Assembly (NCBI GenBank): GCA_904063045.1 | Contig: CAJFCJ010000012.1 | Location: 1,922,001 to 1,986,000 of the forward strand | Length of the DNA stretch: 64,000 bases | Source of the DNA: Dimorphilus gyrociliatus | Lineage: Eukaryota > Animalia > Annelida | Reading direction: 5' to 3' | In this document: positions 1 to 64,000 of the stretch, in pieces | How positions within the stretch are numbered: the stretch's first letter is position 1 | Layout: each line of letters starts with the position of its first letter | Notes under the pieces: model-generated | Told to the model about the DNA's origin: nothing | The model's input: the letters and a program-made list of their open reading frames with translations, nothing else | The model's database searches: none | Translations under genes and position numbers: made by a program

Positions 1-1469
1 AAATGTTTATCATACAATCGAATAGACGGAAACTGTATCACTTCATTTTAGTCATGTCTGCTTGAAAAGGAAGAGTTTTCCTATTTTTATTATAGTTCAA
101 CATTCGTCACTTATAAATGTATAAATATAATACGAAACAGTGCATAATTAAACAAAAATTGTTCTAATTGCTAGGATAATAAATCTATAATTATTATTTT
201 TAGAATGTATATTTTAACAAACCAGTGAAAGCCTATACAGAAATTTAATTATCGGTTTTACATATAGAAAATCAAAGAAGTTAAATTATGTTTAAAAAAT
301 ATAATAAGAGACATTTTAAAAAGGCAAAGAGTGGTAAATTTAAAAGGAAACGTTTAATGATTAGTCATGACTCTTTAGAACTATTCTCTATTTTTCCCTC
401 CAAAACCTCTTTTACCCCCCACATAACAAATTGTAGCAATGTGTGTCAAAAATACGATGTGCTTTAATCTTTACACAAACAAAATTCATTGTATATCGTC
501 GATATTGATTGTTAAAAGCAATTATTTCCTGTACTTTATACTGTGTAGTTCTTAAGCTGTTATTGGGTTTTTTTTCCTCTCGTCAAGATATTTTTTTTTA
601 TAGTATAACTTTGAATAACAGTCTGATAAAAAAACTTGCATGTATCTTATCAAAATTTTATGTGTCTATGAAAGCCTATAATCAATAGTCTGGTAAAAGA
701 TAAAATACCTTATCTTATCAATAGTAATGTGTTTAATTAAATTATAACATCCGTGGCATAAAAAGATATTAGCAACTGAATCTATTCAACTTATTATGAC
801 TAATATAAATTCACTTGTGTAATATTACGTTTGTTTTAGTGTTGCATTGCTACTAATGATTAATTAGGCTAAATATTTTACATTGGTGTTATTGTATTTT
901 ATTATATGTATAACTAAGATAGTCACAACACAGAATATTGAATATATATGCTTCTTTTATGGTCTTCATATTAAAAAGTTAAAAAAAGCCTTTGTTTATG
1001 GAGGACTCAATAAAAACTGGAAATGTCAATAATTTCATCGTTATAGCTAAAAAAATTTTCCTAATTAATTGGATTTTTAACCGTCCAATTGAATTTTACA
1101 ACGACCCAAATATCCTTTCAAGTTATTACAAGTTAACGTGTCCAAAAATGTGAGATGACGTCATGTCTAAATATGTCGGCCAATGGCCGTTCAGAAAGAC
1201 TGTTTTTTTTATGAATATTCATTGAGTTGCCTTATTGAGTTTCCTTCAGCGTTTACTGTGCTGCAGGCCATATATGCGTATCTAGGGGTTTTGTTAATGT
1301 TTAATTTCTAATTACACTTTTTTTGTAATATTTTTCATGATAATTATTTTTTAACTCATAATAAACTAGATAATTACATAATTTTGCTTTTAAGCTCTTT
1401 GATAAGAGAACTATAAAGCTGAAACCCCTTGAAAAAACAAAAACTGGTGTAGTTCTCTGGTGTGGTTGT

Positions 1470-3897
1470 ATGACTCACCCGACTCCCGCACTCAGTTCTA
1501 GTAGTAGTGGTTATACGACGACGAAGAAAATGAATCGCAGCTTACAACCAGATTTCAACGCTCTTCTTAAAGAAAGATTCTTCCCTGTTCATTCCTCAGG
1601 TATGATCGCCTTATAGTATGCGCAAAAATACTGATGTTTTTGTCAAAGATTTGGGCTAAGATGGGTATAAGTGGGCTTTTCAGGCTTTATTATTATTATT
1701 TTTTTATATATTATTGTAAAGGGACGCTATATTATGGTTAAATCATATTTGTAGCTTCTACGATTCGTAATATATTAATAATTAGAGAAGAAATACAGTA
1801 TATCAAAAATAAAATACGACAAGTCGAAGCTAGCAAACAATATCCAAGTGCGTGCTGATAATAGAAACAGCGCTTACAATAAAGATTCATATTGGATTTG
1901 CGACGTTCTGACCTAGGCATAGGCTTCGTTGGCACCTCGCCAATTGGCCGTTCGCCAAGCTTTTGAATTTGTAGAGGTCGCTTTTCGTCAATTTTATAAC
2001 ATATAGATTCAACGAAAGCTATCGCGATCGTAATATACTTAGAATAGTCTCGTATTTTTTATATTTTGATGTAGACTATTTTAAAGACCATGCCTGTTGT
2101 TGAGACAGCTAGTTATGCCTATTGCGATGGTAAGTGTCTTAAGTTCTCCTCGCAGACCATTAAAAAAAATAATAACAAATTTTTAATTAATTAGTTCTAA
2201 TTAAAATTAAAATAATAAACAAAACCCGTATTTATAGAAAATAATTAAAAAAAAAATAAATTGATAAATGCGCAAAACGCAACCTTTCCTAGAATGTTAA
2301 ACATGGTGGATAATCAATAGGAATTATAAAAATGTTATTAACAGATGTCGCTAGTTGTTAAAAAATATTACGAAATTCTATATCGTATCTTTTTGCAGCG
2401 CCAGTTTCTTCCGGACCAACTTCATCTCCTCCAGCGGATGATCTAAACCATCACCACTCTCGTATGAGCCCTATTGGAGAGAAAAATGGAGTTCAAGAGT
2501 TACGCAAGATTATATCGATGTATCTTGCTCATGTTTACCATAGCGATGAAAAGCGAATGGGTAAACGTAAAATGAAAAATCTTTGGGACAAGGCGCCAGA
2601 TGATTGGCCCGAGGGAATTCCCTTCGTAGACCCTAATAACGGTCTTAAAGAAGACAATGGTAAACAATTAAAACCTAAAAAGCATGATTTGGTCCCGATG
2701 TATAATTTTCTTCGTCAAAAATACGAAGCAAGTATATCAGGCACCCAAAGTGTCATTCCAACTGGTGAAATGAGAGGATCCTATATGCATGAGCCCACGT
2801 TTAGCCAGATCATATCTGAACAGGAACAAACAACAATTTCCACACATAGCACTTCGACTACCATGGCATCAACCTTTATGGAAACGAACCAGCAAAGTTA
2901 CGAAGATATGTTTCAATCGCAGCTGACAGCTGACTCTTCAAGTCGCATGACCAATGAGGTAACAGAACAGGTAAATAAGATTACTATGCTAGTTTACACT
3001 GCTTCGCTTTTTTCACATTCATTATAAATTGTGTAAACTACCTTAAAAAATCATATATGGTCTCTGCTGCTAACGGCACGGCAACATTGGCCAATTCATG
3101 ATAGATTTTTTTCTATATTCTTCACATTAAAATCATTGCTAATGCGATTATCAAAAAAAAAAAATATGTAATAAAGACTTCCGGCAGCAGAGGCCCGTGA
3201 AAGAATTAAGATGACTTTGGTTACACAATTTTATAAATCATAAAAATATATACTTAAAAAAAAAAATTGACAGACAAACAGAAAAAAATTCTGGAAAAAA
3301 AATATGGTTAACGATTACGTAAATAACAGTAAACGAATCAAGACAAATCAGGATTAAATTTACGGGTTGCCTCTCCTGCCAGTTGTTTAAATCTGCCATC
3401 TGCAAATTTACGTTTTCTAGGGAAATCATCTGTTGTTGATGGACGAATCAGAGGTTTATGGATACTGCACACTAGACCCAAAACCCAAGGAAGAAGATAT
3501 ACAAGTCTTCATGAAGACCTATAAAGTTAGTCCGGATGATAAGTTAGATATGGAATTGGAAGCCACAATTGATGAAAAATCCCATTTTAAGGAGTGTTCT
3601 CCATCGGCAAGATTCCATAGGCAAGATCAAAAAGACAAACTTGGATTTTTTCATAAGAAATCGAAATTTTATAGATTAAAACCAAATGAACCAGATTTCT
3701 TTACTCCATGTGACGCTAAGAGAATAAAATTGAGCCCGACAGCTAAATCAATGGATATGGACATGGACATGGATATGGACACCAGTTACAGTAAAGAGAT
3801 ACCAGGAAATTTTATCCTAGAAAATAAAGAAGTAGAAAAAAGTCCGATACCCGACTTTGAAATATTACTTGGAGGAAACAATAAACCAAGAAGATGA
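1470..3897 (+). CDS. Uncharacterised protein with a possible NRF1/Ewg-like PxxWPxxIPF subdomain; two alternative first exons
   Basis: Exon 1a is 1470-1599 and exon 1b is 2090-2129; both end in phase 1 at GT donors. They join 2399-2970 and 3421-3897 in frame, giving 392 or 362 aa. The motif LWDKAPDDWPEGIPFVDPNN weakly resembles NRF1 GWGKESCKPIWWPEDIPW. There is a (MD)5 repeat near the C-terminus. Confidence 0.7.
2342..2354 (+). promoter_or_regulatory. CTCF-like motif CAGATGTCGCTAG (intronic)
   Basis: Matches the 3' part of the CTCF consensus (AGRKGGCRS) with one mismatch; the same motif family recurs at 7096, 19869 and 52896. Confidence 0.3.
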
Positions 3898-5144
3898 ACA
3901 GACAAATAGTATAGTTAATGAAAAAAAAAGTGCCATTTATTTAATACTTTTTCTAAATCGAAATGCTGTAATAGTTTATTTCGAATAAAATAAAATCTAT
4001 AAAAAGTGATATATGTTAATATAAAACATATTTCATTCTTCCAAAAGTTTATTGTATATTATTTAATCGGTAAAATTGCATCGAAAATTATATTCTAACT
4101 TCACAGTAACGAAGATGGTATTGGATTGCAATAAACCAATCGAAATAGTATGGAAATAATCTGTTATGAAGTATAAAAGTGTGTACTTGAGTACGAAAGA
4201 TAAATAATTCTAAAATGAAGCATAGGAAATAAATTGCAGATTAACTAAAGTCTTTTAGCTGTGTATAGTAAAGATATGTAAGCTAGAACTCCACTTGAAT
4301 TTTGTCACAAAAAAGATTATAGCAACAATCATTTACAGCGACGCATGTCATATTTTATATCAGAAAGATAAATGAATAGGAAAATATGAAAGGGAAAGAG
4401 AGATTTATCTATTAATCATGAAAAGTAGAAGACAATTAAAAAATATTTATAATTATTAATAATATTGTTTTCTAATTAGTCTGTAAACCATTTCAAACAT
4501 TCATCATAATGATGAATGAATTTGGAATATGATGTTACGTTGTTGAATTCTTTAAACAGTAATTCATAAATTAGAAAGAAAAAAAAACAGAATCATTCAA
4601 TAAATTAAAAATTGAATGGATGTTTTCAAGTTTGATGTAAAAAAAATAAAATAATAGTACATACAAAATATATATATATAAATATATATAAATACAAATA
4701 ATTGATAATAAAGTCAACTAACTGCTACAGTACGAAAAAGAATTTCTCGTAAATTAACGAAATTTGTCTCTTTCACTTAAAAAGTGAACTTTGGTTTTTA
4801 ACAATCAACATTTATAAAGAAAAAAAAATAGCACAATAAACTACAGTATTCCTTCAGAATTTATAGTTGCAGGATCAGTAAAACAATTATATACCGTCAT
4901 AAAACGTGTTGGAGAACAAAAGAGAATGAGGAGTAGGAGAGAAAGAAGTAAATTTGAGATAGGGCGGGAGAGAGAGATAAAGAGAGGTAGAGGAGAGAGA
5001 GAAAGATTAGCCCAAGGCGTACTAATAAAAAAATATTTTTTGAGCAAAAACTAGAATAAAGCTACAATAGATCTTTCGTTTTCTAGAAATTAGAAAATGA
5101 AATCATTGAAATTAAGTTCAGTTTTTTTTTCTCTCTCTTCTTTT

Positions 5145-6491
5145 TTAAACCCTAGTATTTCTTATTGTAGGTTTTTTTTCTGTTATTTCTTGGTAGATAT
5201 GGTCATTATTTGGTTGCCAAACTACGTCAGTTGATGGTTTACTATTCTCTTTTTCTATTGAATCGGCAACCGTAGCGTATGGTGGTTCACTCTCAGAATG
5301 TCTTTCGGAAATTTTTGTTGGCACTGGAGGAGTATCTACCATGTCGTAATCGCCATCAACTTGGTAGTTATTCTGCAACGTTTCTGGTGTGGCGCTTTTT
5401 GTTTTTAAGCTTCTGTCTCTTTGCTTATTCACAACCGAATAGATAGGTATATCATTTGAACTGGAGGGTGGAGCAGTTTTCCTTTTTTCCTTATTTACTT
5501 TCGAGTAAAGTGATTCTCTCTTTAACACAGGAGCAGCATCAGCTCCGCCTACAGCGCCTGCAACCTCTTCTGAAGTTTTCTTGCTTTCGTGATGATCATT
5601 TACTTGATCGTAATTAGGTTCTTGCTCTTCATTTATTTCTGAATATATTTGAGTGGTATAATCATTTGAGGACTCTTTAATTACATCATAATTTTGTTGA
5701 TCTTCGACAATTTCATAAACGGTACTATTTGGTGGGATAAGTATTTGTTGCTGAGCCTCTCTCTCTCGAAGAGAGGATAAAGATTCTCGTGCAGAAATAT
5801 CGGAATAGGGTGGCTCTTTACCTAAAATAAGAAAAGCCAGTAAGATAAACGCAAAGTAAAGAGAATATGAAAACGATTAACCTGTTGTACAGATATTTCC
5901 TGTTCGAGATGGTGGAACAGCTTGAATTATTTCCCTATTGTCATCAATTGTAATTTTAGCGTCTTCACTTTTCTCTGGTATTACAGGAGGAGCACCACTA
6001 GTATCGGCAATGGTTGAGTTACGTATAAAATTTGACTGTTCTCCAGAACACCTAGAAACGTGACCATTCAATGACTCGACTGGAGGAGCTACTCTCCCGG
6101 TAACAACTCCCGATCCTGATTGATTTGGAGTATCACCAGGAACACACTCGTATATATTTGCATCGTGAGCCGCCGGATTGACAGTATCTGGTACCTCTGT
6201 ATAAACAGCTTCAACAGGTTCGGTTTCAGGAGGAACTTGAGGGAGTTCTCTGGCCTGTCCATTACTTTGACGACAACTCTTTGACTTAATTTCACCTGTA
6301 GATCTGAGTCATACTAGGAATAAAAATATGAAAGAAACTACTTCACAATACACTTACTTGCTATCACCATCTTTCCTACATTTTGTACAAGCAAATATAA
6401 AAAACACAGAGGAGACGAGAGACGCACTAGCAACTAGGAAAATGTTAACATTTTGGAAATTTTCATCGGCCGTATTTAAATGCGGAGCCAT
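5145..6491 (-). CDS. PAG1/Cbp-like palmitoylated transmembrane adaptor protein (410 aa)
   Basis: Exons 6491-6358, 6303-5882 and 5821-5145 total 1233 nt in frame. The protein has a short ectodomain, one TM segment (IFLVASASLVSSVFFIFA), a juxtamembrane CxxC (CTKC), RELPQVPPE (PAG1 RELPRIPPE), about 12 Tyr motifs including LYSKVNK and IYSVVNK (PAG1 MYSSVNK), and a C-terminal NTRV (PAG1 ITRL). Confidence 0.75.
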
Positions 6492-7095
6492 CGTATCTGA
6501 AAGTTCGTGAAAGATTAGTATAAAGATATAAAGTAATTGATAAAAAAAAGCACGTACATTTTAAAGTTGAGTCAACAAGGCAGTTAAAGAGAGGATGTTG
6601 AGTTTTAGATTATCAAATATCTAGATCTTTAAGCATTTCGAATTATATTTACAACGTTTAGCTTCTCTCTGAAATTAATATTAACGATAATATTAAACAA
6701 GGCAGCTAATTGTTTATTTAAATGTATCGATTAAACAGTATTTGTTAGATGTATCGTTTCCCTTGATATCAACCTTGGTTGTCTAACTTCTCTTTTACGT
6801 ATTATAAATAAAACAGTTCGTTAATTAAAAGATTACATTAGTAATTTAGTAAAATTTAGGCTTTAGTAGGCCTAAGAAATGACCGATCACAGTAAATAAG
6901 GTATACATAATTAAGACATCTTTTGATTAAATAAAATGGAATCAACTTAACTGTTTTCTCTTAGGTGTAAATATGGACCGTAGATAAGAAAAGATTAGGA
7001 AACTTTTCTCAGTTAAATTATAGACTTCCTATTTATATCGCCATCTTGAAAGTTCTTCGACTAAAATCCGAAAGGCGAGCATAAATATTGAATTA

Positions 7096-7108
7096 CAGAT
7101 GGCGTTAG
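7096..7108 (+). promoter_or_regulatory. CTCF-like motif CAGATGGCGTTAG in the divergent PAG1-like/ASB promoter
   Basis: Sequence matches the CTCF core AGATGGCG; a YY1-like CGCCATCTT lies nearby at about 7039. Confidence 0.4.
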
Positions 7109-7272
7109 TGTTTGCCAAACGTTCGATTTTGAGCCTGTGCGCGGCTACAGTAGGCGGCTAAGGACTCGCATAATGCGATGCGACAAAACTAAGAATAGAA
7201 AGGCAAATGCTGCGATAATAACACAGGACAACACAGAATAAAATATTCCTGTAGTACTACTTCGATAAAGGG

Positions 7273-8544
7273 ATGGAATTGTACGCTGCTGTTCAGAAAG
7301 GAGATAATAACAAGGTAGAAGGTCTTTTGATGAAAGGAGCAGACGCAAATGCAGTTTTCGACGACGAACCAGTATTATTTACAGCTGTCGCTAACCGCGA
7401 AGAATTAATTATTAAACTATTGCTCGATCACAATGCTGACCCCAATAGGCCTTTCGCTGCGGATGAAGGATTTGGGGTGATGATGAGATATCCTCTACAT
7501 GAAGCCATATGCCGAAACGAGAAGGAAATAGATGTATGTTGCCGAATTGTGTGTCAACTTTTATCTAAGGGAGCTGATCCAGATGCCGTTGACGACTGTG
7601 GACAAACAGCATTTCACCATGCAGCTGCCTGCAACAATCTTCAAATTATTAAATTATTACTGCAGTATAAAGCTAATCCACTGTTAGTTGATGCTTCAGG
7701 TGATACTGCTTTAAGTTTATCAGCAAGTGAAGGTCATTATGAGATTACTAAATTACTTCTGGAAAATGGCGTAAATCCCAATTCACCTTCAAGCGCAAAA
7801 AACGCTCTTTGCACACCACATTCTGCAATTATTCAACTACTCTTAGAACATAAAGCAAATCCTAATGGATATGTCTCTGAGGATGACAGCAATACAACAG
7901 TTGTCGAGTCATTCTGTCGTTTGGGGAAGGTGGACATTCTTACAAAATTGGTTCAACATGGAGGAAAGTTGACTCAACGCTGCGGGGTATTGGCGGTTAA
8001 TAAAGCATCTCCAAGCCTATTGCATTTCCTACTAGAGAATGGTGTGAAGTTTGGATTTGAGACGTTGGATGCCATTTACAAACAAGCTAATGCTAAAGCA
8101 CTTCTAAGTTTGTATCTAATTGGTATTGATCCGAAAATTGACGATACCAAGATGAGATACCTACAAGTCTTATCTTTAAATTTTCCCACTATAAAAGTAG
8201 TTAGAATGTTGGAAACAATGAAGAGTTTAAATATGGAGGAGCCATCTGTGTCGTGTATTTTAAAACTTAAAGACAATCCACTTAGCTTAGCAAGAACAAA
8301 AGATGTTTGTGAATACTTTTTAACTAATCTTGGTAATCCTATGGCACTTAAGGGATTATGTCGCATAAAATTATACGAGGTTTTGGGTAAAGATGTATTC
8401 TACCTAAAATTTCCTAATTCACCCGAAGTCGAAAGATTTTTAAGATTTGAGGAAGCGATGGCAATTGGAGAAAAGTGTTTAGCATGCGATGAATGGATCG
8501 ATGAATGTTCTTGTGGAGAATTTGAGGATTATAATGAAATTTAA
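7273..8544 (+). CDS. Ankyrin-repeat and SOCS-box protein (ASB-like), single coding exon, 423 aa
   Basis: Contains several ankyrin repeats (GQTAFHHAAACNNLQIIKLLLQYKANP, GDTALSLSASEGHYEITKLLLENGVNPN) and a SOCS box (NPMALKGLCRIKLYEVLG...PEVERFLRF). Confidence 0.85.
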   Translation: MELYAAVQKGDNNKVEGLLMKGADANAVFDDEPVLFTAVANREELIIKLLLDHNADPNRPFAADEGFGVMMRYPLHEAICRNEKEIDVCCRIVCQLLSKGADPDAVDDCGQTAFHHAAACNNLQIIKLLLQYKANPLLVDASGDTALSLSASEGHYEITKLLLENGVNPNSPSSAKNALCTPHSAIIQLLLEHKANPNGYVSEDDSNTTVVESFCRLGKVDILTKLVQHGGKLTQRCGVLAVNKASPSLLHFLLENGVKFGFETLDAIYKQANAKALLSLYLIGIDPKIDDTKMRYLQVLSLNFPTIKVVRMLETMKSLNMEEPSVSCILKLKDNPLSLARTKDVCEYFLTNLGNPMALKGLCRIKLYEVLGKDVFYLKFPNSPEVERFLRFEEAMAIGEKCLACDEWIDECSCGEFEDYNEI

Positions 8545-9321
8545 TCAAGCAAAATATTTCCATATCAAAAAAAATATGATTAGGCAAAAAATCATTCCAC
8601 CATAAAGAATAAACTTGTCTTGATGCGTCCTACGTTCTATTAATCTCATAACTGTGTTCGAGAGTCCTAACATATTAGTGACGTCTAAAATTTTTTGCTT
8701 AGCGGTCTTCAAAGATGAATATTGATTTCGCACACTTATCATAATTGCTGTACCAGTGTCTATCAATTGATCCACTTGATTATTTGCATTTAATAACCGC
8801 GAATTATGATCCAGCGCAGCACCCATTTCAATTGAAGTATCATCGGAACCGTATGTTGAATTTCTACTGTCGTTTGTAGTATATCTTCGACTGAGCAGGG
8901 CTTCTTTGTCCCGACGCTCCTCTTCCTTTCTACATCTAATTAAAATTTTCTTACTTCTATGTATGGTTATACAAAAATTAATCTTTACCTTTTCAATAGT
9001 ATGCTTCGCATTGCAGCTTGTAGATGCTGACAATCATACTTTAATTGATCAACCTTCAATTTTGTGCTTTGGCGTCGCGATGGTATCTCTTTATGAACCA
9101 TCAATTCAAGTTTCTCGCAATTTGATACGATTAAATCCACTAGAGCCTTTACATATATTAGATATCTTATTAGAACCATTTAAAGAACATCTAATCTGCA
9201 ACAATACCTGCAATTCTCTCTCAACCAAAGGATAATTTTCATTTGTTGCGGTTTCTAACCGACCCAAACTATTCTGTACATCCAACACTATTCTATGGGT
9301 CTGGTGATAGAGAGAATCCAT
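8545..9321 (-). CDS. GOSR2: Golgi SNAP receptor complex member 2 (membrin), 220 aa
   Basis: Exons 9321-9208, 9146-8989 and 8935-8545 are in frame. Diagnostic segments: MDSLYHQT, KLKVDQLKYDCQHLQAA, Qb-SNARE KQKILDVTNMLGLSNTVMRLIERR, and a C-terminal TM anchor. Confidence 0.95.
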
Positions 9322-9764
9322 TTTCCCTGCTAACCCTCAAGTAATTATTTCGAAATTTGGTCAACTGGTCTAACTACGTGGAGCGGAAACGGAAATTGAC
9401 ATCGTAGTTCGTAATTTAGGATATTTTTCATAAGGACTGTAGGAGGATTAGGCTAACATTGTTACGAATATTTTTGTCTCATAATAATAAAGTGTTTGAA
9501 AATTTCCAATGAAAAGTTGTTTCAAACAAATAAAGTTAACACCATACTCATGCATACAATATTTCATTTAAGTAGGCTATTGATATTTAAGATTTCACCA
9601 AGAGAATGTATCCCTCATGATTGAGTCTTCACCGTTGAAATATGAAGGTTAAAATACTTTTATAATCGCAAAGTATACTTTCCCAAATATTTTTTTCGTA
9701 ACGGAAGTTGCCTTCTGCTAACGAAAAAATTTCGACATTGTTTTACTTGAGTTTTTACTCAAAT

Positions 9765-9777
9765 TTAACTTAGCAAC
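9765..9777 (+). promoter_or_regulatory. RFX X-box-like site upstream of PIH1D3
   Basis: TTAACTTAGCAAC matches 11/13 of GTTRCYNRGYAAC, about 150 nt upstream of the ATG; a second degenerate site GTTGCCTTCTGCTAAC is at 9707-9722. Confidence 0.4.
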
Positions 9778-9929
9778 CTATACATGTAAGTTTTAAAAAT
9801 ATATTGAACAAACAAATCTAAAATTAATATAACTTTTTAACCACTAATTTAATTTTTATTTTGGCTTAGTCATATAAATCATCGATTTCGATTTTGTTTT
9901 CGAACGCAACTTTATTTTCAACTGGAGAT

Positions 9930-10841
9930 ATGGAAGGAATGCTGCCTCATTCAAGCCTTATGGCTTTACAAGATTTATTAAGTCCCGCTGACGACATAGA
10001 TCAAGACAGTGAAGATGAAAAAGTATACATCTCTTGCATTCAACTTTTTTCATTGGTTTATAGATTACTTTCAACAGCCCCAAACGGCAGCTTCATCGAT
10101 GACACCGGCAAGTATAGGCAACTCAAAGAAGATTGCAGGAAAAGGTATCTAGAAGATTTGTGATTATTATTATTTTTGTTATATAAAACTACTATTACTG
10201 TTTGTAAAAGCGGTTGAGAGAAATAATACTACAAAAGATTCAAATAATAAAGATATTTGGGATGAGGAAGAGATACAACCTGGCGCAGAAAATATAGACT
10301 ACGACGACCCACGACCAGAACCCGAGTATTTTTTTTATCTATACAGTATACATTGCTAAAAAGAAATTAATTAATATTCTTATTAATTAGATACGAAATT
10401 ATTTATAAACAAGCTGTAACAACGGAGGATGTTTACTTACAAATGAGCAATAAATCTCAAGCCACTGCCAGTTGCGATCAAATTGTTGTACGTAATTCAG
10501 AATTATAATTATACATCTAATAAATAAGATATTGTTTATTAATTATTTTCTAAAGGTTAGAATTAAATTACCAGACTCAAAGATTTCCGAAATAGATTTA
10601 GACGTGAAAAAGTCTTTTATTGATTGCAGATGTCCAAATTAGTAAGTATTTTTATTAGAATATAATTTACTTGAAACTATATATATATATCTTTATTAAA
10701 TTATAAAAATACAGTAAACTAGGCTTACATCTACCTCAACCAGTTGATCATAAATCTGGAAAGGCTGAATGGAATGGAAAAACATCAACATTATCAATAA
10801 CGTTAAAAATGATTCGAGAATATGATTTTATGAATTTATAG
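9930..10841 (+). CDS. PIH1D3: PIH1 domain-containing protein 3 / dynein axonemal assembly factor 6, about 194 aa
   Basis: Exons 9930-10008 (weak GTGAAG donor, uncertain), 10064-10144, 10211-10325, 10391-10487, 10556-10641 and 10715-10841. Motifs: MTPASIG, KDIWDEEEI, PEPEYEIIYKQAVTTEDVYLQM, YKLGLHLPQPVDHKSGKAEW. Confidence 0.92.
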
Positions 10842-11100
10842 ACAATAAATAATTAAAAAACTTTGTTTTATTTCATAAAAACTAAGAAAAAAAGAATGAT
10901 AATATTTCTAGAAAGAGTAATAATAATAATAATAGTAATAATAGGTCTTTTTTTATCAAATTTTCTTCTAAAACTATGAGGAGAGAACGTTTTACTTTGC
11001 AAAGTTTATTTATAAGTTTTTTCTTATAAAAAAAAACAATGGTAATACAATGAAATATGGTTAAAATTTGTAAGTTAAATGAGTGTTATAAGATATATTC

Positions 11101-19784
<8,684 letters not shown>

Positions 19785-19848
19785 ATTTTAGGCTAAAACA
19801 ATTATATTTCAATTCAAGCCGTATAGTTGTTGTATAAAATGGAGTGCG

Positions 19849-19884
19849 GTTGCTATGGTTTTAAACAGTAACGCCATCTATTGG
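19849..19884. promoter_or_regulatory. DNAI1/LRRC40 bidirectional promoter core: X-box half-site plus CTCF-like motif
   Basis: GTTGCTATGG at 19849-19858 lies 65 nt upstream of the DNAI1 ATG. TAACGCCATCTATTGG at 19869-19884 (reverse complement CCAATAGATGGCGTTA) closely matches CTCF. A further X-box-like GTTGCTAAGCAAA (12/13) is at 19290-19302 in DNAI1 intron 2. Confidence 0.55.
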
Positions 19885-20166
19885 TCGTTTCCAAACGAAT
19901 GGCTCAATAAAAAGTTATTGTAAACTAACAGTGTAGTGATAAAAATATTCACTAATTAATTTATAAATACACATATATATATATAGATTTTCTTTAAGAG
20001 AATAAAATCACCTTTCTTACAGAAACGTTAATCATGCAACTTTATAAACATTAAAGAAAGATACTCAAAAAAGGGGAGACCATACTAAAAACGAATATTT
20101 TGCCAACTGCTTTAGATTTATGCGAATAAGGATTGTTGAAATAAGATTTCAATCAAATTACACAAA

Positions 20167-22704
<2,538 letters not shown>

Positions 22705-22920
22705 AGTATAATTTTTTATTGTATATATTATACAATAAATAGAAGCGACTGAATATAATTTCGATATTGAATTACTTAAATATTGTATTTATGAAACATT
22801 TAAATTTTTTATGATAAAATACTTAGATAAAAGATTAGTAATGTGATAAATACAAGAATATTTTGTCTCTTTCAAATCAGAAGAATGATTGTCCTTTTCT
22901 CCTTATTTTTTTTTAAATTA

Positions 22921-24433
22921 TTAAATTAGCAATAGTTTAAAAGTCAAAAGGAGTGAAGAACATAGGAGAAACATGTTTGTTATACCTTTCTCCGAACCAC
23001 CTCGAGGACAACTTGGACCATTCATTTTATATGATGGTTTCGTTACAACATCGCTTGCCTTCTTACCACAATTAGATTTGATTGGTCTATCTTGACAAGC
23101 TATTTTCTCCTCTTGAATTCTTTTATAACATAGTTGATCTGAATTAATATTTGTTCAACAAGAAAATATGATAAATACTCACTTGCATATTCTCTCTACA
23201 ACTCCCTTAACACTCAAGTTGTCGTAATCTTGTTGGAGCTGTAAAAAGTCAATGCCTTGTTTCTGTAAACATTGATAAAGGGGTTGTCTTTGTTGTTGAT
23301 AGCATTTCGTATGCTTCTTATACTCTTCACTATCTTTACAAAATCCTATTAAACTGTTATGAAAGTTATCTTTGTTGAAGTACATTTTGAAAACTTGACT
23401 TAATTTCTCATCTGCTACGCAATTTTCCATAATTTGCTCAAAGCAGATGGCAGCATTTTCCCATCTTTTATCCCTGCACATGGTATCTACATAATAAGCA
23501 TTTCCACCTCCCAGTATTGGCACCACAACGCTTCCAGGACCAGGTAAAACTTCTTGGAAACATCTAAAAGCGTTTGCCAAGCTATTTGATGGACATCCCG
23601 GATTAGGTGTGGGAAATGGTGGAAATGATGGTATAATAACTTTTTTACAAAAGTCAGTCTTCATTCTTTTAACAGTTTCCTTGACTATGCTTGAAAATGC
23701 TTGTGAACAAGGACTTCGTTTCATGGCCGCATCTTGACAAATGTCCCTATTTTCTCTAGCTCTAATATTGAAGAAAAGAAAGCAGATGATAATAATCATA
23801 GAAAAGTCTTAAAAAGTAACAAAGGATAAGCTACTAACGCGCAAACCCTAGAGGCAATCTCTTCTTTAGATAATTCGTTCCATTTCGAAAAAATATTCTC
23901 AATTTCATTATATAAACTATATAAGAAACAATTCAGTAATTCGTCTCGGGTATATCTATATATGCAATCGGCGTGTTGGTTATAAACATCAACTTCCGAA
24001 CAGAAATAATTCATTCCACTTTCAAATGTATGATTATTAAATACATTTCCAAGGAGAAATTTCACTTTTTCGTCTTCTGTACATTTCTTTTGCAATTCTA
24101 CAATACATTCAATAGCCTTACGAAAATTTTCATCTCTAAGAATTGAATATTAGATGTAAAAAATAGAAAAAATGTGTTTTCTTTTAACTTTACCTGCACA
24201 TTCCACTTGCAAATTCCCTATTTGCACCGCCTATAATTGGAGCAACATTTCTAGATGGATCAACTGGCCAAAGTTGTCTATAACATTCAGAAAATTTCTT
24301 GATAGCATCTGCTGGACATTGACAATTGGCAACTGCAATGCAACCTAAAGAAATGTAAAGAAATTAGATGGAGAAGAGAACTTTAAAGAAAAAGAAAAAG
24401 TTGCTAACAAAATATAATAATCCAGGTTTTCAT
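22921..24433 (-). CDS. Secreted/GPI-anchored protein with two tandem ~175-aa cysteine-rich helical repeats, 416 aa
   Basis: Exons 24433-24409, 24344-24194, 24135-23839, 23761-23183 and 23119-22921 total 1251 nt. It has a signal peptide (MKTWIIIFCCIAVANC), a clear internal duplication with conserved Cys spacing, a Pro-rich linker, and a hydrophobic C-terminal tail (MFLLCSSLLLTFKLLLI). Confidence 0.8.
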
Positions 24434-24890
24434 GATTAATCTCTTAAAAAGTATCAAATATAACTGATTTTAATAAACAAGAAGGCGTTTGCAGTTTATC
24501 TTATCAAGCAATTAAATATTATTGTCTTCGCCGATTAATTTATTATTATTTCTATCTTTTCGAAGGAATATAGACTTAATAATTCTTGCTAATGATGAGT
24601 TTAATTACAAAGTTGTCTTTAAATGTTTTAAAAAGGCCTAATATAATATATGATAGTAGTCGAACGATTGCGTAATGTCTGCAAGAAACAGACGATAGAA
24701 GGTGTTAGACCAATGAAAAACAATTGAAATATTATATGAAACAATTCAATAACTCAGTAAGAAAATGTAAGAAATGACAAAAGTTTGGAATTTTCAATAT
24801 TCGTTTTGTAATAGTTCTTTTAAAAATTTTATAATAGAAAAATAAAAACAAAATCATCATATAGATGACACTAGTTGTGTTGCATTTTAA

Positions 24891-24903
24891 GTTACTTGGC
24901 AAC
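24891..24903 (+). promoter_or_regulatory. RFX X-box upstream of LRRC51
   Basis: GTTACTTGGCAAC is a full match to GTTRCYNRGYAAC, about 190 nt upstream of the LRRC51 ATG. Confidence 0.65.
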
Positions 24904-25091
24904 CAGTTAAAAGTTTTTCCAATAACTTTGAAGAGGGTAATGACTTAATAGCTCGATTTATAGAGAAACAGCCGTTAGTATATATTGGATATAACTAAAA
25001 GATATTATATTCCTACAACAGTTAATTCTGATAGGGTAAAATAGCAGAAGAGTAAAGAAGATATATTTTCGACAGTGTCTCTAAAATCGTC

Positions 25092-25970
25092 ATGTCAGAA
25101 AGCAAAGAAGTAACACAGCCAATTACACCTCGTATGCATAAAACCAAAGTCACTGAGTTGAATTTTTCGTTTCTGTCGTTAACCGACGTTTTTGGTAAGA
25201 AATTAAATCCAAGAATATATTTATAATTACGTAATAGTAAATATTATTAAAATATAATAAAGAATGCGAGAAAATCGAACCAAGATGCGAAACTAGTAAA
25301 TCAATACCGAAAAAGAATAAAGATGGATTATACAATGCAAGTTGCATACGCTTGAACAACAATTTAATATCGAAATTGAACGATTTTACAACTTTTCTCT
25401 CTCATATTATTATCAATCCAGACCAATTAACATGGATAGATTTAAGTTGCAACGAATTGCCTGAAATTCCATTAGTAAGAGCATTTTAATTAACGGTTTA
25501 GTATTTGAGGAGCTGAATTTGTATATCTTTTTTTTTTAATTACAAAGGCACTTGGAACAATTAACAGCTTAAGGATACTTTTACTCCACGGAAATCAAAT
25601 TAAAGAGATTGATGAAGTTGACAAACTATTAAACTTACCCGAATTACATAAGCTAACTCTACACGGCAACCCTTTAGAAACAGTGAAGGTAATATACATA
25701 TGTATAACATTACACATAACATATATGCTGTATAAGATATGCCATATATATATGTATATATTGTTCTGTTAATAGAATTACAAATTCATCATAATTTCGA
25801 AATTCTTAACTGCTCAAAAAGTACAAACACTGCAAGAACTAAAACTGCGATGCTTGGATAATGGTACGTTAATTAAGGGTGATGTTGTTACCGCCTTAAG
25901 TATAGGTCAGTCATCGGCAATGGCCGCTAAAAAAACCAACAAGAAGAAGAAGAAGAAGGAAGAAGAGTAA
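25092..25970 (+). CDS. LRRC51: Leucine-rich repeat-containing protein 51, 216 aa
   Basis: Exons 25092-25194, 25263-25474, 25548-25688 and 25776-25970; not present in the ORF track. Motifs: LNFSFLSL, IRLNNNLI, PDQLTWIDLSCNEL, ILLLHGNQI, LHKLTLHGNPLE. Confidence 0.85.
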
Positions 25971-26149
25971 ACGATAAGAAAATAATAATAAAAGAGTTAT
26001 TAATAATTTGTTTGGCCTATATATTTCATTCACTAGAATAAAAAAACATATATATATATATATAAATTTATATAGGAGATATATGTGCCTTTAATATAGT
26101 AATTCCTTGACAAACAACTAGATATCTCTCTGTACAGATTGGTTTGTAT

Positions 26150-27004
26150 CTATCTATCTTTAACATCACTTATTATTGGATATTTCATTGAATACATATC
26201 GGAAAAGTCTGATGTTATCCTGTCTGTATTATTCAACTTGAATCCCCCACTTCGTTCTCTTCCATTTGCAAACTGAATACAAAATGTTTTTATTAGTTCT
26301 AAGTGTTTTTATTCTTTCTTTTTTGTGAATGCAATACTACTACTTACAAAGGTATTTGATCCATCGTTTACATAAGTTGCTATATTAGTAAGATATTCGT
26401 TCATTTTATCAGAGAATGTACATATTATTTCTCTACAAGCCGTCTTACCTTTCTAAATTTAAGGAATAACTACAATTGCAAACGGCAATATGATATAAAA
26501 AATAAATACCGAAAGAACTGTTTCATTACAATTTACAATATTCATATTATTTAAACTGTATAGTTTGTCTTTATCTATATAGTTTATCTTATCTTTCTCT
26601 ATATCATTTTCTTCCTCCTATATTGAGTATAGAATATCTATTATGTAATTAAAAATGTTGGATAAGCATACTTTGTTTCTCCTTTGGATTGGATAACCCC
26701 AAAATTTGGAGAAATTTTCAAATATACTAGGTAAATAATCATTAATATTTGATACTTTCTCAACGTTATTAATGATTTTCACGTTCCTATCTAATATATT
26801 TTTTATATCTGTTTTAACCTATGAAAGATCCCAATTAACTTTTATAACCAACAATTAATAAACTGTAATTATAACCTCATCCTTAACATCATCCCATAAT
26901 TCTGTTCTATAAATAGTAACAGAAAGATTATCATCAACAATTTCGCAACTGGGTAGAATAGAAGATTCTTTATTTTTTTCTCTTTTTTCTATCAAATCTT
27001 TCAT
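26150..27004 (-). CDS. Uncharacterised 203-aa protein (orphan), 5 exons
   Basis: Exons 27004-26876, 26818-26672, 26617-26510, 26452-26348 and 26272-26150. Canonical GT-AG sites, all introns phase 0, open frame from ATG to TAG. No family recognised. Confidence 0.6.
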
Positions 27005-27525
27005 GTTATCTTAAAAACTATTGAAAAAATTATATATAAACAATATAAAACTAATATTTTTAATGATTTAAAAAAGAAAATATTCAAATTGGATTAATTA
27101 CGTCATAAGCTATTTTACAACAATAAAAGTAAATAAAAAAGGACTTTGTTATTATTTATAAGCTTCATAGATAAGATAAAAAAAATATCAAATTTGTTCT
27201 ATTATCATTATCAATTTTAAATAAAAAATACAATGTATAGATTAAATAAGTAAACTCGTCCATTTTAAAAATGTTGTCATCTTTTTATATGTGTATATTG
27301 CATATATATACTGAAAATTCTCTTTTCCAAACGTACCAAAAAGCAAGATTTCATTCAATTTTTATATAAACTATATAACATAGTATACTTTATTTGCTGA
27401 ATATCAATTAAAGACATTTTTTCTTCTCCTTAACTCGATTTCAACTTTATCTTCTCCCTTTTTTTTATTTTGTTTAAATACGTTTAATATTGTTATATGT
27501 TTTTTTTCCATAGCACCAAGACTTA

Positions 27526-28830
27526 TCACAAAATTTCAAATTCTTCTTCAGAATCGAATTTTCTATCTATTAATGTGAAATCTATCAATAGGAAATGGAA
27601 GAAAAACAAAAATGTGATATTATTATAAAATGACTGCTAAAATTCATTTAAAAATTTACCATTTTGTCCTGCATTTGAATTGTCCTCAGAAGAAACAGAT
27701 ACAGTTACTGAATTTAAGGGTGAATAATGCTGTAATTTCCCCCAGTGTTTAGGTCTATTATTAACAACTTCGAATAGTTTTTGAAATTTTTCTCTGGCTA
27801 AATATTGCCAGTCGTGTAGAGCTTCGTATCTTTCAAATAAAAAGCCTATGGCCAAAGATGGGTCTAATCCAGAACAATCAATTTTTCCAGCATAGTCACA
27901 GTGATATGTTTCATCGTTCTCGAAATCTTTTTCTTGACATACATGGGGATCTAAATATAATAGATCATTTTCGCACTTACCAAAAAACCAATGTGCGTGG
28001 TTTGGTCTTCCTCCCAATAAACCAACGAAATATTCCGAGTTAAAGGTATCCAATAATGGTTCGATATAGCACGGATTAATTTCAGATAACCCTAATCTCA
28101 AAGGTATAAACAGGAGTATTGGCTTCCAATTCTTTTGCTTGCGGTTATGATAGTCGACTTGAACGCCAGCCGTTGTATAAGTTGCAATTTTTTCAATATC
28201 TTCAAGTACAACAGTAGAATCCATGGCAATATGAAGAGCAAGGTCACACCAATTTTCGAAAGCAGATAGTTTCCTTAGAACGTGAGCTACAGTGCTAGGA
28301 CCAAACCATTGCCCTATTTCTTTACCCTCACTTTCCCCCATTGAAGCTATTTGATGAATAGAAAATGGTGCTAATTTTTTATCATGAAACATTTTTAATA
28401 TCTTCCAATAAGTTGTATTTGTTGTGCCTTTTGTCCACCTCCAATCTCTCCCTAAATGCCTTACAATGAGAGAGTGGGATAGCATCATCTGTCCACACCT
28501 CAACATACAACCCCATCCTGAATCGGTGGTTGGTCCACCAATACCACCAATAGCATTAAAACTTTTTCGGTAAGTTAGCCATATTCTTGACATAACATCC
28601 TTCCTTAGATCTTCTAAATCTGAACAACGAAAAAAAGTAATTAGACATTTAAAAATACTAAAGACAGGAATAGTTAATATTCCATTTATCAAAATAAATC
28701 AAATAATATTAACCTTCTGCAGTAGACGGTGTATAATTAACGCCTAAAATGCAAACTCTTTTGCAAGACTGTAAAAACTCCTTGTAATCCAGGTTTTTAT
28801 TATCATACGTGATACAGTTGACTATTGCTG
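27526..28830 (-). CDS. ATG4B: Cysteine protease ATG4B (first micro-exon with ATG not located)
   Basis: Exons 28830-28714, 28619-27660 and 27581-27526. It has the catalytic DSGWGCMLRCGQMML, YLDPH, and a C-terminal LIR DSEEEFEIL (human EDEDFEILSL). Confidence 0.92.
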
Positions 28831-29103
28831 CTGTGAATAATTATTTGCATAAAAACATTTAAGATGATATAATGTTCAAAACCGATTAGATGACTTTTTT
28901 AACAGCTGATTTCTTAATTCTAGGATACTACGTTTATGACAGCTATCTAATTCAACAGAATTACGCGTTTATGTAATATTGGTAGTACTAACTATATATT
29001 TTCTTAAAGATATTCCAAACAATGGAAATAGGTAATGAAACACAAAAAAAAAATAATTTCTTACAGGATTTTGCTACTTCCATTATCAGAATGTAAACAA
29101 AAT

Positions 29104-29115
29104 CACGCATGCGCG
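29104..29115. promoter_or_regulatory. NRF1-type GCGCATGCG palindromic site in the ATG4B/LEMD3 divergent promoter
   Basis: CACGCATGCGCG, close to the YGCGCAYGCGCR consensus. Confidence 0.35.
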
Positions 29116-29495
29116 TAATGAGGCGCTTGATCGATTTGGAACATAGTCGATATAAGGGATTGTTATATGTTTTAATCATTAATGAAGAATGACATCTTTA
29201 TATTTTATGCAGTAAAGTTGTCAAATATACACAATAGTATACTAAAACCAAATGATAAAAGTAGTTGAAACTTTTATCAAGATTATTTATGAAATTTACC
29301 CCAAACGATTTAATCGACTTTATTCGATTCGATTTTACAAATTTCGACGAAAGTTACAAAGAAAATTAGTAAATGAATACTTTTCATTTTCGTAAAATTT
29401 CATAAAATATTTCTGCAACGCCCTTTCCCGATTTTACTTTGAATGTTTTAAGCAATATTAAATGTCTAACATTTTAAATTACCAACATATCCAAC

Positions 29496-31571
29496 ATGGC
29501 GGACCTAACGGACGCCGAACTTCGACTTGAACTGATAAAATACGGTTATACACCAGGCCCAATAGTCCCAAGCACTCGAAAAGTTTTAGAGAAGAAGCTT
29601 CAAAAGCTTAAATCAGGAAAATTAAATTCCAATGCTCTGGTAACGGTTAGCACTGATGAAAATGATTCGGATGCTCCTTCAAAATCGACGCCGAAATCAA
29701 ATAGGAGAAAGAAAAGTCCAATCAAATCATCTAGCACTAAACAAGCATCAGTTACGAGCACTCAATTACTAGATGAAGACGATCTGGATACCAATTCAGT
29801 AGGTTTACAATGCAGTTTCAACGAAGGAATCGAAAGACCGTTAATCACCGGAAGGAGACCTCTTGGAGCAAATTCACCTTTTACCAAACCGAAATTCTAT
29901 TCAAGTACACCGAAATGTGATGCACCATCATTAAGTAGCTATTCAACGTACCGAAAATTTAGCTCAGTTACTCTCCGATCAGGAGATACAACTAAAACTT
30001 TACTTAAAACAGAAGAGCGTAAGAGTTCTTCAGATGACAACAGTTCATGGCGTCCCCAAAACGTTTCAGCTTTAATTATATTATTTTTTGGGGCTTTTTT
30101 ATCCGTTATTGTATATTTGTACTTAAACCAGAGGCTGCTTGGTATGGAGAGAGCCCATGTTCAGGCGATTTGTAATAAGGATGGTCCAAAGAGTTCATTA
30201 TGCTCTTTGCAACCAGAAAGAGTAAAATCTACTCAGCAAATAGCAAAGGCTATTTACGACGTTCTAAATACGGGAGAGGGTAATTATTAGTATTTTCTGT
30301 ATTCTTATTCGTCCAATATTATGCAAGTTATTTGTTTTTTATTTCACCTTAGGTAACAGAATTTGTAAAGACGAATCTCTATCATTATATATGCCGCAGG
30401 CGACTGTCATTAAACAGATATCTGTTATTTTGAGACGGGAAGTGACTTCTAACGAACAAAAATTTGCCTACAACCTCATCTCGGAAAACCCTGAATGGCA
30501 TATGCGTTTATATGATTCTTCCAAAAGAGAAACGTCTCTTCCAGAGAGTGTCCAGTATCTTCGTTGTATAAAACCGTCACTTCCTCTATCTTGTAGAATT
30601 TCTAGATCTTTCAAAAGGCTTGCACTATATATTCTGACAGGAATAGCTGGAGTTTTGATGATAATTAGCCTCTTTGTATTTAGAAAATATTGGAAGAAAA
30701 GGGCTGAAAGGAGAATGCATGAAATGTATCTCATAATAGACAATATCATTAACTTCTTCGAAAGTGAATCCAGACAAAAGAGAGACGATGGAGAAGAGGA
30801 TGTTTTCTTTCCTATTGATCACGTTCGCGATCGACTTATTGAACCCAAAAAACGTCGTCAATTAGAGAAACTTTGGACTGAGGCTATAAACTTTTTATCG
30901 GATAATGAAAGCCGATTGTCTGAACAAATTAGAGTTGTAAATGGGGAAGAATTTCGTGTTTGGAAGTGGAACGACGGTGCTTTGAATGGTAAGAACAAAG
31001 TATGGCAAGGAAAAGGTAATTAATTTCCCTATAGATAGAGAAAAATTTAGTATTAACAAAAATTCCTTCTTTATTGATTTAGCCGTATCAGATAATTGTA
31101 AAGGAGACGACCCCGTTATAGGATACTACGAATGCTTGAAAATTAGAAATATGTTTGATCCTGACACGTTAGTATATTAAATATTATAATTCCGAAATAT
31201 TTTCGTTGCTAATTAATTGATAATTTTTTCCAAATAGTGAAGTTGAAGAAAATTGGCATGTAGCAATTGAAGATGCAATATTGGAACAGTGTAAAGAATC
31301 TGACATTGTTCATATCTCTGTAGAGAAATCTTCAAAAGAGGGTTGCGTGTATGTTAAATGCAGGACAAAATTGGATGCAGGAAAAGCCTTCAAGCAAATG
31401 AGGGGTCTTTGGTTTAATAGACGCCTTATATCAGTGAAATACTTGTCATTAGAACGCTATCATAGGCGTTTCCCGAAAGCTGTTAGTTGTTGTGAACGCC
31501 TCGAGCCCAGCAACGATGAACGCAGATCATTAGCTGTACCTTTTTTTAATTCCGTCACGGAAAAATTTTAA
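29496..31571 (+). CDS. LEMD3: Inner nuclear membrane protein MAN1, 621 aa
   Basis: Exons 29496-30279, 30353-31015, 31083-31167 and 31238-31571. It has an N-terminal LEM domain (LTDAELRLELIKYGYTPGPIVPSTRKVLEKKL), two TM segments, an MSC region, and a UHM/RRM (CLKIRNMFD...EGCVYVKC). Confidence 0.95.
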
Positions 31572-31915
31572 ACAAAGATGAAGAAAAATAGCGGGCAATT
31601 AATTGCCGTAGAAAGTTCATCCACAATCATTTTATAGATTTTATAGAATGTTGTGTAAAGGTTCGGGTTTTTGAAACTACTTAATGAGCTTTGTAGCGGA
31701 TTTACAGAAGTAAATAATAAAATAATGTAAAAAGACCTAGAGTGTCTTTAAAAAATTATTTCAAGTTGCTTTTAATACATTTAAAGAGAATTCGATTGTG
31801 TTTACAAAATTAAAATTTGTGATCTATTTATTTCTTTTTCAATTATCTGCCACTGGAATAGTTGATTCATCAAAAATTATTCATATTTGCCTTCAAACTA
31901 TTAATCTATCGTTGA

Positions 31916-33098
31916 TTAGATAAAATCCTCATGCTCCAAAAAATTATCGTTGTCCCTTCTCGATAATATGCCTCCGCTCTTACTCTTTGTTGCTCTTTGC
32001 ATTCTCATCCCAGATACAGTTCGATTAATACTACTAGCACCGACAGGTATTGCTGAATCTGTTACATTTAGTGCCTCCTCCGGTACCTTTGCCTTTTTAC
32101 AAACTACACAGGCACAAACCAAGAAGATAAGGAGAAGAAAGGGAAGGATTGCAAATGAAAGAATCATAAATAACTTATTCTTATTCAGATAGCTTTTAAC
32201 TGTAGCCAAACAGGTTCCGTTATGAAAGGTACTAGTAGGTGGTAGATTGGGAAAATTTGCCTTACGGAAAGGATCTTTAGTAATATTAACGTGTCCTGTT
32301 TTAAGAGTATTTTTTAGCAGATAATACAGATTATCTATATATAGAATAAGAAACGGAAAAATACTAAATTAATAACTTCTTACTTATATACGTTATCATC
32401 TGCTTATAGCAATCTTCGTCATAAAAATCATTTTTATCCGGATCGTAGGTTTTACAGCAAGATCGAGGAAATGGAGCAGCAGCTGACACGTCCCCGGGAG
32501 CAACGGCTGCAGCATATTCAGTGATACTTTTAAAAGCACAACATTGGAAGTTTTCTTGCACTTTGTGAATGGCTTTCCTCCATAAAATAACTTTTCCCTG
32601 ATTCCTGTCGGTATCTTCCGGATCGAATGATCTTTTATAAATTTCTACTATAGATGGAATAAAAGGATTGAGAGGCTCACTAACTGCCACATAAATAACA
32701 ATGACGAGCTGAAAAAGTGCAAGACAAATTAGGTTTCTTTTTTCAAAAACATGTAATTTCTCTCTCCCTCCCCTTCTTTTTTTTACCTTTAAGACAAACA
32801 ATAAAGCCAATAGAACCATGTAAATGCCCAATGCAACCCTATCTTTAGTTATAGCTCCAGCTAAACCTACTATGGCTCCCACATAGACAAAAAAGAATAA
32901 TGATATCATTGAAATAACTGCAACTTGGATGATATTCACTTGTGCTTTTTGGCTAGGATTCTTATCAACTTCGTATTCGGCAGCCCTATAAAGCGTTATG
33001 TAGGAAGGAGTAAAAGCTAAATAAGAAGCTAAGACTACAGCAGATGAAGCTATAAAGATCAGTAACACGTTAACTAGTATAAGTAATGGACGAATCAT
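31916..33098 (-). CDS. Divergent tetraspanin, 338 aa
   Basis: Exons 33098-32787, 32708-32384 and 32295-31916. Four TM segments; the EC2 loop has QCCAF, PRSCC and two further Cys; the C-terminal cytoplasmic tail is long. Confidence 0.85.
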
Positions 33099-33687
33099 TC
33101 TCTTATTGTATGATTTCTTTCAGTTTATTCTTTCAATCAGTCTCTATCTCTGATTTTCTTTATTTTTTTTATATATTTTTAATTTTTGTTCTTTTAATAA
33201 TAACGAAGAAAGAGACGATTTTTTTAGTTCTTTCCTCTCTCTTCTATCTTTAAACTTTATTTAAATTTCAAAACATCAATTTAAATGATGTCAATTAATT
33301 CGTAATAATAATTCATCTCTTTCCTTTCTATCTCTCTATTTCTCTATCATTTGTATCTTTTAATTATTTAATTCCGTTCAATTTATCGTTCGTTGTAAGT
33401 ATTTTAACTTTTCAATATTTTATAATATTAAACTTGATTAACATTATTAAAAATAGAACATTCGCAATATATTAATAAGGAATATTACGTAATACATATA
33501 CAAGTATATTTAATTTTTTTCTTTCACATTTCGACGCTAATTGGTAACTTAAGACGAATTTGGTGCATTTTTAAGCCTATTATGACAATCGATAAAGTTG
33601 TCAACAAGCAATCTCTCTGTAGGTTGCTTAGCAATCAACGGTTTTGTGTCAACTGCACATCGTTTTACTCAGTTTAAAAATATAATC

Positions 33688-34659
33688 ATGACAAAGAACT
33701 TGAATAGACGTGAATACTCCCAAACTGATTATCATTTTCCTGGTGTTTCGAGGAAAAAATTACCAGTTGACCTTAGAGAGCCAATATATTATATAAAAAT
33801 GGCTACTAGCGGTTCTTGGAAAGGTTCAACAAATAGAAAAAAATCAGCGAATCCTCATCAAAATGATGCAGAAAAGCAAAAATCAACGAATGTTGTTGAA
33901 AAAACGGATTCTCTACTTAAAAAAACAGCATGCTCTATTAAATATCGATATCCTACAAGTTTTCAAAAAACTGCTCCTAGTTTATCATCCAAGGATAAAT
34001 TGCGTGAAGCTGAGAGAGATCGTCTAATGCAAAAATTATCGAATTCAACGCCTGAATGTATGAAAAGAGGGACATTCTACTCTGAACAGCCTAGACGACA
34101 TAATTGTACTTATGGTGTTCTTCCTTATAATCAAAATAATAAATCAATATCTCAGAGATTTGGAAGAAGTTCTCTAAGTATAACATATATCTTAAATCAT
34201 AAAATTGGTAGTAACCTATTGAAGGAAAGATATAGCAAATCAACGAAAAATCAGAACAATGGTAGTTTAAATCGTACTGAAAATAAAGTTACTTTTGATG
34301 ATTCGACGGATGCTAAAAGAAATGGTACCTATAATTATTCTTATGCATACGACGAAAATAACGATAATTTAAGCTTTGATGATACGGATTCTTATACTAA
34401 AGATACTAATAAAATAGAAAATCCCCCTTCACTCTCTTACTCAGATTCAGGTTCCGAAAGAAAGCTATTGGAGACTTTAGACTCTTCTAGAAATTCTACT
34501 GCAAGACCTGTATCGAGTAGGCAAACGACGGATAGATCGACAAAAAGGAGTTCAGTTCGTAGTAATTCTAAGAGTGATGACGATCTTAGCATTGCAAAGA
34601 GTTACGAAAAAGAACTGTACGCACTTGATTCGGAATTTGAATCGAATGATGAAATCTAA
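33688..34659 (+). CDS. Uncharacterised Ser/Lys/Asn-rich, probably disordered protein
   Basis: An open frame of more than 320 codons in very AT-rich DNA; the first ATG is at 33688 and an upstream exon is possible. No recognisable domain. Confidence 0.55.
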   Translation: MTKNLNRREYSQTDYHFPGVSRKKLPVDLREPIYYIKMATSGSWKGSTNRKKSANPHQNDAEKQKSTNVVEKTDSLLKKTACSIKYRYPTSFQKTAPSLSSKDKLREAERDRLMQKLSNSTPECMKRGTFYSEQPRRHNCTYGVLPYNQNNKSISQRFGRSSLSITYILNHKIGSNLLKERYSKSTKNQNNGSLNRTENKVTFDDSTDAKRNGTYNYSYAYDENNDNLSFDDTDSYTKDTNKIENPPSLSYSDSGSERKLLETLDSSRNSTARPVSSRQTTDRSTKRSSVRSNSKSDDDLSIAKSYEKELYALDSEFESNDEI

Positions 34660-35609
34660 TACTCATAACATTCTCTAGACATAACAGCTTATATTATTGT
34701 AATATTTATTATTTTTGCTGTTAATTCGGAGATAACTGCAAATTACTCAGAGAAAAGTCTTAATTATGGTAATTGCCGTAATTAATTAGATATTAAAAAA
34801 GAGTATATTTTTAGTAAATTAGCCATAATTTTCTTTATTAATTAATACAAAAAACTATTAACCAACACTAAAAAGACCTTCTATATCTTCTGTTTATCCT
34901 CCTCTCTTCTGTTCCAAACTGCTCCACTAAACTTAATATGCAAATTAGTTTAATGGACAAAACCCTTTCAAAATTTCTTTTAAAACAGAAAGTAGATTGT
35001 ACATAAGTTATGCTCTGGCTCTAGGTCAAATCGTGCAAGGATTTCGCCTTTTACTAAATCCTTCCGTGGACTAGAGTCCCTTTATGGGCTTCCATCCTAA
35101 TTTTTGTTTGCCTCAATCTAATCTGAGGCTAATTATCCTAACAACGAAAGAAAACTGGTTCATTCCTTATTAGAATGAAAGAAAAGAACAAACAAGGGAT
35201 CTTGACTTTGTTTTGTGATTATTTCTTTTTATTATAATAGATCAAGTGATTAAAATTGAGACATTGTCTTACTAACAAAAACAATATTCATTAATAAAAA
35301 ACATTAAACACCACTACATCACTGAATTCCGTAAATAGGACAATAAAAAAAGATAGTAGGTGTTTTTTGAGGATGAGGAGGTGGGGAGGGGGTTTGGGAA
35401 GGGCAAGATAGGAATTAGTAAGATCTTAAATTGTAAAAGACTTTTGGGGACATTTTAAACAATATTCAAGAATTGGCGAACAGGGATTTTCCTTAGTTTT
35501 TGAAATACGAGAACGTCTCCTCGATTTATTAAAATTTGTATAAAAATCTGAACAAATACGCACAACAAACGATATAAGCACGAGAAAAAATTGTAGACAA
35601 TAAAAACAC

Positions 35610-38600
35610 TTAGTATTCATTAGACCGGCAATTGATTGGAAATTCCTGAGATCCAGTCTGTACCTGTTCAATTTGCTGCCTTCTACAGTCATTATGCAGA
35701 TTTACTAATGTGTTGAGCACCGATTTTACTTGGTCGATATCTTGTATGTTCTTTTCATTTTCAACCAGAAAATGTAGAACTTTTTCGAAATCCTTTTCTA
35801 TATTTTCACAAAGTTCCGCACCTGTTGGGGAACTTATACTAGGGCAAGTAGTTGGTTGGCAACCGTTTTCGTCCTGTCTTCCGCAGCACAAAAATCTTCA
35901 AAAGGAAAGGAATGAGTTAAGGAAACAAGACTTTTGACTTTTAAAGTAATACTTTACCTTCCTTTACGGGTAATACCAGGATGGTAATGAACAAGGCGGT
36001 TAGTATTGCAGGAAGTAGCTAAATGTAATACCTTCTTCCAGTCATCTCTCTCTTTACGATTCTTCGCTTGCAAGTACAATTTAACAATAGAAGTACCGCC
36101 ATAAACAATTTGTAACATGTTCTTTTTTCCAAATGATGCTTCCGAGAGATCTTCAATAGCCAAGATGTCCAGTAAACGTATTTCCTGCATTTTTCCATTA
36201 CCTCTACGATATCTGAATGATCTTGGAGTGAGGGAAAAGAATCTTGAATAAAAGCTTAAACGAAAGAGAGTGTTCCCTCGTGATTTCTTATTCAATATTC
36301 CTTCTTTCAAAACAGTGTCATTTGATGAATTGTTACCCTGTAAGTCTTTAGGCACAGTACAAACAGTCCCAAGGAAATCCTTGACCAATGTAAGATACTT
36401 TGGGTGTTCATTTAATAGGTCATTTAGAAAATTTGCCATAAAATCCTCTTTAAAAGCTACTGAGTTTTTACGCCTAGTGCACACAAGGTTACCTGAAAAA
36501 AAAAAGAAAAAATAAAAGTAGAGAATAATTAAGGTCAATTGTTAACTTTGAATAGATCGTAGTGAAGGAGTCTAAAAATAATTTTTACCTAAGCTTTGTA
36601 TACTCTTGCTGATTAGTGTCAAGGTTCTTCCTGTCATACAATCAGGTGTATCACTTCGAATTTCAAACAATTTTGGATTGACAATGGCCGGTGCAAAAAA
36701 ACGGAGAAAGACAAAACTACTAACAATCTGATTTTGTAAATCTTCAAGATTGTTATTACTAAATTTATTTACAGCCAAATCGCGTAGGTCGCTTAAAACT
36801 TGAGAGACGACCGAAGGGAAATTCTTTCCAGACGATAGGATGGCGTCCATTATGTCTATGACATAATTACGAAGAAGTTGATTACTAGATTGTATTTCTT
36901 TTTCAGATTTCGCTTTTAAGGGGTCAATTTCACAGTATCTATTATGAAAGAATAATAAATATATTGTATAACCATCTATATATGAAAAATGTTTTTCTAG
37001 AACTCACTTATGGTCGTTATATATTCTATCAATTACACATTTTATAGTAGCACTTAGATATCGTCTCCCAGCGACGAACATCAGCTCACCAACACACTTA
37101 CTGAGAACAGAATCTGACCTCCAAATTGAACTCACTTCGTCAATTGAATTTGTTTCCATTGTTGCGAAATGTTTAATGAGATCGACTATCTTTGAATTTT
37201 TATACATGATTCTTAATAGAGGTCGAGTTATCCTCTTTCTTTCGTCGTCTGCGCTAAAGAGATGATAGGCTAAGTCTTGATTTTGAATAAGAACCCTTTC
37301 GAATTCTTTATAGGCTTCCGAAGGAAGTATCTGATTAAATAGAACAATTTTTTTTTATCATAAAACAAATATACAAAACAAATAAGCAACTGCTTTTAAA
37401 GTAGCCGCGTCTTACCTGATGCTTATTATAGTCAATATTTAACCTTAAATGACCTCCAGAATCAGATATGTCTTTGCGGGGTTGCAAAGCGTACCAGGCG
37501 TCATGTTTGGTCTGCGGAACGTCTGATAATTTTAATCGAACTTCTCCCAAAAATTCTGATGAACTTGATATATTCTTCTGTTCCTCTTGAAATAATGTTA
37601 TTTCTAATTGATAATCAGGTACATGTTCTGGGCTGTAATGAGACACTGGATTGGTTGTATCCGAATCATACGGAAATTGGCATTGATATTCAAATTTTGG
37701 GCAGTTGGTTCCTTTTTTTGGGGGGCACTTGAATTTGGTTGGTTTTTTTCCAGCTCCTTTAAGTAAACTTATACAAGCAGATGGAGTGCAGTTTTTAATG
37801 TTTGTGCAGGCTAAATTTTTGGCCTCTATTAACTTAACTACTAATTGTTGTTTGACACCAGTGCTTGGTGGACTGAACTGTATAAAGGAAAAAAAATAAA
37901 TGGCACTGTTAATTAAAGGTTTTTTGAAAGTTCTATTATAGCGTTGAATTAAACTTCCGGTCAATTGTGTATATTTCCATCCCATCATACGCTTCGAATA
38001 GGCTATAGATAGCTATTCTAAAACCACTAGGGGATATTGATATAATTAACGCTATTTTGACGTTAGTAAATAATAAGCACCTATTACATATTAGTATTTT
38101 AGATTGTTATTTTATCATATATGCCTATATTAAATTACCCTATTATAAACCTAGTAGAATACAGCAATAGAAATAGGAAGAAAAGCCTTTGGTATCTATT
38201 TAACAATCAATTTTGTTTTTTATACGCATACAAAGGTTTTCAGCTGTCTATGCGAAAGACGAATGTAAAAGAGTAAAAAAAAAAATCACATTCATAAAAT
38301 CAGATACGCCTACTACATTTACGATTTGTGTGAATTCACTAATTTTTAACTAAATTCATAATCAAGCCTACAAATGCCTAGATTTATGTCAATATTTTCA
38401 CTTTGCCCACTCTTCTTTATTGGAATAAAAATAACACAGCTAAATCTCATTTCTGTATTCAATTTTTATGAAAAATTCAATGTGTACGTAAAATACACAC
38501 ATGACTGATAGGGGAAATATATATATATATACACTGTATATCTTATCAAACTGGAACATCAAATATAATCTATACGGCTCGTTTTTATTATATCTACTTA

Positions 38601-39260
38601 TTACTGATTGCGTCACTTGTGGTTAACTAGATATCTATTAATTCTATTATTTTGTAACTAGAGATTCCCTATCCATTTCAATTAAAATTACAAAAAAAGA
38701 TGTTAACAATATATTATTTTTTAGTTTCCACCAATAGCCATTCATAAAAATCTCGCTTTCAAATAGTATTTGTGCTTTATTATTTTTAAGGATAGTCCTA
38801 ACCTCTATCCGGGTTCGTTTTTGCAAAAAATCATTGAAATCATCACACTTACCGGTTCAGTTTGCAAGACTTGCATGAATGATAATTCTATATGTATGGA
38901 TCCTTCAGCTTCGAAACGATTTTCTGCAGGTTTCAAAGGAAACCAGTTATCCCCCTTGTAGTCTTTTAGATCTTCCTTTCTCAAATTGACTTTTCCCAAA
39001 ACTTTATCCTTGTGAGCTGCTTTTTCGAACACAACAACTGATAAATTATTCCCTAAGAGGAATGGTTCTTGAAAATCACAATCAAATGTTTCATTGTAGT
39101 AGGGATTTGTCTCTTTTCCTCTCACTACAGTCTCGAATACATACTCGTTACCGAGTTTTAACTTGCAAAATGTTCGAATTTGTGCCGGCGACTCTCCCCG
39201 CAACTCCTTCGCCTCAATTATATGAATTTTTAATGTCTCGTACACTGTTGCCGTCGTCAT
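35610..39260 (-). CDS. RASA3: GAP1-family Ras GTPase-activating protein (RASA2/RASA3-like), 787 aa
   Basis: Exons 39260-38853, 37877-37416, 37330-37008, 36938-36589, 36492-35958 and 35895-35610. Domain order is C2A-C2B-RasGAP (FVFLRFFAPAIVNP)-PH-BTK motif (YHPG...CCGR...GCQP). RASA2 versus RASA3 cannot be resolved. Confidence 0.88.
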
Positions 39261-39300
39261 GATGCAGGGCCTATGTAGATTATTTGACCGTTAATTCACT

Positions 39301-39495
39301 TGGCGCGCCGTTTTGTCTGGCGGCCATTTTTAAGTTATCGTGAAGCGTTCGTATTTACTATCAGGTTAGACATTTGTGTCGTATAGTTTTTATTTGGCAA
39401 TCACATTAAAAAACATAAATGAATGTTGTATTTTAAATGTTTTTTTACGAAAACAATCACTTTCGAGATTCAATGCAAAAAATAAGACCGGAAGT
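39301..39495. promoter_or_regulatory. RASA/FBXW7 bidirectional promoter elements
   Basis: GGCGCGCC palindrome, YY1-like GGCGGCCATTTT (about 39319-39330), and a perfect ETS site ACCGGAAGT (39487-39495). Confidence 0.45.
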
Positions 39496-39751
39496 AGAAC
39501 TGATAATTTGGTTTGTGTGGCGTTTTTCCGATATGTGATTTTGTTTGCACATTTTTCACTTTTTGGGAGGTTTTTTTTATGAAAAAACTTATTTTGTGTA
39601 CATGCTGGACATTGCTTTTCCTGATTCTTTCTTCGTAAGGTTAGTGTTTTGTGAACTTCGATTTATTTTACCCTTGGCGTCACACTCTTGTTGGGGTCGA
39701 CGTTGATGTTTTGTATATTTTGACTGGATTTAATTTGACTTCAAATCGTAG

Positions 39752-41428
39752 ATGCCTCCGAAGAGAATTAATTTAAATGCAGCAACTGAGGAGGATTTAG
39801 TTTCATTACCAGGGATTGGCGAATCGAAAGCTAAAGCTATTGTATCGCATCGTCACAGTGTAGGCCATTTTCGGTCTTTGGAGGAATTAAATTGCGTGAA
39901 AGGATTTGGAAGCAGCACAATACAGACTTTAAAGAATAAACTATTTTGCAAACCGTTAATGAAACGTAAAAGTGACAGCAAAGAGGAGAGCAAGAAAAAA
40001 CGCATATGCAAAACGATGAATATCGAGAAGTGGCTCAATGCGTTTCGTAGCTTTAGCGTTTCAGAACAAAGTGACGCTCTAGAACAATTAGTACAAAATT
40101 GCGCTCCATCTCAAGCAAAAAGTCTAATGGCTAGTCTAGAGAGTCAATTTCAACGTGATTTCATATCTTTATTACCTAAAGAGTTGGCTTTATATGTCCT
40201 CTCTTTCTTATCCGCTAGAGATTTAGTGAAAGCAGCACAAACATGCAGATACTGGCTAGTATTGGTTGACGATAACCTCCTTTGGAAGGAAAAATGCGAA
40301 GAAGATGGTGTTTTAATAAGACAGACTCCCTCTTTTAAGAAACTCTACCTCGAACAATTAAATATCGAGCACAATTGGAAAACTATGCCCACCGATGATC
40401 CCCTTGTTTTAAAGGGACACGACGATCACGTTATAACCTGTCTAGAATATTCTGGCGACCGTATTGTCAGTGGATCCGATGATAATACACTTAAAGTATG
40501 GAACTCCAAAACCGGAATGTGTGTTTTGACTCTGCAAGGTCATACTGGCGGTGTTTGGTGCTCCCAGATAATGGACAATAAATTAATAAGTGGATCTACT
40601 GATCGGACTTTACGAGTATGGGATATTGAGACTGGGGAATGTTTGCATACATTATATGGTCACTCGTCGACCGTTCGATGTTTGCACTGGCATGACGAGC
40701 TGGTTGTGTCCGGATCACGTGACGCCACGTTGCGAATTTGGCACGTACTGCGAGGAGAATGCGTGAAAACTCTTATAGGTCACGTAGCAGCCGTCCGTTG
40801 CGTTCAGTATGACGGTAGGAGGGTAGTTTCTGGAGCTTATGATTTTACAGTCAGAATCTGGGATCCGGAAACGGAAGCTTGTCTCCACGAACTTCAAGGT
40901 CATACGAATAGGGTTTATTCTTTACAGTTCGACGGTACCTATATTGTTAGCGGTTCGTTAGATACTTCCATACGAGTTTGGCATGCAGAGAGTGGACGAT
41001 GCTTACACCAGTTAACTGGACACCAGTCTCTCACATCAAAAATGCAGTTGCGCAATAAATTATTAGTCTCCGGCAATGCTGATTCTACGGTAAAAATCTG
41101 GGATGTGGCAAGAGGAGAGTGCTTACATACGCTGGCTGGTCCTCATAAGCATGTCTCTGCCGTCACCTGTTTGCAATTGACACGCCATTTTGTTATTACC
41201 TCATCTGATGATGGCACTGTTAAATTGTGGAATTTGGAAACAGGAGAATGGCTGAGAGATTTAATAAATTTATCATCTGGAGGAAGTGGTGGTGTTGTTT
41301 GGAGAGTGCAATCGACTGATAGCACTTTGGTTTGTGCAGTTGGTTCAAGAAACGGAACTGAAGAGACCAAACTCTTAGTACTCGATTTTAAAGAGTCTTA
41401 TGTAGGCTCAACTCACAACAAACTGTGA
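39752..41428 (+). CDS. FBXW7: FBXW7 (F-box/WD40, CDC4 family) with an N-terminal ComEA-type double helix-hairpin-helix domain; single coding exon, 558 aa
   Basis: aa 5-66: INLNAATEEDLVSLPGIGESKAKAIV...FRSLEELNCVKGFG. A bipartite NLS follows, then the D-domain, the F-box (DFISLLPKELALYVLSFL) and 8 WD40 repeats. Equivalents of the phosphodegron arginines R465/R479/R505 are intact (STVRC, GSRDA, AAVRC). Confidence 0.95.
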   Translation: MPPKRINLNAATEEDLVSLPGIGESKAKAIVSHRHSVGHFRSLEELNCVKGFGSSTIQTLKNKLFCKPLMKRKSDSKEESKKKRICKTMNIEKWLNAFRSFSVSEQSDALEQLVQNCAPSQAKSLMASLESQFQRDFISLLPKELALYVLSFLSARDLVKAAQTCRYWLVLVDDNLLWKEKCEEDGVLIRQTPSFKKLYLEQLNIEHNWKTMPTDDPLVLKGHDDHVITCLEYSGDRIVSGSDDNTLKVWNSKTGMCVLTLQGHTGGVWCSQIMDNKLISGSTDRTLRVWDIETGECLHTLYGHSSTVRCLHWHDELVVSGSRDATLRIWHVLRGECVKTLIGHVAAVRCVQYDGRRVVSGAYDFTVRIWDPETEACLHELQGHTNRVYSLQFDGTYIVSGSLDTSIRVWHAESGRCLHQLTGHQSLTSKMQLRNKLLVSGNADSTVKIWDVARGECLHTLAGPHKHVSAVTCLQLTRHFVITSSDDGTVKLWNLETGEWLRDLINLSSGGSGGVVWRVQSTDSTLVCAVGSRNGTEETKLLVLDFKESYVGSTHNKL

Positions 41429-41669
41429 TACGCATCTGTGTTTTACTTTTTTAAAAATCTAATTACTTTTTTTTTATTTACTTTGTCCAAACTAATAGAG
41501 TTTTATATTGTTTTTTTGTCAATTGTATTTTTTCTTTTTTTTTTTCGCATGTAGACATTTTATAATCGTGCGTTACTCGTCCAAAAAAAATTTTAAATAT
41601 TTCCCATTTTATTGTACATTTAAAAAACAGAAAAACAAAAAGGTACAAAAACAATAAAAGAATTTAGAT

Positions 41670-42113
41670 TCAAAGCCTCGCGGCATTGGCAATAATTTTA
41701 TTTCGTTGTATTGCAACTCTGACAACATTTATAGTTAATTCGACTGAATAGTAAAAAAGGAACAACCAGGCTGGTATTAGAATGAAGTAGTATTTGAAAT
41801 TTTCATAAATTTCCATCTTCAAGCAAAATAATACTTCGAATAAAGTTTTGGATATAATTGTTGCTATATAAAAACAAGTTTTTGTCCTCGAAACGTGAGA
41901 TTCACGAGATCTATGGTTCGGAGGGTAGCCGTTTTTGCAATATTTAGCTAGGTAGATCGCTAAATCTAAAAGAACAGCTAGGTCCCATATCCAAACTGGA
42001 ATAAAAACTAAGAACCAATTCCAAATTATTTTCTTGTCTAACTTTAATGCAAGAAATATACAAAATAATAGCATTACGAGCCAAGAAAGTAAAACTCTGC
42101 GTACAAACGACAT
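41670..42113 (-). CDS. TMEM60: Transmembrane protein 60
   Basis: Single exon from the ATG at 42113: MSFVRRVLLSWL...LALKLDKKIIWNWFLVFIPVWIWD, matching the TMEM60/TMEM185 family. Confidence 0.9.
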   Translation of the reverse strand: MSFVRRVLLSWLVMLLFCIFLALKLDKKIIWNWFLVFIPVWIWDLAVLLDLAIYLAKYCKNGYPPNHRSRESHVSRTKTCFYIATIISKTLFEVLFCLKMEIYENFKYYFILIPAWLFLFYYSVELTINVVRVAIQRNKIIANAARL

Positions 42114-42630
42114 TCTCTTGACATTATCGCTCACTATGGTCACCTGTTCCACTCAATTAGGTATTCAGTCATTTTAACATCGAAAAAGTAACTTCCCGGC
42201 ATACTGTTTCCGTCTTCCATTTTGATTTATCGCCTGGTGCCGTTTTGACTAAATATTGTCGATTATCGAAGATCGAAAATTACGATATTCTTCTAAATAT
42301 ATTAGAAATTACGATCTCATTATATTTATTAATTTGGAATTTAAAAGTATTATGATTTTCTTTTTTTTTTAACTTACTGTAAGCAGGTTAAATTCTGAAT
42401 GAACTATACTTGAGGAGTTACTATGAAAGAAGGCCTATTTAAAAGCTTTTAGGGAATATGCTTTGAAAACGATAACCTCCTAATCGAATTCGACGATTTT
42501 ATTCATATAATCTTATATATCGATATCACCACGATTAATTTGTACCACCATCGATTTGATTTGCGACAATATCATTTTTTAGCGATTTAGTTTAAAAGAA
42601 TTTCCCTTTCTCCCTCGTTTTCTCTGAAAC

Positions 42631-45393
42631 ATGGCTGGAGGCAGGGGAAGGGGAGCCAGAACCAGCAGAGGAAATGGGAGAGGAGGTAATATCGTAGTTT
42701 CTCGTTAAAGATCTTAACAACGATTACTAAAGAGCCGGGTATGATAGTAAAGGGAATAAATATAGGCTTTAAAATTATATTTTAATTAAATTATTTTATC
42801 AATCACTGTTTGTAAGAGGTATAACATAATTAAGATTTTGTAGTGTCGTATTTCAGAATTTAAACGTTGATTTTCTAACACTATTTTATATAAAGTAAAT
42901 AATTTTTAGTTTTTGTTTTTGTATGTCATCCTAATTATGCATAAATCGTATCTATATGAATTCTACAAATATCTCAGTATTGTTCCCAATTGTTAGTCCT
43001 ATACATTTGAAAGGATTGAGCTTTATAATTATATCGTGTTATTATATTTTTCTATTATTATTTATGATTATTCAAGGATAAAGAATTTTAATTACTTAGA
43101 AAGTTTTCTATATAAATCATATTGTGGAAATTTACGATGTATACCCCCTTAAGATGTTATTACTGATATTAATGACACTTGGTTACACACATTCATTTTG
43201 TTTATGTGCTTTAGTTTTTGTTTTGCAGTATAATTTTTTTTCTCTCATTAGGCTCTATGAAGGGCGGGAGAGGTATGCCACCGATGGGAGGACGTGCACC
43301 TATGGATGCTCCCAATAAAGCTCCACCTCCACTTTTACCTAGAGGACCAATGCCTCGTGGAATGAGAATGCAAGGAAGAGGCGGTCCTCTTCGTCCCCCG
43401 CCGCCTCCGATGATGGCTAGAGGAATGATGAGGCCAATGGGTCCAAGGCCAATGCCAAATCCGGTATTTAGAGGACGAGGACGAGGTATGCCACCTCCTA
43501 TGCCTCCTGCCAACTTTGGATTTGATCGAGAGCGAGAGCATCCTTTGTATAATAGAGTCTTTGTTATTAGTAATCCTGGATATATGGAGGAAGATTATAG
43601 AAACGCTTTTTCAAAGTATGGTGATATTCAATATTATAAACAAGTTGATAAAGAAGGAAAAAAAAGTTGGTACTCTTTTATTTTAAGTAGTAAAATATGG
43701 ATTAAAAAAAGAACATAAATATGGTCACATTTTCTGATTTCAACAGCTTTTACCTATATAACATATAGAAGAGCCTCAGAGGCAGCTTTAGCTATTGAAG
43801 AAATGAATGGTAAGCCATTAAATGAAGGCTCAACAAACCGCGTTAGAGTAAGTAAACTAGAAGTAACAAAAAATAAGAAAGAAAAGACTGAAAATTGAAT
43901 GCTTTCTCTTACTTTTAGTGTTTATTGGCAACTAGCAAGGAAACAAGAGAAAATCAAGACAAATACGAAGAAAAAGGAAAGAGAATTTTAGTTTCCGTAG
44001 GTGTTGCAAAAACTGTTGATGAGATTAAAGCAGACTTTAAGGTTTTTCAATTAATAATCACAAATACGCTTTTGAATTATATAGTTTTATTCTCTATAGG
44101 AATACGGCGAAGTAGAACATGTGAAGTTATTGACACATAGGGATACTGGAAAATCACGTGGCTCTGCTTTCGTTACCTTTAAGCGACCCTATTGCGCTGC
44201 AATGGCATTAGAAAATCTCTCGAAAAGCTATCGACCTCAATTTGCTGAAAAGAAGCCAAAATTACCCCCAGAAAACATGATGCCACCCCCTTTCCCTCCT
44301 CAAAATCCACCATTTTCTCCAGCATTCGCTTATGATGATTGTCCCGATATGGCAGAGTACGATATATTTGACCCATCTTACTGCGGAGATTACGGTCCAG
44401 ATTTTGAACCTCCTATGGATAATAGTGGTGCAGAATTTTACAATGAAAACTTGCCAGAAACGGGTCCTAATTTTGCACCGTCACCGTCCCTTAACTCTCA
44501 AATATCTCGTATAGATTCACAACCTAGAATACCACATCCAGCTGATGTAATTAGAAATTTTCCTCACGAAGGAAAGAATGTATTATATGTAACAACGGCC
44601 AATAATGTTAACACTGACAACATTGAACATTTATTTCGAATAATACCCGGTTTTGAATCGTGTTCATTTGATTCTGAATCAGGAGAAGGAACGATAAGAT
44701 ATACAGATTCGTCATGTGCAGCATACGCAAAAGATAGATTGGATGGTTTCGAATATCCGATTAATTATCAACTAACTGTAGACTTTTGCAAACCTGAATC
44801 AAAAGAAACTAAGCATACGGAACCTAATTCGTCAGAAATATCTGAAGACGCAGAAAAGACAAACGATGAAAACTGCAGAGAGAATCATGACGAAAAGAAA
44901 GAGGACACAAAAGAAAAAGAAGACGAAGAAGCAAGTAATGAAGTTAAAGGAGAAGATGAAAAAGATAGTTTTGTGCGTGTTAGATATTGTACTTTTCCCG
45001 TTCCAGATGTTAGAGACATTGTATCGCAGGTTGAATATTAAAAATACGTTGTATAAAACATCTTTGTTAAATATGCTTTTTATATTTCAGATGGAATGCA
45101 AAACTCGGTTATTTATTGTCTCAAAACCTTCATCCTTCGACAATAGTATTATGAAAAATTTATTTTGTAGATATGGTAATTTAATAGACGCTTATTTCCT
45201 TCCTGGTAAAAATTATGGTTTTGCCAAATATGGATGTAATCAAAGTGCTGAGGAAGCTTTATCGGCCATAGACGGAAAAGAAGTTGCTGGGCAATTATTA
45301 AGAGTAGTGTTAGCTGATAATGAAGCTACAACTATAAAACGAGAAGCATCAGACACAAATTCAGACGAACCACTAAATAAAAAATCCAAATAA
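42631..45393 (+). CDS. RBM45: RNA-binding protein 45 (4 RRMs) with an RGG/Pro-Met-rich N-terminal extension, 641 aa
   Basis: Exons 42631-42685, 43252-43665, 43747-43847, 43919-44041, 44100-45029 and 45091-45393. Diagnostic segments: ASEAALAIEEMNGK, EYGEVEHVKLLTHRDTGKSRGSAFVTF, FCRYGNLIDAYFLPGKNYGFAKY. Confidence 0.9.
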
Positions 45394-47350
45394 TAAAATA
45401 ACATTTGAAAAAATATAATGAAAGTATAAGCGTTATAAGCTGCAAGGTGGGTGTGAATTTATGCGTTGTTGTCTTATCGTTAGAAATCCTGCTTTATAGT
45501 TATTTATTTCTAGAGATCTTTTTTTTAAAAGAGAAAAAGGAACAAATTTATCAATATTATACAAAATGTTGGTTTTTTATACATTTTCTCTACATGAATA
45601 CTAAGATATTTTGTCATAAGAGAACATATCAATATACTGTAGATCATTTGGATTAATTAAATAACCTGAATTGTATTCTGTCATAATGATATGTCATCCA
45701 TTTTTTACTTTTAAAAATTGACTATTCATGTAAATTTTTTTACACATGTCTATAGAATGTTAAGTATTTCTATCTTGAGAGAGAAAAAGAAAAACGAGAA
45801 AAGAGGGAGTGAGAGAGAGAATATCAATAATTTCATAAAATGTACATTATACGTTATAAACATAAAATCATTAAATTTAAGAGTGGATTAAAAATAATAT
45901 GTTGGCGTTTAAACTTGATTCACTTTTCAAGGAAATATATCATTTAAATTGATTTTTTTGTTATATATTTTGTTATTTATATATAGTCCTATAACGTCTT
46001 TCTTCTTTTTTTTTACCTCATGTACCATAGAATGAAAAGTTATATCCTATATACCACATAATGTTGATTAATGTTATTTATAGCGTTTTCTTTTACAGTC
46101 AAAATTTAAAGTGGATAAATCCACTTGACAAACTTCTGTTTAAATTCGTTTTTTTTAGCTTTTTTACTATTGATTTCTTTAAATTAATTTCGATTAAATT
46201 ATAAGAAAAAAGCAAAGAAAGAGAGAGAGAGAGAGGTGAGGGTGAGTTAGAAAAAGCTAAAAATTTTATTATGTATTCATTTTCTATCATTTTGTTTTTA
46301 ACAAGTAAAAGGCACCTACGTAATTATCCTTCTATTTCTTTAAGCAATCTTTGCAAGATAAATGAAAGCAATCGTTCGCTAATAAGAAAATGATACATAT
46401 AAAAATATTAAAATGAGAAAAATACGAATATGGCATATCTTTTATTTCTGATTATTTAGTTGAATTGTTAATTTAAAACTATATTTCTAAGAAGTAAAAA
46501 GCAATTTATTATTTATAATAATAATGTTTGAAATTTCTATTGAAAGTATTGTTTTTGGAAACTTTACGTTCTTATTGTAATAATAAATTAAAAGAGAAAT
46601 TTCCAATTTGTTTATTATTAAAGTATTATACATATCAGAAAGAGAATGAAGAACATATGATTATTTTTAGACTTGTTTTATCTTTTCAATATTTCATTAT
46701 CGTGTTTTCTAAGAGCAACATGGCATGTCCTTTCCATATACCATACTATATATAGTATATACTGTATACTGTATACATAAACTAACGAGGTATATTTGTG
46801 TAAATATCGAAAAAAATTAATTATGATGCTTAAATATTGACTGTTTCCTTAAAGATTTTAATTTAATAAAGAAAGAAGCACCTGTAAACAACTCTATAAT
46901 CGTATTACTATCATCATTCTTTATAATTACGCTCTCATATTCGTGTTTCACTCTATAGAATGTAGAAAAAGGAAAAGTTTCATATTAGGTTTAATTCTGA
47001 TTTCATTCTTATTAAAAATAGAAGAAATTTAATGAAACAAATATTTACATGTCACAGAAAGTAGATATTATGTCGTTAATAATATACAGTGTAGTCGACG
47101 AGTATATCGCCTAAATATGGCAGCGAGCCAAATTATCATTACACTTGTATAATTTTAAAACCAACTGTCTTTTACCCCTCATCATTTCTTTGAGTACGTG
47201 TATTATTTATAATTACTGCTATATTACCAGTATAAACTTTAATTCTAAACGCGCTGTATTGATAAGTCAATGACGTAGCGACGACTTATGTCCCCAACCC
47301 GCTCAACGACTAAACTAATTATAAATAAGTAAAGGTATAACAATACTGAA

Positions 47351-48247
47351 ATGCCGAGGAAAAGACCAAATAAAACCACGAGTATCACGATATGGCAAAT
47401 AGTAGAGACAGTAAAGAAAAATTCTTAAGTTTCGTCAGAGCTTTAGATTTTGTCTACGGCGACACCACTCTACAAGGAGGTAATATGGTGCAACAAATCT
47501 TGGACAAAACGGTTCCGTTCCAACCTCAAAAGGTCGCCGATTGGATCGAGTTTAAGGCATTTCTTGCAATGTTGAATTTGCAAAATTATGAAGGACGCCC
47601 TCAATTTGAACAGCTTAGACAGTTCTCAATGAGACTGCCCTCTGACATTCAAACCAAATCATAATCTCAACTAATAAATATCTGGACGATTTTGGTTCAG
47701 TTGTAGAAGAGATAGGTCACTATGTATCGAAGGTCATTAAAGGGATTGAAAGGGGAACGTATATATGTGAAGATAAAGAAATAAGCGTCGCTAGGCAAAG
47801 CCCCCCCTCCCCCGAACCATAGACCCTTGGCACATGTCGAACAGAAAAATAAGGCGAAGACTCAAGCTTCGAGCAAAGAATACAGATGTCTGTGTGATGA
47901 AAATCACCTATGTTTGGCCTATTGCCCGATTTACATCAATCTTGATGTGAAAGGAAGACAGAGAATGGTTCAAAGGTTCCACAGATGCCAGAACTGCCTA
48001 CGAGATGGGCATACCAGGGAAAAATGTCCGTCAAAATTCAATTGCAAAAAATGCAACCAAGCTCATCACACGACGTTATATCATAGAGGCAATGGTCCCG
48101 AAAACGACATCTGCCATCAACTATAATCAATTAAAGGAAAAGCAAGAAAGAATGGCCGTATATGAGACAACAGTACAATTCCAGCGTCTGGTAAATCAAC
48201 AAATCACAAAATTACCGCCCTCATCACCGGAGCAGCAGTGTCCCTGA
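47351..48247 (+). mobile_element. Decayed Bel/Pao LTR-retrotransposon gag fragment
   Basis: Triple zinc-knuckle typical of Bel/Pao gag: CLCDENHLCLAYC...RCQNCLRDGHTREKCPSKFNCKKCNQAHHTTLYH. Upstream frames are broken by stops and frameshifts; no pol or paired LTRs are seen. Confidence 0.75.
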
Positions 48248-49024
48248 TCAGCAGACTACATACAGTATATATACTGTATCTTTATATATGATATACAAGT
48301 TTATATGAATTTAGTATCTATACCTCGGTTGTCGGGGAAAATGGCTCCTTAAAGAATATTTACATTTACCTTTGTTTAGTAGATTGTATTTCTAGGAATT
48401 GAATTTATTTAAAAATATACTTGCCTTCAAAATATCCATTATGGAAATGATACAACAGGAAGTTGAGTTTTTTTACAAACTGATTAATTGCTCTTTTCTT
48501 TCGCAACTCTTTTTTTATTTAGAATCGTGATGGTTCATTACTTTAAAACTTAATATTTAATGGGAAAGAGGTATTCGTTGGAAGGATGAAGGGGTAAAAG
48601 AGCTTTATAATAGGGAAAGCGAGTCAAACGAGAAAATCTTTGCTTTCTTTGAAGGTAAACTTGACGCTCAGAGTAATACGAGCTCCATTGTATTTTCCTA
48701 CGGAATAGACAAAGAAGTGTATCTTACAAGGATTTATTGTATTTTTTTGATTTTTTAAAGCGATATTATAGTTATTTATAATCGTCATTTTCTCGCTTAA
48801 CACCCAACAACAGCAGGAATTTATTATGTTTAAATACCTATCTTGTTAATTAATCTTTAGATATTTTTACGGTGTTAAAGAGCAAGAATTATTCGAATGT
48901 TGAGGCGGTTAGTATTTACAACTCTTCAAAACATCAAATAATCTAACAAAGGAAGTTTTTAATCAAATATGTATTTACATATATTGTTATATAATTATTT
49001 ACAAATAATGCATAGAATTCAATT

Positions 49025-52000
49025 CTAAACTTTTCCTGTATATCTAAAATTTCTTTCAAATTCTTCACTTAAGCTTAAGAATAGTGTCAAAGCCGCCGGC
49101 GGTAGATTGATTCTCAACAAACCCATATCTTTTCCTTCCAACAAATCCATTACGTGATATATAGCATTAGACAAAGGGCCTGTAGAACTTCCTCCCTGCA
49201 TACAATACGCTGCTATAAGTTGAACAGATACTCTTAAAAAGTTGGGTTTGGACAAGATAGCACATGCTTTTTCAAAGTTCTCTTTACAACTTTGAATTAC
49301 TTCCATATTTTCTTTCATTAGATTTTCTAAAATGCAACTTAACGTGTTGACTATCAAATATGGGGGTGCGCTGTTGCCAGAGACAGCAAGTTGTACAGAT
49401 CGGCATGCTAATGAATAAAATTCGCTAGATCTGTTGCCTTCGAGAATAACTTCAATTATTCTCAAAATTCTTGATCCTATCTCACGTTTTACCACTTGAG
49501 GCATAATAACGGTACAAGTTTTCATTACTTCAAGTTGATCTGTCGAGTTGCCCTTGCAACAAGATTCCATAAAAGTAACAACGGCAGGGGATGTTGTAGA
49601 AATCAACGATCTTTCCTTATTCAGAAAGTTCTGAAGCAAGTGCAATTGAAAGCGCCTGCTAGATTGGTTTGCAGAGATTTGAATGATATGTTGAACGACT
49701 TTTAACATGTATTCTTTGGGTAAACCACTTATTATACCAATCAAGTTTTCTGTACAAGTATCTACATCTTCGTTAACGACTGTTGAAAACATAAGAGCGT
49801 CTTAGAGAGCGTTTATACTACAAACAATAACCTACCTCTTAAATCCTTTATTATTAACTTCACCAACACTAACCAATTTTCTATTAACCAGTCTTCAGTA
49901 ATATCAAATTCATCTCTCTTCTGACTAAGACATTTTAGGTATTTTAAAGTTCCCTCAACCTTTTCAGATATCGACTTTTGAGCTAATTCCCATAGTTTTT
50001 TAGCATATTTTGACGCCTCTTTCGATTGTAGGCAAACCGCTAAAATATTCATTGAGCAATCGATACAATTAGAGCATTTCGTGCTTTTTAATACATTCTC
50101 CAATATTTTAAATGATTGAATACTGAGACTTTCATAGAATTCGGAGCATATTTTCTTCTTTTCACCTTTTAAATAGTGGCGCTTAGAAAAAGATAAAGTC
50201 TTTGATAAAAAGAGTTCGAGTGAAGTGTAATTAGCAGCCAAAACCCAATTTGATGATTGTACATTCTTCAGTTCATTTAATGAAGCTACTTGATTCTTAA
50301 AAAATTCTTTTGTTTGTTTCGAACTGAGTATATATTCGGATTTGGCCAAACTAATAATCATAACATTGGAAACTTGCTTAAGCAGTCTAGCCAAATCGAA
50401 GGAATAATCTTCTTTCAAAAATCTGCTTTGCAAATATTCCAATACTTTATTCCATTGCAAATATTTCCACAGGTCACTTGCTTCTTTAGTATCTAGTACT
50501 TTAATGAGACCTTTCAAGCAAGTATTAAGTAGGGTTGCATTATTCGATTTATCGAGAGGAAGAGCAGAGTACAGTAAATACAGCAGAGCGAATTTCAACT
50601 TTAAATCAGATTCTAATGACTCAAAAGGAAAATCTAAAAGCAAATTCATCGTTTTTGTAAGAATGTTTATAGTTGTAGATTTTGCTTTAGGATGATTGCT
50701 AATATCGACCTTTAGAAAGTTGAGAATATCTTCACTAATAGACTTTATGTTAGTGTTATTAGTTTTTAATAATTCAATCGAGTGATCATTCCATAATTTA
50801 AACGTTTTCTTGCCTTTCAATGTTTCAGTTAGATTTTTAACCACTTGTGAAAAGAGGACTGTATGTAATTCTTTATATTCAAAAGCTTTAGAGATAATCG
50901 CCAAATTTTCATTCTCTATAATTCTATTACAAAAGTTCTCCTTCATATCTTTACTCATATAAGGATATATTAGATCGAAATTCTTTTTAGTACTCTCGAA
51001 GATATCGTTATCACTCTCGCACAAGGTTAATTCGTAGATGAATTCTATAGAATTTCTAATGATTTTTTCACTATCATTATAGCTAAAATGTTTAGCTATA
51101 CGACTTTTAAGAATTGAAAAGTTAGCTAGAATACTACGTCCCTCAATTGAATTTTGACAGTGTTTCGCTACATCTTTCCATGGAGCTTTAAGAAGAGAGA
51201 ATGAAAAATTCGATTTTTCTTTCTTTATCTCTGGTTCGTAACTGACATCTAAAGTTGTTGATAGGAGAAATTGCAAATTCGTTAATGCATAGAGTAACTT
51301 TAAGCAAGGAATGAATATTTCATCTTCCTTAAGGCTATTCTCTTCGGTACCTATACTACTTTTTATTCTTTCTCTGGTTTCATCCATAATTTCTACAAGT
51401 TTAACATTTGTACCTTGTAACAGTAGTTTATCTGAAATGATAAAATATTCTACAACTGTTGAGAGTAATTTAATAGAAGATTTCGTAAAGGAATTTTTAT
51501 GATTAAGGCAAACTTTCCAGCAATCTAAACAAATGTTACTTGTTGATTCTTCCAGTTTATTTCCTAAGTATTTTAATGCCGAACTGTTGATATCTTCTAA
51601 TTCCAAAAGAGATATAAAAAATTTTGGCAACCTTCGAAGTTTCCATTGAGTTGATATAACTGAACTATAAAAGTTATTTTCGGTATCAAAAGCGTTATGG
51701 GGTTCGAAACAGGGTAAAATATCTTTTAAATTGGCTTTTGAATGGTCAAGCTCGTATAGAATATTTGCGCATTCAAACCAATTATTATTTCTCTCCAATT
51801 GTAACAATTTTATCCATATTTCTTTACATTCTGGTACAATTTCACAAGAGCTGTATGTACGTAATAAGGTTATTAGACTCTGCAAATCCTCTTTTTTCCC
51901 ATTCCCTATCTTTTTTAAGGATATATCAAAGATTATAGCTAAGAACTCCTCTTGACCTTTCCTATTGTTATACTTTTCGCAGAATTCTTTAGGCAATCTC

Positions 52001-52668
52001 TGCAGAAGCCGACTAGTATAGTTTCCTTCTACAAGACAGTCTTTAAATTTAGTAACCAAAGCTGATTTAGATTGTTGAAGAAGATTATCTTTAAATTGTA
52101 AAGTTAATATAGTGCTTGTAAGATAACTTAGAATCCTTTCATTAGGATCTTCCAGATGGAAGACTACTTTTAAAACTTGACAAACATATTCCATAATTTT
52201 AGTAACTCCTTTATGTCTTTGTGACAGACTTATGGCATTAATTACCTTTTCAATTAAATAATCGTCGGAATTTACTACTTTGCATAGTATTTTACCTATT
52301 TGGTCAAATAAACCAGCCAGACAACTACGGCTTACTGTGTCGAATAAGAGGGACAAGCATTCCAAAACTAATAGTGAAAAATTTCCATCTATATTTTCAC
52401 ATAAGCAATCCAATAATGTTGATTTAATAATTATTTTCTCGTTATTTCCTTTTACAAATAGGAATATATCTTTTAATAGTTTCCATACATTTTCACTCTC
52501 TTTTGCTCCATCCGGTGATTTTAAAGCTCTTATGAGACTTTCTAAAATCATATTTGTCTTATTTGGAACTCTTCTTTTGCACCAAACATAACGTACCAAT
52601 TTGCACCATTCAGTAAAAGGGGGTTTTGCAAAACGAACTCTTTGATTTAACCCTTGTTTTCTATTCAT
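49025..52668 (-). CDS. URB2: Unhealthy ribosome biogenesis protein 2 homologue, about 1195 aa
   Basis: Exons 52668-49836 and 49779-49025 (56-nt phase-1 intron); an alternative ATG is at 52680. The N-terminus resembles URB2 (KLVRYVW...VPNK...VWKLLKDI) and the C-terminus ends FRYTGKV, as in URB2. Confidence 0.85.
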
Positions 52669-52895
52669 TGTCGAAATCATTATTTTTACCTTACAAAGCT
52701 GGTTGAAGTATATTCTCAAGAGATTTTTTGATTAAACTTAATAAATGAAAATAGTTTAACAATTATAAATGTTAAACACTAGATTCTGTTGTCTTTTCTA
52801 AACACGTTAAAGGACTCTTCCAACTTGCACGTGTTTCAGTCGGGCTTGAATCTAATGTCAAGGTCAGTCTTTTTACAGGAGGTAAAAACCGTTTC

Positions 52896-52908
52896 CTAGC
52901 GCCACCTG
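52896..52908 (-). promoter_or_regulatory. CTCF-like motif in the URB2/POLR3A bidirectional promoter
   Basis: CTAGCGCCACCTG (reverse complement CAGGTGGCGCTAG). Confidence 0.45.
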
Positions 52909-53014
52909 TTTATTATTGAGATAAGTTGTTCGGCTTCAGGAATATTTCGCGAATCTGATGCAAAGTTCCACGTTTTGATGTTAACTTTTATATCCTGACC
53001 AAAAACCACCATAA

Positions 53015-56000
53015 ATGGTCAAGGAACAGTATAGAGAGGCCGATTTGGCCAGAGAAATGTAAGTAATTTGTATATGTTTAAGGATACAGTGAAAAATTCA
53101 CTTTTATTAAATTTAAATTTCATGTTTCGTTGAGCTCATTTTTTTCGTAACTTTGTAGAAGTCAATTGACTTTTGGGGTTCTCAGTTCGAAGGAAATAAG
53201 ACAGCAAGGACAAGTTCAAGTTGTTGCAAAAAATCTTTATACTCAAGATGGTATACATCAACCACATCCCTATGGTGTTCTCGATAGACAAATGGGTGTC
53301 TGCGGAAAGGCTGACAAATGTGCCGCTTGTCATAAAGATGTATTCGCGTGTACTGGGCATTTTGGTTATATTGATTTAGAGCTGCCTTGCTTTCACATTG
53401 GCCATTTTAGAAATGTTATTACAATTTTACAAACAATTTGTAAAACGTGCAGTCATGTACTATTACCTCCTCCCGAAAAAAAGAAATGGATAAGCGTGAT
53501 AAATCGACCAAATCTACCATATCTGCAAAAAAAGACGTTGAGAAAGAAGATAAGCGAACAAGCCAAGAAAATTTCGGTCTGTCCTTATTGTTCTGCGGTC
53601 AATGGAGTTGTTAAAAAGTGTGGACTTCTTAAAATTTCGCACGAACCTCATCGAGCCTTAGGTAAAAAGAAACTTGAATCGGTTATGGAAGAAAGAATCA
53701 TTGAATTTCAATCGGCTATCGATTCAAATGCCGAATTAAAGGGTCTTCTAAAAAATGGTCATCCATCAATAATTCTAAATCCAATGATAGTTTTGGAGTT
53801 ATTTAAGAGAATACCTCGAGAAGATATTGGTTTATTGATGATGTCTTCGGCGTCAGGAACACCTGAAGATATAATATTAACAAGAATTCCTGTACCACCT
53901 GTTTGTATAAGGCCATCTGTAGTTTCGGATGTTAAAGGTGGTACAACAGAAGATGATATAACAATGAAACTATCCGAAATTATATTCTTGAATGATGTTA
54001 TCTGTAAACATCGAGCGACAGGTGCAAAGATGCACATGATGATGGAAGATTGGGACTTTTTACAACTGCAGGTAACACAAAATATATTAACATACTAAAT
54101 ACAAATTAATATACATTCGAAGATAACTTTTCTGAATAGGTTGCACTCTTAATAAATTCTGAAACAACCGGTGTTCCACCTCATATGCAACCGAAAAAAC
54201 CTCTCAGAGGCTTGTGCCAGAGATTAAAAGGCAAACAAGGTAGATTCAGAGGAAATCTTTCTGGAAAACGAGTTGATTTTTCCAGTAGAACTGTAATATC
54301 ACCCGATCCTAATATGAGAATAAATCAAGTTGCCATTCCTATACACGTTGCAAAAATCTTAACATTTCCGGAGAGAGTAACACCGCATAATATTAAACTA
54401 ATGAAACAATTAATTAAAAATGGCTGTGATGTTCACCCAGGAGCAAACTTTGTTCAATTTCGTTCAGGTGGTAGGAAATTTTTAAAATTTGGTAACAGAA
54501 CGATGATTGCCCGTGATATACGACCTGGCGATGTCATAGAACGTCATTTGGCAGACGGAGACGTCGTCTTATTTAATAGACAGCCGTCGCTTCATAAATT
54601 GTCGATTCAGGCTTTCAGAGCAAGAGTAATGCCTCATAGAACATTCCGGTTTAATGAATGTTGTTGCACACCGTTTAACGCTGATTTTGATGGAGACGAA
54701 ATGAATATTCATCTTCCACAGACAATTGAGGCTAAAGCAGAAGCTTTAACCCTTATGGCTTCAACTAAAAATATTATTACACCTAGGAATGGAGAGCCTC
54801 TTATTGCCGCTATTCAAGATTTTATAACAGCCTCATTTCTATTAACCAAGAAAGACGAATTTTTTACCAAAGCTAAAGCTTGTCAGTTAATTTCATCAAT
54901 TCTTACGGAGGATGACTCTACAACAAAAATCGACTTACCTACTCCAGCGATAATAAAACCCGTCCAGGTTTTTACATTCATTCCCTTCTCTCTTTATTAA
55001 TAATTGAATAAAACTATTAATAAAATTTCATATTAATAATGATAAATTATTACAGATGTGGAGTGGTAAACAAATTTTCTCACTAGTCTTGAGACCTTCC
55101 AAGGCGCATGGGCAAATAAATATAAGAACAAAGGGCAAGAACTATTCAAAAGATGAAGAACTGTGCTGTAATGACTCCTACGTGGTTATTTATAATTCTC
55201 AACTGCTTGCTGGGGCCATGGACAAAACTACTTTGGGATCAAACTCGAAAAATAATGTTTTCTACGTTTTATTGCGAGATTATGGTGAAGATATGGCAGC
55301 AGCCGCCTTATCTAGATTAGCCCGTATTGCTCCAGCTTATCTCTCACACAGAGGGTTTTCAATAGGAATAGGTGACGTCACACCTGGAAAAACCCTTGTT
55401 GACGCTAAGGTTAAACTAGTCGATAAGGGATATGCTCTCTGTGAGGATTATATTAAGTCTTTGAATGAAGGCAATTTAGCTACTCAGCCTGGATGCACAT
55501 TAGAAGAGACTCTAGAATCATTAATATTAAGGGAACTTTCGCAAATTCGAGAAGAAGCGGGTAAAGCCTGTCTACGAAATTTGCATTCGTCAAATTCTCC
55601 CTTGACTATGGCTATTTGCGGCTCTAAGGGTTCTTTCATTAATATTTCTCAGATGATTGCCTGTGTCGGACAACAAGCCATCAGCGGGAAAAGACCGTAC
55701 GATGGTTTTGAACAGCGTTCTCTACCACACTTTCCACGGCTCTCCAAAAAACCAGCCGCTAAGGGATTTGTTAGAAACTCGTTTTATTCTGGTCTTACAC
55801 CAACTGAATTTTTTTTCCATACAATGGCTGGCCGTGAAGGTCTGGTCGATACAGCTGTTAAGACTGCTGAAACTGGCTATATGCAAAGAAGACTAGTAAA
55901 GTCTCTTGAAGACGTTTGTTGCCATTACGACGGAACCGTTAGAGATGCTAACAAAGCGGTTGTCCAATTTGTGTACGGGGAAGATGGACTCGATCCCACA

Positions 56001-57407
56001 CTAATGGAAGGTGATGAAAGACCCATTAATTTTGAGAGAATGCTTAGAAATGTCAGAAATAGAACTCCAAATTTGAAGGAAGACTCCTTGACTGGGGATG
56101 AAATACGTAGTAGAGTAAAAGCTTTGTTAAGCAAAGATATGTCTCGAGATTTTCAAAAAGAAGTAAATAACTTTTTTGAAACTATAGCCACTAAAGTTGA
56201 TGTAAAATACAAGAAATTTTCAATGTCAGCACCACCTACAGGCGTTCATCGTTTTATTGAACGTCTGACTGAGTCACACGTAAATGATCTCGTTGATATC
56301 TTCAGTAAAAAATATACAAATGCGGCTATGGAACCAGGAACTGCTGTTGGTGCTCTGTGTGCACAATCTATTGGAGAGCCTGGAACTCAAATGACTTTAA
56401 AAACTTTTCACTTTGCTGGTGTAGCTTCTATGAATATTACTCAAGGTGTACCCAGGATAAAGGAAATTATAAATGCCGCTAAAGCTATTTCAACGCCAAT
56501 CATTACTGCACCGTTAATAAAGCATGACGCAGACTATGCTAGATTAGTGAAAGGTAGGATTGAACAGACGAAACTCGGTGAAATTTGTGAATATTTAGAA
56601 GAAGTTTACCTTCCCGATGATGTTTTCTTACTAATCAAATTAGCTTCGAAGAGAATTAAAGTCTTGCGGCTTGAAACTGACGCTCATGGTATAGTTGATT
56701 CAATTTTGGCTGCTAAGAAATTAAAGTTAAAACCTGGTCAGATTAGAGTTTTCAACGAAAATTTCATAGCCATTTATGTAGCAGACAAGACGAATATTCA
56801 TTTCACCTTAAGAAACTTGAAAACAGCCATACCTAAAGTTGTTGTTAAAGGTCTATCTTCAGTAAGCAGAGCGGTAATTCATAAAGATGAAACTCCTACT
56901 GTAACTCATAAGCTATTCGTTGAAGGCGGAGATTTGCTCTCGGTTATGTCTACAATAGGGGTTGAGGGTAAAAATACAACATCAAATAATATTATTGACG
57001 TGGAAAAGACTTTAGGCATTGAAGCAGCCCGTGTTACAATTATGAAAGAAATAGATTCAACTATGAAAAGTCACTCAATGTCTGTTGATATGAGACATAT
57101 TCGTTTATTAGCGGATTTGATGACATGTAAAGGGCATGTTCTAGGTATAACGAGACATGGTTTAGCAAAGATGAAAGAGAGTGTCCTAATGTTAGCATCT
57201 TTTGAGAAAACGACGGATCACCTATTCGAAGCCGCTTACCATGGACAAACGGATGAAATTTGCGGCGTAAGTGAGTGTATTATCATGGGAAAGCCAATGC
57301 AAGTTGGCACAGGAATGTTTAAACTGGTACATAAAGTTGTAAAGGAAGACGTAAAGATAAAGTCTACTATATTTGATAAGCCAAATTTAGAAAAATTCAT
57401 TAATTGA
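53015..57407 (+). CDS. POLR3A: RNA polymerase III largest subunit (RPC1), 1378 aa
   Basis: Exons 53015-53058, 53159-54071, 54140-54967 and 55056-57407. It starts MVKEQYRE, contains [21 protein letters not shown] and the catalytic [10 protein letters not shown], and has no CTD heptads. Confidence 0.97.
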
Positions 57408-57677
57408 GACATTATTTCTAAACTGGAAGAAAATGTATATCTGTATGTTATTGTTTTATTTATGATATATCTATAAATTTATATATATATATAAACGAAT
57501 TATAATACAAAAAATATATCCCATATGCGGTTATTAATCAATGAATATTCATATGCTTTTTTACATAGTTAAATATACACGTTATACTGTTTTATAAACG
57601 ATTCTAACAGTATTAGACTATTAAAGAACAATAAGTGGTGATAACGTGTTACTTTCAATCGAAAGCTAAGAAGAACG

Positions 57678-59299
57678 TTATAAAATCTGACATGATTGAC
57701 TTTTATGATAATCTGATGAGGAATAACTTGGAGGAGGCATAAGAAAACCAGGTGGAGGATCTGCAACAGGGCCGTCGAAATAAACTCTTACATGTAAAAC
57801 TTTACGTTTACAGTTGTCATCGGACATGATGTGAGTATTGGAATTTTCTTCTAAAGCTATTGTTTCTACATTAATAATCTTGACATGCGAGTTATAGTTA
57901 ACAAATGGAATAACTTCTCTGTACCATAATTTATCCAATGACTCGCATATCCTCGGAGTCTCCGAACTATCTGGCCTTACTATTCCAGGAAAGAAGCACT
58001 TAAATGTTAATTTGATTGGATATATAGAGAGACTAGGTGTTTTTATCGTATAATATACTCGAAGAATACGAAGAGATGTGCTAAAATGATAGTCTGACTT
58101 ATAGCTGCCAAGCGTTTGAGGAAAATCTATAGAAAATAATATATAGAGAATTGTATTAAAAGTATAGAAGTATCCCAACTATATTCTATCCTTATCTGTT
58201 TACCTTTTAATAATTCAACACAAAGAGTTTGAATATTAGTTATATGAATGTTTGGTCTATTAAAAATCCATTTTTGTATCCTTCCCATAACACTGGTCAT
58301 ATTTTCATATTTAGGTTTCTTCTTACTTTGTTTATTGCCAATAAATTGCGGAATAAAATCTTCTGCATCTACAAATTTGGAAAATAACGACAAAGAATGA
58401 AATTAAGAGAATAAAAAGATAATTAATAGAGGAGAAGCCTAACAGAGTTTTTGATGATTGATGTTTCCCTTTATATAAAATATTCGTAGAAAAATAACGG
58501 AACTATTATTAGAGTCTTTTGAATATTCGTAAAATCTGGAACTGTTAAGAGAAAGAACAAAACATTACTATAAACAATAGGCAGGCTTTAATATGTTATT
58601 TACCAATTCAAATCGTTCATTTTATCTTTATTAATGAATTGTAATTGTATATTTATGATAGTACCAGGAAGTGAATTTTCGTTTAAATATTGATTTAATG
58701 ATTGAAGTATTCCAGTCCAGATATTATAAAATGTGTTATCATTATCTAACATTTCATAGTTTGAGTAATTAATATGAAAATTAATAAAATCAATTTCATC
58801 TAATTCATCAGAATCGTAAATAGTTTTTGAACGAATATAAACTCTATTAATAGTATTTTATTGTTTTAGACAATATTTAATGACAACTTATTCGATTTTC
58901 TTACCTTAATCTCTTTAAAAGACAGTAATGGCATTTCGGCAGATATTCTCCGTCAATATCAAGAATATTTTCTTCGCAAGGTATAAAATGGGAATTTTGA
59001 CTTTGAGTTTTATTCTTAATGTAGGGTGTACTCAATGTTTCACAATTAATAACCCTACAATTTCTATGTTTTGACAACCATAAATTAGCTTTCTCCGTTA
59101 ATTCCCTAAAAGAAATATAGTCAATAGTAAGATTCTTTTTTGTAAAAACATACTTTATTAAGTGAAAATTAAACTACAACCTGAAATTCATACATATAAT
59201 ATTATCACCACTTCTAATTAGAGGATCAATATCTATCCTATTCAGAAGTAATACTGCAGTCTTAACAGCTTTTTCGTAACTTGGTAATTCATCTTCCAT
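57678..59299 (-). CDS. Tandem family paralog A: four-repeat protein with LPxY/PPxY motifs and CaaX (CQIL), 423 aa
   Basis: Exons 59299-59181, 59105-58905, 58843-58604, 58541-58444, 58368-58204 and 58126-57678 total 1272 nt in frame. Exon phases and the 240- and 165-nt exon lengths match paralog B. Confidence 0.8.
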
Positions 59300-60725
59300 T
59301 TTCAAAATATTATTAATTCTGTATAAATAAACAGATATATTTATACTATGATTGTTAGTTGGATTGTTGTAACTTTTGGAACTGGGGCCTAACTAACATT
59401 CAAAAAAGTAGACTTGGTTTTAATATAATAGTAAAGAAAGGGAATAAAGAAACATATTTTGCTGATTGGTCAACTATTTTTTGACTCATTTAATTTCAAA
59501 CTACGCTTGTGTTTATTGTTAAGATGATGAAAAATATGAACAAAATAAGATATAGAAAGAAGAGAGAAAGGAAGAGAGAAGTATATAATAAAGTTGAAAA
59601 AACAACGAACGAAAATGAGATGAAACATTTCAATTCTTTATTTTAATTAGCTAATTGATTTTCTCTTTCATTCATTAATGTCCTTAATACTTGTATATAT
59701 GTAAATATACAGTATATACAGTAGAAGTCTTGAATATACTGCATATGATGAATTCTTTAAGAGAAATTCTCGTATATTTTTAATACGTTAATTTCCAATC
59801 CCCTATAGTGATTTAAACTATACAAAGATCTAGGTCCATTGAACTTTAACTACTTTATCCTTTTATATGAATAGACATGTCTATTTTTGTTGCTTTTTGC
59901 AGATAGCGGCTATTAGAATGCTTGTTATAGTAGTTGTACGTAAGTATGAAAAGTTTTATTATATTTTTATATATTGACAGATTCATTCAAAACTTTCAGT
60001 TTCATAGAGCGTATTTTTACTATATTGTATATAAAGGAAAAATGATGGAGGAGAGATGGAGGGGAGGGGGGCGGAGATGAAGAAACCAATTTATTCATAA
60101 GCCGATTGGCCTACTTAGTTACATAAAAGACTTTTACAAAAAAAGAAATGATCAATAACTAATTTACCTTCAGTTGTACAATTTTTTTGCAACTATTGAT
60201 AAACAGGAATAAATTAATTTAATAAGCTTTCAGTACTTTTTAGGATTTACTTATTCGACTGGAAATTCTCTTCACATTTTAGACCGTCTTCAACGATCTT
60301 GATATTTTCTTTTCAATGGACTTAAACGTTGAATAGCTATTTAAAATGTTTTCTTCAATTTAGTATAGTAGTTATTAAAATGTTAAAGTACTAATTACTT
60401 TCTTAAGTTAAACATCTAGGTTTGAAAAGAAGAATTCCTTTACGAAGACAACATTTAAGATTTATCCTCTTAATAGAATTTTTAGTATTTAACAAAGAAG
60501 AAAAACAGCTCCTTTATTTTTAGAAAGTGAACAAATAAGGCTTATATTTTATCTATATGTATAAAGAGAAAGAGAGAGAGAGAGGGAGAAAGAATACAAA
60601 ATTGCAATAATTTTTATTCTCAAGCTATAAAAACAAAGATTATGTTAGCAGAAAAAATAACAAATACTGTTTACTTTCTCTATTTTATCTTTCATTTTCT
60701 TCATAAATAAATAATAATAGAACCT

Positions 60726-62449
60726 CTATAAGACATTACAACAACCTTCCTGCTCAAAAATAGGAGGCTCAGATTTGTGTATAAAACCAGGAGGAGGTTC
60801 GCTGACTGGTGTATCAAAATATATTCGGATACATGTGAGTATTATTTCCGGTCTCCTTTTCTTACTATAAACAGAAAGTTCCGAACTATTCGATATAAAG
60901 TAAGGTACAGTTTCAGCATTAATAATTCTTGCATTGGAATTGTAATTGAGATATGGAATTATTTCCCTTTCGAATAGTTTATCTAACGTTTCGAATTCAT
61001 GCATTCTACACGTTTTTTGAACTAATAATGCCGGTGTAAACGTCCTAGCACTAATTCCACCAATAGTTGAAAAAGATAATGGACTTTCCCCAATAATATA
61101 GTATAATCTTAATGAACTGAGAGTCTTTTCTAAGCAATATTTGCTCCTTAAATCTTCAATACTTCTTAAAGTTTCTTTCTTCATAGCTAATTTAATTGAT
61201 CAAAGAACAAAAGAATATTATCTAAGCCTATAGACTGTTTATAGTGTATATTGTACAAACCTTTTTTGAAGTCGATATTTGTTGTCTGTAAATTTAAAAC
61301 TCTTGCAGTATTGTGTTGTTCAAGCCAACGTTGAGCTCTTTCAATAAGTTCTCCAGTAGAATCGTAAACAGCTACTGGACTATTCCTTCCGTAGTTATTA
61401 TGATTCGGAAGAAATTCGATAGTACCTTTAATATTAAATGATATAAAAGGAAAATGAGAAACTAGTCAAATGAACATTTTATTTAACAAATAGTAACCTA
61501 TTTGTTCATACGTAGGTGAACCTTTCATATAGAATATCCTTAGGATTATTGAATTTTCCGAATTATCAAAGGTATTTTCATGATATCTCGATCTGTAAAG
61601 AGAAATTTAAAATGAGAATTGAGAAGAGAAGAAAGGAAAGATAATAATTAATAATAATAATAGAAAATGATAAATTACTCTTCAGGATTTTCTGGAAAGT
61701 GTTTTTTACTGTAGCCAACAGTTTCCAAATTGATAATTTTACCATTGATTGAATTTTGTAATATAAAATTATTAAATTTTCTTATTGTAGATTCGATAGG
61801 ACCGTGTTTCTGTATTGAATTTTCATTCTCTGAATCATTTAAATTGGGTACAATGTTATAGTATCCGATTTGATTAGCTTCGGAAGGGTCCGTCTCTGTC
61901 TTCGATCGAAGATACAACCTTTTCGATATTATTATCTTTAATTAATATTACTCTTTTCTTTTAGCTGTTATTAATTAATTTTACCTTAGAAACTTTATCA
62001 TATTTATTGAAAATTCAGACTCTTCTAAGATAGCCGGAGTAAGAGATGTTAATTTTGAGTCTATATAAGATTTTTCAGGATCTTTTGCTGCGCATACAGT
62101 TTCGCAATTTATAACTGCAAAGTTATTATGCTCAGACAGCCAATTATTTGCTTTATCAATTAACTTCCTGAAATAGAAAATAGTGCCACTACTATATATT
62201 AATTTAAATACATTATCAACTTGGATAATGGCCAATTTTTACTTACGAAAATGGCTCGTATCTTGTATTTGAGAATATATCATTATCCCTGATACAAACT
62301 GGTAGAAAATCCATAAAAGTAACTCTTATATTAGGTATTGAGAAAGGAATTTGATGGAGTGCAATATCATTAGCGTGTGTCCGTACAACTTCGTTGTAAC
62401 TTGGAGGTGGAAAATATTCCATAGAGGAACTTCTCGGTATAGAAAACAT
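60726..62449 (-). CDS. Tandem family paralog B: four-repeat protein with N-terminal PPSY and CaaX (CCNVL), 448 aa
   Basis: Exons 62449-62247, 62167-61985, 61918-61679, 61592-61498, 61425-61261 and 61186-60726 total 1347 nt in frame. An additional 5' exon is possible because an AG immediately precedes the ATG. Confidence 0.82.
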
Positions 62450-63106
62450 CTTCTATTATTCAAAGCTTTGGCTGAAATTCGAAAAAGAAGAACTAATTAA
62501 CAATTATTCAGTGTTTGAATGGAATTTTAACATATCATTGCCTCTTTTATTGTAGTCATTCAATTCAATAGTATATAAGTAACAATTATTACGTGCTAAT
62601 TAATTAATACTATGAGGAGAGGACATAATTTTTGGTTAACAATTATACCGATCTAGAAACAAATGCAAAGAGAAAGAAGGAGAGAAGTAAGAAGATGGAG
62701 ATGGGGAATAGGGAATCCTTAAAAATTTATCATTTAAGTCTATTAAAACTTTAATTGACAATGGTTTATATATAAGCTAATAGAAAACTGATTCATACAT
62801 TTTATAGGATAAAAAATCGTTCTTGAGTAATACTTACGATTGTAAAAAATAGAGAGACCTAGACTCATCAGCTTAGTAACATCACGTGATTGTTGTTTGG
62901 CTCCTGTTCCATGTTCGAAAAGTTACTAGTAGTACGTAATCTCTCTATTAGCTTCTTTTTTAATAAAAATTTAATAGATATATAAATTAAACAGTTAATT
63001 TATTATTTAATTTATTCATTTGAATATAAAAGCATTTAAGTAAAGGAAGTAAACCAAAAAACAAAATGGCAAGGTTTTCGTTACTCTAATGAAAGAAAAC
63101 ACAATT

Positions 63107-63974
63107 TCACAATAAACAGCACTCTTCGGCATCTTCGTAAATGCGAGGATGATTTGATAAAGGTATATAACCAGGGGGAGGTTCAGTGACAAGACCTTCA
63201 AAGAATATTCTAATACATGATATATAAGCATAGACTTCTGAATCCCCAGTGTAGCTTTGCATATCGTCGACTTTGGCTTTATATAAATAAGGTAAGGTTT
63301 CAGCATTTATAATCTTTGCCTTGGAATTATATTGAAGAAAAGGAAATATCTCTCTTCTTAATAAACTACTCATTGTCTCGAAAGTAGGTGAGCGTCCTTT
63401 TGCAGTTCTCGATTGTAATGCAGGTAGAAATGTTCTGCAGCTAATTGTAAAATCAGGTCTGGGTTCAGCATCAAAAGTACGAGTAAAGTATATTCTTATA
63501 AATCGAACATATGGCTTCAATGTATATTTAGTTCTAAAATATCCAGGATCGTAGGCTACATCTTCTCTTTTAGCTATGTTTATCATTAATGAATATTCAT
63601 ATAAATATTACAGTATACTGTAATATAAATTATTTACATACCTTTATTAAAGCTAACTTGAATGGTTTGTAAATTCAATATATTTATAAAAGAATTTGTT
63701 CTAACCCATGTTTGAATTCGAGACATTAAAGAGGTAAATGATTCATGCTTTCTGAAGTAAAAGCATGAACTATTCTGTATAACTGCTGGAATAAAGTCGG
63801 CGTTTTCTTTTCGTATGAAAAAAATAATATGATTTTTCAAATTTATTCTCTTTTAGTGAAATAAATACTCAACCAATTGGAATTCTAGGATCAGCCGATT
63901 GTCCTCTTATGTAATAGACCATCGTACATAAAGGAACGTGAAAGATTTTATCAGAATCTTCGTATTGCTTTAAT
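63107..63974 (-). CDS. Tandem family paralog C (5' end outside the window) ending in PPGY...CCLL
   Basis: Exons 63974-63874, 63806-63642 (165 nt) and 63573-63107 are homologous to the last three exons of A and B. Confidence 0.8.
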
Positions 63975-64000
63975 CTGGTAATATTTAGAAAGTAGATAAG

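Follow-up and report, generated by a model that had tools for sequence, protein, structure and literature searches.

The Src inhibitor Csk lacks a membrane anchor, and vertebrates recruit it to the Src-family kinases (SFKs) through PAG/Cbp and some further adaptors. To our knowledge, hardly anything has been described of how invertebrates recruit Csk, although conservation of both Csk and the SFKs extends from choanoflagellates to humans (PMC3492796). Human PAG combines a 16-aa ectodomain, a transmembrane (TM) segment (residues 17-36), a palmitoylated CSSC motif, a pI of 4.4, proline-rich SH3-ligand sequences at residues 131-138 and 257-263 and ten Tyr, nine of them in a YxxV/L/I context (PMC2213442). 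Its Csk site (human Cbp, Y317) binds the Csk SH2 domain at 0.5–1 µM as the peptide ISAMpYSSVNK (PMC5071372). RELPRIPPE and the C-terminal ITRL are both found in a peptide array of human PAG1 (PMC6277618, Table 2 for ITRL), and I429A abolishes EBP50 binding (bioRxiv 10.1101/2024.11.29.625440). The vertebrate hallmarks (CxxC, RELPRIPPE, the Csk site, ITRL) from which a sequence-only reading of the present locus had argued are on record in PMC2213442, PMC5071372 and PMC6277618. LIME1 (PF15332) and SCIMP (PF15050), two further vertebrate Csk-binding palmitoylated transmembrane adaptor proteins (TRAPs), share the design of short ectodomain, TM segment and Cys motif. The literature that we searched describes no adaptor of the PAG or TRAP type from outside vertebrates.

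A minus-strand gene with three coding exons

Within a 64,000-nucleotide window of the genome of the tiny marine annelid Dimorphilus gyrociliatus, three minus-strand coding exons (6491-6358, 6303-5882 and 5821-5145), separated by GT..AG introns, encode a 410-aa product (44 + K + 140 + G + 224). This gene is real and expressed. A 1701-nt transcript contig from run X3 matches it with 0 mismatches and omits exactly 5822-5881 and 6304-6357, which confirms at the RNA level the splicing that had been proposed from the letters (6358>6303, 5882>5821); a 5′UTR intron (6497-6557, 61 nt) is also spliced out of this contig. The joint 6303/6358 is present as well in an approximately 95% identical marine metatranscriptome contig from run X2, and an X2 loose end at 5823 runs on into the exon 2 end. 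Intron 1 has phase 2 and follows residue 44, seven residues beyond the CxxC motif; intron 2 has phase 1 and falls at residue 186. The spliced 5′UTR carries TAA TAA in frame upstream of ATG 6491, which marks this ATG as the true start. The NCBI protein DgyrCDS9027 (P0002) has exactly the sequence of this product. The gene is not hidden from annotation; its public model simply has no name. The features are as follows:

4793..5144, minus strand: 3′ UTR, as far as the transcript contig reaches (X3 contig 11 spans 4793-5819, no mismatch)
5145-5147, minus strand: stop codon (translation)
5145..5821, minus strand: coding exon 3, residues 186-410 and stop, with 12 of the 14 Tyr, both YSxVNK motifs, YATVAD and NTRV (translation, X3)
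5148..5159, minus strand: C-terminal NTRV, class I PDZ-ligand-type (T-x-V-COOH), invariant in three orthologues; human PAG1 ends in ITRL
5268..5279, minus strand: YATV (Y367), inside PPYATVADSIEKENS; human counterpart LYATVKDFEKTPNS (motif comparison)
5424..5444, minus strand: IYSVVNK (Y313, residues 312-318), predicted second Csk-SH2-type motif; compare ISAMpYSSVNK (PMC5071372)
5490..5510, minus strand: LYSKVNK (Y291, residues 290-296), predicted first Csk-SH2-type motif; compare ISAMpYSSVNK (PMC5071372)
5822..5881, minus strand: intron 2, 60 nt, GT..AG, absent from X3 contig 11; X2 loose end
5882..6303, minus strand: coding exon 2, residues 45-186, with CRQS-NGQA-RELPQVPPE, VYTEV, IYECV and APPVIPEK (translation, transcripts)
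5970..5993, minus strand: APPVIPEK (residues 149-156), second proline-rich motif, kept in orthologues; human APPPVPVK
6225..6251, minus strand: RELPQVPPE (residues 63-71), class I SH3-ligand-type (RxLPxΦP, Φ hydrophobic); human RELPRIPPE; aligned by the PAG HMM at profile 124-167
6304..6357, minus strand: intron 1, 54 nt, GT..AG, absent from X3 contig 11 and X2 contig 9
6358..6496, minus strand: start-codon exon (ATG 6491), with the 16-aa ectodomain, TM segment and CTKC (translation, transcripts)
6378..6389, minus strand: juxtamembrane CTKC (C35, C38) with RK behind it, putative palmitoylation site; compare the palmitoylated human CSSC (PMC2213442)
6390..6443, minus strand: transmembrane segment, residues 17-34 (Kyte-Doolittle maximum)
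6497..6557, minus strand: 5′UTR intron, 61 nt (transcript contig)
6558..6668, minus strand: 5′UTR exon with a short in-frame uORF ended by TAA TAA (transcript contig)

The neighbouring genes encode ankyrin-repeat, SNARE, WD40, ATG4 and LEM-domain proteins, gene types none of which is known to flank human PAG1 (8q21.13). The order WD40-SNARE-Ank-adaptor is preserved in one relative.

Protein architecture and motifs

All features on which the sequence-only reading had built (tiny ectodomain, single TM segment, CTKC, RELPQVPPE, LYSKVNK, IYSVVNK, NTRV) are present in the 410-aa translation. The sole hydrophobic segment (about residues 17-35) reaches a Kyte-Doolittle value of 2.37 (residue 17), the next best elsewhere being 0.54, and is preceded by a 16-residue ectodomain in all three orthologues, as in a type III membrane protein without signal peptide; FACTKC, followed by R/K, is invariant among these sequences. 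The tail is acidic (pI 4.8), the Atlas model of DgyrCDS9027 has a pLDDT of 0.38 and the full-length protein is without Pfam domains. As to the roughly 12 YxxV/I sites that had been claimed, exactly 12 were counted: position +3 is V/I for 12 of the 14 Tyr (binomial P = 6.6e-9), and position −1 is V/I/L for 7 of them (P = 0.006). By its sequence, DgyrCDS9027 falls into the TRAP functional class, which includes PAG, LIME, SCIMP, LAT, NTAL and GAPT, with a short ectodomain, a single TM segment, a membrane-proximal Cys motif, a disordered tail of Tyr motifs and no folded or enzymatic domain.

Orthologues from two or three related worms, at 64–71% identity, retain all of these motifs. The exon 3 product is 68% identical to P0001 and P0003 and keeps every Tyr motif, the hydrophobic-Y-S-x-V-N-K pattern is present twice and invariant, and RELPQVPPE and APPVIPEK are likewise retained and follow each other as their human counterparts, RELPRIPPE and APPPVPVK, do. 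The dN/dS ratio is approximately 0.15 at a dS of 1.3–1.6 (against two relatives), and the surroundings of the Tyr (−3 to +5) are 80–83% identical versus 66–68% elsewhere. The motifs are conserved under purifying selection.

Human PAG1 was represented by the peptides of the printed array in PMC6277618, with which we compared the worm protein by visual inspection and some short patterns. Seven or more motifs agree, and they follow one shared order:

human F.C..C; D. gyrociliatus F.C..C
human KCHQS-RELPRIPPE; D. gyrociliatus SCRQS-NGQA-RELPQVPPE
human PYEVL / LYETV; D. gyrociliatus VYTEV / IYECV
human APPPVPVK; D. gyrociliatus APPVIPEK
human AMYSSVNK; D. gyrociliatus LYSKVNK, IYSVVNK
human LYATVKDFEKTPNS; D. 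gyrociliatus PYATVADSIEKENS
human NDYESISD...ITRL; D. gyrociliatus DHIYQEITE...NTRV

In both proteins, the Tyr of the last pair stands exactly 15 residues ahead of the C-terminus. The order has one exception, EPNYDQV, which precedes the Csk-type sites in the worm, whereas human EPDYEAI follows its site. When the tail is shuffled at matched composition, the expected count per motif is 5e-6 to 2e-3 (5e-6 per shuffled tail for RELP..PPE); these motif statistics are post hoc.

The two proteins are alike in several respects: (i) type III topology, an ectodomain of 16 aa and, next to the membrane, CxxC with basic residues behind it; (ii) a long acidic disordered tail with nearly all Tyr in YxxV/I; (iii) C.QS then RELPx(V/I)PPE, with a second APP-V-P-K motif; (iv) (hydrophobic)-Y-S-x-V-N-K and YATV.D..EK..NS; (v) a penultimate Tyr 15 residues before the end and a C-terminal TR(L/V); and (vi) size (410 aa in the worm, 432 in human). 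They differ in that the CxxC-to-RELP linker is about 25 aa in the worm versus about 90 in human, in the number of Csk-type sites (two versus one) and in the EP(D/N)Y motif, which lies on opposite sides of the Csk site. Moreover, the worm protein has no significant sequence or HMM match to PAG1/Cbp, and it comes from an annelid.

Homology searches and rival explanations

Is DgyrCDS9027 a relative of PAG1? Full-length P0002 and P0003 matched no Pfam family at E <= 10, and an exon-by-exon search gave no PAG match. We then scanned both proteins in 66-aa sliding windows against 24,736 families. PAG was the top family for P0003 1-66 (15.3 bits, E 0.011, profile 21-64) and P0003 34-99 (17.4 bits, E 0.0026, profile 128-167), and the sole family for P0002 45-110 (12.2 bits, profile 124-158), so that the PAG HMM aligns to two separate parts with collinear profile positions; these piece scores, 12–17 bits, are 10–15 below the gathering score of PF15347 (27 bits). 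The windows with YSxVNK had LIME1 as the only match in P0002 (residues 265-330, 13.3 bits) and SCIMP as the only match in P0003 (14.2 bits), at positions that we take to be the Csk sites of these families. Overall, 4/6 of the sliding-window matches at E < 0.1 fell to PAG, LIME1 or SCIMP, three of the 24,736 families. The fixed window 34-99 of P0002 gave no Pfam match, and its window 1-66 preferred Cadherin_C_2.

When the PAG, LIME1 and SCIMP HMMs were run across the whole D. gyrociliatus genome, the DgyrCDS9027 gene was not picked up, and the PAG N-terminus scored slightly better at two other loci. Since weak matches elsewhere are TM regions, these genome-wide scans give no unbiased support. 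Among 1.84 billion (1.84e9) representative proteins, a HMMER profile of exon 3 found only the dinophilid P0001 and P0002; word-index protein searches returned close dinophilid-like relatives only, a metagenome contig scan with the orthologue alignment detected no relatives outside dinophilid-like worms, and a PDB sequence search with exon 3 found nothing relevant. None of these searches thus brought up an intermediate in another annelid, a mollusc, a deuterostome or an arthropod.

Among the language-model clusters of the ESM Atlas, the nearest named ones were PAG, LIME1 and SCIMP. Exon 3 by itself had PAG/LIME1 as its three best clusters (0.83–0.77). With the full-length protein, unnamed arthropod clusters came first (0.92), above PAG; the named families were PAG (0.91), LIME1/PAG (0.90), SCIMP (0.88), GAPT and the viral TM adaptors A36R and UL135, and nine of the ten best family-bearing matches agreed. 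All Atlas clusters that carry the PAG family are chordate. LIME1 and SCIMP (0.90, 0.88, 0.85) are unlike DgyrCDS9027 in their much shorter tails with fewer motifs, without RELP..PPE and TR(L/V) ends, and their scores are sub-threshold. In poxvirus A36R and HCMV UL135 (0.85, 0.82), too, a TM anchor carries a disordered tail with motifs on which kinases and adaptors dock (Src/SH3-SH2); these viral proteins share no sequence kinship with DgyrCDS9027 and have no Csk-type site, an analogy of design only.

From its motifs and architecture, we propose that DgyrCDS9027 is a type III, probably palmitoylated TRAP that works like PAG1/Cbp, and on balance we favour a very diverged homologue over a convergent look-alike. 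That it is a true PAG1 orthologue is a narrower claim, to which we give a little short of an even chance. The sequence-only reading, which had called it a PAG1 orthologue or convergent equivalent, stands for the PAG1/Cbp architecture and motif set and is not supported, as worded, for the family link: PAG reaches 12–17 bits on short pieces, full length hits 0 families and, for the expected relatives across bilaterians, profile and word searches return dinophilid-like worms only. An orthologue and a deeply conserved circuit across bilaterians therefore remain inferences. Common descent with vertebrate PAG1 is unproven, and by its sequence DgyrCDS9027 may be the first PAG-like adaptor outside vertebrates.

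Alternatively, a Csk/SFK docking adaptor may have arisen independently in dinophilids, as a lineage-restricted TRAP with motifs shaped by the specificities of the Csk SH2, SFK SH3/SH2 and PDZ domains. We consider this unlikely, yet it is the strongest rival. It would explain why 1.84e9 representatives and 5.8e9 clustered proteins yielded no relative beyond dinophilid-like worms, why the Pfam matches are all sub-threshold and why one motif is out of order; and since every matched motif is a ligand of conserved SH2, SH3 or PDZ domains (RxLPxΦP, pY-S-x-V, T-x-V-COOH), convergence could yield part of the PAG1 likeness. However, the matches reach past the residues that binding domains read: C.QS before RELP, PPE after it, NK after YSxV, D..EK..NS after YATV, the same spacing from Tyr to C-terminus and the same 16-aa ectodomain. 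They are also almost fully collinear, as are the two separate parts aligned by the PAG HMM. DgyrCDS9027 diverges faster than its neighbour genes (64–68% versus 81–91% identity), which would fit a convergent origin; fast evolution of a disordered tail also suffices to explain why no intermediates were detected.

A third reading, which we regard as improbable, is a general phosphotyrosine adaptor or cargo with no Csk role, serving other SH2 partners (SHP2-type phosphatase through the ITIM/ITSM-like SLYSKV and TVYEIV, or PI3K, Shc, Crk) or YxxΦ (hydrophobic) endocytic sorting. YxxV/I is common to many SH2 ligands and AP-2 sorting signals, S-L-Y-S-K-V fits an ITIM and T-V-Y-E-I-V an ITSM, and the genome holds at least 51 SH2-encoding exon matches. 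A complex prediction of the worm Csk SH2 domain with unphosphorylated DgyrCDS9027 residues 280-325 scored 0.21, under the mark of 0.34, which speaks neither for nor against binding and does not tie the protein to Csk specifically. Against this reading, both invariant hydrophobic-Y-S-x-V-N-K copies correspond to the human Cbp peptide ISAMpYSSVNK, a Csk SH2 ligand of micromolar affinity; with 12 YxxV/I sites, the combination of S (+1), N (+4) and K (+5) has a chance probability of P = 0.005 for one site or more and of P = 1e-5 for two (post hoc). A tail with twelve sorting signals would have no known precedent, and the hydrophobic residues at −1 fit the substrate preference of SFKs.

Lastly, that a fast-evolving disordered orphan membrane protein resembles PAG1 by composition and post hoc motif picking is hardly credible: the product is disordered and of low complexity (pLDDT 0.38), has no significant database match and was compared by eye, but 12/14 Tyr in YxxV/I (P = 7e-9), purifying selection with conservation focused on the motifs, the PAG, LIME1 or SCIMP identity of 4/6 window matches at E < 0.1 and the 5e-6 expectation for RELP..PPE per shuffled tail all speak against it.

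A predicted route for Csk recruitment

How might a PAG1/Cbp-like DgyrCDS9027 work? The TM helix and a putatively acylated C35/C38 pair would anchor the acidic, disordered tail of 372 aa to the inner leaflet of the membrane, where an SFK could dock on RELPQVPPE through its SH3 domain and phosphorylate the many (V/I/L)-Y-x-x-(V/I) sites. pY291 (YSKVNK) and/or pY313 (YSVVNK) may then recruit worm Csk via its SH2 domain, and Csk would phosphorylate the tail Tyr of membrane-bound SFKs and switch them off. The remaining pYxxV/I sites would hold SFK SH2 domains, and the C-terminal -TRV may link the complex to a PDZ scaffold.

If DgyrCDS9027 is a true orthologue, the PAG/Cbp-Csk-SFK feedback module and the TRAPs predate the protostome-deuterostome split and are not a vertebrate invention. 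Its kinship may now be visible solely in short linear motifs and their order, which BLAST and HMMER do not reach, and other invertebrate orthologues, perhaps the unnamed arthropod Atlas clusters, would have been missed since only such motifs survive. Counterparts could be sought with the motif syntax TM-CxxC ... RELPx(hydrophobic)PPE ... YSxVNK ... TR(L/V)-COOH. DgyrCDS9027 is a concrete, testable candidate for Csk recruitment in a small, lab-kept annelid.

Which of the proposed partners does the D. gyrociliatus genome encode? A search with the EBP50_C model revealed no convincing NHERF-type partner gene, giving two 17-bit matches only, the better of them in a tektin-like coiled-coil ORF. A Csk orthologue lies at C1:3436090-3437484 (172 bits to rat Csk 1k9a); it carries FLLRDSTNYPGD in its SH2 domain and has neither an activation-loop Tyr nor a tail. 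Src-family genes with a tail Tyr are also present, and one of these starts with MGNCC.

Structure and expression of the adaptor gene

The adaptor gene is encoded on the minus strand, and the window around it is AT-rich (31% GC) and dense in genes. Its three coding exons (6491-6358, 6303-5882 and 5821-5145), all with GT..AG borders, translate into 44 + K + 140 + G + 224 = 410 residues. We aligned public sequencing runs to window 4300-7300 for splice evidence and found in a transcript run from 2017 (X3) a 1701-nt contig with zero mismatches, spanning 4793-5819/21, 5880/82-6303, 6358-6496 and 6558-6668. Therefore, both coding introns are spliced out exactly where predicted, bearing out the three-exon model of the sequence-only reading; the contig also lacks an extra 61-nt intron inside the 5'UTR. 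A contig from a marine metatranscriptome (X2), ~95% identical, contains the 6303/6358 joint and has a loose end at 5823 that runs on into the end of exon 2, and a coral metatranscriptome (X1) yielded near-identical pieces of the exons. Over window 5617-6421, contigs of both metatranscriptomes are 95-99% identical to the adaptor; thus D. gyrociliatus or close relatives were present in those samples and expressed it.

Because TAA TAA stands in frame upstream of it in the spliced 5'UTR, the ATG at 6491 is the correct start. An in-frame uORF in the 5'UTR exon (6558-7300 region) is closed by this TAA TAA. Adaptor queries were single exons, and full-length searches used P0002, a 410-aa database protein from an exhaustive protein search that matches the spliced model letter for letter. 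Its database name is only 'DgyrCDS9027 [Dimorphilus gyrociliatus]', so the model is public, without name or function. D. gyrociliatus is a miniature annelid with a compact genome of 73.8 Mb (PMC7854359); the assembly searched here (G000) has 77.9 Mb.

D. gyrociliatus and the SRR23372228 relative share the order WD40 - SNARE (V-SNARE_C/Sec20-like) - ankyrin-repeat gene - adaptor.

Features of the locus and the window
7273-12199 of the window and 1-4924 of L014 (a relative's contig): conserved gene-order segments
7273-8544, plus strand: ankyrin-repeat gene, divergent from the adaptor
27640-28692, minus strand: ATG4
29496-31020, plus strand: LEM/MSC-domain gene
35010-35130, plus strand: U5 spliceosomal snRNA gene, complete (82.6 bits to Rfam RF00020)

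According to a minority joint, 6668>6952 (GT..AG on the minus strand), the adaptor has another 5' exon that lies in the transcribed 5' region of the ankyrin-repeat gene; in that case a promoter region would be shared or overlapped by the two genes. In L004 (250-320) and L014 (6340-6460), contigs of a relative, intron 2 starts with GC (exon end ccag, intron gcaagc ... tttcag), an apparent GC-AG intron versus GT-AG in D. gyrociliatus.

Protein features and likeness to human PAG1

An N-terminal stub of 16 residues opens the product, followed by its one strongly hydrophobic segment, 17-35 (Kyte-Doolittle 2.37 versus 0.54 for the next best), then CTKC and RK; the tail is acidic (pI 4.8). The product has no Pfam domain, and its Atlas model has a pLDDT of 0.38. 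V or I stands at +3 of 12 of the 14 tyrosines (P = 6.6e-9) and V, I or L at -1 of half of them (7/14, P = 0.006). All motifs listed by the sequence-only reading (CTKC, RELPQVPPE, two YSxVNK, NTRV) are in the product.

The only orthologues come from a handful of Logan assemblies: P0003 (397 aa, 68-71% identity), the product of a full-length transcript, and those of a second relative (P0001, P0004), whose genomic contigs (L004, L014) share exon structure and WD40-SNARE-ankyrin neighbours with the adaptor gene. Against these relatives dN/dS is ~0.15 (dS 1.3-1.6). Residues -3 to +5 around the tyrosines are 80-83% identical versus 66-68% elsewhere. The adaptor has changed more quickly than the genes beside it: its identity is 64-68%, that of the ankyrin gene 81% and that of the SNARE 91%. 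A proline-motif lookalike, TPPVPTKI, is unconserved in the orthologues.

Residues invariant among orthologues
FACTKC; CRQSNGQ.RELPQ(V/P)PPE; VEAVYTEV; DANIYE.VPGD; GAPPVIPEKSEDAKI; EPPYSDISARESLSSLRERE
Cluster: YE(I/V)VED-YDVIKE-NDYTTQIYSEINEE-NYD.V
LKRE.LYSKVNK; PIYSVVNKQR.R.LKTKSATPETLQ; EPPYATVADSIE
DHIYQEI; NTRV

Table 2 of PMC6277618 gives human PAG1 as a series of overlapping 12-mers, which we compared with the adaptor by eye and using a handful of short patterns.

Human PAG1 and adaptor, in order
N-terminus: 16-aa ectodomain, TM, FLCSSCDREKK; 16 aa, TM, FACTKCRKDGD
First proline-rich motif: KCHQS-RELPRIPPE; SCRQS-NGQA-RELPQVPPE
First two tyrosine sites: PYEVL, LYETV; VYTEV, IYECV
Second proline-rich motif: APPPVPVK; APPVIPEK
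Csk-type site: ISAMYSSVNK; ESLYSKVNK and IPIYSVVNK
YATV block: LYATVKDFEKTPNS; PYATVADSIEKENS
C-terminal block: NDYESISD-7 residues-TRL; DHIYQEITE-7 residues-TRV

In both proteins the tyrosine of the C-terminal block lies exactly 15 residues from the C-terminus. The order is broken once, human EPDYEAI following YATV and adaptor EPNYDQV preceding the Csk-type sites. In human PAG1, CSSC is palmitoylated, 9 of 10 tyrosines are YxxV/L/I, and residues 131-138 and 257-263 are proline-rich (PMC2213442). The SH2 domain of Csk recognises YSSV (PMC3492796) and binds ISAMpYSSVNK at 0.5-1 uM (PMC5071372), and EBP50 binding requires position 429 of the C-terminal ITRL (bioRxiv 10.1101/2024.11.29.625440).

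Could such motifs arise by chance? When the tail was shuffled 200,000 times with its composition preserved, RELP..PPE arose at 5e-6, YS.VNK at 5e-4, YATV.D at 3e-4 and APP.{1,2}P.K at 1.5e-3, and the C-terminal pattern zero times. Among 12 YxxV/I sites, the combination of S (+1), N (+4) and K (+5) had P = 0.005 for at least one site and 1e-5 for two. All these probabilities are post hoc and exaggerate the significance, but chance is excluded even after a heavy discount.

Profile searches and kinship with PAG1

PAG1/Cbp (PF15347), LIME1, SCIMP and GAPT are palmitoylated transmembrane adaptor proteins (TRAPs). Pfam assigned zero families to each adaptor exon and to full-length P0002 and P0003; an exon-3 HMMER profile run against 1.84 billion cluster representatives retrieved dinophilid proteins only, word-index searches and a metagenome scan retrieved close relatives only, and the PAG, LIME1 and SCIMP models did not recover the adaptor from the whole assembly. 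Scoring the proteins piece by piece avoids the long deletion that the short CxxC-to-RELP linker otherwise costs; PAG is then the top family for pieces of P0002 and P0003, every score well below the 27-bit cut-offs.

PAG matches of protein pieces
P0003 1-66: 15.3 bits, E 0.011, profile 21-64
P0003 34-99: 17.4 bits, E 0.0026, profile 128-167
P0002 45-110: 12.2 bits, E 0.094, profile 124-158, sole family matched

The YSxVNK window matched LIME1 alone in P0002 and SCIMP alone in P0003. Twenty sliding windows, set in advance, were scanned against 24,736 families; of the six matches at E < 0.1, four were PAG, LIME1 or SCIMP, one was Cadherin_C_2 and one a bacterial peptidase. A feature search of the ESM Atlas gave, as a lead only, PAG/LIME1 as the three nearest clusters (0.83-0.77) of exon 3 alone, which has neither TM nor RELP. 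For the full-length adaptor, unnamed arthropod clusters (0.92) came first, then PAG (0.91), LIME1/PAG (0.90), SCIMP (0.88), LIME1 (0.85) and GAPT (0.82); 9 of the 10 best family-bearing matches agree, and the viral TM adaptors A36R and UL135 are also among the named neighbours.

Is the adaptor homologous to PAG1, or a convergent equivalent rather than an orthologue? Homology is suggested by the near-complete collinearity of the motifs, matching residues beyond the known cores of the ligands, an ectodomain of identical length, an identical tyrosine-to-C-terminus spacing, and PAG as top HMM at two collinear places. Convergence accords with zero intermediates anywhere, with scores that are all sub-threshold, and with each motif being the ligand of a conserved domain. 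Overall, we hold homology to be about an even call; therefore, the 'deeply conserved circuit' of the sequence-only reading stays hypothetical. What that reading observed holds up, and its PAG1 interpretation is supported in part.

Candidate partners and proposed function

The assembly has 51 SH2 and 148 tyrosine-kinase exon matches, and we examined six SH2-kinase loci. L007 (G000:C1:3436090-3437484, minus strand) is a Csk orthologue whose adjoining exons encode SH3, SH2 and an entire kinase domain. Against rat Csk 1k9a its SH3-SH2 part reaches 172 bits (next class, 87 bits), its kinase part scores 268 bits to Csk versus 213 to Abl, and it has FLLRDSTNYPGD in the SH2 domain and neither an activation-loop tyrosine nor a C-terminal tail. 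L006 (tail ...SETQYQEQ) and L011 (start MGNCC, tail ...EPSYKDVFS), which best match HCK, FYN, FGR and SRC, are Src-family kinases (SFKs), and a tail tyrosine is also present in L010, a third gene of the SH3-SH2-kinase type. The EBP50_C model identified no NHERF-type gene in the assembly.

Functionally, the adaptor is probably a PAG/Cbp-type transmembrane adaptor. From parts that are visible at the sequence level, we infer every binding and modification step: the TM helix and acylated cysteines would anchor it, SFKs would dock on it and phosphorylate its tail, pYSxVNK would recruit Csk, the other pYxxV/I sites would hold SFK SH2 domains, and -TRV would tie it to a PDZ scaffold. The adaptor, annotated without a name, newly joins (or mimics) a known kind of protein in a taxon where none was expected, and it merits a bench test because it bears on how Csk reaches the membrane outside vertebrates.

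Two other ORFs match the N-terminal part of the PAG HMM. The best match in the assembly (17.4 bits, profile 8-61), a first-exon-like ORF at G000:C4:744406-744570, plus strand (L002 1513-1815), has a tiny ectodomain, TM and CSCC, then acidic DDYEDID, so D. gyrociliatus may have a second TRAP-like gene. Another ORF, at G000:C12:71316-71465, minus strand (L003 1303-1698), has a longer N-terminal part, TM and CSCS followed by basic residues, and scores 17.3 bits to the same part of the profile.

Follow-up and report, generated by a model that had tools for sequence, protein, structure and literature searches.

The ubiquitin ligase SCF(FBXW7) uses an F-box to recruit Skp1-Cul1-Rbx1, a D-domain to make a dimer, and an arginine triad in its propeller to bind the phosphorylated degrons of nuclear regulators, among them Myc, cyclin E, Notch ICD and Jun; the substrates known for it are bound to chromatin. 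FBXW7 ranks among the most intensively studied tumour-suppressor receptors of ubiquitin ligases. Canonical vertebrate FBXW7 (Fbw7, hCdc4) begins with long, disordered, isoform-specific N-termini, and we know of no helix-hairpin-helix (HhH) domain in Ago (Drosophila), SEL-10 (C. elegans) or Cdc4 (yeast). HhH domains of the ComEA type are described from other proteins. In bacteria, ComEA serves transformation as a DNA receptor of the periplasm or membrane, the kinesin motor KIF22/Kid of animals uses a single C-terminal ComEA-like HhH as a chromosome tether, and eukaryotic EEPD1 is a dimeric protein with N-terminal, flexibly tethered (HhH)2, carrying two modules per chain and an EEP domain. The number of modules sets the DNA affinity of EEPD1: single (HhH)2 modules bind DNA poorly and not stably, and binding rises with module number (PMC12988330). 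The same paper leaves F-box proteins unmentioned, and a survey of Xenopus F-box genes names Fbxw7-like genes with no mention of HhH (PMC4556705).

We analysed a window of 64,000 nucleotides from the annelid Dimorphilus gyrociliatus; all positions below are those of this whole stretch and, unless stated, features lie on the plus strand. An earlier note had read from the sequence an uninterrupted 558-aa ORF, and the ORF listing of the window gave exactly this, a single frame at 39752..41428 (+) with 558 codons plus stop, no internal stop, and a TAG immediately 5' of the ATG at 39752. The ORF, Pfam and RNA contigs together mark it as the complete, intronless coding sequence of an HhH-bearing FBXW7 orthologue.

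The FBXW7 body was compared with the 707-aa mammalian protein, to which residues 91-546 were 68.6% identical. The D-domain (residues 91-136; 40022..40159), located by alignment, shared 43% identity with mammalian residues 234-279, is predicted to dimerise and adjoins the F-box, the Skp1-binding module (residues 138-182; 40163..40297), which matched PF12937 (F-box-like; E 6e-14) and was 78% identical to that of mammalian FBXW7. The WD40 propeller (residues ~209-546; 40376..41389) was recognised by seven WD40 Pfam stretches and by whole-propeller models, with gapless homology in the core (74% identity). Both the D-domain and the F-box were thus as the earlier note had described them, while of its eight WD40 repeats seven were Pfam stretches and the eighth blade was inferred from homology. 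The phosphodegron contacts R441/S462/T463/R465/R479/R505/Y519/R689 correspond to R285/S306/T307/R309/R323/R349/Y363/R533 and are all identical, so the arginine triad (R465/R479/R505 in the 707-aa form; R309/R323/R349 here) was rightly called intact. These comparisons support a complete FBXW7 portion that has the D-domain, F-box, eight-blade propeller and phosphodegron contacts of canonical vertebrate FBXW7, and, judged from sequence, the worm protein should be an SCF substrate receptor for phosphorylated nuclear regulators.

The N-terminus matched HHH_3 (PF12836) over residues 5-64 (39764..39943) and profile positions 5-64 of 65 (E 2e-17; 63.4 bits against a cut-off of 27), and HHH (PF00633) also matched residues 7-33. 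Both GhG hairpins of the double HhH claimed for this region are readable in the sequence, as LPGIGESKAKAI and VKGFGSSTIQTL, with G21-I22-G23 (GIG) and G51-F52-G53 (GFG) as the hairpin residues. An AlphaFold model (pLDDT 84.6) contained four helices (13-17, 24-37, 43-48 and 54-61), and Foldseek superposed it on ComEA of G. stearothermophilus (8dss) with an rmsd of 0.9 A over 61 columns (TMq 0.80, 46% identity) and on 2duy with 0.8 A. Across the ComEA structures 8dss, 8dfk and 2duy the fold was the same (rmsd 0.8-0.9 A, 38-46% identity), with both GhG hairpins, and against ComEA-type and EEPD1 HhH models of the Atlas TM was 0.90-0.94. The best PDB match by sequence was EEPD1 (9yi2, E 1e-19), with ComEA at 2e-12 and KIF22 (2edu) at 5e-3 (TMq 0.67). 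The two domains of EEPD1 scored 41.8 and 28.3 bits; the former is similar to the 47.7 bits of ComEA, so that scores did not place the animal HhH nearer to either, and so short a domain gives no reliable tree. The data support a (HhH)2 fold of ComEA/EEPD1 type, present as one module on an F-box/WD40 receptor, in contrast to EEPD1, and placed N-terminally on a ubiquitin ligase receptor, in contrast to KIF22/Kid. Among three lineages (dS 0.5-0.9), dN/dS was 0.016-0.037 in the HhH and 0.015-0.023 in the rest of the protein, and the HhH had 22-23 synonymous versus 2-5 non-synonymous changes. Purifying selection on the HhH is as strong as on the remaining protein. The short basic linker that follows (residues 67-88; 39950..40015), read from the sequence, had zero non-synonymous changes among the three lineages; Met70 and Met89 are located within it or at its end. 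It contains KRKSDSKEESKKKR, which fits the bipartite NLS pattern, and the NLS announced earlier stands as a pattern match only.

The joining of these modules was visible in RNA. RNA contigs from several runs were colinear with the whole ORF and spanned the 5'UTR, HhH and F-box, in agreement with the earlier statement that no intron separates the modules. A non-coding 5'UTR exon 1 (39497..39639), present in contigs X1 (RNA-Seq) and X12 and in a transcript contig from a lineage ~10% diverged (L004), is spliced to the ATG across the gene's only intron, of 112 nt (39640..39751; GT..AG), which ends one base ahead of the ATG. X1 and X12 contained the joint 39637>39750 (cut +2, GT..AG), and the L004 contig shared this junction; spliced transcripts with the HhH were seen in two runs and in a third lineage. 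Transcription begins near 39497, and the mature mRNA includes the HhH codons; the possibility raised earlier that transcripts start downstream and omit the HhH is answered by the 5'UTR exon, which joins directly to the Met1 ATG. An assembly chimera, or bacterial contamination that fused a piece of ComEA to a eukaryotic gene, might be suspected from the 46% identity to 8dss, but is hardly conceivable in view of these independent RNA contigs, of orthologues with the same architecture across animals, and of an independent, syntenic 26-kb genomic contig from a lineage ~10% diverged that has the identical gene structure (558 aa) and the same neighbours. Two other 558-aa versions, 97-98% identical, occurred in other samples. 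The fusion is thus real, as the earlier note held, and not an artefact of gene model or assembly.

We then asked how widely this architecture occurs, using residues 1-200 for a homologue search and reading precomputed Pfam domains for the best ~120 matches. All of these carried HHH_3 (PF12836) and an F-box, and all but two fragments carried WD40. Their sources were cnidarians, molluscs, annelids, nemerteans, brachiopods, crustaceans, ticks, echinoderms, hemichordates, amphioxus and, as vertebrate 'FBXW7-like' proteins, sharks, lungfish, amphibians, reptiles and birds, so that the HhH-F-box-WD40 architecture was present in at least 10 phyla among the matches listed; no HhH was seen in proteins of mammals, teleosts or insects among the matches listed. 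On rescanning, HHH_3 lay at the extreme N-terminus (residues ~3-95) above gathering score in 14 of 14 relatives, all with the same order as the worm protein: HHH_3, linker, D-domain, F-box, WD40. This identity of order held for Owenia (P0286), Magallana (P0290), S. purpuratus (P0275) and Nematostella (P0354), and for the vertebrate 'FBXW7-like' proteins of Chrysemys (P0363) and Protopterus (P0383), in which the HhH is likewise N-terminal. HHH_3, which the worm protein has, was absent in a Pfam scan of canonical vertebrate FBXW7 that covered six proteins of various lengths. Seventeen HhH domains aligned with a single-residue gap only, sharing N9, G21, A27, R34 and F40 throughout and a terminal Cys in 16 of 17. 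The claim that no HhH-FBXW7 architecture had been described therefore fails as to rarity, the arrangement being widespread from Cnidaria to vertebrates, and holds as to the literature, in that we found no paper on an HhH in FBXW7 in open-access literature or bioRxiv.

Other searches were less informative. With residues 1-88 against 50%-clustered representatives, HhH-bearing proteins were merged into generic FBXW7 clusters and the architecture was not addressable; the best 150 matches for these residues were HhH proteins with multiple repeats, in which scores add up over the repeats and push single domains down the ranking. An Atlas search with residues 1-200 returned generic F-box or HhH clusters only, all with scores <0.8.

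In the tree, the canonical and HhH-bearing vertebrate clades were sisters (100/100), and the invertebrate proteins, including the worm's, lay outside (100/100); we therefore infer that the canonical copy lost the HhH. The worm protein grouped on the invertebrate-plus-cnidarian side on a very long branch (2.37), its exact sister not placed. Because FBXW7 orthologues from Cnidaria to vertebrates carry the same N-terminal HhH, the domain is ancestral and was not captured in the worm lineage, and, given the great age of the animal domain, nothing points to a recent transfer from ComEA. The worm gene is almost certainly an ordinary FBXW7/Cdc4/Sel-10/Ago orthologue of the ancestral animal form, which comprised an N-terminal (HhH)2, a variable linker, a D-domain, an F-box and an eight-blade WD40 propeller.

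The earlier note had proposed instead that the HhH was captured from a transposon or EEPD1-like source, and recent capture onto a retrocopied FBXW7 would make this a new, lineage-restricted architecture. A coding sequence free of introns, as in a retrocopy, fits that proposal, as did a search with residues 1-135 that matched only the protein itself. The apparent uniqueness was, however, a sensitivity artefact (word seeding, database size), overturned by the 1-200 search, in which 10 phyla or more show this architecture, as Pfam and alignment confirm. In Owenia the HhH is encoded within the first two exons of an intron-rich gene (at least 13 coding exons), and loss of coding introns accounts for the worm structure without any capture. 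We regard capture as the origin of the HhH as refuted and the full proposal as extremely improbable. The coding sequence is intronless, as noted earlier, where the Owenia gene is interrupted by at least 12 coding introns, and an intronless coding sequence among intron-rich relatives is what a retrogene would show. Intron loss is, on the other hand, a stated feature of this genome, and stepwise loss is an equally good alternative to retrocopy for the intronless body (PMC7854359). No second FBXW7 copy from this organism was among the matches listed, and the gene body may have arisen by retrocopy. What is lineage-specific is the loss of all coding introns and the shrinking of the linker to the shortest seen: 74 residues separate HhH and F-box, compared with 115-441 in other animals and with the long disordered N-termini of canonical FBXW7. 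The protein has 558 aa versus 547-961 aa for its HhH-bearing relatives, and its HhH is more diverged, with a median identity of 38% to the others versus 49% among invertebrates.

For this gene the result is deflationary, as it is an ordinary orthologue and not a new fusion; the more general point is that public protein sets reveal a conserved HhH of ComEA/EEPD1 type in the ancestral animal form of FBXW7. What the domain does is suggested by the precedents of EEPD1, in which module number sets binding, and of KIF22/Kid. The F-box, D-domain and propeller would act as in SCF(FBXW7), as established knowledge of that ligase implies. Each dimer would then present two flexibly tethered (HhH)2 modules beside the basic NLS linker, and the paired modules and linker could make a weak, sequence-independent contact with the backbone of double-stranded DNA, which would concentrate the ligase on chromatin, the site where its substrates act. 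On these analogies, a DNA tether as the mechanism of the FBXW7 HhH has close to an even chance of being correct, slightly short of it. An ancestral HhH-FBXW7 orthologue with a DNA tether is nevertheless, on balance, the probable best explanation overall. The extension of the idea, that FBXW7 was ancestrally tethered to DNA or chromatin and kept the HhH for >600 My, from cnidarians to birds, losing it only in the canonical vertebrate paralogue, is more tentative.

The HhH might instead be a protein-protein or regulatory module that docks partners or substrates, oligomerises, or folds back to gate the propeller or F-box. HhH domains of ERCC1-XPF contribute to oligomerisation, and our structure matches included HhH for which DNA binding is not known: PsbU, the TEFM N-domain and the dimerisation HhH of ERCC1/XPF. 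The second hairpin of the vertebrate 'FBXW7-like' proteins reads G-I-T instead of G-h-G, and the net charge of the HhH core, +1 here, is neutral or acidic in many orthologues (-4 to +2). Charge as a proxy for DNA binding is not decisive, as the aligned ComEA HhH is also about neutral. Isolated (HhH)2 domains of EEPD1 moreover fail to bind DNA (PMC12988330). Against a protein module, DNA binding is proven or accepted for the best sequence and structure matches, ComEA, EEPD1 and KIF22; the two GhG hairpins are preserved in the worm protein and, apart from the tick (first hairpin GVC), in all 11 aligned invertebrate or cnidarian sequences; a nuclear targeting pattern is present; and the known substrates are chromatin-bound. 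We consider a protein module possible and rather doubtful.

If the HhH does tether SCF(FBXW7) to DNA, this would bear on how the ligase finds chromatin-bound substrates such as Myc, Notch ICD and cyclin E, and on what the isoform-specific N-termini of canonical vertebrate FBXW7 replaced. The Myc pathway is reported to be divergent in the Dimorphilus lineage (PMC7854359), a local reason for interest in the worm's Myc ligase, and its compact, intronless FBXW7 with the 74-residue linker would make a minimal natural construct for the tether question.

Which start codon is used also affects the product. The 143-nt 5'UTR contains three conserved upstream ATGs, giving uORF1 (39533; ATG-TGA), uORF2 (39579-39638; 19 codons) and uORF3 (39602-39639, then 39752-39776; 20 codons), the last of which is out of frame, overlaps the main ATG and ends 25 nt inside the coding sequence. 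From its position, uORF3 could carry some of the ribosomes beyond Met1. The main product might then lack the HhH if ribosomes re-initiate at Met70, which lies just ahead of the NLS, or at Met89, with the HhH form minor or regulated and two isoforms made per mRNA. In line with this, exon 1 was 87-90% identical between lineages despite dS of 0.5-0.9 (61% for the intron), Met70 and Met89 are conserved in 3 of 3 lineages, and vertebrate FBXW7 is established to use isoform-specific N-termini. The context of Met1 is, however, better (AAGATGC, with A at -3) than that of the upstream ATGs, which have T or are weak, and leaky scanning to Met1 is therefore favoured; the strong purifying selection on the HhH codons likewise argues that translation of the HhH is frequent enough to be of consequence. 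A mainly HhH-less product is accordingly unlikely.

At the 5' end, RNA contigs began at 39497-39515, just downstream of an ETS-like motif, ACCGGAAGT (39488..39496), which was 100% conserved between the window and the L001 lineage in upstream DNA otherwise 67% identical, and which, by its conservation and position, is likely a core promoter element. The 3'UTR starts at 41429 and extends at least to 41496 (41429..41496), where RNA contigs reach 41452-41496 and others 42014. It is convergent with a TMEM185-like gene on the minus strand at 41670-42152 (Tmemb_185A match).

A single ORF of 558 aa occupies 39752..41428 (+) in the ORF listing of the window, with a TAG immediately 5' of its ATG. Pfam placed HHH_3 (PF12836) across residues 5-64 (E 2e-17, 63 bits where the cut-off is 27), HHH (PF00633) at residues 7-33, an F-box-like domain at residues 138-182 (E 6e-14), and seven WD40 repeats together with whole-propeller models. 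Two G-h-G hairpins (GIG 21-23 and GFG 51-53) and the basic stretch KRKSDSKEESKKKR are legible in the protein sequence. Worm residues 91-546 are 68.6% identical to a 707-aa mammalian FBXW7, and the worm counterparts of its R441, S462, T463, R465, R479, R505, Y519 and R689 are all identical (8/8). The ORF listing, the Pfam matches and the identical phosphodegron arginines show that the earlier note described this ORF and its modules, an FBXW7 headed by a ComEA-type (HhH)2 domain, accurately.

We compared two RNA-derived contigs with the window, one of 1132 nt from the public coral-tank metatranscriptome X1 and one of 1828 nt (word depth 424) from run X12. Both join a 5'UTR exon (39501 or 39515 to 39639) straight to the ATG at 39752, splicing out a 112-nt GT..AG intron at 39640-39751 (+), and the identical junction is found in L004, a spliced transcript contig from a lineage ~10% diverged. 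The X12 contig is colinear with the entire ORF as far as 41452; the X1 contig stops at 40722, and two more X1 contigs cover 40749-41496. The splicing in X1, X12 and L004 therefore places the HhH in the mature mRNA and leaves the CDS intronless, and the colinearity of the RNA-derived contigs upholds the claim that no intron separates the modules.

The idea of a new, lineage-specific fusion was refuted. The worm protein was the sole match to a search scored on residues 1-135, and a search on residues 70-558 returned, among the matches listed, only HhH-less vertebrate FBXW7 (64-67% identity). When scoring was on residues 1-200, the best ~120 matches had PF12836 and F-box families, and all except two fragments had WD40 families too. 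These span Cnidaria (Nematostella), Mollusca (Haliotis, Magallana, Biomphalaria, Aplysia, Pinctada and others), Annelida (Owenia), Nemertea (Lineus), Brachiopoda (Lingula), Crustacea (Daphnia, Penaeus, Homarus, Procambarus), ticks and mites, Echinodermata (Strongylocentrotus, Lytechinus, Acanthaster, Asterias, crinoids), Hemichordata (Glandiceps), Cephalochordata (Branchiostoma) and, as a vertebrate copy called FBXW7-like, rays and sharks, lungfish, newt, caecilian, turtles, squamates and birds. HHH_3 exceeded its gathering score at the N-terminal extreme (residues ~3-95) in 14 of 14 N-termini rescanned, lying 115-441 residues from the F-box. An alignment of 17 HhH domains needed a gap of one residue only; N9, G21, A27, R34 and F40 are common to them, and a Cys closing the domain is near-invariant (16/17). 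HHH_3 was absent from all six canonical vertebrate FBXW7 proteins scanned, which were of several lengths. The worm gene belongs to a family that is widespread in animals and already in databases as FBXW7 or FBXW7-like, and within that family it is compact and intronless. In the same alignment the second hairpin of vertebrate FBXW7-like reads K-G-I-T, not G-h-G, and RRRAR follows the first. Several HhH-bearing bird FBXW7-like entries (P0358, P0378, P0387) carry the name 'ribosomal RNA-processing protein 8 isoform X'; their gene models have probably been fused with an adjacent RRP8 gene or wrongly named after it.

An IQ-TREE phylogeny of 34 proteins, with Nematostella as the root, grouped canonical FBXW7 in one clade (100/100) and HhH-bearing FBXW7-like in another (100/98), the two being sisters (100/100), with every invertebrate protein, including the window's, outside the vertebrate clades. 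The most economical reading of these sequences is that an HhH-bearing ancestor was duplicated on the vertebrate stem and that the canonical copy then lost the HhH. The terminal branch of the window's protein is very long (2.37), so its place among invertebrate proteins is not fixed by the tree; its supported placement is outside the vertebrate clade only. Open-access papers and bioRxiv yielded nothing relevant linking FBXW7/Fbw7 with helix-hairpin-helix, HhH or PF12836; a Xenopus F-box survey names Fbxw7-like genes with the HhH unmentioned (PMC4556705), and the EEPD1 structure paper makes no mention of F-box proteins (PMC12988330). The general interest lies in a deeply conserved HhH on ancestral FBXW7 that is apparently unstudied.

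The worm spacer between HhH and F-box, 74 residues, is the shortest among the proteins scanned. The Owenia orthologue has at least 13 coding exons, with one intron within the HhH near residue 38, whereas the worm gene has no CDS introns and keeps the 5'UTR intron alone. According to the genome paper, introns were lost as part of compaction of the genome, and the Myc pathway is divergent (PMC7854359); the AT-rich, compact window sequence is in keeping with that paper. The gene structure is compatible both with a retrocopy having taken the place of its parent and with 3' introns having been lost through reverse transcriptase.

The 90% cluster contains two more 558-aa versions (98% and 97% identical to the worm protein), one of them on a 26-kb genomic contig, L001, where the C2-C2-RasGAP-PH neighbour is likewise present. 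Nei-Gojobori counts were made pairwise for three lineages, HhH against the rest of the protein. Of the HhH differences between the window and L001, 22 are synonymous and 2 non-synonymous (dS 0.82), and dN/dS is 0.016 there against 0.017 in the rest; the values are 0.037 and 0.023 for the window and L004, and 0.021 and 0.015 for L001 and L004. Constraint on the HhH equals that on the propeller. Compared over window positions 39750-42139, sequences from public runs fall into at least four lineages of the gene. Distances from the window are ~0.5% for X1, 4.5% for runs X2 and X4, and ~10% for L001 and L004, and 558 codons are kept in all of them, which suggests that the worm is a species complex and that it occurs in coral aquaria.

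Modelled by AlphaFold from the 17-sequence alignment, residues 1-72 form four helices (pLDDT 84.6). Foldseek matched this model to ComEA 8dss (rmsd 0.9 A, 46% identity), the ComEA-related 2duy, the KIF22 C-terminal domain 2edu and Tex, and also to PsbU and the TEFM N-domain, neither of which is known as a DNA binder; Atlas models matched at TM 0.90-0.94. By sequence, the best solved relatives were EEPD1 (E 1e-19; domains 41.8 and 28.3 bits), ComEA (47.7 bits) and KIF22. Among the matches listed in a 50% representative library (P0123-P0272), the closest non-FBXW7 HhH relatives are proteins of 200-2800 aa with 3-12 tandem HHH_3 repeats, each 31-49% identical.

By homology, the F-box would bind Skp1, the D-domain would dimerize and the arginine triad would bind phosphodegrons. 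The HhH could be a weak, sequence-independent dsDNA tether, doubled by D-domain dimerization and assisted by the adjoining basic linker. We put this forward tentatively, with KIF22 and EEPD1 as precedents: one such module serves KIF22 as a chromosome tether, and isolated (HhH)2 domains of EEPD1 fail to bind stably, affinity growing with module number in the dimer (PMC12988330). Net charge counts against a tether, being only -4 to +2 in invertebrate HhH domains (worm +1; the more basic vertebrate FBXW7-like, +2 to +6), and a protein-interaction or regulatory role is a possible, somewhat less favoured alternative. The ComEA domain compared is also approximately neutral, so charge is not decisive for DNA binding.

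Upstream, a short divergent promoter (39261-39500) separates the gene from the minus-strand C2-C2-RasGAP-PH gene (ATG at 39260) and contains a conserved E2F-like palindrome, TTGGCGCGCC (39300-39309), and a fully conserved ETS-like ACCGGAAGT (39488-39496), directly after which transcript starts group at 39497-39515. The 143-nt 5'UTR (39497-39639) is 87-90% identical across three lineages, compared with ~61% for the intron and a dS of 0.5-0.9. It holds three conserved uATGs, the third opening a 20-codon uORF, MLDIAFPDSFFVRCLRRELI, that continues past the splice junction, covers the main ATG in another frame and stops 25 nt into the CDS (overlap 39752-39776). Since Met1 has the best start context (A at -3), leaky scanning likely reaches it; re-initiation at the conserved Met70, immediately N-terminal to the putative NLS, could produce a protein that lacks the HhH. 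At the 3' end, X2, X4 and X12 contigs continue (stretch 41467-42152) into a convergent, minus-strand TMEM185-like gene (41670-42152), which points either to overlapping 3'UTRs or to DNA within these contigs.

What the first reader, a model, noticed from the sequence alone, without database searches (positions are those of the whole stretch)
57678..63974. Tandem array of an uncharacterised four-repeat protein family with WW-binding PY motifs and geranylgeranylation boxes
Seen: three same-strand paralogs share exon phases (2,2,2,1,1) and exon lengths (240 and 165 nt) despite low sequence identity. Each complete protein has four copies of a ~90-aa alpha/beta unit: [F/Y]xP...E.F..L..(R/K)A..WL....(I/V)(I/L)N(C/V/L/A)(E/Q)T...(L/I)R(I/L)(Y/F)(F/Y). 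All three end with PPPG followed by a CaaX with X=L (A: SCQIL; B: GCCNVL; C: ECCLL). They carry L/PPxY motifs (A: LPSY and PPSY; B: PPSY; C: PPGY). Known: CaaL directs geranylgeranylation, an adjacent Cys can be palmitoylated (as in RhoB CCKVL), and PPxY/LPxY motifs bind WW domains of NEDD4-family E3 ligases. Inference: a previously undescribed family of lipid-anchored adaptors that recruit NEDD4-type ligases (or ESCRT budding) to membranes through a novel repeat domain, diversifying by tandem duplication. The ORF track shows only scattered fragments.
Basis: partly seen in the sequence, partly recalled or inferred. Interest (0 to 1): 0.85.

Follow-up and report, generated by a model that had tools for sequence, protein, structure and literature searches.

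The report
Prenylated four-repeat PY-motif gene array
Three neighbouring, transcribed genes of the small annelid Dimorphilus gyrociliatus belong to an unstudied invertebrate protein family with four copies of a small domain, a lipid-anchor signal at the tail and often a ubiquitin-ligase docking motif at the head; its only known look-alike is the vertebrate membrane-raft protein Raftlin.

Summary
Genes A (57678-59299), B (60726-62449) and C (63107 to beyond the window) lie on the minus strand. They share six coding exons, intron phases 2,2,2,1,1 and exon lengths of 240 and 165 nt. One spliced transcript contig confirms every intron of B.

The genome is Dimorphilus gyrociliatus, and A is the annotated DgyrCDS9047. 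The array holds at least nine paralogues that form one fast-evolving clade.

The family is real and old. It occurs in annelids, molluscs, nemerteans, a brachiopod, a bryozoan, a flatworm, chelicerates, an ostracod, a centipede, tardigrades, hemichordates and amphioxus. No vertebrate member was seen. Every member is named "uncharacterized", none has a Pfam domain, and no paper was found.

The four repeats are homologous to each other (hhalign 98.5-99.7%). AlphaFold packs them into one compact body (pLDDT 86, pTM 0.88) with no PDB match.

The CaaX box is the family's hallmark: 86 of 110 sequences have it, and a2 is always I, L or V. The N-terminal PPxY is ancestral but occurs in only about 40% of full-length members.

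The one outside match is Raftlin (TM 0.50 over 291 residues), by structure only.

The NEDD4-adaptor function remains an inference.

The parts
57678..59299 (-). Gene A = DgyrCDS9047 (423 aa). Six coding exons: 59181-59299, 58905-59105, 58604-58843, 58444-58541, 58204-58368, 57678-58126 (including the stop).
   Evidence: P0001 is identical to this model. Introns are GT..AG. Introns 1 and 4 are seen as RNA joints, and the last exon plus 3'UTR is covered by a contig.
59276..59287 (-). Gene A N-terminal LPSY (residues 5-8), in a flexible tail.
   Evidence: Read from the sequence. Mean pLDDT of residues 1-10 is 49.
57765..58016 (-). Gene A repeat 4 (residues 312-395), lying wholly inside the last exon.
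   Evidence: Single-repeat AlphaFold model with pLDDT 86.4 and beta-alpha-beta-beta topology. Repeats are homologous to each other by hhalign.
57681..57734 (-). Gene A C-terminal tail: PPSY (57723-57734) and the CaaX box CQIL (57681-57692).
   Evidence: Read from the sequence. pLDDT of the tail is 53-56.
60617..62471 (-). Gene B (448 aa; CDS 60726-62449). Coding exons: 62247-62449, 61985-62167, 61679-61918, 61498-61592, 61261-61425, 60726-61186. The 3'UTR reaches at least 60617.
   Evidence: One 1509-nt spliced contig with no mismatch. Introns are GT..AG. The annotated product is 448 aa.
62838..62867 (-). Gene B 5'UTR exon, separated from the ATG exon by a 366-nt intron (62472-62837).
   Evidence: RNA joint 62471 to 62838 with CT..AC ends. 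The intron reads GTAAGT..TTTCAG.
62396..62407 (-). Gene B N-terminal PPSY (residues 15-18).
   Evidence: Read from the sequence.
60729..60743 (-). Gene B C-terminal C-CNVL: a CaaX box with X = L and an adjacent upstream Cys.
   Evidence: Read from the sequence. The transcript contig runs through it.
63107..64000 (-). Gene C (450 aa; 3' part only). Last exon 63107-63573 (including the stop), 165-nt exon 63642-63806, and part of the next exon. The ATG lies about 836 nt beyond the window end.
   Evidence: The annotated gene maps to 63107-64836. A transcript contig covers 63165-63575.
63110..63178 (-). Gene C tail: PPGY (63167-63178) and the CaaX box CCLL (63110-63121).
   Evidence: Read from the sequence.

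Best explanation
What is shown.
- The stretch holds the first three genes of a tandem array of at least nine genes, specific to the annelid Dimorphilus gyrociliatus.
- The genes belong to an old, invertebrate-wide and so far unstudied protein family.
- Each protein has a short flexible head that often carries PPxY.
- It then has four homologous units of about 90 aa, each a beta-alpha-beta-beta unit. The model packs them into one rigid globular body.
- A proline-rich flexible tail of about 25-30 aa follows.
- A terminal CaaX box ends the protein.

What is inferred about the mechanism.
- The Cys is prenylated. In A, B and C this would be by geranylgeranyltransferase I, because X = L. An adjacent Cys, where present, may add palmitate.
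- The lipid holds the globular body on the cytosolic face of a membrane through a long leash.
- The exposed PPxY at the other end docks WW domains of NEDD4-family ubiquitin ligases.
- The protein would then act as a peripheral-membrane adaptor or scaffold whose partners, or the protein itself, are ubiquitinated and sorted.
- The body most resembles vertebrate Raftlin, a lipid-anchored raft scaffold. I read the family as a Raftlin-like scaffold anchored from the opposite end.
- The Dimorphilus copies diverged fast after duplication. This suggests each copy recognises a different partner.
For: Genes and transcripts.
- The gene models are real and transcribed.
- A profile of the last exons found 84 cluster representatives at E <= 1e-3 among 1.84 billion proteins.
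- Named members come from many bilaterian phyla.

Repeats and fold.
- The repeats are homologous to each other at 98.5-99.7% probability.
- The full-length model has pLDDT 85.9 and pTM 0.88. Both tails have low pLDDT, so the motifs should be accessible.

CaaX box.
- The Cys is invariant in 30 full-length members and present in 86 of 110 sequences, against a 2% Cys background.
- a2 is I, L or V in all 98 CaaX-bearing sequences.
- X = L in 38 of 86. A second Cys lies within four residues upstream in 31 of 86.

PY motif.
- The N-terminal PPSY sits in the same alignment columns in annelids, molluscs, a brachiopod, a bryozoan, a sea spider, a hemichordate and amphioxus.
- The extended consensus is PPSY-(E/N/S)-x-(V/A).

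Raftlin.
- 'Raftlin family member 2' matches at TM 0.50/0.45 over 291 aligned residues spanning 12-410. The next unrelated row scores 0.27 or less by query length.
- Raftlin is a raft protein anchored by Gly2 myristate and Cys3 palmitate (bioRxiv 10.64898/2026.01.04.697584, citing Saeki 2003).
- Raftlin1 also recruits phospholipids to RORgammat (PMC10435467).

Expansion.
- The Dimorphilus paralogues form one clade with 100/99 support and long branches.
Against: - No lipid modification, membrane location or WW binding has been measured for any member.
- PPxY is absent from the first 60 residues of 41 of 70 full-length members and from two annotated array paralogues. Adaptor function cannot be universal.
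- The stretch before the CaaX box is acidic, not polybasic (median net charge -1). Only about a third of members have a second Cys. Prenyl alone gives weak membrane affinity, or affinity for internal membranes.
- Raftlin similarity rests on one borderline structural score. A second search with another member gave only TM 0.26/0.37.
- No member matches Pfam Raftlin, even at E <= 1.
- A profile-profile test against Raftlin could not be run.
Confidence: 0.55

Rival explanations
1. The protein is a Raftlin-type membrane-domain scaffold, or a lipid-handling protein. Its PPxY marks only the protein itself for ubiquitin-dependent turnover or sorting into vesicles. It does not bring the ligase to other substrates.
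For: - The whole protein resembles Raftlin in shape.
- Raftlin is enriched in extracellular vesicles through its lipid anchor and handles phospholipids.
- PY is dispensable in many family members. That fits a regulatory add-on rather than the core function.
Against: - The PY motif keeps its position and extended consensus across distant phyla. This argues for a specific partner.
- Nothing here separates self-regulation from adaptor function.
Confidence: 0.25
2. The four-repeat body is a carrier or sensor for a small hydrophobic or other ligand, and the prenyl group only targets it to a membrane. The proline-rich motifs are linkers without binding partners.
For: - The internal 'PP[AS]YE.IG' at the linker between repeats 2 and 3 is conserved and looks structural.
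Against:
Confidence: 0.1
3. The motifs are not used. These are soluble cytosolic proteins, or decaying duplicates, whose terminal Cys-x-x-X and PPxY are relics.
For: - One array paralogue outside the window (268 aa, P0012) lacks the CaaX box, and one ends in CVIT.
- Branches in the Dimorphilus clade are long.
Against: - A, B and C have intact reading frames, conserved intron phases and GT..AG introns, and they are transcribed.
- The CaaX box is kept across several hundred million years (my estimate from the phyla involved), with strictly aliphatic a2.
Confidence: 0.05

Closest known systems
Raftlin / Raftlin-2 (RFTN1, RFTN2; Pfam PF15250)
   Same: - Both are peripheral membrane proteins held by a terminal lipid signal.
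- The predicted overall shape is similar across all four repeats: TM 0.50/0.45, 291 aligned residues, rmsd 5.5.
- The ranges look complementary. The Atlas Raftlin clusters are almost all chordate, and no vertebrate was seen in this family.
   Different: - Raftlin is anchored at the N-terminus by myristate on Gly2 and palmitate on Cys3. This family has no Gly2-Cys3 and is anchored, by inference, at the C-terminus by prenyl.
- There is no sequence match to PF15250 at E <= 1 in 49 members.
- The second structural search was weak.
- Homology is unproven.
PY-motif adaptors of NEDD4-family ligases (NDFIP1/2, Commissureless, LITAF, ARRDC proteins)
   Same: - A short (L/P)PxY sits in a flexible cytosolic tail of a membrane-associated protein.
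- From memory, the motif context (L/P)PSY-(D/E)-x-A resembles the NDFIP and Commissureless motifs. This is a lead, not a test.
   Different: - Those adaptors are transmembrane, monotopic or arrestin-fold proteins.
- No Pfam family of any of them matches here.
- The membrane hold here would be a prenyl group.
- PY is missing in more than half of the full-length members.
CaaX proteins with a nearby palmitoylatable Cys (RhoB CCKVL, RalB CCLL types; from established knowledge)
   Same: - The endings are CCNVL (gene B) and CCLL (gene C).
- X = L predicts geranylgeranylation.
- a2 is strictly aliphatic across the family.
   Different: - This is not a GTPase.
- There is no polybasic stretch; the region upstream is acidic.

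Membership tests
Raftlin (PF15250) | Sequence match to the Pfam Raftlin model | tested here: not met
   No PF15250 hit at E <= 1 in 49 members. No Pfam family of any kind at E <= 0.01 or 0.001 in 14 further homologues, apart from chance hits on the unrelated P0024 and zf-CCCH_3 on the fusion P0032. No PF15250 hit on the window's exons.
Raftlin (PF15250) | N-terminal Met-Gly-Cys dual acylation signal | tested here: not met
   The N-termini of A, B, C and the homologues do not start Met-Gly-Cys. Raftlin's signal is as described in the paper read.
Raftlin (PF15250) | Same overall fold | tested here: inconclusive
   TM 0.50/0.45 over 291 residues with the model of A. Only TM 0.26/0.37 to a Raftlin fragment with the Atlas model of the Capitella member.
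Raftlin (PF15250) | Profile-profile homology | not testable with these tools
   No tool returned a Raftlin sequence, and I did not type one from memory.
CaaX-prenylated proteins | Cys at position -4 with aliphatic a2 at the true C-terminus | tested here: met
   A ends CQIL, B CNVL, C CCLL. 86 of 110 family sequences have Cys at -4. a2 is I, L or V in all 98 CaaX-bearing sequences. The transcript uses this last exon.
CaaX-prenylated proteins | CaaX box conserved in orthologues | tested here: met
   The Cys is invariant in 30 full-length members from many phyla.
CaaX-prenylated proteins | Isoprenoid actually attached | not testable with these tools
   This needs metabolic labelling or mass spectrometry.
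PY-motif adaptors of NEDD4-family ligases | (L/P)PxY in an accessible cytosolic segment | tested here: met
   A has LPSY at residues 5-8 and PPSY at 406-409, both in low-pLDDT tails. B and C have an N-terminal PPSY.
PY-motif adaptors of NEDD4-family ligases | Motif conserved in orthologues | tested here: inconclusive
   The motif occupies the same alignment columns across seven phyla. But it occurs in only 29 of 70 full-length members.
PY-motif adaptors of NEDD4-family ligases | Binding of WW domains and ligase recruitment | not testable with these tools
   This needs pull-down and ubiquitination assays.

The most novel reading that the evidence does not exclude
This family is the missing invertebrate counterpart of Raftlin. 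On this reading, an ancient four-repeat membrane-domain scaffold was originally C-terminally prenylated and carried a PPxY motif. In vertebrates it swapped its anchor to N-terminal myristate and palmitate and lost the PY motif. That would give Raftlin a domain definition, a deep evolutionary history and a testable link to NEDD4-type ubiquitination and vesicle sorting. The nine-copy expansion in the very compact Dimorphilus genome would then point to diversified partner recognition.
Probability: 0.3. Interest if true: 0.75.

Novelty: new variant of a known kind. Interest (0 to 1): 0.6.

Why it matters
- A protein family found from flatworms and annelids to amphioxus has no name, no Pfam domain and no paper. 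Yet it carries two of the best-understood targeting signals in cell biology.
- That makes it easy to test. One Cys-to-Ser change and one Tyr-to-Ala change should show whether it is a lipid-anchored docking site for ubiquitin ligases.
- If the resemblance to Raftlin is true homology, it would supply the first domain architecture and the first invertebrate relatives for a protein of vertebrate immune signalling whose mechanism is still unclear.
- The tandem expansion in a genome known for its compactness is a further oddity.

Tried and rejected
Searches that found nothing.
- Pfam on every exon and on about 60 homologues gave nothing meaningful.
- A profile of the repeat against PDB sequences gave nothing (best E 1.2).
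- Foldseek on the full model found nothing in PDB (best E 0.03) or in viral structures (best E 0.019).
- The language-model look-alike search of the last exon of B gave no usable hit.

Attempts to reach Raftlin or vertebrate relatives by sequence.
- Three word-indexed searches returned only invertebrate family members.
- One call failed on a parameter limit.
- The findings search for 'raftlin' was blank.

Literature.
- Searches for six accession or locus names, and for Dimorphilus plus CaaX, found nothing.

Readings rejected.
- Decaying duplicates: rejected because the frames are intact and the genes are transcribed.
- A viral Gag-like relative: rejected because there is no viral fold match.

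Step left out.
- Window sequences were searched exon by exon, by reference.
- The only full-length Dimorphilus proteins used were database entries returned by the searches (P0001 and its paralogues).
Full report
**What is there.** The window is AT-rich eukaryotic DNA with short introns. On the minus strand between 57678 and the window end lie three genes with the same build.

Gene A has coding exons of 119, 201, 240, 98, 165 and 446 nt. Their coordinates are 59181-59299, 58905-59105, 58604-58843, 58444-58541, 58204-58368 and 57681-58126, with the stop at 57678-57680.

Gene B has coding exons of 203, 183, 240, 95, 165 and 458 nt. Their coordinates are 62247-62449, 61985-62167, 61679-61918, 61498-61592, 61261-61425 and 60729-61186, with the stop at 60726-60728.

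The cumulative lengths give intron phases 2,2,2,1,1 in both genes. Every intron is GT..AG.

Gene C shows its last exon (63110-63573) and a 165-nt exon (63642-63806) inside the window. Its start codon lies about 836 nt beyond the window end.

**Transcripts and annotation.** The only public run found for the stretch (X1, 2017) is kept as assembled contigs. These contigs lack the introns, so the run is RNA-derived.
- One 1509-nt contig without a mismatch carries all five coding introns of B. It also carries a 366-nt 5'UTR intron (62472-62837) and runs through the CaaX codons to 60617.
- Introns 1 and 4 of A appear as joints. A 13-letter loose end at 58204 fits intron 5.
- The last exon and 3'UTR of A, and the last exon of C, are covered.
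- Contigs give no strand and no usable expression level.

An exact look-up shows that A is DgyrCDS9047 (CAD5120481.1) of the annelid Dimorphilus gyrociliatus. The public assembly calls products of 423, 448 and 450 aa exactly at A, B and C.

**The array.** The locus fetched around paralogue DgyrCDS9050 shows eight family genes in 21.6 kb, in both orientations. DgyrCDS9055 lies further on, so there are at least nine. Six of the eight genes in the locus (A runs off its end) close with CaaX and X = L. One ends CVIT, and the 268-aa gene has no CaaX box. In a maximum-likelihood tree of 41 members, all six Dimorphilus proteins included form one clade (100/99 support). The stem is long (0.87) and the tips are long (A: 2.04 changes per column). 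This is a lineage-specific tandem expansion with fast divergence.

**The family.**
- A profile of the three last exons (alignment A1) was scanned against 1.84 billion cluster representatives. It found 84 proteins at E <= 1e-3, most of them 380-500 aa, often with three or four matched stretches each.
- Named members come from these groups:
  - annelids: Ridgeia, Lamellibrachia, Capitella, Owenia, Paralvinella;
  - molluscs: Haliotis, Batillaria, Ostrea, Mercenaria, Ruditapes, Mya;
  - nemerteans: Lineus, Tubulanus;
  - the brachiopod Lingula, the bryozoan Watersipora and the flatworm Macrostomum;
  - sea spiders (Nymphon, Pycnogonum) and spiders (Oedothorax, Parasteatoda);
  - the ostracod Darwinula, and the centipede Strigamia, where the protein is fused behind a CCCH zinc-finger domain;
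  - the tardigrade Paramacrobiotus;
  - hemichordates (Ptychodera, Glandiceps) and amphioxus.
- No vertebrate, insect, nematode or non-bilaterian appeared among the named hits. That is an observation, not proof of absence.
- All names are 'uncharacterized' or 'hypothetical'.
- No Pfam family matches any exon or any of about 60 homologues.
- A profile of the repeat finds no PDB sequence.
- No paper in the library contains any of six accession or locus names.

**Repeats and fold.** In an alignment of 30 full-length members, each of four units has this pattern:
- (D/N)-F-x-P, then about 13 residues;
- F-E-x-F-x(2)-L-x(3)-A-N-x-W-L, then x(4-7)-V-x(2)-C-E-T;
- a variable loop of 25-45 residues, then L-R-x-(W/Y/F).

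Profile-profile comparison of each unit against each other gives probabilities of 98.5-99.7% and E values from 1e-15 to 1e-25. The four-fold repeat is certain.

AlphaFold2 with 49 family sequences gives a confident single body for A (mean pLDDT 85.9, pTM 0.88). It has four beta-alpha-beta-beta units. Both ends are of low confidence: residues 1-10 have pLDDT 49 and the last 20 have 53-56. A single repeat folded with 106 repeat sequences gives the same unit (pLDDT 86.4).

Nothing in PDB matches:
- Foldseek best E is 0.03.
- Viral structures give nothing.

**The one outside look-alike.** A shape search of ESM Atlas cluster representatives returned the family's own mollusc and arthropod clusters (TM 0.77 and 0.69). 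Next came 'Raftlin family member 2' (PF15250, chordates) at TM 0.50 by query and 0.45 by target, with 291 aligned residues spanning 12-410 and rmsd 5.5. The next unrelated row scores 0.27 or less by query length.

A second search, with the Atlas's own model of the Capitella member, listed a Raftlin fragment only weakly (TM 0.26/0.37).

By sequence there is no Raftlin signal. I could not obtain a Raftlin sequence from any tool, so the decisive profile-profile test is missing.

Raftlin is a raft protein anchored by Gly2 myristate and Cys3 palmitate, and it is enriched in extracellular vesicles (bioRxiv 10.64898/2026.01.04.697584, citing Saeki 2003). Raftlin1 recruits phospholipids to RORgammat (PMC10435467).

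From my own memory of the human sequence, Raftlin also reads as four helix-plus-strand units. That is a lead, not a test. I put true homology at a little under one half.

**The signals.**
- The CaaX box is the family's most conserved linear feature.
  - The Cys is invariant in the 30-member alignment.
  - 86 of 110 collected sequences, fragments included, have Cys at -4, against a 2% Cys background. X is L in 38, Q/S/M in 31 and I/V/F in 15.
  - a2 is I, L or V in all 98 CaaX-bearing sequences of the enlarged set.
  - A second Cys lies within four residues upstream in 31 of 86.
  - The 15 residues before the box are acidic rather than polybasic, with a median net charge of -1.
- Before the tail, a proline-rich 'E-P-P ... 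L-P-P-x-P' is conserved.
- The N-terminal PPxY occupies the same alignment columns from annelids to amphioxus. Its extended consensus is PPSY-(E/N/S)-x-(V/A).
- PPxY is nonetheless found in the first 60 residues of only 29 of 70 full-length members. It is absent from the tardigrade and spider members and from the venerid-type bivalve group (Mercenaria, Ruditapes, Mya). It is also absent from two annotated array paralogues.
- A conserved internal 'PP[AS]YE.IG' sits at the linker between repeats 2 and 3 and is probably structural.

**Reading.**
- Shown: a real, transcribed, conserved, unnamed family, with four homologous repeats forming one body. Its flexible tails carry a strictly conserved CaaX box and a frequent PPxY.
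- Inferred from established knowledge of CaaX processing and WW-PPxY recognition: C-terminal prenylation tethers the body to the cytosolic face of a membrane. For A, B and C this would be geranylgeranyl, with possible palmitate in B and C. The PPxY head would engage NEDD4-family ligases.
- Because PY is dispensable in many lineages, the core function must lie in the four-repeat body. My preferred reading is therefore a Raftlin-like peripheral scaffold with a PY-dependent regulatory or adaptor arm.

**Novelty and score.** The proteins already sit in public databases as predictions, but the family, its domain and its signals are undescribed as far as these tools can tell. The kind of thing it is has precedents: a lipid-anchored scaffold, or a PY-bearing membrane adaptor. 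I therefore rate it a new variant of a known kind, with interest 0.6.

**Limits.**
- RNA evidence comes from one run and from contigs only.
- Taxon range rests on those hits that carry names.
- The exons of B and C were never joined.

Noticed in passing
window 62472-62867: Gene B has a 366-nt intron in its 5'UTR and a short upstream non-coding exon. The public CDS annotation does not show either.
   Followed up: partly
window 59705-59725 and 60653-60672: Run X1 shows a non-canonical joint (AG..GA, skipping 927 nt) with only 20 letters on each side and high depth (about 150). Long loose ends lie on both sides, in the spacer between genes A and B. It is probably a contig from elsewhere that shares short words with the spacer.
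   Followed up: no
window 55056-57407 (+): A long open exon encodes domains 3-5 of an RNA polymerase largest subunit (Pfam E 1e-88). It is convergent with gene A, whose 3'UTR runs past 57650.
   Followed up: partly
L001 7694-9169 (-) and 5212-6924 (+): Two array paralogues outside the window depart from the rule. The 268-aa gene ends GRYSMS, with no CaaX box. The 481-aa gene has a long Pro/Ser/Thr-rich tail ending CVIT.
   Followed up: no
ESM Atlas rows: A cluster of 90-aa hypothetical proteins from Bacteroidota matches a single repeat at TM 0.67-0.70 by its own length. The unit may exist as a free-standing bacterial domain, or this may simply be a common small fold.
   Followed up: no
P0032 (Strigamia), P0017/P0034/P0036/P0078 (unnamed assemblies): Long family members (553-1001 aa) carry N-terminal extensions. 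The centipede protein has a CCCH zinc-finger domain in front. One group ends 'EPPPQIFLDGE..DEDC(V/C)(I/L)L', and one of its members starts Met-Gly-Asn-Gly.
   Followed up: no
alignment A2, linker between repeats 2 and 3: An internal 'PP[AS]YE.IG' is conserved across phyla. It looks like a structural linker, so not every PPxY in these proteins should be counted as a free WW ligand.
   Followed up: partly
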